Origin: Chiloscyllium plagiosum
Lineage: Eukaryota
Direction: 5' to 3'
Length of the DNA: 52,152 bases
Assembly (NCBI RefSeq): GCF_004010195.1
Contig: NC_057718.1
Coordinates: forward strand, 94,248,209-94,300,360
Below the pieces are notes generated by a model. It saw only the letters and a list, made by a program, of their open reading frames with translations. It was not told the DNA's origin and ran no database searches. Every line of letters begins with the position of its first letter. Within the stretch, counting starts at the first letter, position 1. This document shows positions 1-52,152 of the stretch, piece by piece. The position numbers and the translations under genes are program-made.

Positions 1-395
1 GTCGGAGGCTGAGGGGTGACCTTATAGAGGTTTACAAAATTATGAGGGGCATGAATAGGATGAATAGACTAAGTCTTTTCCCTGGAGTCGGGGAGTCTAG
101 AACTCGAGGGCATAGCTTTAGGTGAGAGGGGAAAGATATAAAAGAGACCTAAGGGGCAACTTTTTCACGCAGAGAGTGGTACGTGGTGGAAGATGCCAGA
201 AGATGTGGTGGAGGCTGGTACGATTGCAACATTTAAGAGACATTTGGATGGGTATATGAATAGGAAGGGTTTGGAGGGATATGGGCCGGGTGATGGTACG
301 TTGGACTAGATTGGTTTGGGATATCTGGTTGGCATGGACAGGTTGGACCAAAGGGTCTGTTTCCATGCTGTATATCTCTATGATTCTGTGATTCT
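1..395 (+). mobile_element. CR1-clade LINE (HER1-like) 3' fragment
   Basis: Encodes the ORF2 C-terminus ([16 protein letters not shown]...NFFTQRVV), then the tail GGTTGGACCAAAGGGTCTGTTTCCATGCTG and short (TATGATTC)-like repeats. Confidence 0.9.
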
Positions 396-409
396 ATTTG
401 CTTATTGAA

Positions 410-860
410 AGCCCCTTAAACACCCCTATTTTATCAGCTCCACCACCACCCTTAACAATGTATTCCAGACTCCTACCACTCTCTGTGTAAGAAAACCTGC
501 CCCTCACATCTCCTTTAAACTTTCCCCTTTCACCTTAAGTGCATGCCCTCTGGTTTTAGACATTTCAATTGTAGGAAAACGATCCTGACTGTCATCCCTA
601 TCTATGCATCTCATAATTTTATAGACTTCTATCAAATCTCCCCTCAGACTCCACCGCTTCAGAGAAACCAACCCGAGGTTTCCTCGACTCTCCATATAGC
701 TCATACCGTTTGATCCAATAAACCTCTTCTGCACCCTCTCCAAAGCCTCCACATCCTTCCTGTAATGTAGCACCCAGAATTAAATGCAATGCTCGTGTGG
801 TCAAACCAAAATTTTATAAAGCTGCAAGATGACATCCCGACTCTTGTGCTCAATTCCCCG
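410..860 (-). mobile_element. CR1 LINE 3' fragment
   Basis: ORF 504..773: YRKDVEALERVQKRF...[13 protein letters not shown]...TRGH, the CR1 ORF2 C-terminal motifs. Confidence 0.88.
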
Positions 861-977
861 ACTCTGCAACAATCAACAATCTCTTGCCAGCAGCTTTATG
901 TCATCTTGCTGTCTCCATTGAAGTGACTCTGAGGACAAATATCAGGGATCGTCATTCAGATATAAGGAAGAGAACCA

Positions 978-1497
978 CACATGGAATATTGGGCTCCATT
1001 CTTGGTCCCCTCATTATAGGAAGGGTGTGGAAGTTTTAGAGAGGGTACAGACGAGATTTACCAAGATGCTGACTGGACTGGAGGGTATGTCTAATGGAGA
1101 ATGGTTAAGGGAGCTAGGACTTTTCTCATTGGAGCGAAGAAGGTTGAGAGGTAACTTGATGGAGGTGTACAAGATGACAAGAGGCATGGATAGAGTGGAT
1201 AGCCAGAGACATTTTCCCAGGGTGGAAATGGCTATCATGAGGGGACATAATTTGAAGGTGATTGGAGAAGGTTTTGGGAGATGTCAGAGGGAGGTTCTTT
1301 ACTCAGAGAGTGGTGGATGTATGAATGCACTGCCAGCAGTGGTAGTAGAGTCTGATTCATTAGGGACATTTAAGCGACTCTTGGATATGCACATGAAGAT
1401 AGTACAATGAATGGTATGTAGGTTAGTCTAATCTTAAAGTAGGATAAAAGGTCGCCACAATTGTGCAGGGCCTGTACTGTGCTGCACCATTCTATGA
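978..1497 (+). mobile_element. CR1 LINE 3' fragment
   Basis: ORF 1027..1410: LERVQTRFTKML...[19 protein letters not shown], followed by a 3' UTR. Confidence 0.9.
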
Positions 1498-2002
1498 AGT
1501 ATGTACTCCTCATTCCTTAATTAAAAATGAATTAACTGATGAGACCAATGGGGTCTTCCTTTCCCAAAACTGAGGGATAAGTCCATCACTTAGCGGCTGA
1601 GTCTAAAACAGCCTTTAATTTGCTGTAATTGACTATTAAACATTCCATGACACTGACCATCACTACCATTTGTGATGTACCAGATTCGGACAAAAAGCAT
1701 TCGGTTCAGGACAACAACCTCTGGAATAATTCTAACATACAAAGGCAAATACATACAGATAGATCTCTTCTAACTTTTCCATATTAGAAATTCTGTAACA
1801 ACTTAATACTAACACTACACCCTACAGTTATTAACTTTTTATGGGATTCATTAGTTCTGCTAATGATCTCAGGTATGTTAATTTACAGTAGGTGCTCTTA
1901 CTGGATACAAACTTAGTATGATTGCAAGATAATATTTTGCCCGTAATTTTATTCAAAGCTTTAAATGTAAATTACCGACTCCATTTAAATTACGGACTAC
2001 CT

Positions 2003-2200
2003 GTGGGCTGCCAGAGAAAGTGGTTGAGGCAGTTACAACAGCAACATTTTAAAAACATTTGGATAGGTACATGGATGGGAAGGGTTTAGAGGGATATGGA
2101 CCAAATGAGGGCAATTGGAACTGGCTGAGTGGGCACCATGGTCAGCATGGACCAGTTTGGGCTGAAGGGACTTTTCCATGCTGTATTGCTCTACGACTCA
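2003..2200 (+). mobile_element. CR1 LINE extreme 3' end
   Basis: Matches the 3' end of 1-395 (ACATTTGGATAGGTACATGGATGGGAAGGGTTTAGAGGGATATGG...TTTCCATGCTG). Confidence 0.8.
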
Positions 2201-3094
2201 ATGACATACAAATCTTTAGGAATGGGCCAGCTAATTTTTTTCCAGCAGTTATAGCCCTCTCTATTGCTGCTCCATTGCAGACAACGCAACCGAGTTTGGA
2301 ATTTGTGAAATTGGTTGGAAATTGACAAATAGTGTTTTTGAGAAAGGAAAAGAAGGTGATTTTTCTTTGTTTAGTAGTAATCACAAAAAGAGACAGAAGC
2401 AACTGACTTTGTATTTTATTTAATTCTATAAAATGATAATGCAGGTTTAGTTTCCCTCATGTTTCATTTCTCTCCATCTATCTGATTGTCCAGCATGAGG
2501 ATATGGAAACATTGGTTGTGAAAGCCTAAGGTTTCTTCACTCAAATAACCGCTTCCCCTATAGTAGTGGGTGCAAGTAAATCATTGGCCCACAGAGGGTT
2601 GGCTAAAGTGTCCGGAAGAGAGTGCAGTCACTTTCACCATGCCCATGGGGAGGGGTGAATCTCAACACAATCCTTGCATAGTGAGAAGTGGAATCACCTC
2701 ATAAAGTCTCAGGTTGGAATAATGACCTCTGTGATTTTGGAGAGAAAAGAATCCAATGATTTTTATTGGGGTGATGGCCTCTTTAAGAACCAAGTTTTCT
2801 ATGGAAGATTTTTTTTGGGAAAGTCAACTTGTTTACAGTACTTGATCATGTGACCCAGCCACTGGGGCGTGGGGTGGGGGGGTAAACAATAGTAAACTAA
2901 AAAGGGGTAAATGATTAATTTAAGTGGTTGAGAAATCATTGATAACTGAAACACTTTGCTGCAATGAGTTGGACTTCTGAGATAGCAAAGCTGAGAAGAG
3001 AGTGGTCATAGATGCAAGATTGCAGAATTAATATACATGAGAACCAGGGGAGTTCTGATCCAAGGTGGCTAACTAAATATTCTATTTAGCCTCC

Positions 3095-3400
3095 AAATTA
3101 TGAGAAACACAGATAGGGTTGACAGTCATAACCTTTTTCCCGGAGTTCAAATATCTAATACTAGGGAGCATGCATTTGAGGTGAGGGGGGAAAGTTCAAA
3201 GGAGAAGTAAGGGCAAGTGTTTTGCACAGAGAGTGGTGGGTGTCTGGAATATGCTGCCAGAGGTGGAGGCAGATACAATAACGATTTTAAGGGGCTTTTA
3301 GAAAAGCAAGGAATGAAGCAATATGGAACAAGGGCAGGATTAGTTTAATTTGGCGTCATGTTCGACACAACGCTATTGTACTGTCCTATGTTCCAGGTCC
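3095..3400 (+). mobile_element. CR1 LINE 3' fragment, degraded
   Basis: ATTATGAGAAACACAGATAGGGTTGACAG...CACAGAGAGTGGTGGGTGTCTGGAAT, homologous to the other CR1 3' ends. Confidence 0.75.
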
Positions 3401-4314
3401 TATGTTGGACTGCAAATCTACAACTATGGGACAATTGGAGGCCATTTCAAGGGACATCCTCTCTAGAAGCAAGTGGAAAACCCAGTAAGTATGAAGTCTT
3501 ACATGAATCTTTGAAACAGCAATCAGACAAAGTGGTTAATCTTCTCGTAGCTGATGAATGACTGACTTGTGTTTTTCTGGTCAAATGAGTGTAGAAGTAA
3601 ATTTGACTGAAAAAGTTCAGCTGAGGGTGTATTCTCTGCGGTAATTCAAAACCTAGATTTTGTTTTAAATTGATGTTGTTTCTCTCACTACTTGTAAAAA
3701 TATTTTGAAATGTTTTGTAGGCAAAAGATTGCTAACATAATACATTTATCTCTCAATCACTGTCACACATAAATTTTTAATTTACATCTGGCTGTTTCTA
3801 TGGATACCCAACAATTATAATAAATTTTGTTAAGCTTATCTTTAAGTGAGCAGACTGCGCACTTAATGTACTTGAAGGGAGTGAAGTGTGAGTGAAATAC
3901 CAATGACACAATGTTCTCAATATTATATTCAAGACGTTTAAATTTTTAAAAATATGCCGTCGCAATTTATCCAGTCTGTCTGAGATGTCTATGTGTTGGC
4001 TCCTTTAATTTATTGTCGGGCTAACAAAATAATTCAGATGATAAGAGGATAATGTATTGGGACACAGAATATTTGTGTTTTACTTTAATGCCAACAGTGA
4101 ATTGCTGATTGAATTGAAAATGCAGTGGTGGCTTCAAATTTAATTTGCCTTCCAGTGACACAGTCACCTATTAGGAATCTACGTTTTTGCCATCCTTTCA
4201 TCTGCCAGAAGTGATGGGAATGCAGCCTCAGAATTCTGGTCAGATCAGAAGAGGTCATTTGCTGCACTTCTGTCAATAGATGGAACAAGCTGAAACCTTT
4301 TTGAATATTTAATT

Positions 4315-6020
4315 ATGGGATGTGGGTGCTTTCCCATCATTGCCTTTGAAAAGGCAGTGGGTACCTATCTTCTTGAACTGCTGCTGCAGTCTACATAACG
4401 CGGTTACTCCCACAGTTCAGGGTGTTTCAGAATTTGACCCAGTGACAGTGAAGGAACAGCGACGTATGTCACAAAATTGTCACCGCACAGAAGAAGGCTA
4501 ATTGGTCCATTGTGCCTGCACTGGTTCTATAAGCTAGTGCCAATGTCCTGCCTTTTTCCCATATTGCTGCACACGATCTATATCCAAATGACAATCCAAT
4601 CCCTCTTGAATGCCTTCATTGAACCTGTCTACACCATATTTGCAAGCAGGTGCATTCCATCCAAGTCAGAATGGAGTATGGCTCAGAGGGGAACTTGCAG
4701 ATGGTGGTGTTCCCACACACCTGCAGTCCTTATCCCTCTAGGAGGCAGATGTTGATGCGTTTGGAAGATGTGGTCAAAAGAGCCTTGTACAGTGCACCCT
4801 GTAGATGGTACACTCTGCTGCCACTCTGCATCGGCGGTGAAAGGACTATATGTTGAAGACATAGGTTAAGGTGTAGATCAAGTGGATTACTTTGTGCTGG
4901 ATATTGTTAAGCTTCTTGATTGCTCTTAGAGCCAGACCTATCCAAGTAAAGGTATTCCATCACACTGCTGACTCGCACATTGCAGATGATAGTCAGGTTT
5001 GAGGGAGTCAGGAGGTGAGCAACTCACTGCACAATTACCAATCACTGACATACTCTTGAAGCCATGATATTCATATGGCTGGCTCAGTTCAGTTTCTGAT
5101 CAATAACCCCCAAGACACTAATAATCGGAGATTTAGCAATGAAAATGCCATAGGAAGATGGTGAGACTTTCTCTTGTTTGAGGTCATAGAGTCATAGAGA
5201 TGTACAGCATGGAAACAGACCTTAAGGTACAACTCATCTTTGCCAACCAGATATCCCAACTGCCAGCCCCCAGCCCATATCCCTCCAAACACGTCCTTTT
5301 CATATATCCACCCAGATGCCTTTTAAATGTTGCAATTGTACTAGCCTCCATCACTTCCTCTGGCAGCTCAGTCCATACACGCACCACCCTCTGATTGAAA
5401 AAGTTGCTCCTTAGGTCTCTATTATATCTTTCCCGTCTCACCCTAAACCTATGCCTATTTGGCACTTGTGTGGAATAAATGCCACTTGCCAATTATTAGT
5501 CCAGGCCTGAATGATACCCAGTTCCTTCTGCACATGGGCCCAGCCTTCTCCTGGACCTGAATAGTCACAAATGCCATAGATTAAGATGTTGAGGATGGTT
5601 GGTCTTCGGACACTACCCGAAGGAATTCCAACAAGAATGTCTGGCTCTGGGATAATTGGCTTCCGACAAACACAAGCAAGTTTCTTTGTCTCAGTATGAC
5701 TCCAACCAATGGAGAATGTTTCACTTCTGTTCCTGCTTGTACCAAGGCTGTAATGAGGTCAGAAGCAGAGTGGTCCCAGAAGAATCCAATCCAGTGACCA
5801 GGTTATAGCACAGCAAGTTTCTCATGATAGCACTGTTGATGAATCTCCTGTCACTTTGCTGATGATTGAGAGTAGACTAACAGGGTTTGGTTCTCCTGAG
5901 TTGGATTTGTCCTGTGTTTTGTGGACAGGACATACCTGGGCAATTTTTCATATTGCCAGGTGGATGCCATTGTTGTGGCTGCAGTGCAATAGCTTGGCTA
6001 GGAATGTCACATATTCTGGA
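4315..6020 (-). mobile_element. Degraded second-family (CR1/L2-group) LINE, interrupted by younger CR1 pieces at ~4470-4650 and ~5182-5452
   Basis: Co-linear similarity to 48040-49225 (e.g. GGAGTCAGGAGGTGAG, ACCAAGGCTGTAATGAGGTCAG). ORF 5877..6140 ends in WHPPGNMKNCPGMSCPQ, a frameshifted RT-proximal remnant. Confidence 0.65.
5182..5452 (-). mobile_element. CR1 LINE 3' end nested in the older LINE
   Basis: ORF 5184..5492: HRFRVRRERYNRDLRSNFFNQRVVRVWTELPEEV. Confidence 0.85.
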
Positions 6021-7126
6021 AGACAAGTCTTCAGTCCAGTTGGCAGAACCCAGACTATCCTGTACAGAGTGTTCCTGGGAACGCAGCCGTTTCCCATCCT
6101 CTACACCCACCATATATAAAACCCATATTTGTCTCCTCAAAATGCTTCACAAATGTCAGATTCTCCCTCCTCAGGGTTTTCAATTGACAAAAATAATCAC
6201 CCTTGGCAGTAATGTGAAACCAAAAGGTCAATCTCCTCCCTCTCCCTACTCTCCATATTGTTATTTCTAGGAATTTTACTGTCTTTATCAAAGTTTTACA
6301 CATTCCTGATCTGTCGTGTTAAATACTTGGGAACCTAATTTCCATCAAACCTCCACTATCTAGCTCCAACTGATATATTTTCCGTATCATCTCACCATGT
6401 CTACTTAGAGATAGAGTTTTGATCTTTGAAGAAAAACAATATAGTTCATGCAAGGCTACTTCTTTATCAGAATGATCCAAGCAAAGTGAGGCATCCTCAA
6501 AAATCAAACCCCATCCACTCCAACGTTTTAAAATGAATTTTCAGCTCCTTATTGGCTTGTGTTGTGTTTACTTACGCACTCTCACACCGGGTCTGGGAAA
6601 ATGGATAGTGGCTCTATTTATCCAAAGGTCTGCTACTAGACTGCTCAGCAGGCAGACTTGATGCAGAAGCTCAGCAACGATCACTGCAGGACACTATGGA
6701 AACAGTCCTGCACGCTGGACTGAGGATGTGTGGCTGTTTTGCCACACAGTCTGCATCCTGGTTACTTGCCCATTCAAATGTCACCTCAAAAAGAGATAGT
6801 ACAACACAATTAACAAAAATCTGCTTATAAAATGGGGAAGGAATTAGTTAGAAGTTCCATCTACCATTCTGAACGGTTTCTTTGAGAAGCACCACAACTA
6901 CCCTCTATACCTTTCACTCTGTTAGACTAGTTCCAGCCCACATAGACGTTCTGTCGAGGTGGTTCACAAAAGCAAAGGGCAATTATTGCATTGATACATC
7001 ACCTCACTTATCTTAATTCGAGATCAAATGCATTTCTACATATTTTAGTCCACATTTCAAGTTCTCTTCTCTATCAGTAAATCTGTAAAGGCCATCAGCA
7101 GCCTGTTATCATGGCTGAGAGGGACG

Positions 7127-7447
7127 ATCATAGAATCCCTACAATTTGGAATCAGTCCTTTCAACCCATCAAGTCCACACCGAAACTCCAAACAGCACCT
7201 CACCCAGGTCCACCATCCCTCCAAAGAGAATCTCACCCAGTCCTTACTTTCCCCATGGCGAATCCACCTGGCCTGCACATCCCTGAGCAATTTAACATGG
7301 CCAATCCACCTGATCTGCACATCTTATGGGAGGAAATCCACATAGACACAGAGAGAACATGCAAATTCCACACAGAAGTTGCCCAGGGCAGGAATTGAAC
7401 CTGGTGTTTTGAGGAGCACTGCTCACCGCTGAACAACCGTGCTACCT
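7127..7447 (-). mobile_element. HE1-type V-SINE, diverged
   Basis: Reverse complement has a tRNA-like head (GGTAGCACGGTTGTTCAGCGG...GGTTCAATTCC), the core GTGTGGAATTTGCATGTTCTC and ATTGGCCATGTTAAATTG, and a CR1-like tail. Confidence 0.8.
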
Positions 7448-7541
7448 ATGGATGATGGATTTGTAATCCTTAGGGGTCTTCCTGCACAGATTCAACTGTG
7501 CCTAAGCAAACTATGCTCCTGCAAACTATTCCTAAGCCTTC

Positions 7542-7650
7542 ATTGGTACAGTGGTAGTGTGTCTACTGCTTAAGCCAATAGACTTAGGTTCAAGTTTTGC
7601 CTGCTCCAGTGGTATATAATAACAACGCTTCATGAGCAGGTCAGGGACAA
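7542..7650 (+). mobile_element. Short tRNA-derived SINE-like fragment
   Basis: A-box-like TGGTACAGTGG and B-box-like GGTTCAAGT at tRNA-like spacing; no full cloverleaf. Confidence 0.4.
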
Positions 7651-8176
7651 ATACCTATAAAGGCCATTAAGTAGTTGAAAGGTAGTTCAATTAGCAAATT
7701 GCATATTATAAAATATATTCCCTAACAATTAATAAACATGGTTGAGATGACAATCCCTCCCTTAATAAATTCTGGTTGAAACTCCCAAAGGCACAACTTT
7801 TCAATTAATCTTTGAAGCAGTGTTTTTCTTGTTTCTGCTGTTGCATGTTTTGAAGTTAAGCCAAATATACTTTCTCACTCAGCAAGCCAGTGGTGTGCTG
7901 TGTGGAGTTAACTTCTGACTGCCATGAGAAACTGTGTAATATTTACAAGCAAAGTTTGGAAAGGAGACATCTGGGAAGTGAAACAATGTTATTGTACAGC
8001 AAAGCCAAATGCAAAAATACTTGGGAATAAATACAGCATTGTTAGCTTAATAAATAGGAATTCAAAACATTATCTTCCACAATATTATTCTGATGATTCT
8101 ATCAGCAAAGCAAAGAACATAAATTCAATAACATTAACATCATCTGTCTAATAAAAAGTGGAAAAACAATTATTTG

Positions 8177-9352
8177 AAATAGAACATAGAACAATACAGC
8201 ACAGAACAGGCCCTTCGGCCCACGATGTTGTGCCGAACATTTGTCCGAGCTTAAGCACCCATCCATGTACCTATCCAATTGCCACTTAAAGTTCGTCAAT
8301 GATTCTGACTCTGCCACTCCCACAGGCAGCACTTTCCATGCCCCCACCACTCTCTGGGTAAAGAACCTACCCCTGACATCTCCCCTATACCTTCCACCCT
8401 TCACCTTAAATTTATGTCCCCTTGTAACACTCTGTTGTACCCGGGGAAAAAGTTTCTGACTGTCTACTCTACCTATTCCTCTGATCATCTTATAAAGCTC
8501 TATCAAGTCNNNNNNNNNNNNNNNNNNNNNNNNNNNNNNNNNNNNNNNNNNNNNNNNNNNNNNNNNNNNNNNNNNNNNNNNNNNNNNNNNNNNNNNNNNN
8601 NNNNNNNNNNNNNNNNNNNNNNNNNNNNNNNNNNNNNNNNNNNNNNNNNNNNNNNNNNNNNNNNNNNNNNNNNNNNNNNNNNNNNNNNNNNNNNNNNNNN
8701 NNNNNNNNNNNNNNNNNNNNNNNNNNNNNNNNNNNNNNNNNNNNNNNNNNNNNNNNNNNNNNNNNNNNNNNNNNNNNNNNNNNCCTCTGTTCCTCCACCT
8801 TACTAAGAACCCTACCGTTAACCCTGTATTCTGCATTCTTATTTGTCTTTCCAAAATGGACAACTTCACACTTGGCAGGGTTGAACTCCATCTGCAACTC
8901 CTCAGCCAAGCTGTGCATCATATCTAAGTCCATTTGCAGCCGATATCTGCCCTCCTCGCTATCCACAACTCCACCAATCTTCGTATCTTCTGCAAATTTA
9001 CTGACCCACCCTTCGGCTCCCTCATCCAAGTCATTAATAAAAATTACGAACAGCAGAGGACCCAGAATTGATCCTGCGGAACTCCACTTGTAACTGGGCT
9101 CCAGGCTGAATATTTACCATCTACCACCACTCTCTGACTTCGACCGGTTAGCCAGTTTTCTATCCAACTGGCCACATTTCCCACTATCCCATGCCGCCTG
9201 ACTTTCCGCATAAGCCTACCATGGGGAACCTTATCAAATGCCTTACTAAAATCCATGTATACTACATCCACTGCTTTACCCTCATCCACATGCTTGGTCA
9301 CCTCCTCAAAGAATTCAATAAGACTTGTAAGGCAAGACCTACCCTTCACAAA
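8177..9352 (-). mobile_element. CR1 LINE ORF2 (RT) to 3' end, spanning an assembly gap
   Basis: FVKGRSCLTSLIEFF, VDVVYMDFSKAFDKVPHGRL, SGVPQ, KFAEDTKIGG and MEFNPAKCEVVHFG motifs; (TTCTATG)n tail at ~8177-8195. Confidence 0.95.
8510..8783. other. Assembly gap (274 N)
   Basis: Run of N. Confidence 1.
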
Positions 9353-9441
9353 TCTTGGGAGGAGTCCTGTAGGGGTCTGAGTGATATGGTCTGTAGTGAG
9401 AGTTATAGAAAACTCAGATGAGAAGTCCAGCGAGACCCATA

Positions 9442-9985
9442 AAGTCATAGAGATATGGAGACCTACAGTGCAGAGAAAGCCCATCAGCTCATCAAGTCTG
9501 TACCAGTCAAAAATGGCCACCTAACTATTCTAATCCCATTTTCCAACACATGGCCCCATGGCCTTGTATGCCTTGGCATCACAAGTGCAGATCTAAATAA
9601 GGGTTTCTCCCTCCACCCCCCTTACATGTAGATAGTTCCAGATTCCCACCAGATCTGAGTGAAAAGGTTTTTCCTCACATTCCTTTTAACCTCCTGCCCC
9701 TTATCTTAAATTTACACACACCCCCAGCCCAGTGATTATCCCTGTATGGAGGGGAAAGTCTTCTTCCTGTTTACCCTATCTATGTCCCTCATAATTTTAT
9801 ACATTTCAATTGTGTCCTGTCTCAAGCTCCTCTATACTGAGGAAACCAACCCCAGTCTGTCCAATCTTCCTTCATTCCGGAAACTCTCCAGCCCAGGCAA
9901 CGCCCTGGTTAATCTCCTCTGCATCCTCTCCAGTGCAATCACATCCCTCCTATAATGTAGTTTCCAGATACTGGCTGTGGCCTAA
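9442..9985 (-). mobile_element. CR1 LINE 3' fragment
   Basis: Reverse complement is homologous to the CR1 ORF2 C-terminus and 3' UTR (TGTATAAAATTATGAGGGACATAGATAGGGTAAACAGG). Confidence 0.8.
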
Positions 9986-10624
9986 TGGATGTTTTCTTTT
10001 TTACACTTCCATCATAATCTCCCTGTTCTTATCTTTATACCTCTATCTCCATCCCAATGTCCACTGGGAGCATCTTTCATGACTTTTTTACAAGCGGTGT
10101 GCTGAGTTTCTCACAAGGTGGGGGTGAGTTGGCAATCAAGTAGGATTATTGCTTGTTCAATGCCTTCTTGATGTCTCAAAACATCTCATTAATACTCAGC
10201 CCTCTAGCTTACCAAACTCACCTCAAAGCAAACTGTCGAGAAAATCCAAGCTGGTGAATCAGCTCATTGCTTAATGAGAGTGACCTCCATGTTAAAGACC
10301 GGATGCCAACATCCTAGGGCATGCTCAATGGGCACTAGCCAAATGCACACTTTAGATCAAAGGCATCCAATGTCTACCAACCTCTAAGTAGTCCTATGAC
10401 ACTTCTCTGATCCACTTATTCCTGCACCTCAATGCTTCCCTTTAAGCTGCACTGATAACTCTCATTGTAATGACAAAGCAAGGATACTGAATTATCCACA
10501 TCCAGCACATGGACTAGACCAGGGCCCTTCACATTCAGATTCAGAATCTATCTGGAGACTCACAGCATCCCTGTCTTGCATTGACTTGACTTGCCTTTTT
10601 CTACTTTGCCCAGAGATTCCATGT

Positions 10625-10972
10625 GGGCAGCGTGGTAGCTCAGTAGTCAGCACTGCTGCCTCACAGCACCAGGGACCTAGTTTTAACTCCATCCTTGGGT
10701 GATTGTTTGTGTGGAGTTTGCACACTCTCCCCATGTCTGCATGGGTTTCTGCTCGGTACTCCCTTTTCCTCCCAAGTCCAAAGATGTACAAGTCAGTTGG
10801 ATTGGCCATGCTAAACAGCTCATAGTGACCAGGGATGTGTAGGCTAGTCAAGGGAAATACAGGGTTATAGGAATAGAGTAGGGGGATGGGTCTGGGTGGG
10901 ATGATCTGCAAAGGGTCGATGTCGATTTGTTGGGCTGAATGGCCTGTTTCCACATTGCAAGGATTCTATTCT
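10625..10972 (+). mobile_element. HE1-type V-SINE
   Basis: GGGCAGCGTGGTAGCTCAGTAGTCAGCACTGCTGCCTCACAGCACCAGGGACC head; core GTGTGGAGTTTGCACACTCTCCCC; tail TGGGCTGAATGGCCTGTTTCCAC. Confidence 0.9.
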
Positions 10973-11000
10973 GCTGTTCTCTTCCAGGCTCATATTAGTT

Positions 11001-11382
11001 CAGGTGGTTAGCTTGTCTCTTATTAGAGATGGTCGTTATGAAGCATTTTCATGGCACAACCTTTACTTGCTACTTGTCAGCCATAGTCAAAAATGAGGAC
11101 TGCAGATGCTGAACATTAGAGTCGAGAGTGCAGTGCTGGAAAAGCACAGCAGGTCAATCAGCATCTGAGGAGCAGGAGAATCGATGTTTCGGCAGGTGGT
11201 TAGCTTGTCTCTTATTAGAGATGGTCGTTATGAAGCATTTTCATGGCACAACCTTTACTTGCTACTTGTCAGCCAGTCAAAAATGAGGACTGCAGATGCT
11301 GAACATTAGAGTCGAGAGTGCAGTGCTGGAAAAGTACAGCAGGTCAATCAGCATCTGAGGAGCAGGAGAATCGATGTTTCGG
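11001..11382. repeat. Near-identical ~191-bp tandem duplication
   Basis: 11001-11192 repeats at 11193-~11382; I see one 2-bp indel and one substitution. Confidence 0.95.
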
Positions 11383-11405
11383 GCAAAAGCCCTTCATCAG
11401 GAATG
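11279..11405 (-). mobile_element. Penelope-like terminal fragment with minimal hammerhead motif (truncated copy at 11089-11192)
   Basis: Minus strand reads CTGATGA A GGGC TTTT GCCC GAAA CATC GA, i.e. a hammerhead core with stem II. Family assignment comes from the known PLE-hammerhead association. Confidence 0.6.
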
Positions 11406-11710
11406 AGGCCTGAGCCTGGACATTGTCCAGATCTTGTTGCATTTGAACATGAACTGCTTCAGTAGCTGAGGAGTTACAAAGGATGCTGGACATTGTACAA
11501 TCATCAGTGAACATCCTCACCTCTGGCCTTACAATGGAGGGAAGGCTATTGGTGAAGCAGCTGAAGATGGTTGGGCCAAGGACACTACTCTGAGGAATTC
11601 CTGCAGAGATGTCCTGGAGCTGACATGACTGACCTCCAACAACCACGACCATCGTTTTATGTTCCAGGTATGACTCCAGCCAGCGGTGACTTTGCCTCTG
11701 CTACCCATTG
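11406..11710 (-). mobile_element. Second-family LINE RT fragment (continues at ~11020-11085 across the insertion)
   Basis: ORF 11344..11652: VVVGGQS...AGIPQSSVLGPTIFSCF...MFTDD...MQQDLDNVQ. Confidence 0.88.
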
Positions 11711-12829
11711 ATTCTCAATATTCTGTAAATTTCAATGAGATGTGCCATCATTTTTCTAAACTCCATTGAGTACAGACTTAGAGTCCTCTTTAGATGACAA
11801 GTCCTTCATCCCCTTGTAAATTTCCTATAGACTTTTATTAAATACTAATTCCAAAGCTGCTCACATGGTCTGGTGTTGCCCGGAATGAGACTGTAGCAGC
11901 AAAGAAGGAAAAGTTATCTTTTTAATTTATCTTTCTTTATTTTTTCTTTTACTTTAAGTTAATGAGAATGGAGCCTGTGTATGGCAACAGTAAAAACTTT
12001 TCACTGTACTTTATATTGAATACACGTGATAAGAAATGAAGTCTGACCAGAAAATAAATTAAGGATATTTTACTACAGTGATGGCAAACTGTTGTTGTAA
12101 TGTTTTCGTTAAAGGAATGTGGAACACACATAGAAATGCACCAACTGTTGTGAGTTTAAACTTAGCTAAATTTGAATGCTGTTTGAGTTAGAACCTGCTT
12201 CACACCCTCAGCTGTTTATCTGTTTTCCTCTGCAGTGCAACTAGCTTGCTTAGACACTGAGGTCACTCCAGCAGAGCATAAAATGTGGTGACAATGCTAA
12301 CACGGGCAGTATCCTTCCAGTCAGTGCCTCACATAATGCTCCTGGATGATCTGAGCAACATAGCCTGATAAATAATCAGTATGTTCTTGTGTTTCTTTTA
12401 ACACACAAATGTCAGCACTTAATGGCAACAGAACAACTTATTTGGAGTTAAATTTGGCAGAATGTTAACTGTAACGTTGTAGAGAGTTTAATTTGTATAC
12501 ATATAATTTTCTGCCAGGTAATGTCCAAGTTTTGCAAATAGCTTGAGCATTTTAATTACATAATATTCTTGTTTCTTTCACAAACTGTGTTTTTATCTGA
12601 ATGCAATGCAACACAAATGGGAGCAGACAGTGGTTTTCAATTGGAGTTTCGTTATTGATATATGAAAACCATGTCTTGTCCGGGTACGTTTGCTGATATA
12701 TTCAGCATTATTTTCTACTCTGTGATTGAGACGTGTGAGGTATTTCTGGTTGCATCACAGTGAGCACTGTTACTTCTTTCTGAAAAGCGCATTGTACTTG
12801 CCTCTTGAATGAAATCAAATGCACCATGA

Positions 12830-13150
12830 CATGGTGTTAATGTCACTGGCCTGGTCATCCAGAACCCCGGCTTAATGTTCTGCAGGCATGAGTTTGAATC
12901 CTGGTGCGGATGAGAGTGAGAGGAAGAAAAGCAGGAACTCAATTAAAGAAAAGCTGGACTAATAGTAACCATTGGTCATAAGAATCCATCTGACTCACTA
13001 ATACCTTCCAGGGAAGGAAGTCAGGCAATCCTTACTTCCTCTGGCCCCTCTCTCTGACTCCAGAACCTCAGCAATGTGATTGACTCTTGTCCTGAGCAAT
13101 TAAGGAGGAAGCTAAATGCTGACCTAGCCAGCAACATCCACACCCCATAA
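12830..13150 (+). mobile_element. tRNA-headed SINE of a second family, sharing its 3' tail with the second LINE family
   Basis: B-box-like GAGTTTGAATCC; body CATCTGACTCACTAATACCTTCCAGGGAAGGAA; tail TAAATGCTGACCTAGCCAGCAACATCCACACCCC. Confidence 0.6.
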
Positions 13151-13304
13151 GTGGTTTTGGAAAAAAAATCCTCTTGAGCCCTAGTTATATTGTAGGACAT
13201 TCCTGTTCTTTGGCATTCATTGGTCTGCTTGAAAGAAAATCCAAACAATTTTGTCCAGTGCATTCCAGTTATTGCCATTCTCCTGACTTTGGCTCCCTAA
13301 TTGG

Positions 13305-13540
13305 AGGTTCAGAGGGGATTTGAGAGAAAATGTTTCCAACCAGAGGATGGTGGGGTTCTGGAATGCACAGCCTGGGAGGGTAGTTGAGGTGGGAAATGTC
13401 ACAACCCTTAAAACCCGAAGTGTGATAGCCTTCAAGGCTGCGGGCCTAGTGTGGGAAAGTGGGACAAGTGTAGGAAGCAGTGTGTTTTTGACAGTACAAA
13501 CTCTGTGGGCCGAATGGTCTTTCCCGGACTATATGATTCA
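13305..13540 (+). mobile_element. CR1 LINE 3' end
   Basis: ORF 13320: RENVSNQRMVGFWNAQPGRVVE; tail TGTGGGCCGAATGGTCT. Confidence 0.75.
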
Positions 13541-13544
13541 ATGA

Positions 13545-13820
13545 TCGCTAATTCGGAGGTGTGTTCTCAAGGTTTCATGGCTATGAGTTCAAATTTAATG
13601 GTCACAGCTGGGGAAGTTAAATTGAGTTATGTAAAATATTTGTATCAATGACAATGATAACGTAACAACCAGATTGTTGCAACAAAGAGCTATGTGGTTC
13701 ACTACTGTCCATCATCAAAGGGAATCTGCCATCCTTAATGCTTTCTCCCCTACAGCCTGGCAAGCTAAGAAGGTTGCTTAAGAATAGTTATGAGATGGAT
13801 TATAAATGCTGGCCTTATCC
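13545..13820 (+). mobile_element. Degraded copy of the second SINE family
   Basis: GAGTTCAAAT, GGTTCACTACTGTCC...GGGAATCTGCCATCCTT and TAAATGCTGGCCTT match 12830-13150 and 29415-29700. Confidence 0.5.
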
Positions 13821-14149
13821 CCCTCTCTCACGTAGAAATAATTAATTCAAATACATGTAAAAAGTTGATCTCAAAGATCCTTTCTAAAGCACCATAGTTT
13901 GGAGGGTGCATGATCTTGAAATGTTGGACCAGTGGTCATGACTGAGTTTCTAGCATCATCTAAAAAGGACACTCTCCATCACTTGGATATCCCCCAACAT
14001 GCCATCTGTGCATCGTGAAAATAACTGGTTTGATTTCCTTTCAAATCACAAAGGAAAGATAGAGAGATATTTTTGAGGACAGCTTTGAGGCAGGTGAGTT
14101 AGTTAAGGATCAAAGGCACAAATAAAATCCATTTGAATAGATTCGCTGT

Positions 14150-14885
14150 AAGCATGGAGACAGATCCTTTGGTCCAACTCATCTATGCCGACCAGATATC
14201 CCAAATTAATCTCGTCCCATTTACCAGCATTCAGCCCATATCCTGTTAAACCTTTCCTATTCATGTACCCAACCAGATGCCTTTTAAATGTTGTATTGTA
14301 CCAGCCTCCACCACTTCCTCTGGCAGCTCATTCCATACACGCACCACTCTCTGTGCGAAAATGTTGCCCTTTAGGTCCCTTCTATATTTTTCCCATGTCA
14401 CCTTAAACCTATGGCCTCTGGTTTTCAACTCCCCCACCTCAGGGAAAAAACCTTGTCTATTTACCCTATCCGTGCCCCTCATGATTTTATAAACCTCATT
14501 AAGGTCACCCCTCAGCCTCCGACGCTCCAGGAAGAACAGCCCCAATCTATTCAGCCTCTCCCTCTACGTCAAACTCTCTAACCCCAGAAACATCCTTGTA
14601 CGTCTTTTCTGAACCCTTTCAAATTTATCAAAATCTTTCCTATGGCAGGGAACTCAGATTAAATACAGTATTCCAAAAGTGGCCTAACAAAGTCCTGTAC
14701 AGGCGTAACATGACCTCCCAACTCCTATACTCAATGCACTGACCAATGAAGGCATGTACCAAACACCTTCTTCACTACCCCATTACTCTGTGACTCCACC
14801 TTGAAGGAACCTGCACCCTAAGATCTCTTTGCTGACTAACAGTCCCGAAAACCCGACCATTAAGAGTATATGTCCTGCCCTGATT
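14150..14885 (-). mobile_element. CR1 LINE 3' fragment
   Basis: ORF 14261..14545: LERRRLRGDLNEVYKIMRG...QRVVRVWNELPEEVVEAG. Confidence 0.92.
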
Positions 14886-15174
14886 AATAATTTTAAGAGT
14901 AATATCCTATACCAAAATTATGAACATCCAAGTAACAAAAGCTCACACTAATGAATGCACTCCCATACAACAGTAATTTTAAGATCCAGTATATGAACAT
15001 GTTATGTACTTACAAGCGGCTTGTTGATACTGTTCTGTATTGTGCACCCACTTGCGCACGTTTGTCTTGCAATCAGTTGCCAAAATGGAACCACCTTTGC
15101 AGCCTGGGGACTGTAGGTAAGGCATTTCAGGAAGTACAATACACTGTGTATGATGGAAGCTCTTCAACACACAA

Positions 15175-15378
15175 AGGGTGGTAAAGGTTTGGAACTCTCT
15201 TCCACAAATGGCCTTGGATGTTGGATCAGCTGTTAATTTTCAATCTGAGGTGATAGACTCTTGTGAAGCAAGGTTATGAAGGGATATGGACCAAAGGCAG
15301 GTATATGGAGTTAGGTCACAGATCAGACGTGACCTCATTGAATGGCGGAACCCGCTGGAGGGGCTGAATGGCCTATGG
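15175..15378 (+). mobile_element. CR1-group 3' tail, older subfamily
   Basis: AGGGTGGTAAAGGTTTGGAACTCTCTTCC...ATTGAATGGCGGAAC...GGGGCTGAATGGCCTA. Confidence 0.65.
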
Positions 15379-15980
15379 TGGAAATTTAAAATGAAAACAG
15401 ATAGTGCTGGAAGTACTCAGCAACCTGGCAGCAAATGTGAGAGAGTGTTTCAGTTGAAGAAGATGCATTTTCAGATTACAGGAGGTAACATTGTCTGGCA
15501 AAGGGAAAGAACAGCGACAGCATTTACAAAAGCCATGACAACCATTAACTCAGTCGGGCTGACACCATTTGTAGCATGATGCAGATTTCTTGTCTCAAAT
15601 GTGTCTAGAAGATCTGAATAATACATAACTTGGATTTTCTCATAATGTATGAAGACATTTTTAAAGCAGCCAATGCAATATTTGTCATGCCTACAGCATT
15701 GTGGTAAACAGTTAACTGTTGCACACTTAGCATTTTTGAATATTTTGGCAACATCCTTGTATTTCATTTGAATCTGTGATTCAGCTCTAATAAGCCAACC
15801 CATCTTTGTCACTTGAAAGCTTTGTCTGTGAAATTCATTACCTTTGTTAAATGTGACTCTGGAGTCTTCTTTAGTCCAGTAATACACTGGTTCAAAGGAG
15901 TCTAAGCTGAGGAGAGGAAATGTACCGTTGAAATATGAAAAATTGGAACTCACAAAGAATTTATTTCACGAATCCTGGAT

Positions 15981-16480
15981 NNNNNNNNNNNNNNNNNNNN
16001 NNNNNNNNNNNNNNNNNNNNNNNNNNNNNNNNNNNNNNNNNNNNNNNNNNNNNNNNNNNNNNNNNNNNNNNNNNNNNNNNNNNNNNNNNNNNNNNNNNNN
16101 NNNNNNNNNNNNNNNNNNNNNNNNNNNNNNNNNNNNNNNNNNNNNNNNNNNNNNNNNNNNNNNNNNNNNNNNNNNNNNNNNNNNNNNNNNNNNNNNNNNN
16201 NNNNNNNNNNNNNNNNNNNNNNNNNNNNNNNNNNNNNNNNNNNNNNNNNNNNNNNNNNNNNNNNNNNNNNNNNNNNNNNNNNNNNNNNNNNNNNNNNNNN
16301 NNNNNNNNNNNNNNNNNNNNNNNNNNNNNNNNNNNNNNNNNNNNNNNNNNNNNNNNNNNNNNNNNNNNNNNNNNNNNNNNNNNNNNNNNNNNNNNNNNNN
16401 NNNNNNNNNNNNNNNNNNNNNNNNNNNNNNNNNNNNNNNNNNNNNNNNNNNNNNNNNNNNNNNNNNNNNNNNNNNNNNNN
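15981..16480. other. Assembly gap (500 N)
   Basis: Run of N. Confidence 1.
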
Positions 16481-16716
16481 ATGTAAAAGAACTTAGAATT
16501 TAATCAGAAATAAATTAGCTCTGTCTACAGATCTGTACTCACAGTAGCTGATGCTATTAATTGTCTGGATTGTTGATGTCCAAAGCTCTTGTGTTGTTGA
16601 TCTTCAATGAGGTTTTCAAATATCTGCCACCAAATATCTTGGAGATCTTTTTAAAATTATCATTGTTAATCCCCATGTGCGTTTTCTCAAGTCATCTGCT
16701 GTGTAAATATTTATGG

Positions 16717-17341
16717 TGTTATGGACTAGACCAGACTACTCAAAACATTCTTCAGCAGGCAACCCAGACCATAACTTTACAATTTGTTTCGGTAAGTGTA
16801 CAGTGAAAATTACCTGGAGTGAGGTAGCTAGGTTGACTATTAGGTTTTAAAACAGGCAAAAGTTTATTCACAAGATTAGACAATGAAACACAAAGAACAG
16901 AATAAAGAACCCCTACAGAACTGAGTATATTCAAACTAGATTTAATTATGCTGTTCAGGATATACACAACAGTCCCAATAAGCAAACCCCTTTAAAACAC
17001 AGCTAGAAAAAAGGAACAGATGCTTACGGGTTGAAGCTAGAAGAGCAGAAAGAGAGAGATCCTGTTCACACAGTCCACTGCTGAACTCCCAACTAGTTTC
17101 GGACTGAACTGAGCTGCCCAGCTAGAGAGGTGACCATTCCCCTTTCATTATACAGGTCACTTCTAAAACATGACCACTTTGGCCTGATGTCTCATCTGTT
17201 TACATATAAACAAAAGGCCTCTCAACATCCTTTTCACCTCTGTACCAAACTAGTCTAATCAGAGTCTGGCCCGTTTATGACCCCTCTGAAAAAGATCAAG
17301 GCCACAGTACCCATGAGAAAAAGAACAGCTTTTAGAAAACA
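16717..17341 (-). repeat. 3' LTR
   Basis: TGTTATGGAC...AAAACA with TG/CA ends. Direct repeat of 21780-22449, lacking ~17 bp near its PPT-proximal end. Confidence 0.93.
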
Positions 17342-17352
17342 CCTCCCCCCTT
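17342..17352 (-). promoter_or_regulatory. Polypurine tract (PPT)
   Basis: Minus strand AAGGGGGGAGG immediately before the TG that starts the 3' LTR. Confidence 0.88.
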
Positions 17353-17522
17353 AACAAACAATGAACCATCAATACCAAAAGGTGGCTTCATTTTTTAAAA
17401 TTCCTTCAAAAACCGGTTAGTAGTCTAAACATATGTATACACTATACTAACTATAAACATGCAGACATGCACAATCACATGCAAATTCCTGCCATGGCAC
17501 ACCCACAGCCGAACACCGTATC

Positions 17523-18043
17523 TCATTCGAGTCTCAATAACACATCAGCAATCACGTTTTCGCAACCTGCCACATGCACAATTTTCAAATTGAATGGCTG
17601 TAACAACAAGCACCATCTAAACAGTCTGGCATTTTTGTCCTTAAAAGTTTCCATGAATGCCAATGGGTTGTGATCAGGATATACAATTATCTCAGATACA
17701 TTGCTGGTAATATAAACACTGAGATGTTGTAATGCCAACACCAAGCTTAAAGTCTCTTTTTCCATCGTTGAATATTTCTGTTGATGAAATATTCCTGGAA
17801 AAATACCTGATGAGTCTTTCTATTCCCTCGGCATCCTCCAGCGGGAGCACTGACACCCACATCACTGGCATCGATAGCCACCTTGAAAGGCTTCATGTAA
17901 TCTGGTGTGGCTAATACTGGGGCAGTGGTTAACACAGTTTTTAGGCTGTCACATGCCTTTTGACAGTCCGTTGTCCACTGAAACGTCTTGCCCTTTTTTA
18001 ACAATTCGGTGAGTGGAGCAGCCACACCGCTAAAGTTTGGCAC
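17523..18043 (-). pseudogene. Gypsy RNase H domain (frameshifted)
   Basis: PNFSGVAAPLTELLKK...WTTDCQKA...APVLATPD...FKVAIDASDVGV, then EKETLSLVLAL...DHNPL...RLFRW...NVIADVL. Confidence 0.9.
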
Positions 18044-18059
18044 AAACTTTCAGTAAAAT

Positions 18060-18745
18060 CCACTCAATCCGAAGAACTGTAGTACTGCTTTTTTCATCGA
18101 TGGTGTGGGAAATTACCCAATTACTTTTGTTTTCGCACCCCATGGGGCCATTTGTCCATGTCCAATAACATGGCCCAGGAAAGTGACCTGGGCTTTGGGA
18201 AATTCACTTTTAGCTAGGTTTACTACCAAGCCTGCTTCCTGAAGACGATCAAGCAAGTTCCTTAAACGAATGACTAAAAACCAGCAGATCATCAATGTAC
18301 ACCACACAACTGGGTAACCCGGCAATGACCTTATTAGTCAGTCTCTGAAAAGTGGCTGGAGTGCTTTTCCTGCCAAATGGCATGAGTTTGAACTGATATC
18401 TTCCATTTGGCGTTACGAAAGCCATTGATCTCTCTGAGAGAGGCGCTTGCCAGTAACCTCTGAGCAAGTCCAACTTAGAAATGTAAGTTGCTTGTCCCAC
18501 TTTGTCAACACATTCCTCCAACCGTGGAATTGGATATGCATCAGCCTTTGTAACAGCATTGACTTTGCGATAGTCCACACATAACCATTGGGTACCATCT
18601 GGCTTTGGCACCAGGACTATAGGTGAGCTCCAGTCACTGTAACTCACTTTGATTATGCTACCTTGGAGCATGCGCTCTATTTCCTTCTGAACCTGTGCCA
18701 ACTTTAAGGGTAATGCCTATATGGATATTGCTTAATTGGAACAGC
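18060..18745 (-). pseudogene. Gypsy reverse transcriptase (disrupted)
   Basis: PIKQYPYR, SDWSSPIVLVPKPDG, LCVDYRKVN, SKLDLLRGYWQ, MPFG, YIDD, FLGHVIG. Confidence 0.95.
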
Positions 18746-18999
18746 ATCTCCCATATCTACAACATGCACAATTAGATTAATACTTCCCAGTTTATTTCTG
18801 TATATCTCCCCATGTGATAGCAATAATTCTTTCAGGTCATTTAGATTTTCTTGTGGAAGGTAATTCAATAATTTATCCCAATTTTTGACAACTTTCTCAT
18901 TGTCCAACTTGATTTGAGGAATGTCCAATTCAGAATCCTCTGAACCTGGTTCTTCCTTCTTTACTGCAATCATTAACACCTTCTTCTCTTGCTTTCCTT

Positions 19000-20119
19000 C
19001 CCTATCAAAATACCTTTTGAGCATATTCACATGACACATGCTGTGAGATTTCTTCCTACCTGGAGTCCTTATCAAGTAGTTCACCTCACTCAATTTCCTC
19101 TTGATTCAATAAGATCCACTAAACCTGGCTTTTAAAGGTTCACCTGTTACTGCAAGTAACACCAATAACTTATCCCCAATTGCAAAATTATGAATTTGTG
19201 ATTTTTCTATCTGCTTCTGGTTTCATTGTATGCTGTGATACTTTTAAATACTGTCTAGCCAACTCTCCAGCTCTATTTAATCATTCCCTCAAATTTGACA
19301 TAGTCCAAATGTGTGGTCTCTGAATTCTGACTTATTAATTTCTCCTTAGTCAATTTTAACAGTCCTCTTACTTCATGCCCCAAAATTAATTGAAATGGAC
19401 TGAATTTGGTCAATTCATTTGGTGCATTTCTGATCACATAAAGTACAAATGGAACTCTCTTATTCCACTCATCTGGATAATCCTGGCCATAAGCTTGCAA
19501 CATGGTCTTTAGTGTTGATGCCATCTCTCTAGTGCTCCCTGCGATTCTGGATGGTATGCAGTAAATTTGAATTGTTTTATTCCCAAATTATCCATAACCT
19601 CCTTGAATAGTTTGGATGTGAAGTTTGATCCTTGATCTGATTGGATTTCTATTGGTAGTCTGTATCTAGTAAAATATTTAAGTAATTCTTGTACAACTCT
19701 TTTAGTTATGATGTTGTGTAATGGCATTGCCTCTGGAAATCTCATCGACACATCCATTATTGTTAATAAATATGGATTCTTATTTTTTGTTTGAGGTAGG
19801 GGACCTACACAATCAATAAAGATTCTTGTGAAAGGTTCCTCAAATGCTGAAATAGGTATTAAAGGTATAGGTTTTATTACTGCCTGTGGTTTTCTGATTA
19901 GCTGACATGTATAACACATCTGAAAAATTCAACTACATCCTTGTGTAGTACAGGACAGTAAAAATGTCTTCGTATTTTAGCCTGTGTTTTCCTCACCCCT
20001 AAATGATCAACAAGTGGTAGCTCATGCGTCACTCGCAGCACCTCCTTTCCATACCCTACTGGCAAAACAATTTGATGAATCTCTAGTTGTTTAGTAATAA
20101 CAAACAGGGATGCATCCAC
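19000..20119 (-). pseudogene. Gypsy integrase (HHCC, DDE core and GPY/F-like C-terminus), disrupted
   Basis: HELPLVDHLG...C..CQ; IFIDCVGPLP; IQSDQGSNF; YHPESQGALERW; FSPFQLILG; CHVNMLKRY. Confidence 0.93.
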
Positions 20120-20479
20120 TCTCCTTCTCTGTAAATGCGTTTTGATATAACTGTTTTAAGTTCTCATCTTTCTGCTGTGACTCAATCAGCTTAGCAGAGC
20201 TAAAGATTTTGCATGTTTCCCTATTTGCTCCTTATCTGTCATACTTATCTGATTGAAAAAGGTCTCAGATAAAGCTATGTCAGCTTGCTTTTCTGTGTCT
20301 TTTGATCTCTCCTGCTTCAACTTGTGCCTCTATGATCTTGTGATCACACAATCTGGGAAAATTCCTGGATAAACATTCTTCATTTCTTCAGTTGCCTACA
20401 TCTCCACTGGCTTTTCAACTAGAGTAGGCAGCACACCTACCGGTGAATCAGCTATATCATTTGCAGGTGAATCAGCTAT

Positions 20480-20780
20480 ATCATTTGCAAGGACAAATTG
20501 TATTCCTGGAGCTGAGAGTTTGTCCAGTATCCTACCACAAATTCTCCACTCTTCTCTGGATTCTCTAGCCTCACTTTACATAACCGAGCACTTTTTGTCT
20601 CACCATGAAATCCTGTTATCAGTACCTTTTCTGACAATAGTCCCTCAGGAGTACATATCTCCTCATCCTTTAGCATTACAGACTGAGAGGATCTGGTGTC
20701 CCTTAATATTGTAACCTCCTTACCTATTGCTCCTGGTATATGTGAATAAACTTTACCCTTGCATGTATATTTTTTAAGCA
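20480..20780 (-). pseudogene. Aspartic protease remnant
   Basis: VTILRDTRSSQS, a degenerate LRDTG active-site motif, in ORF 20476..20931. Confidence 0.8.
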
Positions 20781-20864
20781 GATCTGGCACTTCCTCCTTC
20801 ATCAACATCTGATCATCTTGTACACTCTGAGGCAGTTGTCTAACTTCCTTTGTGCTTTTTGTTA

Positions 20865-21679
20865 CTAGTCCAATAAAACTACCGGCTTGTCTGGTTTTCC
20901 TACATCTGGCTTTCCCCCAGCCCACCAACACTGTGATTTTATGTGGATGACTTTATTACAATGAAAGCACCGGAGCTTTTTAACTCCTTTGTCCCCCTCA
21001 AGAGCTTCTTTTTTACCCTGTGGTAAGTTATCCTTATGATCTTCACTGAGATCTACCTTTCCCTTTCCACGTGAGGATTTCTCTTTGCTCCAATTTCTAT
21101 CCGTCATGGACTGAAACTGATTCTGGAAGCCAAACTGAGTTTTATGGACCAGCTCATAATCATCAGCCCCTTCAGCTGCAAACCTTACTATTTTAACTCT
21201 CTGCTCTTCCACGTGAGTTTGCACTACTTCCTCATTAAGGTTATCTTCAGCCTTTATCTCCAGCCTTTTAAGCTGACTTTCCTTTTTAAGGGTCAGTTTC
21301 TGAAGTTCAAAAACTCTCTTTTTCCCTCTCTTCTGCTTCTCTCTTTTTCTCTTTGTTCTGCTGCTCTCTCTTTTCCCTCTCTTCTGCTTTTAATCGTAAC
21401 TCAAACTGTTTCATTTCTGCTGCCCTTTCCTTAACTCTCACCTCTAACTCAAGCTACTTCATTTGTAATTGAATTCTAGCCATCTCTATAGATTCGGATG
21501 GATTCTCCAGCAAGTTTAACTACTGAGCTACTGCTGTAATGATCTCTCCTTTCCTCACAGAATCAGGCAGCTCCAATTCCAGCTTGTCTGCTAATTCCTG
21601 CAGCTTGGCTTTATCTGTCTTTTGCAAACCTTCCCAAGTCACCGCATCCACTTCCACGTTTGGTGAATGAAAGAGCCAT
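20865..21679 (-). pseudogene. gag remnant with zinc knuckle
   Basis: ATG at 21679, a helical N-terminus (KAKLQELADKLEL), a K/E/R-rich stretch, ADDYELVHK, and CFHCNKVIHIKSQC (CX2CX4HX4C). Confidence 0.85.
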
Positions 21680-21779
21680 TACAATCCCAAGCTTTGTCTA
21701 CCCAACCAAATCAACACCCAAAATAAAGACACTAGCACCTGCCACTCACTGTTTAAAACTCCTCAAAGAGTTCCCAGCC

Positions 21780-22449
21780 TGTTATGGACTAGGCCAGACC
21801 AATCAAAACATTCTTAAGCAGGCAGCCAGGACAATAACTTTGCAATTTGTTTCAGCAAACAAACAATAACTTTTGTTCAGCAAGTGTACAGTGAAAATTA
21901 CCCAGAGCAAGGTGGCTGGGTTGACTACCAGGTTTTAAAACAGATAAAGATTTATTCATAAAATTACACAATGAAACACAAAGAACAGAATAAAGAACCC
22001 CTACAGAACTCAGTCTATCCAAACTAGACTTAGTTATATTGTTCTGAATATACACAACAGTCCCAATAAGCAAACTCCGTTAAAACACAGTAAAACAAAA
22101 GGATCAGATGCTTACAGGTTGAAGTAAGATGGGCAGAAAGAGAGAGAGCTTGTTCACACACTCCACAGCTGAACTCCCAACTAGTTCTGGGCTGAACTGA
22201 ACTGCTTAGCTAGAGAGCTGACCACTCCCCTTTCATTATACAGGTCACTTCTAAAACATGACCACTTTGGGCTGAAGTCTCTCCTGTTTACTTATAAACA
22301 AAAGGCCCCTCAAAACCCTTTTCATCTCTGTACTAAATTATTCTAATCGGAACCCAGCCTGTTTATAACACCTCTGAAAAAAAAATTAAGGCCACAGTAC
22401 ACTTGAGAAAAGAAACAGCCTTTAGAAAAAAGGGACCAGGTTTGTGACC
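21780..22449 (-). repeat. 5' LTR
   Basis: TGTTATGGACTAGGCCAGACC...TTTGTGACC; direct repeat of 16717-17341 with an extra ~25 bp near 21855-21880. Confidence 0.92.
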
Positions 22450-22702
22450 ATCGTGTCTCTCAAAACATAAGAAGCAAGGATGTGGGCAGCATTTTATTGA
22501 AACAGACATTTATAACAGTTCACAAATATATACACTTATTACATTCACAGGCACATCAGTGTCCAAACAATAGAATCTTCCATCAGCTGCAAGTGGCCGG
22601 AGACCTTTGTACCATCAGGTTACATGCTGTGATGGAGCGATGGTAGCATGAGCTTGTTCCATAAAGATATCAAATAAAAACCGATAAAACTGCAGATGCT
22701 GT

Positions 22703-23345
22703 TAGCCCCAGCCTATCCATCCTCTCTTGTAACTCAAACCCTCTATTCCTGGTAATTTTTTTCTGAGCCTTATCCAGCTAAATAATATCCTTCCTATAAG
22801 AATGAAACCAGAACTGGACACAGTATTCCAGAAGAGGCCTCACCAATGTCCTTAATAACCTCAACATGATATCCCAACTCCTATTCTCAATGGTCTGAGC
22901 AATGAAGGCAATTGTGCTAAATGCCTTTTTAAACTCCCTGTTTACATGTGATGCAAACTTCAATGAATTATTCAATGGTACCTGAACCCTTAGGTATCCC
23001 TGTTCTACCACACTACCTGAGGCCCTACTTTGAATTGTGTAAATCCTGGTCTTGCTTGTTTTACCAAAATTCAATACCTCACGTTTATCCAAATTAAACT
23101 CCATCTGCTACTCCGCAATTGATCAAGGTCTTTTTGTAATCTTAGATAATCTTCTTCACTATCCACTATACCACCAATTTTGGTGTCATCCACAAACCTA
23201 CTGACCAAGCCGCTTACATATTCTCATCTAAATCTTTTAGATAAATGACAAACAAAAGTGGATCCAGCAGCAGTTCCTGTGGAACACTACTGGTCACAGG
23301 CCTCCATTCCAAAAAAATAACTCTCCACCACCACTCTCTGTCTCC
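22703..23345 (-). mobile_element. CR1 LINE RT fragment
   Basis: ORF 22778..23104: MEFNLDKREVLNFG...LVRPLLEYCVQFW...YRKDI. Confidence 0.9.
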
Positions 23346-24039
23346 TACTATTATGCCATTGCAGCCCATTTGAATATTGCATCAGGCAGGTTCTGGGTAT
23401 CAGAAGGGGCCCTCAATCGTCCAAAAGCACAAAAAGGACAATTGTGAGTTGAATTTCACCCCCTGTTCCTTCTAACATGGACTAACAGGTAGTTCAACCC
23501 ACATTAAAGTACTGACAAAAATAGTTGTTTTGTTCCTTACTGTGTAAATGCTATCCCTTGCATGACCAGATTTTTTTGTTCCCCAATGGAGCAAGTTAAA
23601 ACTGAGAATGATCTGCATTTAAACTGGCCATGTTTTCATGAGCAGTTAAACTGAGAGAAGCATCAAATAAGAGATGTTGAATATCTCATTTTAGCTCTCA
23701 CATAGTTGATTGACTTCACACTATTATTTTCGATTTGCGACTATTATTTTTAGACACTTGGTGACAGTGTGTAAAAAAAAGTCGAGAAAAGATTTTTTAA
23801 GACAGCATTTTTCCGAAGAAGCAAATGCAAGTGGAGGAAAAGCTTTGTTCACACAGTGAGTAGTTAGGCTCTGGATGTATGATGGAAGCAGCTTCAGTTG
23901 GACAGGAAGTGGTTGCTTGCTGGAATCTACTGCCTGTAAGCTTGGTACGTGGGGAGGGGGGATGCCCTCATAAGATCTAAAGAGTATTTTAATGAACACT
24001 TGAAAATACATTGCTGGGCTATGTGCCAAGTGCTATAAC

Positions 24040-24860
24040 TGAAAACCAGGAACCTGTTTTGCAGCTTATTAATCAAGTGCTGCAAATTGTTGAGTTATGC
24101 AACATAACGTTGCTTTTTCGAAGCAGTGAGAGGGAGAATTTTATATTGAATAGCACAAACAATCTTTTGACCAAGCCTACCTGACAACAGCCTTCTGACT
24201 GGCTGAGCTGCATAATGTTAAAATGCTGCAAGTCCCAAGAGCGACAGTGAAAGAAATACCTGGAGACTGTAGACGGAAAGCAACCATCTCTCTCACTCTC
24301 TCCCTCTCTCTCTCGTCTCTGGGCTAAAGCTTGTAAAAGCTAAAAAACTTAAAAAGAAAAATTCACATAAGACCTCAGTTCACTTTATCAGTGATCAAAT
24401 CAATAAAGAACCATTACTGTACAGACAGCGGTGTATCAGTACTGTATCAACTGTGAGAAAATAGTTTGTGGTCTTTTGGTCGTTTAATCTTTGGAATTTT
24501 GTTTAGAATGTCTATATTGTTTTTCCACCAATAGTATATGTGTTCAAATGTTGTCTTCTTTCTGTCTTAATCAGGACAGGGTGTGTATTGATTTGGGGTG
24601 TTAACATAAGTTATATGAATTTGAAATCTTTTCTTTTCACTGCTCTTGTTAAAGTTGTGTTTCGAGAGAGTTTGTTTCCTCTGTAACTAACGACATCTGA
24701 TGTGAATTGCTTTTATCTGGATTGGCAAATAATCACACAACTTGGACATTTTGGCTATGTCTTTGGAAATGATATGTTTATACATTTTGTGACAGTTTAT
24801 GAAACAGTGGGACACAGCTATCAGCACCCTCTTCCTAGTTATGTGCTATGGTTAGTACAT
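24040..24860 (+). mobile_element. Possible old solo LTR (unclassified)
   Basis: CT microsatellite and T-rich 3' part. Patchy similarity to ~49870-50198 (TTTGGGGTGTTAACATAAGTTAT vs TTTGGGATGTTAGAATATAAGTTAT). Boundaries uncertain. Confidence 0.25.
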
Positions 24861-25664
24861 AATAAAACCTTCACATCTCACCAAAGTCTAACTTTCTCAA
24901 GGTTTTACACAGCAGGACAAGAGTGTAAAGGGACAAGATCCTCATCACTTCAGTGACTTTTAATTGATTGCAGACTGCAGAAAAATCAAAGGTGGTCTCC
25001 CACATGCCTCGACAAAGAATTGCTGACAGCAGCATCTGGATTTCTATGTTTAACAGACCACTTGAGGACTGCAGAAGTTGCCGTCAGTTTTAGAGTAAAT
25101 ACCGCTAAAATTTGCCATCATCACTGCCACATATTCAAGACCATTCTGATTGCTGTCATATTGCTGTTTAGTGAGTACTTTCTGTGCACATTTTGGAAGT
25201 GGCATTACTGATGTTACAACAGCAACTGCACATAGACAGTCCTTCTCTAGCTGTGAAACATTTAAGGGATTTGGAAAGGCACTGAATAACTGGAATTCTT
25301 TCTTGAGACCTTCCCTGGAATGATGCTGCAAAGGTTTTAAGTTAGATGAGGGCCTCCCAAATTACAGGTCAGGACTTCTGGACCCGAAACTTTAGAATCC
25401 CAAGCACCAAGGTAACAATGGCTGTTGGGCATCTCTGATCAATTTATAAACACTCTGCTCCTGCTCTAACAGGCCTCTGTACTAGTAAGGCCCTCCACTC
25501 TCTCTCCCAAACCCTGCCTCTATCTCTCACAGGCCTCATTAAGCAGCTCACAATATAATTTTTAATCCTCGAAATGGGAAAAGAGTTTGGAAAATGCTGT
25601 ATACGATTCTGTTTAAAGATTCTGGGCAATTATAATGAGATGGATTGTAGTAAATACAGAAAGG

Positions 25665-26110
25665 TTGAAGGAGCTAGGCCTTTTCTCATTGGAGCGAAGA
25701 AGGATGAGAGGTGACTTGATTGAGGTGTATACGATGTTGAGAGGCATGGATAAAGCGGATAGTCAGAGAATATTTTCCCATAGCAGAAATGGTTATCATG
25801 AGGGGGCATAATTTTAAGGTGATTGGACGAAGGTTTAGGGGAGATGTCAGAGGTGGATTCTTTACTCAGAGAGTGGTGGGTGTGTGGAATGCACTGCCAG
25901 CAGCGGTAGTAGAGTCTGATGCATTAGGGACACTTAAGCGACTCTTGGATAGACACATGGAAAATAGCACAATGAAGGGTATGTAGGTTAGTCTGATCTT
26001 AGAGTAGGATAAAAGGCTGGCACAACATTGAGGGCCGACTGACCTGTTGTTGAGCTGTACTGTTCCATGTTCTATGTTGTAAGTTGTATATTGTATGTTC
26101 TATGTTCTAA
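25665..26110 (+). mobile_element. CR1 LINE 3' fragment
   Basis: ORF 25789: [34 protein letters not shown]; same subfamily as 978-1497. Confidence 0.9.
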
Positions 26111-26317
26111 ATGCAGTGGGACAAGATATCACACAATGTCCAGTTCAACATGCTTACGGTCTGCAGATAGCTGCCATCTTCTGATGGCCCATTTTCTTAT
26201 ACTAATGACTTTGTTATTTCTGCCATCCTTTAGATTAATTCCTTTTCGGAACCGTGCCAAAATCAGACAGGTATTAAGAGGTTTTATCACTTCTGAAGCA
26301 TTCCTTAGAGAGTGCCA

Positions 26318-26580
26318 TAAGACTATAAGAAATAGGAACAGAAGAGGACCATTCAGCCCCTCGAGCCTGCTCTACCAAATAGGATCATGGCTGATCTGAC
26401 ATTCCTAATATCTACTTTTCTGGCCTGTCCCCATAACCCTTGATTCCCTGCTGATCAAGAACCAATCTCAGCTTTAAATATACACAAGGTCTCTGCCCCC
26501 ACAGCTCTCTGGGGCAAGCAATTCCAACAATTTACAAACCTTTGAGAAATGAAATTCCTCTTCATCTCAGTCTGAAATTG
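26318..26580 (-). mobile_element. CR1-group 3' end, older subfamily
   Basis: CATAAGAAATAGGAACAG...CCATTCAGCCCCTCGAGCCTGCT is the reverse complement of a CR1 tail. Confidence 0.7.
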
Positions 26581-26884
26581 CCATCTTTTTTTCAGGTCTG
26601 ACGTAAGTCTCTAAAAATTGTATACAAATCTGAACCGGACCCAATCAATAAACTGAGGCATGTACAAACTGGACCACTTAGGTCCTCTGAGGAATGGCTA
26701 GTAGGAAAAGGAACAAAAGCCAGTAATTGCTGGAAAACCTCAGCTAGTCTGCCAGCATTTGTGGAGAGAGAACCAGAGTTAATACCTCGAGTCCCGGGAG
26801 AAATTATAAATAGGAAGTGAATCAAGAATGGCATTCATGTAAAGTACTGTAATAAATGTGAACAGTTAGGAACCAAGTAGTGAC

Positions 26885-27539
26885 TGTGATGATGATGCTC
26901 CTTTAACAAGGTTATGCTGACCTTGGCTTTCTTTTCAGAGAGGTTGTAAAAGCAGCGATTCCGGAAAGTCTGACTTGGATGGATTTTAGAGCCAGTTTGA
27001 TTATAACTAACAGATACTGCTTCAGGCAAAAGGCTTTCAAGCTTTTTAAAAACACTTATACAATGAAAGGGCAGTGGCCAGTTCTCCCAGCTCAGCTATT
27101 CTCTGGTCTGGTATGGTTTCAGCAGTCTGGCTATTCACTGAAAGCAGTCAGGCAGTTTGAGGCTGCTGATCCAAGAAACAGCTACATGGTGTTCCATGCT
27201 GACCCCCTCTCCCTCTGACATCTCTCCTGTAAGACCCCATGTTTGATTTTACCTTTTGTGTTTATAGGGATTGTTGCAAGTATTTGGAACAGCATCATTA
27301 AGTTGGTACTGTCAGTTGGGTTTTCGAAGAGTTTACGTTATTAAGTATTGTATTCTCTTTTGTTTGTGTTTCATTCAGTAATTTTGTAAATAAATTCTGT
27401 TTTGTTTAAAACTAAGTAGTTGGGCTAGCTGCATCACTCCTCAAATATACACTGTGCACCTGCTTAAAGCAATTAGCAAAGTTAGGGTCTGGGCTACCTT
27501 CTTTAAATGTTTTGAGGGGGTCTGGCCTGGTCCATAACA
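26885..27539 (+). mobile_element. Solo LTR related to the Gmr1-like element, opposite orientation
   Basis: TGTGATG...GGTCTGGCCTGGTCCATAACA. Reverse complement of its 3' end (TGTTATGGACCAGGCCAGACC...CAAAACATT) matches the LTRs at 16717 and 21780. AATAAA at ~27389. Confidence 0.8.
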
Positions 27540-28294
27540 CATCATAGAAATAATGAACCATGCAGGAAGAGGGATGGGTGGGTAGTATAATGAGCTCCAG
27601 AGACTAATCAGTGAGCTAAGTGGTTTTATTAATAATTTACATTTATACCACTTGGTAAAGCAAAAGTTGTTTTTTTTTTAAAGACAAATGAGAAGACCTG
27701 TCAAAAACTAAACTTGGATTAATTATCACATTGAAGTATAAGGTTGCCCCCATAAAGATCAAGCTGGAAGTCGGCAATAAAATCAGCAACTGTTGAATTT
27801 TGGTAAAACAGCCCTGTCAGTCCCTGCAATGAGCCCTCAGGGCCTTCAAACCTGGTGTGCAAGCCATGGTCAGTCACATGGGCTAAGGAAGAGATGTGAC
27901 CTTCTAAAGGTAAGTGTTGAAGAATCTACGAAGATACCGAAACCTGAAAAAAAAGTAGGCCGCTGCTGTTGCTATCTCTAGACCCCATCCCTCCTCAGCA
28001 AGCTGCCTTAGCAATGCAAGACTGATCCTGAGACTGTCCATGACACCCTCGTGTCTCACCTGGCAGGCTCAAATGAGGCTGGTTGATCAAAGTGCTTGGA
28101 GTCTCCTCAACTCAAAAGTCAACGTCTTCCTCTTGTGATCTGCAAGGCTGTTGCTCACATGAGTGGTGCTGACACGAAATGGGATGAAATGAGGATGTCC
28201 AGTTGGCCACATTAAGTGTGCCCTTTCTCTAAAGTTACTCTCCCATCTCCTGTATCTTTTGTACTAATTTCATCACCTGAGGCAAAGTTCTAAC

Positions 28295-28725
28295 TTAGAA
28301 ACATAGAAGATAGAAATAGGCATTTTGACCCCTCAAGCCTGATATGCCATTCAACAGGATCATTGAACTCAATACCCTAATCCCACCCTCCCTCCCATAT
28401 CCCTTGATCTCCATAGCTGCAAGAGCTATATCTACCACCTTCTTGAAAACACACAATGTTTTGACCTCAGCACTTGTTATGGTAGTTAATTCCACAGGCT
28501 CACCACTCTCTGGGTGAAGAAAGTTTTCACCATTTCAGTCATAAAAAGTTTACTCGTTATCCTTAAACTATAATCTGGACTCCCCCACCATCGAGAACAT
28601 CCTTTCTGCATCTGATCTTTCTAGTCTTGTTAGAATTTTATAGGTTTTTATGAGATCCCTGTCAATCTTTTAAACACCAGTGAATACAATCCAAACTGAC
28701 TCAATCTCTCCTCATACATCAGTCT
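28295..28725 (-). mobile_element. CR1-group 3' fragment
   Basis: Reverse complement contains ACCTATAAAATTCTAACAAGACTAG and CTTCACCCAGAGAGTGGTGAGCCTGTGGAATT. Confidence 0.8.
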
Positions 28726-29414
28726 GTTAAATACGTCTGATCCCCAAAGATTAGTGAGCAAATTTCCACCATGTTTGGCAAATCTTACCATTGTCTACAT
28801 TGGTAGTTGAACCCTAAGAGTTCATGAGAGTTTTTTTTAAATCTGTTACTTTAATTCAGCCTTGGTCTGAGCTGAGTTCAAAAGACTAACAAGCATCTGA
28901 GAAAATAAGTTCCTCTTCATCTCAGTCTTCAACTTTATTCTGACCCTGTCATAAGTCTTTAAAAATTATATATAAACCAACAAATCCAGCGAGTCACTTA
29001 AGGCATATACAAAATGGGCCACTTTAAATCCACTGAGGAATAGCTGGTAGGAAAAGGACCAAAAGCCCCTAATTGCTGGAGAAACACAACAGGTCTGGGA
29101 GCATCTTTGGAGAGAGAAAACCAGAGTTATTGTTTTGAGTCTGTTATGATCCTTTTTAAGAAACGTTAACTCTGTTTCTCTCTCTGTCTTGAGTCTAGGG
29201 AGGAATTATAAATAGAAAGTGATTTAAGAGTTGCATTCTCATCTTTGAAAAGTGATGTAAGAAATGCAAACAATTAAATCTAACCATCTAAATTATAAAG
29301 GTGCGCATTAAAGTAGCAGATGTGGAATGCACTAAATGTTCCTCCATTTTTATTTCAGCTTGCCCATGTGATATCTGGTCATAGTGATGCTGATTAATCA
29401 GCTTTGCTTTTGGA

Positions 29415-29710
29415 GGTTATAGTGGCTGTTAGACTGGTCTGTCCCAAGTCCATGGGGAGCATGGGTTCAAATCCTGCCAAAGCAGCTGGTGATGTTGAAA
29501 TTCATTTTATCAAAATACAGAATCCAATATGTCTCAGGCTATCACTGATTAGGGTAAAAGCACATCTGGTTTACTAATTCCATTTTGTGTTCTTGTCTGC
29601 ATGTGACTCCAGACCAGCAAGATGTGGTTGACTCTTACACAGCTCCCAAAAGCAGTTAGGGACAGGTAGGCTTTGCCAATGATGACAACATCGCATGAAA
29701 GAATAGAAAA
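29415..29710 (+). mobile_element. Second-family tRNA-headed SINE
   Basis: ATAGTGG...GGGTTCAAATCC head; CATCTGGTTTACTAAT; TGACTCCAGACCAGCAAGATGTGGTTGACTCTT; tail ending CATGAAAGAAT. Confidence 0.6.
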
Positions 29711-30219
29711 AGAAAAACAAATTGGCAGGTGGTTTTATAGCCCTTCCTGATGCCAGTCCTTTTCATTGGTTTGGTCTGGGAAAGCAGCTCCTGGACTGCA
29801 CCAGTGGCTGGGATCTTCTGGAGTAAACAGGGACATGAATCCAACTGGTCCTGGCTCAGAAACCGGACAGCAACCAACCAAACCCTTCACGCTCCCCAAT
29901 CTCTACATGTTTACCCACTAATGCTGGCAACAGTGAGTGCTCAGGTTTTATTAAATCATATCCGCTGGAGGGAACGAGTCATGGGATTAATGCTGCCAAG
30001 GCATGAGGTAAAGCATTAACTGAGATTTTATTTGGAAACTAAATCCATCACAAAGACTGTCAATTGTGTCTATGAACTGAATTCATGCAGATTGTTTGCA
30101 AATCAAGGTGCTCTGTATACTTATGAAATATAAACAGTAAGTGGTGAAAATTCCCAGCAGGTGAGGCAGTACCTGGAGAGGGAGGAGGTGGGGGTAAAGA
30201 GAGGGAGACATTCCTGAAC

Positions 30220-30530
30220 CTTTTCTATCTCCCTCCTTTCCTTATCTTCCTCTTTGTATTCATTTTACTTCCTTCTTTTCACCTTTCCTTCTAACTTACC
30301 TTTCTTTTTTTCCTTTTTTCCTGCTTTTTTCTTCTTTCTTTCTATCTTTCCTCCATTCTTTTTCCTTCCTTCCATCTTTCTTACCATCGTGCCTCTTTTT
30401 ACTTCTTTCCTATTTTCTTCCCATATTTCATTCCATTTTTCCTCTTTTCCCTTCTTTTATTCCTACTTTCTATCTTTCCCTTCATCTTTCCTTTTCTTCC
30501 TTCGTTCTTGCCTTCTTTCACTTCTTCTAC
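30220..30530. repeat. Pyrimidine-rich (CT/TTCC) low-complexity tract
   Basis: About 310 bp of mostly C/T on the + strand. Confidence 0.95.
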
Positions 30531-31073
30531 CCAAGAAGTAAACCAATCCAATACACATTGTTTTGTATTTAAATAAGTGCTCTCCAACTTCACATGTTTT
30601 GGATGGCAATTAACCAAATGGCTCTCCAGTGAGGGTTGTGGTCATTTAAATCCATATGGCTTAATAAACCTTAAATAACTGTTCAAACCATCAGCAGTCA
30701 CAATAAAGAATCTGGCATTAACACATCGGATTTATTCAGAGTTTTACAATAGGATTTAACTCTTTGCCCAAACAGGCTACGCTACGAGCAGAAATATGCT
30801 CCACCTCAAAACTCTCTCCTCCGCAATCTTTAAAGGAGAAAAAAAGATAAAAGGAAAGTGGTGTGACTGTTAGCAAAAAGTGCTAATGGATTTTTCAAAT
30901 GTGTGCAAAACTGCTCAGAGCTTTATCTCCCCTGAAAATTAGGTTCAGAAATTTTGAAGCAACTTCGACTTTGAGAGTTCGAAAAAGACAGCAGAGTGGA
31001 AACTAAAAGAAAAGTCCTGCATCTCCCTCCCAAATTGCACTTACAGTGAATTTGCACTCTCCCCCAAGGACCA

Positions 31074-31572
31074 GAGTCATTGAGTCATACAGCGCAGAAA
31101 TTAACCCTACGGTCTGACCAATCCATGCTGAACATAATCCCAAACTAAATTAATCCCTCCTGCCTGCGCTTGACCTACATCCCTCCAAACCTTTCCTATT
31201 TATGAACTTATCCAAATGTCTTTTAAATGTTGTAATGGTACCAGCATCCATCACTTCCTCTGCAAGTTCATTCCATACATGAATTATTCTCTGTGTAAAA
31301 AAGTTGTCCCTCATGCCCTTTTTAAATCTTTCTCCTCTCACCTTAGAAATATGCCAGTTAGTTTTGAAATCTCCCACCTTAGGGCAAAGAGCCTGTCATT
31401 CACCTTTTCTAAGCCCCTCATGATTATATAAACTTCAATAAGGTCACTCCTCAAACTCCCAGTCTATTTTTATATCCCAGATTATCCATTCCTGGCAAAT
31501 TCATGCTAAATCTTTACTTATCCATCTCCAGTTTAATAATATCCTTCCTCCTAATGGGGTGACCAGAACTAG
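31074..31572 (-). mobile_element. CR1 LINE 3' fragment
   Basis: ORF 31150..31377: RGERFKKGMRDNFFTQRIIHVWNELAEEV. Confidence 0.88.
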
Positions 31573-31809
31573 TTCAAGAAGGCAGCTCACCACATCTTTG
31601 CAAGGGCATTAGGGATGGCAACAGAAACTGGCCAAGCCAGAATCCCAGCAATGAATAAACAAAGGTTCAGTGAGGGCTGGAAACATCTCTCTTGTTTAAA
31701 ATAGGCCCAGGTTAGGTGAACACTGGGCTTCGTTGGTGAGGGCGAACAATAACAAGAAATGAGTAAAGTAAGACCTTTTTTCTCCCTAAGTCTGCTCATT
31801 ATTAAAGGG

Positions 31810-32012
31810 GTAGTGATGTCAGTTGGTGGAGTGAGATTCTCCTCCTCTCAGATGTGGGAGATCAGGGAGCAGTTAAGTGCCTGCAGGAAGTGTTGGATTA
31901 GTTGGAGCTGCAGTTGGAAGCACTGAAGAGAATCAGGAGGCAAAGAGTGTGATAGATAGCAGCTTCCATGTGATGGCCACACTAAGGTCCAGTCAAATAG
32001 ATGGGTGACCAT
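31810..32012 (+). mobile_element. CR1 ORF1 N-terminal (zinc finger/leucine zipper) remnant
   Basis: Broken frames read SSSQMWEIRE...CRKC...LELQLEALKRIRE, resembling the N-terminus of vertebrate CR1 ORF1. Confidence 0.55.
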
Positions 32013-32174
32013 GGAAGAAGCATCACTCCTGTTTTTAATTTCTGGAAATAACCAGCGTTCTATAGCTGGACAGCGTCTTATCCAAGAGTGAAGATTTAGT
32101 CCTTGTGTTTGTGAGTTTAAGGAAGGAGAAGAGTATTAACTCAGTGATGGGCTCAACAAATACCACAGACGAGA

Positions 32175-32375
32175 GAAAGTGAGGACTGCAGATGCTGGAG
32201 ATCAGAATCAAGCACTGAGGTGCTGGAGAAGCACAGCAGGTCAGGCAGCATCCAAGGAGCAGGAGAGTTGATGCTTTGGGCATAAGCCCTTCATCAGGAA
32301 TGTGATGAAGAGCTTATGTCTGAAACATTCACTCTCCTACTCCTCTGACGTTGCCTGATCTGCTGTGCTTTTCCA
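32175..32375. mobile_element. Inverted pair of Penelope-like terminal fragments (palindrome) with two degenerate hammerhead motifs
   Basis: Arms 32224-32296 and 32303-32375 are imperfect reverse complements around GGAATG. Same family as 11279-11405. Confidence 0.7.
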
Positions 32376-32589
32376 CACTTTCCAAATACTGCAGAGGAAC
32401 AGGATAAAAAGTAAAAGTGGAAGGGCTGTGGGCAAACGTGGTACTGGAAGGCCTGTTCACTAGTGCACCAAAATAGGATTGGCCATTTTGGCATTGGCAC
32501 TAATGCCAGGAAAATCAGATTTAAAAAATTAGATCTCTAGGTTTATGATTTGGGATTCTTTTAACTGCCTTCATCCATCTCTCATGGAA

Positions 32590-33035
32590 TAGAATTCATA
32601 GAAGCCTTGTAGTGCATAAAGAGGCCATTCAGCCCATTGAGTCTGCACCAACCCTCTGATGGGCATCCCACCTAAACCCAGCCCCCCATCCTATCCATGT
32701 AACCCCATGTTTCCCTTGGCCAATCCACTTAACCTACACATCTTTGGGCTATGGGAGGAAACCCGAAGACTGTGCAAACTGCACACTGACAGTTGCCCCT
32801 GGCTGGAACCCAGCCCCCCATCCTATCCATGTAACCCCATGTTTCCCTTGGCCAATCCACTTAACCTACACATCTTTGGGCTATGGGAGGAAACCGGAGC
32901 ACCCAGAGGAATCCAACACCAAAACCCGAAGACTGTGCAAACTGCACACTGACAGTTGCCCCTGGCTGGAATCAAACCCAGGTCCCTGGTCCCTTGCGGC
33001 AGCAGTGCTAACCACTGAGCCACCGTGCTGCTCCC
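32590..33035 (-). mobile_element. HE1-type V-SINE with internal ~130-bp duplication
   Basis: Reverse complement begins GGGAGCAGCACGGTGGCTCAGTGGTTAGCACTGCTGCC. Segment 32675-32806 repeats from 32807. Confidence 0.88.
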
Positions 33036-33344
33036 GCAAAAGACTTTGACAAAACAACACTAGGAACAATGGCATAGTTCCAGTTCAGGATGGTGTGTAA
33101 CTGGGAGGGGGATTTGCGATATTCTACACTCATCTGAGGCAGGAGGTGCTTTCTGAACAGTGTAACTGAGTGCTGCTGTATGGGGCAAGAGCAATACTCT
33201 AACCATTGCTCTCCCTAGCATTACTTCTTTGAAATATTGAACTATAAGCATTTCACATATTTTAAAGTGTAGAAAAGCATACAAGAAAATCTTGGTTTAT
33301 TAAAAATGGAACTAATATTTGTTCAACACTTTATTATATTCTGT

Positions 33345-33666
33345 GGGGTGGCACGGTGGCTCAGTGGTTAGCACTGCTATCTCACAGCACCAGGAACCTG
33401 GGTTCAATTCCCACCTTGGGCAACTGTCTGTGTGGATTTGCACATTCTCCCTGTGTCTGTGTGAGTTCCCTCTGTGTGCTCCAGTTTCCTCCCACAATTG
33501 AAAGATGTGCTGGTTAGGTGAATTGGCCATGCTAAATTTCCCATTGTGTTAGGCACATTAGTCAGGGGTAGAGGGATGGGTCTGGGTAGGTTACTCTTCA
33601 GAGGCTCAGTGTGCACTTGTTGGGCCGAAGGGCCTGTTTCCATACTGTAGGGATTCTAATCTAATT
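33345..33666 (+). mobile_element. HE1-type V-SINE
   Basis: GGCACGGTGGCTCAGTGGTTAGCACTGC, B-box GGTTCAATTCC, tail TTGGGCCGAAGGGCCTGTTTCC. Confidence 0.92.
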
Positions 33667-35061
33667 CTCGGAGGAGCTGCACAACCAATCAATGGTAATG
33701 GTAGGGGATTTTAACTTTCCAAACATAGATTGGGACTCTCATGGTGTTAAGGGATTGGATGGGGAAAGAGCTTATTCAGTGTGTACAAGAACATTTTCTT
33801 ATTCAATATGTGGATGTAGCTACTAGAGAAGGAGCAATATTTGACCTTCTGTTAGGATATAAGGCACAGCAAGGGGCTGAGGTGCCAGTGGGGGAGCACA
33901 TTGGGACCAGTGATCATAATTCTATTAGTATGAAAATAGTTATGGCAAAGGATAGAACTGATCAAAAAGTTCTAAATTGAAGTAAGGCCAATTTTGAAGT
34001 TGATTGTGGGTGGCATGGTGGCATAGTGGTTAGCACTGCTGCCTCACAGCGCCAGAGACCCCGGTTCAATTCCCGCCTCAGGCGACCGACTGTTTCGACT
34101 TTGCACATTCTTCCCGTGTCTGCGTGGGTTTCCTTCGGGTGTTCCGGTTTCCTCCCACAGTCCAAAAATGTGCAGGTCAGGTGAATTGGCCATGCTAAAT
34201 TGCCTGTAGTGTTAGGCGAAGGGGTAAATGTAGGGGAATGGGTCTGGGTGGGTTGAGCTTCGGCGGGTTGGTGTGGACTTGTTGGGCCGAAGGGCCTGTT
34301 TCCACACTGTAAGTAATCTAAAAAAAATGGGTAGAGGGATGGGTCTGGGTAGGTTACTCTTCAGAGGCTCAGTGTGGACTTGTTGGGCCGAAGGGCCTGT
34401 TTCCATACTGTAGGGATTCTAATCTAATTCTTGGAGGAGCTGCACAACCAATCAATGGTAATGGTAAGGGATTTTAATTTTCCAAACATAGATTGGGACT
34501 CTCATGGTGTTTCGGGATTGGATGGGGAAAGAGCTTATTCAGTGTGTACAAGAACATTTTCTTATTCAATATGTGGATGTAGCTACTAGAGAAGGAGCAA
34601 TATTTGACCTTCTGTTAGGATATAAGGCACGGCAAGGGGCTGAGGTGCCAGTGGGGGAGCACATTGGGACCAGTAATCATAATTCTATTAGTATGAAAAT
34701 AGTTATGGAAAAGGATAGAACTGATCAAAAAGTTCTAAATTGAAGTAAGGCCAATTTTGAAGTTGATTGTGGGCGGCATGGTGGCATAGTGGTTAGCACT
34801 GCTGCCTCACAGCGCCAGAGACCCGGGTTCAATTCCCGCCTCAGGCGACCGACTGTGTGGACTTTGCACATTCTTCCCGTGTCTGCGTGGGTTTCCTTCG
34901 GGTGCTCCAGTTTCCTCCCACAGTCCAAAAATGTGCAGGTCAGGTGAATTGGCCACGCTAAATTGCCTGTAGTGTTAGGCGAAGGGGTAAATGTAGGGGA
35001 ATGGGTCTGGGTGGGTTGCGCTTCGGCGGGTCGGTGTGGACTTGTTGGGCCGAAGGGCCTG
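33566..35061. repeat. 763-bp-period tandem duplication (SINE tail + CR1 endonuclease piece + HE1 SINE)
   Basis: 33566 repeats at 34329. ORFs 33741/34504 and 33962/34725 are offset by exactly 763, with scattered substitutions. Confidence 0.95.
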
Positions 35062-37110
35062 GTTGGGAAATGGGAGGCCTTTAAGAATGAGAAAATGAGA
35101 GTTCAAAGCCAGTTCCTGTTGGTGTGAAGGGCCAGGCTAGTAGATGTGGGGAATGCTGGATGACTACCGAAGTTGAAGCTCTGGTCAAGAAAAAGGAGGC
35201 ATTTATTAGGTGTAGACAGGTGGGTGAGTGAATCCCGAGAAGAGTATTAGCAAATAGGGGTATACTCAAGGGGGAAAATCAGGAGGGCTAAAAGGGACAT
35301 GAGGTAGCTTTGGCAAATACAGTTAAGAAGAATCCAAATTGATTCTATAAATACATTAAGGGCAAAAGAGTAATTGGGGAGAGGATATGTGGAACCACAG
35401 GAGATGGCTGAGATATTAAACAAATACTTTGCATCTATATTTACTGTGGAGAAGGACATGGAAGCTCGGAAACTTGGAAAAATAAATAATGATGCCTTCA
35501 AAGCAATTCATGTTACAGAAGAGGGGGTGCTGGAGACCTAAAAACACATAAACGTCGATAAATCCCCAAGACCTGACCAGGTGTTTCCCGGAACTTTGTG
35601 GGAAGCTAGGGAAATGATTGCTGGGCCCTTTGCTGAGATATTTGTGTCATCAACAGCCACGAGTGAGGTGTTGGAAGACTGGAGATTGGCTAATGTGACA
35701 CCATTACTTATGAAAGACTGTAAGGAAAAGCCAGGGAAATATAGACTGTTGAGACTTATGGCAGTGGTGGGTGGGTTGTTGAGAGGATTTTGAGGGGCAG
35801 GATTTGCATGCATTTGGAAAGGCAAAAAATGATTAGGGATAATCATCATGGTTTTGTGCGTGGGAACTCGTGTCTCACTAACTTGATTGAGTTTTTCAAA
35901 GAGTTGACCAAGACCAAGTTGATGAAAGCAGAGTGGTAAATGTTGCCTATATGGACTTCAGCAAAGCGTAAAACAAGATTCTGCATAATAGACTGGTTAG
36001 TAAGGTTAGATCACATGGGATCTGGGGAAATGAACTAATTGGATACAAAATCAGCTTGAAGGTAGGAGATGGAGAATGTTAGTGGTGGGTGGTTTTTCAG
36101 ACTGGAGGCTGCGACCTGCGGTGTGCCACAAGGATCAGTGCTGGGTCTACTGCCTTTCGTCATTTATATAAATGATTTGGATGTGAGTATAGGAGGTATG
36201 GTTAGTGAGCTTTCAGATGACACCAAAATTGATTGTGTGGTGGACAGTGAAGAAATTTATCACAGAGAACAATGGGCCCTCGATTAAGATGAGCCAGTGG
36301 ACTGTGGAGTAGCAGATGGAGTTTAATTTAGATAGATGTGAGGTGCTGTATTTTGGTCAGGCAAACCAGGGCAGGAGACATACAGTTAATGGTAAGGCCT
36401 GGGGAGTGTTACCAGACATAGACCTAAGGTGGACGTGTTTCACTCCTTGAAAATGGAGTTGCAGATAAACAGGGTGGTGAAGAAGGCGTTTGGCATGTTT
36501 GCCTTCACTGGTCGTAACATTGAATAGACGAGTTAGGAGGTCTATTTTGAGACTATATAGAACATTAGTGAGGCCACTGTTGGAATACTGTGAACAATTC
36601 TGCTCACCCTTCTGTAGTAAAGATGTTGCTAAACTTGAGAGGGTACAGAAAAGATTTACAAGGATATTGCTGGAACTGGAGGGTTTGAGCTATAAGGAGA
36701 GGCTAAGTAGGCTGGGGCTTTTTAATCCTCCAGTGTCAGAGGCTGAGGGGTGACCCTATAGAGGTTTAAAAGTCATGGAGAAATGGATAGGGTAAATAGC
36801 CTGGGTCTTTTTCCTCGGGTGAGGAGTCCAAAATTAGAAGGCAAAGGTTTAAAGTGAGATACAAAAAGGACCTGAGGGATAACTTTCTCACGCAGAGGGT
36901 GGTGCGTGTATGGAATGAGCTGTCAGAGGAAGTGGTGGAGGCTGGTACAATTACAACATTTAAAAGGCATCTGGATAGGTATATGAATAGGAAGGGTTTA
37001 GAGGGATACAGGCTTAATGCTGGCTAATGGGACTAGGTCAGATTGGGATAGCATGGACAAGTTGGACCAAAGGATCTGTTTCCATGCTATAAGACTCAAT
37101 GATGTTTTGA
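33670..37110 (+). mobile_element. Long decayed CR1 ORF2 (endonuclease, RT, 3' end), interrupted by SINEs and the duplication
   Basis: VGDFNFPNIDW, TREGAIFDLLL, SDHN; EDWRLANVTPL; GVPQGSVLG...YINDLD...SDDTKI; LVRPLLEYC...LERVQKRFTR; 3' tail at ~37060-37110. Confidence 0.92.
34008..34327 (+). mobile_element. HE1-type V-SINE (duplicated, truncated copy at 34771-35061)
   Basis: Full tRNA head, V core and CR1-like tail ending GTAAGTAATCTA. Confidence 0.92.
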
Positions 37111-37345
37111 CTCTATCACTCTAGTTATTGTCACAGAACATTTATGCACAGAAGTGAAGTACCACTAACAAAAATAAGATAAATGCTAACTCTTTTTGGT
37201 ATTGCAGAATGGGAAAAAAATTTCTATTGCTCTGTTACTCTTATTAAAACTAGGCAATGGGTTCATCTCTCTGTACTCACCAAGGGAAATGGGCTGTCAG
37301 TCTCATTGAACACAACAGAGCTTTCTCAGTTCTGTAATGAAGTGT

Positions 37346-37450
37346 TTGTAATGGCTCCATCAGCATCACTGCACCTCTTCATTTCAGAGAGTTGTATCAA
37401 ATTCAAAATATTACCTCTGTTTCTCTCCCCACTGACACAGAATCTATTCA
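37346..37450. repeat. 105-bp exact direct repeat, copy 1 (copy 2 at 38325-38429)
   Basis: TTGTAATGGCTCCATCAGC...GAATCTATTCA is identical at both sites, 979 bp apart. Confidence 0.95.
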
Positions 37451-37664
37451 AGGCTTGCTGATTCAGAGAGGATATGAAAATTCCGACTCATATTGACACC
37501 TAGTTGCATACACTCCCTCTTTTGGGATATGTTACCTCATCCACTACCTTTAATGATTGTTAACCTTCGTAAATAATACAAATAACAGACAAACTAGTGA
37601 ATTAGCAACACTAACAATTAGTTAGACTTCTACTCGTCCTTTTAAAATTTACAGCCTTTTGCAC

Positions 37665-38120
37665 TGAAGTCCATTCAGCCCATTGAATCTGTTCCATCAG
37701 TCAGTGTCATGGCTGATCTAGTAATCCTCAACTCCACTTTCTTGCCTCCCCCCTTATTGACTAAACATCTGTCTATCTCAACCTTGAAAATAATTAATAA
37801 TACATCCTCAACAGCCTTCTGTGGTAAAGAATTCCACAGATTCTGAGAGAAGAAATCCCTCATATCTCTGTCTTAAAGGTGCGACCCCTCACTCTGAGAT
37901 TATGCCCGCTCGTCCTAGACTCTTCCACAAGGGGACACTACCTCTCTGCATCTTTCCTGGCAAGTCTACTGAGAATCTTATATGTTTCAATAAGGTCTCT
38001 CATTCTTCTAAACTCCAATGAATGCAGGCCAAATCTACTCACCCTCTCTTCATAAAACAGCTCCTCCAAATCCAGGATCAATCTAGTGAACCTTCTATGA
38101 ACTGCTTTCAATGCCAGTAT
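37665..38120 (-). mobile_element. CR1-group 3' fragment
   Basis: ORFs 37938..38186 (VHRRFTRLI...YEERVSRFGLHSLEFRRMRDLIETYKIL) and 37675..37863 (LWNSLPQKAVE). Confidence 0.88.
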
Positions 38121-38655
38121 TATATCATACTGCTCTCCACTTGGCAACTGGGAGCTGAGTGAACAGGGCAAACAGCTATCTATCACCTGAAGAGGTCAGA
38201 TCGAAGACTCATTCATAAACAGTCTGACAATCTGATGTTAATTAATTGGGATCAAGTAAGTCATATCATCAATCTAACAGAACTATTCCGCTTTGAAGAA
38301 CCTCAGCTTGCGTCCAACGTTAAATTGTAATGGCTCCATCAGCATCACTGCACCTCTTCATTTCAGAGAGTTGTATCAAATTCAAAATATTACCTCTGTT
38401 TCTCTCCCCACTGACACAGAATCTATTCAGCACTTTCAATTTTTATTTCATTGCACCTCATTGTTTCCCTATTCCTAGTATAAAGTATGTTCAGGAGTGT
38501 TTAATTATCCTTTAATTCCTCCTTCATATGAAGTTATTTCCAGATCTTATTAGCAGTTTGAGATGTGCAAATCTACAGAAACCACTTATCTCGTTGTAGT
38601 TCAGCACAGCAGTAGATTTTCATATTTTCAGACACTTAATAAACCATCTTCAGTC

Positions 38656-38736
38656 AAAGAAAAGTCTTTCATTTAGATGGCACCTTTCATGATCTCAGGA
38701 TATCCCGACATGCTTTCAAACCCATGAAATATTTTC
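38656..38736 (-). mobile_element. L2-derived 3' tail (DeuSINE/AmnSINE1-SacSINE1-like) remnant
   Basis: Minus strand GGGATATCCTGAGATCATGAAAGGTGCCATCTAAATGAAAGACTTTTCTTT resembles the TGAAAGGCGCTATATAAAT L2/DeuSINE tail. Confidence 0.45.
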
Positions 38737-39074
38737 ATTTACTCCCTGTAGATTTGGACAATGGCAGTGGGAGGACATTTTGAAATTGCCTGATAAATTA
38801 AGCGTATCAGCAAATAATGACATAATGCTAGCACTGAATAAGGAAAGGTGATGAATAAAATCAATTCTGACAGACAGAAAGGCATTTTACCCATCCTGTG
38901 TTTTATTCTGACTTCATAAATTGTCAAGATAAGATCTGTTTACCCGAACAAAGTATAGTGAGGTACTGACAATGAATTTATTTAATACTTGTTGCAATCT
39001 GTTCTGTTCATAATGTGTGTGAAACTGAACTTTCAGACTTGACATGGAGGATTGTAGTGAACTTTATACAGTAC

Positions 39075-39340
39075 ATGTCAAGAGGCTGTGTCCCTGATCT
39101 ATAGAGTCCAGAAGAAAGGGACACAATTTCAGAATGAGATGCAGATCATTTAGAACTGAGATGAAAGAAAATTCTCCATCAGAGGACAACAATTCTTTGG
39201 AATTCTCTACTCCAGAGGGCAGACGTTGAGTATATGCAAAGTTGAGATCAATAGAATTTTGGACTCAAAGAGAATCAAGAGATATGGGCTCAGGGCAGGA
39301 CAATATAGCTACGTTTGAGAAGCAGAAATGACCCTGTTCC
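39075..39340 (+). mobile_element. Degraded CR1-group 3' end
   Basis: GAGTCCAGAAGAAAGGGACACAATTTCAGAAT...TTTGGAATTCTCTACTCCAGAGGGC. Confidence 0.6.
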
Positions 39341-39539
39341 TGTGAAAACACCTTCCAAACCTATGACCAGCTCATTGAACATGGCGGCAGAGATACGGGA
39401 ATACCACCACTTCAAGTCTCTCATCATCCTGACTTGTAAACATATCACCATTCCTTAAGTTTCATTGGGGCAAAATCCTAGAATTCTTTCATTGTACTGC
39501 AGCAGTGTGGGTCTACCTATAGTACATGGACTGCATGTC

Positions 39540-40075
39540 ATACGGTCATAGAGCTGCACAACATGGAAATAGATCCTTCGGTCCAACTCATCCATGCCGA
39601 CCAGATATCCTAAATTAATCTCGTCCCATTTGCTAGCATTTGGCCTATCTCCTTATAAACCCTTCCTGTTCATATATCCATCCAGAGGCCTATTAAGTGT
39701 TGAATTTGTCCCAGCCTCCAGCACTTCCTCTGGCACCTCATTCCATACATGCACCACCCTCTGCGTGAAAACGTTGCCCCTTAGGTCCTTTTCAAATCTT
39801 TCCACTCTTGCCTTAAACCTATACTCTCTAGTTCTGGACTCCCCCAGCCCAGGGAAAATACTTTGGCTATTAACCCTATCCATTCCCATCATGATTTTAT
39901 AAACCTCCATAAGGTCACCCCTCAGCCTCTGACGCTGGAGGGAAAACAGCCTCAGACTATTCAGCCTCTCCCTATAGATCAAACCCTCCAATGCTGGCAA
40001 CATCCTTGTAAATCCTTTCTGAACCCTTTCAAGTTTCCCAACATCCTTCCTATAGTAGGGAGACCTATATCCTTC
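39540..40075 (-). mobile_element. CR1 LINE 3' fragment inserted into a + strand second-family LINE tail (~39345-39535 and ~40085-40170)
   Basis: ORF 39653..40003: LEGLIYRERLNSLRLFSLQRQRLRGDLMEVYKIM. The flanks join into the tail seen reversed at 48040-48250. Confidence 0.88.
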
Positions 40076-40227
40076 CTATAGTAGGCAGTTCACCACGATC
40101 TTCTCAAGGCCATCTAGGCACAGGCAATAAATGTTGGCCCAACCAGCAATGTCCACATTTCATAAATGAATCCAAAAGTAAACGGACAGAACGTGATCTT
40201 TTTTTGAAAGCTCTTATTGACCCAAAG

Positions 40228-40890
40228 CACAGGTTGGGGGCATATGTTAAGAAAGCATATGGTGTTTTGGCTTTCATTAACAGGGGTATTGAGTTTAAGA
40301 GCCGCGAGGTTTTGCTGCAGCTCTACAAGTCCCTGGTGAGACCACACTTGGAATATTGTGCCCAGTTCTGGTCGCCCTACTATAGGAAAGATACAGAGGC
40401 TGTGGAGAGGGTGCAAAGAAGGTTTACCAGGATGCTGCCTGGACTGGAGGGCTTGCCTTATGAAGAACGTTTGAATGAGATCGCACTTTTCTCTCTGCAG
40501 AGAAGGAGGAAGAGAGGAGACCTGATCGAGGTATACAAAATAATGAGAGGAATAGATAGAGTCAATAGCCAGAGACTTTTCCCCAGGACAGGATTGACTG
40601 GTATGAGAAGTCATAGTTTGAAGATATTAGGAGGAAGGTATAGAGGAGATGTCAGAAGTAGGTTCTTTACGCAGAGAGTTGTGAATGCATGGAATGCGTT
40701 GCCAGCTGTGGTGGTGGAAGCGAAGTCATTGGGGACATTTAAGCGATTGCTGGACATGCACATGGATAGCAGTGAGTTGAGGGGTGTGTAGGTTAAGTTA
40801 CTATAGTTTACATTAGGATTAAGTCTTGGCACAACATCGTGGGCCTAAGGGCCTGTCCTGTGCTGTACTTTGCTATGTTCTATGTTCTAA
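40228..40890 (+). mobile_element. Relatively young 5'-truncated CR1 with an open ORF2 C-terminus
   Basis: ORF 40204..40791 is uninterrupted (KKAYGVLAFINRGIE...LVRPHLEYCAQFWSPYYRKD...NAWNALP); (TATGTTC)n tail. Confidence 0.95.
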
Positions 40891-43537
40891 TCCAACCTAT
40901 GTCATTAAAAATAACAATCTTCTGATTGATTCTCCCATCCTATATAATCTCCAGCGTTTGAGTATTTCCTCAATACTCCCTAGCCTGCAAAGGAGAGCTC
41001 AAAAACATTTATTAACTCCCATATATTAAACAAATGTATTTATTCCTTAATAAATCTTGTCCCAGTTGCTTAGTGATGTGAAACATCAGAAAACCTGAGC
41101 ACTGTCTCAGGGCATTAATCGCGGGCAGAGATAAGTACTTTACGGCATATATTTGCATGTAACAATTAATAACCAGTGGAGATGTATTTGGAAGTTCTAA
41201 AAGGTTTGTATGAAATTGTGTGCATGACATATTTATTTTCCTTCTGCCGTAGTGCCACCCTGAGATTTCCATTATGTTATCAGACAACGTTTAGTACTTT
41301 TACAGCTTGACAACTCATTCACTCCTCACCCGAGACAATGGTAGGTTAGTCCAAATGCATTTATTTCTTTCACTATGCAACAACAGAAGAAGAGGAAACT
41401 CTCTCTAATGACAGCTCCAAGAGATTTTAAGAGACACAAAGACATTGACTGCTCCATTAGTCACTAAGACTCTGCTACTTAGGACTTAACATATTGGGAA
41501 ATAATTTCCATTTAGTAAGGTTTGGGCAGAGTTGGAATATTCTTTCCTGGAAATAATTTCTTGCAATTATCCATTTACCAGAATTTGAGCAATATACCTT
41601 CATAAATATGTAGCCATTTCCTTTTATTAAAATCACATATAACTTCCTCCCATTTGTTTTTCTTTAATGAACTAGCTTTCAATGCCTACAATTTTACTAT
41701 TGTAACAGCAAAGTCCAGTCACAAGACAATGAAAGCCAAATGTTGCAAAAGCTCATAAAAGGAACATAGGAAATTAGGGCCCGGTATATTCCAGGGTCTG
41801 GAGCTCTATGAGGTGCTTGGGTCGAGGGCAGGGCCTCTATGCTGGGAGTGGGGCCTCGTGCGAGGAGTGGGGCCTCTGTTCTAGGTGTGGGGCCTCTGTG
41901 CTAGGAGTGGGGCCCTGTGCTGGGAGTGGGGCCTCTGTGTGAGGAGTGGGGCCTCTGTTCTAGGAGTGGGGCCTCTGTGCTAGGAGTGGGGCCTCTGTGC
42001 TAGGAGTGGTGCCCTGTGCTGGGAGTGGGGCCTCTGTGCGAGGAGTGGGGCCTCTGTGCAAGGAGTAGGACTTCTGTGCTAGGAGTAGGGCCTCTGTGCA
42101 AGGAATGGGTCCCTGTGCAAGGAGTGGGGCCTCTGTGCGAGGAGTGGGGCCTCTGTTCTAGGAGTGGGGCCCTGTGCTGGGAGTGGGGCCTCGGTACTCG
42201 GAATAGGGCCTCTGTGCTAGAAGTGGGGCCCCTGTGCTGGGAGTGGGGTCTCTGTGCTGGGAGTGGGGACGCTGTGCAAGGAGTGAGACCTGTGTGCGAG
42301 GAGGGGGGACTCTGTGCGAGGAGTGGGACACCTGTGCTGTAAGTGGTGCCTCTGTGCTAGGAGTGGGGTCTCTGTGCTGGGAGTGGGGACTCTGTGCTGG
42401 GAGTGGGGCCTTTGTGTGGGAGTGGGGTCCCTGTGCTGGGAGTGGGGCCTCTGTGCTGGGAGTTGGGCCTCAGTGCTGAGAGTGGGTCCCTGTGCAAGGA
42501 GTGGGGCCTCTGTTCTAGGAGTGGGGCCCTGTGCTGGGAGTGGGGCCTCTATGCTCGGAATAGGGCCTCTGTGCTAGATGTGGGGACCCTGTGCTTGGAT
42601 TGGGGTCTGTGTGCTGAGAGTGGGGCCTCTGTGCGAGGAGTGGGGCCTCTGCGCTGGGAGTGGGGCCTCAGTGCTGGAAGTGGGGGTCCCTGTGCTGGGA
42701 GTGGGGCCTCTGTTCTAGGAGTGGGGGCCTGTGCTGGGAGTGGGGCCCTGTGTGGGGAGTGGGGCCTCTGTGTGAGGAGTAGGGCCTCTGTGCGAGGAGT
42801 GAGGCCTGTGTGTGAGGAGTGGGGACTCTGTGCAAGGAGTTGGGCATCTGTGCTAGGTGTGGGGCCTCAGTGCTGGGAGTGGGGGTCCCTGTACTGGGAG
42901 TGGGGCCTCTGTTCTAGGAGTGGGTCCTCATGCTGGGAGTGGGGCCTCTGTGCAAGGAGTGGGTCCCTGTGCGAGGAGTGGGGCCTGTGCTGGGGATGGG
43001 GCCTCTGTGCTTGGAATAGGGCCTCTGTGCTAGATGTGGGGCCCCTGTGCTGGGGGTGGGGTCTGTGTGCTGGGAGTGGGGACTCTCTGCGAGGAGTGGG
43101 GCCTCTGTGCTGGGAGTGGAGCCTCTGTGCGAGGAGTGAGGCCTGTGTGCGAGGAGTGGGGACTCTAGGTGAGGAGTGGGGCCCCTGTACTGGGAGTGAT
43201 GCCTCTGTGCCTGGAGTGGGGTCTCTGTGCTGTGAGTGGGGACTGCGTGCGAGGAGTGGGACCTCTGTGCTGGGAGTGGTGCCTCTGTGCAAGAAGTGGG
43301 GTCTCTGTGCTGGGAGTAGGGCCTCTGTGCTGGGAGTGGGGCCTCTGTGATGGGAGTGGGGTCCCTGTGCTGGGAATGGGGCCTGTGTGCTGGGAATGTG
43401 GACCCTGGGTGAGGAGTGGGGACTCTGTGCTGGGAGTGGGGCCTGTGTGCGAGGAGTGGGGACCCTATACTGGGCCTCTGTGTGAGGAATGTTGCCTCTG
43501 TGCTGGGAGGGGTGCATCGGTGCGAGGAGTGATTTGT

Positions 43538-43847
43538 GGGCAGCACGGTGGCACAGTGGTTAGCACTGCTGCCTCACAGCGCCAGAGACCCGGGTTCAAT
43601 TCCCGCTTCAGGCGACTGACTGTGTGGAGTTTGCACATTCTCCCCGTGTCTGTGTGGGTTTCCTCCAGGTGCTCTGGCTTCCTCCCACAGTCCAAAGATA
43701 TGCAGGTCAGGTGAATTGGCCATGCTAAATTGCCCATAGTGTTAGGTAAGGGGTAGATGTATGGATGGGTTGCCCTTCGGCGGGGCGGTGTGGACTTGTT
43801 GGGCCGAAGGGCCTGTTCCAACACTGTAAGTAATCTAATCTAATCTA
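43538..43847 (+). mobile_element. HE1-type V-SINE in minisatellite, copy 1
   Basis: Full-length head, core and tail, ending (TAATC)n. Confidence 0.95.
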
Positions 43848-44728
43848 GAGTGGGGAACCTGGGCTGTGCTTCTGGTTGAGGAGTGGTGCCTCTGTGCGAG
43901 GAGTGGGGACTCTGTGCGAGGAGTGGGGCCCCCGTGCTGGGCTTCTGTGTGAGGAGTGGGGCCTCTGTGCGAGGAGTGGGGACTCTGTGCTAGGAGGGGG
44001 GCCCCTGTGCTGGGCCTCAGTGCTGGGAATGGGGCCTCAGTGCTGGAGGTGGGGGTCCCTGTGCTGGGAGTGGGGCCTCTGTTCCAGGAGTGGGGGCCTG
44101 TGCTGGGAGTGGGGCCTCTGTGCAAGGAGTGAAGCCTGTGTGTGAGGAGTGGGGACTCTGTGCGAGGAATGGGGCCTCTGTGCTGGGAGTGGGGACTCTG
44201 TGCTGGGAGAGGTGCCTCTGTGGTGGGAGTGGGGCCTCAGTACTGGGAATGGGGCCTCTGTGCTAGGAGTGGGGCCTCAGTGCTGGGAGTGGGGTTTCTG
44301 TTGTAGGAGTCGGGCCTCATGCTGGGAGTGGGGCCCTGTGCTGGGAGTGATGCCTCTGTGCCTGGAGTGGGGTCTCTGTGCTGTGAGTGGGGACTGCGTG
44401 CGAGGAGTGGGACCTCTGTGCTGGGAGTGGTGCCTCTGTGCTAGGAGTGGGGTCTCTGTGCTGGGAGTGGGGCCTCTGGGCTGGGAGTGGTGCCTCTGTG
44501 CTGGGAGTGGTGCCTCTTTGATGGGAGTGGGGCCTGTGTGCTGGGAGTGGGGTCCCTGTGCTGGGAGTGGGGCCTGTGTGCTGGGAATGGGGACCCTGGG
44601 TGAGGAGTGGGGACTCTGTGCTGTGAGTGGGGCCTGTGTGCGAGGAGTGGGGACCCTGTACTGGGCCTCTGTGTGAGGAATGGTGCCTCTGTGCTGGGAG
44701 GGGTGCATCGGTGCGAGGAGTGATTTGT

Positions 44729-45036
44729 GGGCAGCACGGTGGCACAGTGTTAGCACTGCTGCCTCACAGCGCCAGAGACCCGGGTTCAATACCCGCTTCA
44801 GGCGACTGACTGTGTGGAGTTTGCACATTCTCCCCGTGTCTGTGTGGGTTTCCTCCAGGTGCTCCGGTTTCCTCCCCCAGTCCAAAGATGTGCAGGTCAG
44901 GTGAATTGGCCATGCTAAATTGCCCATAGTGTTAGGTAAGGGGTAGATGTATGGATGGGTTGCCCTTCGGCGGGGCGGTGTGGACTTGTTGGGCCGAAGG
45001 CCTGTTCCAACACTGTAAGTAATCTAATCTAATCTA
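44729..45036 (+). mobile_element. HE1-type V-SINE in minisatellite, copy 2
   Basis: Near-identical to copy 1, with the same flanks. Confidence 0.95.
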
Positions 45037-45598
45037 GAGTGGGGCCCCCGTGCTGGGCTTCTGGGTGAGGAGTGGTGCCTCTGTGCGAGGAGTGGTGCCT
45101 CTGTGCGAGGAGTGGGGCCTCAGTGCTGGGAGTGGGGTTTCTGTTGTAGGAGTGGGGCCTCATGCAGGGAGTGGGGCCCTGTGCTGGGAGTGATGCCTCT
45201 GTGCCTGGAGTGGGGTCTCTGTGCTGTGAGTGGGGACTGTGTGCGAGGAGTGGACCTCTGTGCTGGGAGTGGTGCCTCTGTGCTAGGAGTGGGGTCTCTG
45301 TGCTGGGAGTGGGGCCTGTGTGCTGGGAGTGGTGCCTCTGTGATTCTGTGCTGGGAGTGGGGCCTGTGTGCTGGGAGTGGTGCCTCTGTGATGGGAGTGG
45401 GGCCTGTGTGCTGGGAGTGGGGTCCCTGTGCTGGGAATGGGGCCTGTGTGCTGGGAATGGGGACCCTGGGTGAGGAGTGGGGACTCTGTGCTGGGAGTGG
45501 GGCCTGTGTGCGAGGAGTGGGGACCCTGTACTGGGCCTCTGTGTGAGGAATGGTGCCTCTGTGCTGGGAGGGGTGCATCGGTGCGAGGAGTGATTTGT

Positions 45599-45907
45599 GG
45601 GCAGCATGGTGGCACAGTGTTAGCACTGCTGCCTCACAGCGCCAGAGACCCGGGTTCAATTCCCGCTTCAGGCGACTGACTGTGTGGAGTTTGCACATTC
45701 TCCCCGTGTCTGTGTAGGTTTCCTCCAGGTGCTCCGGTTTCCTCCCCCAGTCCAAAGATGTGCAGGTCAGGTGAATTGGCCATGCTAAATTGCCCATAGT
45801 GTTAGGTAAGGGGTAGATGTATGGATGGGTTGCCCTTCGGCGGGGCGGTGTGGACTTGTTGGGCCGAAGGGCCTGTTCCAACACTGTAAGTAATCTAATC
45901 TAATCTA
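45599..45907 (+). mobile_element. HE1-type V-SINE in minisatellite, copy 3
   Basis: Near-identical to copy 2, with the same flanks. Confidence 0.95.
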
Positions 45908-46627
45908 GAGTGGGGCCCCCGTGCTGTGCTTCTGGGTGAGGCGTGGTGCCTCTGTGCGAGGAGTGGTGCCTCTGTGCGAGGAGTGGGGCCCCCGTGCTGG
46001 GCTTCTGTGTGAGGAGTGGTGCCTCTGTGCAAGGAGTGGGGACTCTGTGCTAGGAGTGGAGCCCCTGTGCTGGGCCTCTGTGCTGGGAGTGGGGCCTCAG
46101 TGCTGGGAATGGGGCCTCAGTGCTGGAGGTGGGGGTCCCTGTGCTGGGAGTGGGGCCTCCTTTCCAGGAGTGGGGGCCTGTGCTGGGAGTGGGGCCTCTG
46201 TGCGAGGAGTGAGGCCTGTGTGTGAGGAGTGGGGACTCTGTGTGAGGAGTGGGGTCTCTGTGCGAGGAGTGGGGCCTCTGTGCTGGGAGTGGGGCCTCTG
46301 TGCTGGGAGCGGTGCCTCTGTGCTAGGAGTGGGGCCTCAGTGCTGGGATTGGGGTCTCTGTGCGAGGAGTGGGGTCCCTGTATGAGGAGTGAGGCTTCCA
46401 TGCTAGGATTGCATGGAAAGCCAGAGGCTCACGCCAGGAACACCGCTGGGACCCCAGTGTCTGTGTCAGGTCCTCCTTAGGTGCAGGAGTAGGTCCATCG
46501 AGCTATTCCGCTGTTTGATCAGCTAACCTGTTCATGGTCTCAGCTCCAGTTTCCCATCAGATCCCTCACAATAAACTTTGACTCCCTTTATGATCTAACT
46601 CAGCCTTGAAGAGACTGACTTTTTGTT

Positions 46628-46750
46628 TAAAAACCGAAAGAACTGTGCATGCTGGAAATCAGAAACAAAAACAACATTTGCTGGAAGAGTTCAGCAGGTC
46701 TGGCAGTGTCTGTGGAGAGGAACCAGAGTTGATCCTTTCTCAGAACTGAG
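46628..46750. mobile_element. Penelope-like terminal fragment, second type (related pieces at ~15390-15450, 22675-22702, 26715-26790, 29058-29187)
   Basis: AAAAACCGAAAGAACTGTGCATGCTGGAAATCAG...TTGCTGGAAGAGTTCAGCAGGTCTGGCAG parallels the layout of 11279-11405. Confidence 0.45.
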
Positions 46751-46948
46751 TTTTTGTTTACATTGTTGTCCGCTTTATCAATAATATTTCTGAAAGAGAC
46801 ATCATTTCCAATATACCAGGGAGTGATTTTCCTCTGTGTTTTACAGGGACTAACTTACTAAAATTGCATTTTCTTTTAAACAAAATTAATTCTTGCAATC
46901 ACAGGCAAGACCAGGATTTAATGCTCATCCTTAGTTGGCCTTGAGACT

Positions 46949-47321
46949 GTGATGGTAATACTACATCCCACATAGTGATAGTAACGTTACAGTCCACATA
47001 GTGATGCTAATGTTATCGGCCACATAGTGATGGTAATGTTACAGTGCACATAGTGATGGTAACACTACAGTCCACAGAGTGATGGTAACACTACAGTCCA
47101 CATAGTGATGGTAATGCTGCAGTCCACATAGTTATGGTAACACTAGAGTCCACATAGTTATGGTAACACTACAGTCTACATAGTCATGCTAATGTCACAA
47201 TCCACAGAGTGATGCTAATGTTATAATCCACATAATGATGCTAATGCTACAGTCTATATAGTGATGATAACACTACAGTTCACATAATGAAGGTAATGCT
47301 ACAGCCCACACAGTGATGGTA
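46949..47321 (+). repeat. 26-bp minisatellite (~14 copies), GTGATGGTAACACTACAGTCCACATA
   Basis: GTGATG(G/C)TAA recurs at ~26-bp spacing from 46949 to 47313. Confidence 0.95.
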
Positions 47322-48039
47322 CTTCTGAGGTGTTGTTAGACAGAACCTACTTGGAATTTTATGTATTGGTTCATGCCAGGGCAGTACCTGATTGGGAGAC
47401 AATGGTGCTCCCCATGCGCCCACTGCCCTTGTCCTTCTCTTTAGCACACATCACTGGGTTTGGAAGATGCTAGCAAGAAAGTGAAAAATGATGAAGAAGG
47501 TGTTTATAAAGAACCTGTCGATAATTTTGTTACATGTTATTCCATAAATAAATGCTTGGCTCATGATTGCAACATTTCCAGTGACCCTTATGTGGAGACA
47601 TTTGGAAAGTGTACTTACAAAACTTGCCTGTGTTTCATATTTTTTAGAAAAACTGTGGGCATAATTATTTAGAATCTTAAACCCCAAGGCAAGGAACCTG
47701 TGCACAAAGGACATTGTGGTGAAGCATCAGTGAGATGGAGGATGTGCAATGCAAGAACACCAATTGTACAATCATAGGATGGCCACAGCACAGATGGAGG
47801 TCCTCAGGGTGGCACTCAGCTGACAGGTTTTCAAAAAAAATTCTTTCACGAGATGTGGGCGTTTCTGGCTGGACCAGCATTTATTACCAATCTATAATTG
47901 CCCTCTTGAACTGCTACAGCCCATCTGGTGCAGTTACACCGACAGTGATGTTAGGAAAGTAGTTCCAGAAATCTGACCCACAGTAAACAGTACTGGAGTT
48001 CAACAATATTTCATGTTTAGCAAACAGGTTTTTTTTTTA

Positions 48040-49226
48040 AATTCAGTTTTGTGGGATGTGGGGTGCGGGATGTGGCTAGGCCAGTGTTTATTGCCCGTCC
48101 CTTGAGAAGGTAGTGGTGTGCTGCAGTCCATCTGCTGTGGGTTGACTCACAATGCCCTTGGGGAGGGAATTCCAGGATTTTGACCCAGCAACAAAGATGG
48201 TGATGTTCCCATATATCTGCTGCCCTTGTCCTTCGAGATAGAAGTGGTCATGGGTTTGAAAGGTGCTGTCTGAGGATCCTTGGTGAATTTCTGCAGTGCA
48301 TCTTGTAGATTAACACACTGCTGTACTGAGCGTCGGTGCTGGAGGAAATGGATATTTGGTGCCAATCAAGTGGGTTGCTTTGTCCTGGATGGTGTCAAGC
48401 TTCTTGAGTGTTGTTGGGGCTGCATTCATTCAGGCAAGTGGGGAGTATTCCATCATATTTCTGACTTGTGTCTTGTAGTTGGTGGACACGCTTTCGGGAG
48501 TCAGGAGGCGAATTATTCGCCATAGCATCCCAAGCCTCTGACTTGCTCTTGTAGCCACTATGTTTTTGTGGTGAGTCCAGTTGAGTTTCTGATCAATGAT
48601 AACTTCCAGGATGTTGATTGTGGGGGATTCAGTGATGAATGTCAAGGGGGGGCATTTAGATAGTCTCTTATTGCTGATGGACATTGGCATTTGTGTGGCA
48701 TGTACGGTATTTGTCACTTGTCAGACCAAGTCTGGATATTGTCCAGATTTTGATTGATTTGAACATGGACTGCTTCAGTGTCTGAGGAGTCACAAATGGT
48801 GCTGAACATTGTACAATCATCGGCGAACATTCCCACTTCTGACCTTATGATGGAGGCAGAGTCAGTGATGAAGCAGCTCAGTATGGTTGAGTCTATGACA
48901 CTACCCTGAGGAACTCCTGCAGAGATGTCCTGGAGCTGAGATGACTGACCTCCAACAACCACGACCATCTTTCTATGTGTCAGGTATGACACGAACCACA
49001 GAAGAGTTTGTCCCCTGATACCCATTGGTTTCAGTTTTGTCAGGGGTCCTTGATACCACACTTGGTCAAATAAAGCCTTGGTGTCAAGGGCTGTCACTCA
49101 CACCTCCCCTCTGGAATTGAGCTCTTTTGTCCATGTTTGAACCAAGGCTGTAATAAAGTCAGGAGCTGAGTGGCCCTGGCGGAACCCAATCTAGGCGTCA
49201 CTGAGCAGGTTATAGCTGAGCAGGTA
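48040..49226 (-). mobile_element. Second-family CR1/L2-group LINE, RT to 3' end (extra tail piece at ~47845-47985)
   Basis: ORF 48714..49097: ALDTKALFDQVWYQG...GVPQGSVI...MFADD. ORF 48430..48717: LEVIIDQKLNW...YKTQVRNMMEYSPLA. Confidence 0.92.
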
Positions 49227-51164
49227 CAAAGAATAAATACAAAATGTTACTTAAATACCAAGTTGGAAGGAAGACATTTCTAAGATGAAAAGCTTAAATA
49301 GCATAGATTAAGACTTTAATCGAATCTCATGCATCAGATTTAAAGTCACAATGCCAATTGAACTTCCCCAAGTCCATTAATACTTTAGCAATGGTTGATT
49401 CATAAGAAAGGTTATTAATGCAGACATCTGTCTCAATCACACAGGCAGATGCATACAAAGGCTAAATATAGTGAAGTAACAGTGCCCAAACCTTAATCAT
49501 TTCCATCACATAACTATTGTTTTAAAAATCTCAGTTAAACTCAATCAGCAAGTTAAATGATCAAACAATAAAACCACTGGGCTTCATCAAATCTGTATTA
49601 GAAGTGATGAATTTAGATTATTTTGTGTACATTTTGTGCTGGAGGAGTTAGCAAGCTGCGTGAATTGTGATATTCAACAAAGTGACCATTCCAAGACTTG
49701 GTCACATTTGAATCCCAGAGCTAGTCGCTACATTTGATTCTGCTGAGTATTAGAGGTGGAGCTTAGTGCAATGCTTTGAATAGGTCACTGAAATAGGTCT
49801 ATTGTCACTGAAGAACAATTCCAGGGACACAGTCAGTTAGAGTTAGAAGATGGATAGAGGCAGAAGCTGACTCCATGCAGACATGTTAAGCCATACGTGC
49901 CTCATGTTATGTTTGGGATGTTAGAATATAAGTTATTATATCGCTGCACAGTCCAAACTTTTACTTTGTCAATACTCATGGCATGTCTCTATGAGTAAGT
50001 TTTGTTTTGTAATAGATTAATTATTCTTTGTTAATAAAGGAAATTGGATTGATTTGTTTCTGAAACTCAACCAGGCATAGCCTGAGACTTCAATAATTGA
50101 CCATACCATCAAAATGGTTCAATGGAATGTTTGTTATGACCAGTGGAGGAGAGAGACTAGAAAGGAATCAGAGCACCTCTTTAACCTCAGTCAGGACATA
50201 GGCAGTAAATGGTGGTAAAAAAATGAAGGAATGAGATCCTCCTGAGTTGAATTTCATACAGACCAACAGCAAACAGGGATTAAATATTTACTCAGAAATA
50301 TGGTTGCTTGCACAGTTTGAGGGAAATGGGCCAACTGCCTGAAAAGGAAGATTGTTTAATCCTTTATTCCCTTAAAAACCAAAATGAGGCTTAGGTTTCT
50401 TTTGTCTAAGGATTTATTCCTACATGCATGGAGATGGACCTATCAAAGATGGCACACAACTCTCCAGTTTACTACAAACAATGGTTTTATACTACTTTTT
50501 ACAGATAATAGTTTTCCATTAAAAACATTCGATATTTCTCTTATTATCTCTTTCCAATATCCATTAGACTCTATATTCCACGTTAGCACATGTGATTATA
50601 TTATCCAATCATATTCAAATTTGTACGTATGGTTACAATATCTAATCAAATTGTTACATGCTCACATGATTATAATATCCAGTCAAATCATTACACCTTC
50701 ACAAGTATTGACTATAAGTATGTACTTTATGATTATTATCTGTTATCATATCATTTAAAGTTGTGTGATGATGAAATGACTTTGGGAAATTTAGGTGTGA
50801 TATGTATATTTTTCGTGAGTGAGGATTGAAATGTGGAATTATATCATTGGTAGAGTTTGGAGATTAAAAAACTGCAAATGGCAGATTTCCTCCCCTCAAG
50901 GATTTAGTGTTTCAAAAATAATTGATGATGGGTTCTGGTCCCCGTTACTGAGAGAGTATATCAATTCCACGTTTTATAAGCAATTAAATGGATTTAATTT
51001 CCAACAGTTTCCAAATGTTTTGAACCTATGCCCCCAAAGCATTAACAAGGCTTCTGCATCACTAACCCAGTAACATTGGCACTGTGCCTTCATGACAGTT
51101 TAAAGTTGCACTAGCTGGATGGTGATTCCAATTTTCCTGAAGAAAGAGGCAAAAGAAGCTACAG

Positions 51165-51898
51165 GGACATAGTTATGCCAGAGAACAGAAGTAGCTGGGT
51201 AACAGTTAGAGATGGGAAGGGGAGGAAGCAGGCAGTGCAGGGATCCCCTGTGGTTGTTCCCCTCAACAATAAGTATACCGCTTTGGATACTGATGGGGGG
51301 GACGGCCTAGCAGGAGTAAGCTGCAGTGACCGGGTCTCTGGCACGAGGTCCGGCTCTGAGGCCCAGAAGAGAAAGGGGGAGAGGTGGAGAGCGCTAGTTA
51401 TAGGAGACTCTATAGTTAGAGGGACAGACAGGCGGATCTGTGGACATGGGCGAGATTCTCGGATGGTTTGTTGCCTCCCTGGTGCCAGGGTCCGAGTCGT
51501 CTCGGACCGTGTCTTCAGAATCCTTAAGGGGGGAGGGTGTGCAGCCAGAAGTTGTGGTGCACATTGGCACCAACGACATAGGTAGGAAGAGGGGTGGGGA
51601 GGTCATTCAGGAGCTCAGGGAGTTAGCCTGGAAGCTAAAAGCTAGGACGGACAGAGTCGTCATCTCTGGGTTGTTGCCGGTGCCACGTGACAGTGAGGCA
51701 AGGAATAGGGAGAGAGTGTAGTTGAACACATGGCTGCAAGGATGGTCTAGGAGGGAGGGCTTCAGGTATTTGGACAATTGGACTGCAGTCTGGGGAAGGT
51801 GGGACCTGTACTAGCAGGACAGGTTGCACCTGAACCAGAAGGGCACCAATATCCTGGGAGGTAGGTTTGCTAGCACTCTTCGGGGGGATTTAAACTAA
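51165..51898 (+). pseudogene. CR1 ORF1 with SGNH/GDSL esterase domain (one frameshift, two premature stops)
   Basis: VPLNNKYTAL; LVIGDSIVRG; CLPGARV; VVVHIGTND; DRLHLN; ends ...LRGDLN* (TAA 51896-51898). Confidence 0.92.
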
Positions 51899-52152
51899 TT
51901 TGGCAGGGGGATGGGATCCGGACTTGTAGTCCAGCAAGTAGGCTAGCTGTTTGTCAGGATGTCCAAGAATGTAGGGAGGCTGTGGGGAAGGTAGCACTGA
52001 CAGGGAATACTTGCGGACACAGAGATGGGTTCAAGTGTGTATACTTCAACGCAAGGAGTATCAGAAATAAGGTGGGTGAACTTAAGGCGTGGATCGGTAC
52101 TTGGGACTACGATGTTGTGGCCATCACAGAAACGTGGATAGAAGAGGGACAG
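51874..52152 (+). mobile_element. Start of CR1 ORF2 (AP-like endonuclease), running off the window end
   Basis: Open frame ...FKCVYFNARSIRNKVGELKAWIGTWDYDVVAITETW, the N and E motifs of LINE endonucleases. Confidence 0.92.

What the first reader, a model, noticed from the sequence alone, without database searches (positions are those of the whole stretch)
51871..52152. Candidate -1 programmed ribosomal frameshift joining ORF1 and ORF2 of a CR1 LINE
Seen: ORF1 ends GAT TTA AAC TAA, so the heptamer T_TTA_AAC (51889-51895) is in X_XXY_YYZ phase immediately before the stop. ORF2 is in the -1 frame (TTT AAA CTA ATT TGG...). It opens after a TAG at 51871-51873 and overlaps ORF1 by 25 nt including the stop. 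It has no in-frame ATG up to and through the first endonuclease motifs (FNARS, ITETW). Downstream there is a small hairpin GGACT-TGT-AGTCC (51920-51932) and possible G-U-rich pairing of TGGCAGG with TTTGTCA. Established: UUUAAAC is the coronavirus slippery site, and -1 frameshifting is typical of retroviral/LTR gag-pol, whereas L1 ORF2 uses termination/re-initiation. Inference: this CR1 family may express an esterase-ORF1/EN-RT fusion by frameshifting. I cannot confirm whether this has been reported for CR1. This copy is decayed, so a lost ATG is an alternative.
Basis: partly seen in the sequence, partly recalled or inferred. Interest (0 to 1): 0.7.

Follow-up and report, generated by a model that had tools for sequence, protein, structure and literature searches.

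The report
Slippery frameshift site in CR1 LINEs
A widespread group of animal jumping genes keeps a virus-style "slippery" seven-letter site where its first gene meets its second, start-less gene, so the copying enzyme is most likely made when ribosomes slip back one base, a route not established for these elements.

Summary
Observation confirmed: T_TTA_AAC (51889-95) then TAA ends an esterase-type ORF1; the endonuclease frame is -1, overlaps by 25 nt and has no ATG. The copy is decayed, but decay does not explain this: thousands of contigs from three organisms show no change at the site and no new in-frame ATG at the 5% level. Loci retrieved with an upstream ORF1 motif fall into 10 families, mostly 37-61% identical; 8 carry a canonical in-phase heptamer, in three forms (U_UUA_AAC, A_AAA_AAC, G_GGU_UUU), one is near-canonical, one has none. 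Linkers of 27-89 codons keep the -1 frame; three families have the stop 31-34 nt beyond the heptamer. The proposed hairpins are not supported; instead AGGGGG lies 10 nt downstream in all five U_UUA_AAC representatives. Best reading: programmed -1 frameshifting giving an esterase-EN-RT fusion (about 0.8; inferred, no translation data). One shark-type family has an in-frame Met. No paper on CR1 frameshifting found in ten searches, but the original CR1 papers were not available; Dictyostelium TRE elements are said to frameshift. This scan noted the same site before in another shark genome.

The parts
51154..51898 (+). ORF1 remnant (5'-truncated), SGNH esterase type; broken by a frame change near 51524-51537 and by TAG at 51719-51721 and 51812-51814
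   Evidence: tblastn of intact relative P0002 covers residues 48-294 at 79-80% in two frames; the stop at 51812 is private to this copy (T>A in over 99% of depth in three runs); closest solved structure ZfL2-1 ORF1 esterase 4C1B, E=8e-50 for alignment A3
51862..51873 (+). Two stops (TAG 51862-64, TAG 51871-73) that close the -1 frame upstream, so ORF2 cannot start further inside ORF1 in this family
   Evidence: no variant at 5% or more in these codons' three positions listed (51859 A>G lies just before)
51886..51892 (+). Second, tandem heptamer G_GGT_TTA present in the majority allele of the family (51888 = G), not in this copy
   Evidence: 51888 A>G in 98%, 97% and 79% of depth in X1, X2, X4; phase read
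51889..51895 (+). Slippery heptamer T_TTA_AAC (Leu-Asn, last two ORF1 codons); predicted -1 shift site
   Evidence: no variant at 5% or more at 51889-51919; same heptamer in L020, L048 family, L039, L041
51896..51898 (+). ORF1 stop TAA directly after the heptamer
   Evidence: TAG in the other U_UUA_AAC families
51905..51910 (+). AGGGGG run 10 nt after the heptamer; candidate 3' stimulatory element without local structure
   Evidence: at +10 in 5 of 5 U_UUA_AAC representatives and +9 in L035; 3 occurrences in 10,650 nt of downstream sequence
51874..52152 (+). ORF2 5' end in the -1 frame: ATG-less linker, then APE endonuclease start (YFNARS from 52042, ITETW from 52123); cut by the window end
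   Evidence: 63% identical to P0202, a 998-aa EN-RT product
51920..51932 (+).

Best explanation
The window ends in a dead, 5'-truncated copy of a shark-type, esterase-ORF1 CR1-like LINE. In the active family most ribosomes translate ORF1 and stop; a fraction slip back one base on U_UUA_AAC (tRNA-Leu and tRNA-Asn in P and A sites), miss the stop, cross a variable linker and make an esterase-ORF1/endonuclease/RT fusion at a set low ratio to ORF1p, as in retroviral gag-pol. Shown: sequence, phase, conservation, exchange among three heptamers, open ATG-less -1 linker. Inferred: that ribosomes shift there, that a fusion protein results, and what stimulates it (no local RNA structure; a G-run at +10 is the candidate in the U_UUA_AAC families).
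For: (1) 27 of 28 aligned ORF1 proteins end Leu-Asn-stop, 28 of 28 end Asn; of 127 proteins with a catalytic DxxH anchor among 176, 74 end LN and 8 GN although the tail runs 22-39 residues; LN-ending proteins include ones labelled shark, ray, eel, sturgeon, frog, turtle, lizard, snake. (2) DNA found with a motif upstream of the junction: 23 of 27 rows (26 loci plus the window) have a canonical in-phase heptamer; 8 of 10 families. Background: 8 in 3229 upstream ORF1 codon positions. (3) Three different heptamers at the same place, all among the four that PMC5009743 lists as most shift-prone on mammalian ribosomes. (4) In the A_AAA_AAC families the stop lies 31-34 nt and in L037 13 nt past the heptamer, so the heptamer is not just stop context. 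(5) 9 of 11 representatives run open in -1 from heptamer to the EN Asn motif over 27-89 codons with no Met. (6) L048 is an intact copy: ORF1 365 aa, ORF2 968 codons in -1, first ATG inside the EN domain. (7) In the window's family no variant at 5% or more touches 51889-51919, no indel reaches 5%, none makes an in-frame ATG.
Against: No translation data of any kind. No canonical 3' stem or pseudoknot: local folds have z from -1.4 to +2.3 in 10 representatives, and no shared long-range partner was found; a bare heptamer gives only low shifting. L022 has no canonical heptamer and L035 only G_AAT_TTT. P0196/P0211 (shark-type ORF2) carry a Met upstream of the EN start. Families share ancestry, so they are not independent draws. 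Within-family invariance is weak alone: only 29 of 453 positions vary at 5%. Junction DNA of amniote and of GN-ending families was not seen.
Confidence: 0.8

Rival explanations
1. Termination followed by AUG-independent re-initiation (L1-like) or stop-start coupling (SART1-like): ORF2p is a separate protein begun at a near-cognate codon in the linker.
For: This is the accepted route for L1 and SART1 (PMC2881922; PMC3894237). Every linker holds some near-cognate codon. The stop is adjacent to the heptamer in most families; P0196/P0211 have a Met.
Against: No near-cognate codon sits at a shared position; no UAAUG overlap in the ORF2 frame; it predicts neither a heptamer, nor a fixed -1 phase, nor an open frame back to the heptamer; heptamer and stop are uncoupled in four families.
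Confidence: 0.1
2. Splicing: the conserved AG|GGGGG is a 3' splice site and a subgenomic RNA brings ORF2 in frame with an upstream start.
For: NAG|G at a fixed place in six representatives.
Against: No pyrimidine tract before it in L020 or L039; absent from the A_AAA_AAC families; does not explain the heptamer; no joint ending there, but those were contigs of probable DNA runs and the one RNA run had no reads on the stretch, so this is not a test.
Confidence: 0.04
3. Transcriptional slippage by RNA polymerase II adds a base in some transcripts and fuses the frames without ribosomal shifting.
For: Runs of 6 A or 6 T in L025, L029, L034, L037.
Against: TTTAAAC has no run longer than three; a LINE copies its RNA back into DNA, so slipped copies should be common, yet no indel reaches 5% in three runs.
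Confidence: 0.03
4. Leu-Asn-stop is kept for the esterase protein, and the heptamer and phase are inherited by-products.
For: Leu-Asn is conserved at protein level.
Against: TTA is 16-50% of Leu codons and AAC 40-69% of Asn codons in these families, yet all five use T_TTA_AAC; other families encode Lys-Asn or Gly-Phe there; in a low-confidence model (mean pLDDT 58) the last helix ends at 288 of 294; the solved ZfL2-1 esterase aligns only to profile position 308 of 312.
Confidence: 0.03

Closest known systems
Canonical -1 programmed ribosomal frameshifting (retroviral and LTR gag-pol, coronavirus 1a/1b)
   Same: X_XXY_YYZ heptamer in phase near the end of the first ORF; second ORF in -1, AUG-less, encoding the polymerase; the heptamers seen are among the most shift-prone listed in PMC5009743 (passages).
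   Different: Host is a non-LTR element; no stem-loop or pseudoknot found 5-9 nt downstream; no protease domain found in the products scanned.
Dictyostelium TRE5-A / TRE3-A (APE-type non-LTR elements)
   Same: A figure legend in PMC5911963 states that both require a -1 frameshift for ORF2 (passage; primary papers not seen).
   Different: Other lineage, other ORF1, ORF2 with zinc finger; the legend gives no slippery site or assay.
PRRSV nsp2 -2/-1 frameshift (protein-stimulated)
   Same: No downstream structure; a short conserved run about 10 nt after the shift site, with 9-11 nt spacer optimum (PMC4937337 passages).
   Different: There the motif is C-rich and bound by nsp1beta and PCBP; here it is G-rich and no binding factor is known.
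L1 ORF2 re-initiation and SART1 UAAUG coupling
   Same: Bicistronic LINE RNA, ORF2 dependent on ORF1 translation and made at low level (PMC2881922, PMC3894237).
   Different: Those give a free ORF2p with an AUG; here no AUG and an overlapping -1 frame.
Zebrafish ZfL2-1 ORF1 esterase (PDB 4C1B; PMC3905857)
   Same: Same SGNH esterase ORF1 class, E=8e-50.
   Different: Its ORF1/ORF2 junction DNA was not examined; passages found no mention of frameshifting.

Membership tests
Canonical -1 PRF signal | X_XXY_YYZ heptamer in the phase of the upstream ORF | tested here: met
Canonical -1 PRF signal | Downstream ORF in -1, open from the heptamer | tested here: met
   9 of 11 representatives; L048 open for 968 codons
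Canonical -1 PRF signal | Heptamer conserved beyond protein constraint | tested here: met
   fixed codon choice in five representatives, exchange among three heptamers
Canonical -1 PRF signal | 3' stem-loop or pseudoknot 5-9 nt downstream | tested here: not met
   MFE z-scores near zero, no Rfam match; no dedicated pseudoknot prediction was run, but L020 and L037 have almost no pairing potential (-1.7 and -0.2 kcal/mol over 60 nt)
Canonical -1 PRF signal | Measured frameshifting / trans-frame product | not testable with these tools
   needs reporter, ribosome profiling or mass spectrometry
Protein-stimulated PRF (arterivirus type) | Conserved unstructured motif about 10 nt downstream | tested here: met
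   AGGGGG at +10 in 5 of 5 U_UUA_AAC representatives, +9 in L035, absent in 5 others
Protein-stimulated PRF (arterivirus type) | Trans-acting protein required | not testable with these tools
   none
APE-type two-ORF LINE with esterase ORF1 | SGNH esterase ORF1 followed by APE + RT ORF2 | tested here: met
   window: esterase and EN start; relatives P0002, P0202, L048 pass Pfam cut-offs
CR1 clade (versus L2 and other CR1-group clades) | RT groups with reference CR1 elements in a tree | not tested
CR1 clade (versus L2 and other CR1-group clades) | 3' terminal short tandem repeat | tested here: inconclusive
   not in the window; the 3' end of L048 was printed but shows no clear repeat array
SART1-type stop-start coupling | AUG overlapping or next to the ORF1 stop in the ORF2 frame | tested here: not met

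The most novel reading that the evidence does not exclude
Esterase-bearing CR1-group LINEs across vertebrates and other animals make their reverse transcriptase only as an ORF1-ORF2 fusion by an ancient -1 frameshift whose stimulator is not an RNA structure but a G-run 10 nt downstream, read by a host G-tract-binding protein or by ORF1p itself (feedback), the first protein-stimulated frameshift in a transposon.
Probability: 0.3. Interest if true: 0.88.

Novelty: new variant of a known kind. Interest (0 to 1): 0.7.

Why it matters
How LINEs translate ORF2 is called an open question in a review devoted to it, which lists re-initiation, IRES and 2A but no frameshifting (PMC3894237, parts 1-2 of 3 read). 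If true, a major animal LINE group uses the retroviral solution instead, its RT carries an esterase and coiled-coil at its N-terminus (which would tie RT to the ORF1p particle), and ORF2 starts annotated at the first Met or GTG are wrong and cut off catalytic endonuclease residues. The cassette is under 100 nt and can be tested with one reporter experiment; a structure-free stimulator would add a rare class of frameshift signal.

Tried and rejected
No whole genome held; no second junction in the window. Viral contigs gave no usable relative (one search gave 18 loci that were not analysed and were taken to be chance hits); plasmids and phages no match. Broad alignments were too diverse for the search for related loci. 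No RNA holder listed and RNA run X22 had no reads on the stretch: no test of expression or splicing. Long-range partner of the G-run: none shared among families. Rfam: nothing. 'Lost ATG in a decayed copy' rejected. The first Met of P0195 is a gene caller's start at a Val codon (longer members read V there). AlphaFold model was low in confidence and is used only as a weak hint. Three bacterial SGNH loci (L026, L028, L032) were dropped before counting. Junction DNA for turtles, squamates, frogs and the GN-ending families was not obtained, so those rest on protein ends only. Kapitonov and Jurka 2003 not held; Haas 1997/2001, Kajikawa 1997 and Kojima 2005 were not read.

Full report
1. Observation. 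ORF1 ends GAT TTA AAC TAA: heptamer T_TTA_AAC at 51889-51895, stop at 51896-51898. The -1 frame opens after TAG 51871-51873, overlaps ORF1 by 25 nt and stays open to the window end, through the endonuclease motifs YFNARS and ITETW. Five ATGs follow the stop, none in that frame. The copy is dead: an intact relative (P0002) aligns at 79-80% from its residue 48, with a frame change near 51524-51537 and two internal stops. TTTAAAC occurs 17 times in the window, so a single occurrence means little. No other copy of the junction is in the window and no genome is held.

2. The family of this copy. Contigs of three public runs from three organisms were laid on 51700-52152 at 85% likeness: 5714, 4453 and 8442 contigs. 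Changes at 5% or more occur at 29 positions; none at 51889-51919, none in the two upstream -1-frame stops, no indel, and by my reading of the codons none makes an in-frame ATG. The stop at 51812 is private to this copy. So the missing ATG is a property of the family, not decay. This invariance is weak evidence of selection by itself, since most positions are invariant at that level. In most copies 51888 is G, which puts a second canonical heptamer, G_GGT_TTA, one codon upstream. The fourth run (RNA, raw reads, about 6% read) had no reads on the stretch and tests nothing.

3. Proteins. All 27 longer homologs and the query end in Asn, 27 of the 28 in Leu-Asn; named ones are from sharks and rays, which is the basis for calling the element shark-type. 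In a wider search, 127 of 176 proteins held a catalytic DxxH anchor; 74 of them end LN, 85 end N, 8 end GN, and LN-ending tails run 22 to 39 residues; the other 42 end otherwise and 49 had no anchor. The query itself ends in LN, a small bias in ranking. LN-ending members carry source labels for eel, sturgeon (flagged as unverified contaminant), frog, turtles, tortoise, tegu and snake. GN would fit G_GGA_AAC, but I saw no DNA for those.

4. DNA of distant families. A motif wholly upstream of the junction found 18 metagenome and 11 genome-collection loci; the latter look like animal DNA inside bacterial bins, host not determined. Three bacterial SGNH genes were dropped. Of the 26 others plus the window, 23 of 27 have a canonical in-phase heptamer at the ORF1 end. 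The four misses: L027 (premature stop; the junction reads T_TTA_AAT), L030 (indel at the site), L035 (G_AAT_TTT, one mismatch) and L022 (none; its ORF2 is broken). At 70% identity they form 10 families (the clustering gave 11 groups; I merged L024 into the L048 family by its junction), pairwise 37-61% identical, near the floor for aligned DNA. Eight have a canonical site: U_UUA_AAC (window, L020, L048 family with L039, L041), A_AAA_AAC (L025/L036, L029, L034), G_GGU_UUU followed by U_UUU_UUA (L037). Background is 8 in 3229 upstream ORF1 codon positions (copies of one family are counted repeatedly), or under about 5% per family for the 6-19 codons searched (my arithmetic). The families share ancestry, so the fair statement is three distinct heptamers at one position. 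[quoted passage not shown] In the A_AAA_AAC families ORF1 continues 31-34 nt past the heptamer. In 9 of 11 representatives the -1 frame runs from heptamer to the endonuclease Asn over 27-89 codons, 425 codons in all with no Met, against about 6 expected from the Met rate of these elements (72 in 5261 codons; my arithmetic; linkers may simply be Met-poor). L039 ends too early and L022 is broken. L048 is an intact copy, ORF1 365 aa and ORF2 968 codons, with esterase, APE and RT domains above Pfam cut-offs and its first ATG inside the endonuclease; in L036, L035, L037 and L034 the first ATG is 425 to 1205 nt past the stop. In genome G001, 13 of 14 contigs of that family with a readable end have T_TTA_AAC TAG and one T_TTA_AAG; 8 of 29 loci had no anchor and one is another element. 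Several decayed copies have the endonuclease in frame 0 or +1 through private indels (L023, L024, L033, L038, L047). Shark-type ORF2 products P0202/P0204/P0206 read through the same Phe-Lys-Leu in the -1 frame with a shorter linker.

5. Against. P0196 and P0211, from another shark-type family, have a genuine internal Met upstream of the endonuclease, so AUG absence is not universal; and in P0202-type copies the -1 frame extends upstream into ORF1 to a called start that may be ATG or GTG. Neither is conserved in the window's family. There is no translation evidence.

6. What is conserved downstream. AGGGGG begins 10 nt after the heptamer in all five U_UUA_AAC representatives and 9 nt after it in L035, where it falls in different codons; it occurs 3 times in 10,650 nt of downstream sequence and is absent from the other five representatives. 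Two proteins that run past the usual stop (P0147 after GN, P0148 after LN) show Arg-Gly three residues later, which fits the same run (inference). The spacing matches the PRRSV protein-stimulated signal (PMC4937337) and the minority class of stimulators at the edge of the mRNA entry channel described in PMC5009743. That a protein binds it is a guess.

7. Mechanism. Most likely (0.8): tandem -1 slippage gives a minor esterase-ORF1/EN/RT fusion. Rivals: AUG-independent re-initiation (0.1), splicing at the conserved AG (0.04), polymerase slippage (0.03), by-product of protein constraint (0.03). It works like a gag-pol frameshift; it fails one defining feature of the canonical signal (3' structure), so I do not file it as canonical.

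8. Literature. Ten full-text searches gave no paper reporting a slippery site or frameshift for CR1. Seen as passages: PMC5009743 (first 300,000 of 449,034 characters; CR1 0 hits; LINE ORF2 discussed as unusual initiation; HeT-A frameshift), PMC3905857, PMC2881922, PMC10275272, PMC1925062, PMC5405496 (Paramecium elements, +1 shift or readthrough suggested), PMC11835228, PMC5911963 (TRE5-A/TRE3-A need a -1 frameshift), PMC4937337; PMC3894237 parts 1-2 of 3. The CR1 clade label was not tested by an RT tree. Earlier notes of this scan report the same site in another shark genome (e1-8041403) and a G_GAA_AAC junction (e1-7350016); these are unchecked and not independent, and they supplied the TRE5-A lead, which I checked.

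9. Verdict. Real feature, strongly suggestive of programmed -1 frameshifting, experimentally unproven; new variant of a known kind; interest 0.7.

Noticed in passing
window 33346-35064 and 43534-45904: Several diverged copies of a 300-700 bp unit, partly tandem (33566-34301 matches 34329-35064 at 97%); parts match the EN region of P0202 and lead into a long decayed ORF2 remnant at 35103-37006.
   Followed up: no
window 3-49187: About 35 tblastn pieces of CR1-like ORF2, mostly 3' ends, on both strands; N gaps at 8510-8783 and 15981-16480.
   Followed up: no
L076 (G001:C694) around 1612, minus strand: An esterase-like DGLHL motif is followed, after a frame break, by a Cys/His-rich knuckle-like stretch: possibly an ORF1 type with esterase then zinc knuckles, without the heptamer.
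   Followed up: no
L038-L048, L049-L077 (G001), L039, L041; protein P0002: Young animal LINE copies sit in bacterial genome bins and an ORF1 is deposited as a Pseudomonas aeruginosa SGNH hydrolase: host DNA contamination of public bacterial records.
   Followed up: partly
L025 and L029, 16-28 nt after A_AAA_AAC: C-rich runs (CCCTCC, CCTCCTCC) where other families have the G-run; absent in L034. Reminiscent of the PRRSV C-rich motif but further away.
   Followed up: no
window about 430 nt before the heptamer; L020 and L021 at -426 to -456: One of the best duplex partners of the G-run region lies in the conserved CLPG coding stretch of ORF1 in three representatives; may only reflect Pro codons.
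   Followed up: no
proteins P0097 and P0128: ORF1 esterase ending in LN annotated as the C-terminus of longer host gene models (980 aa frog protein; turtle 'shisa-4 isoform X1'): exonised element or annotation artefact.
   Followed up: no
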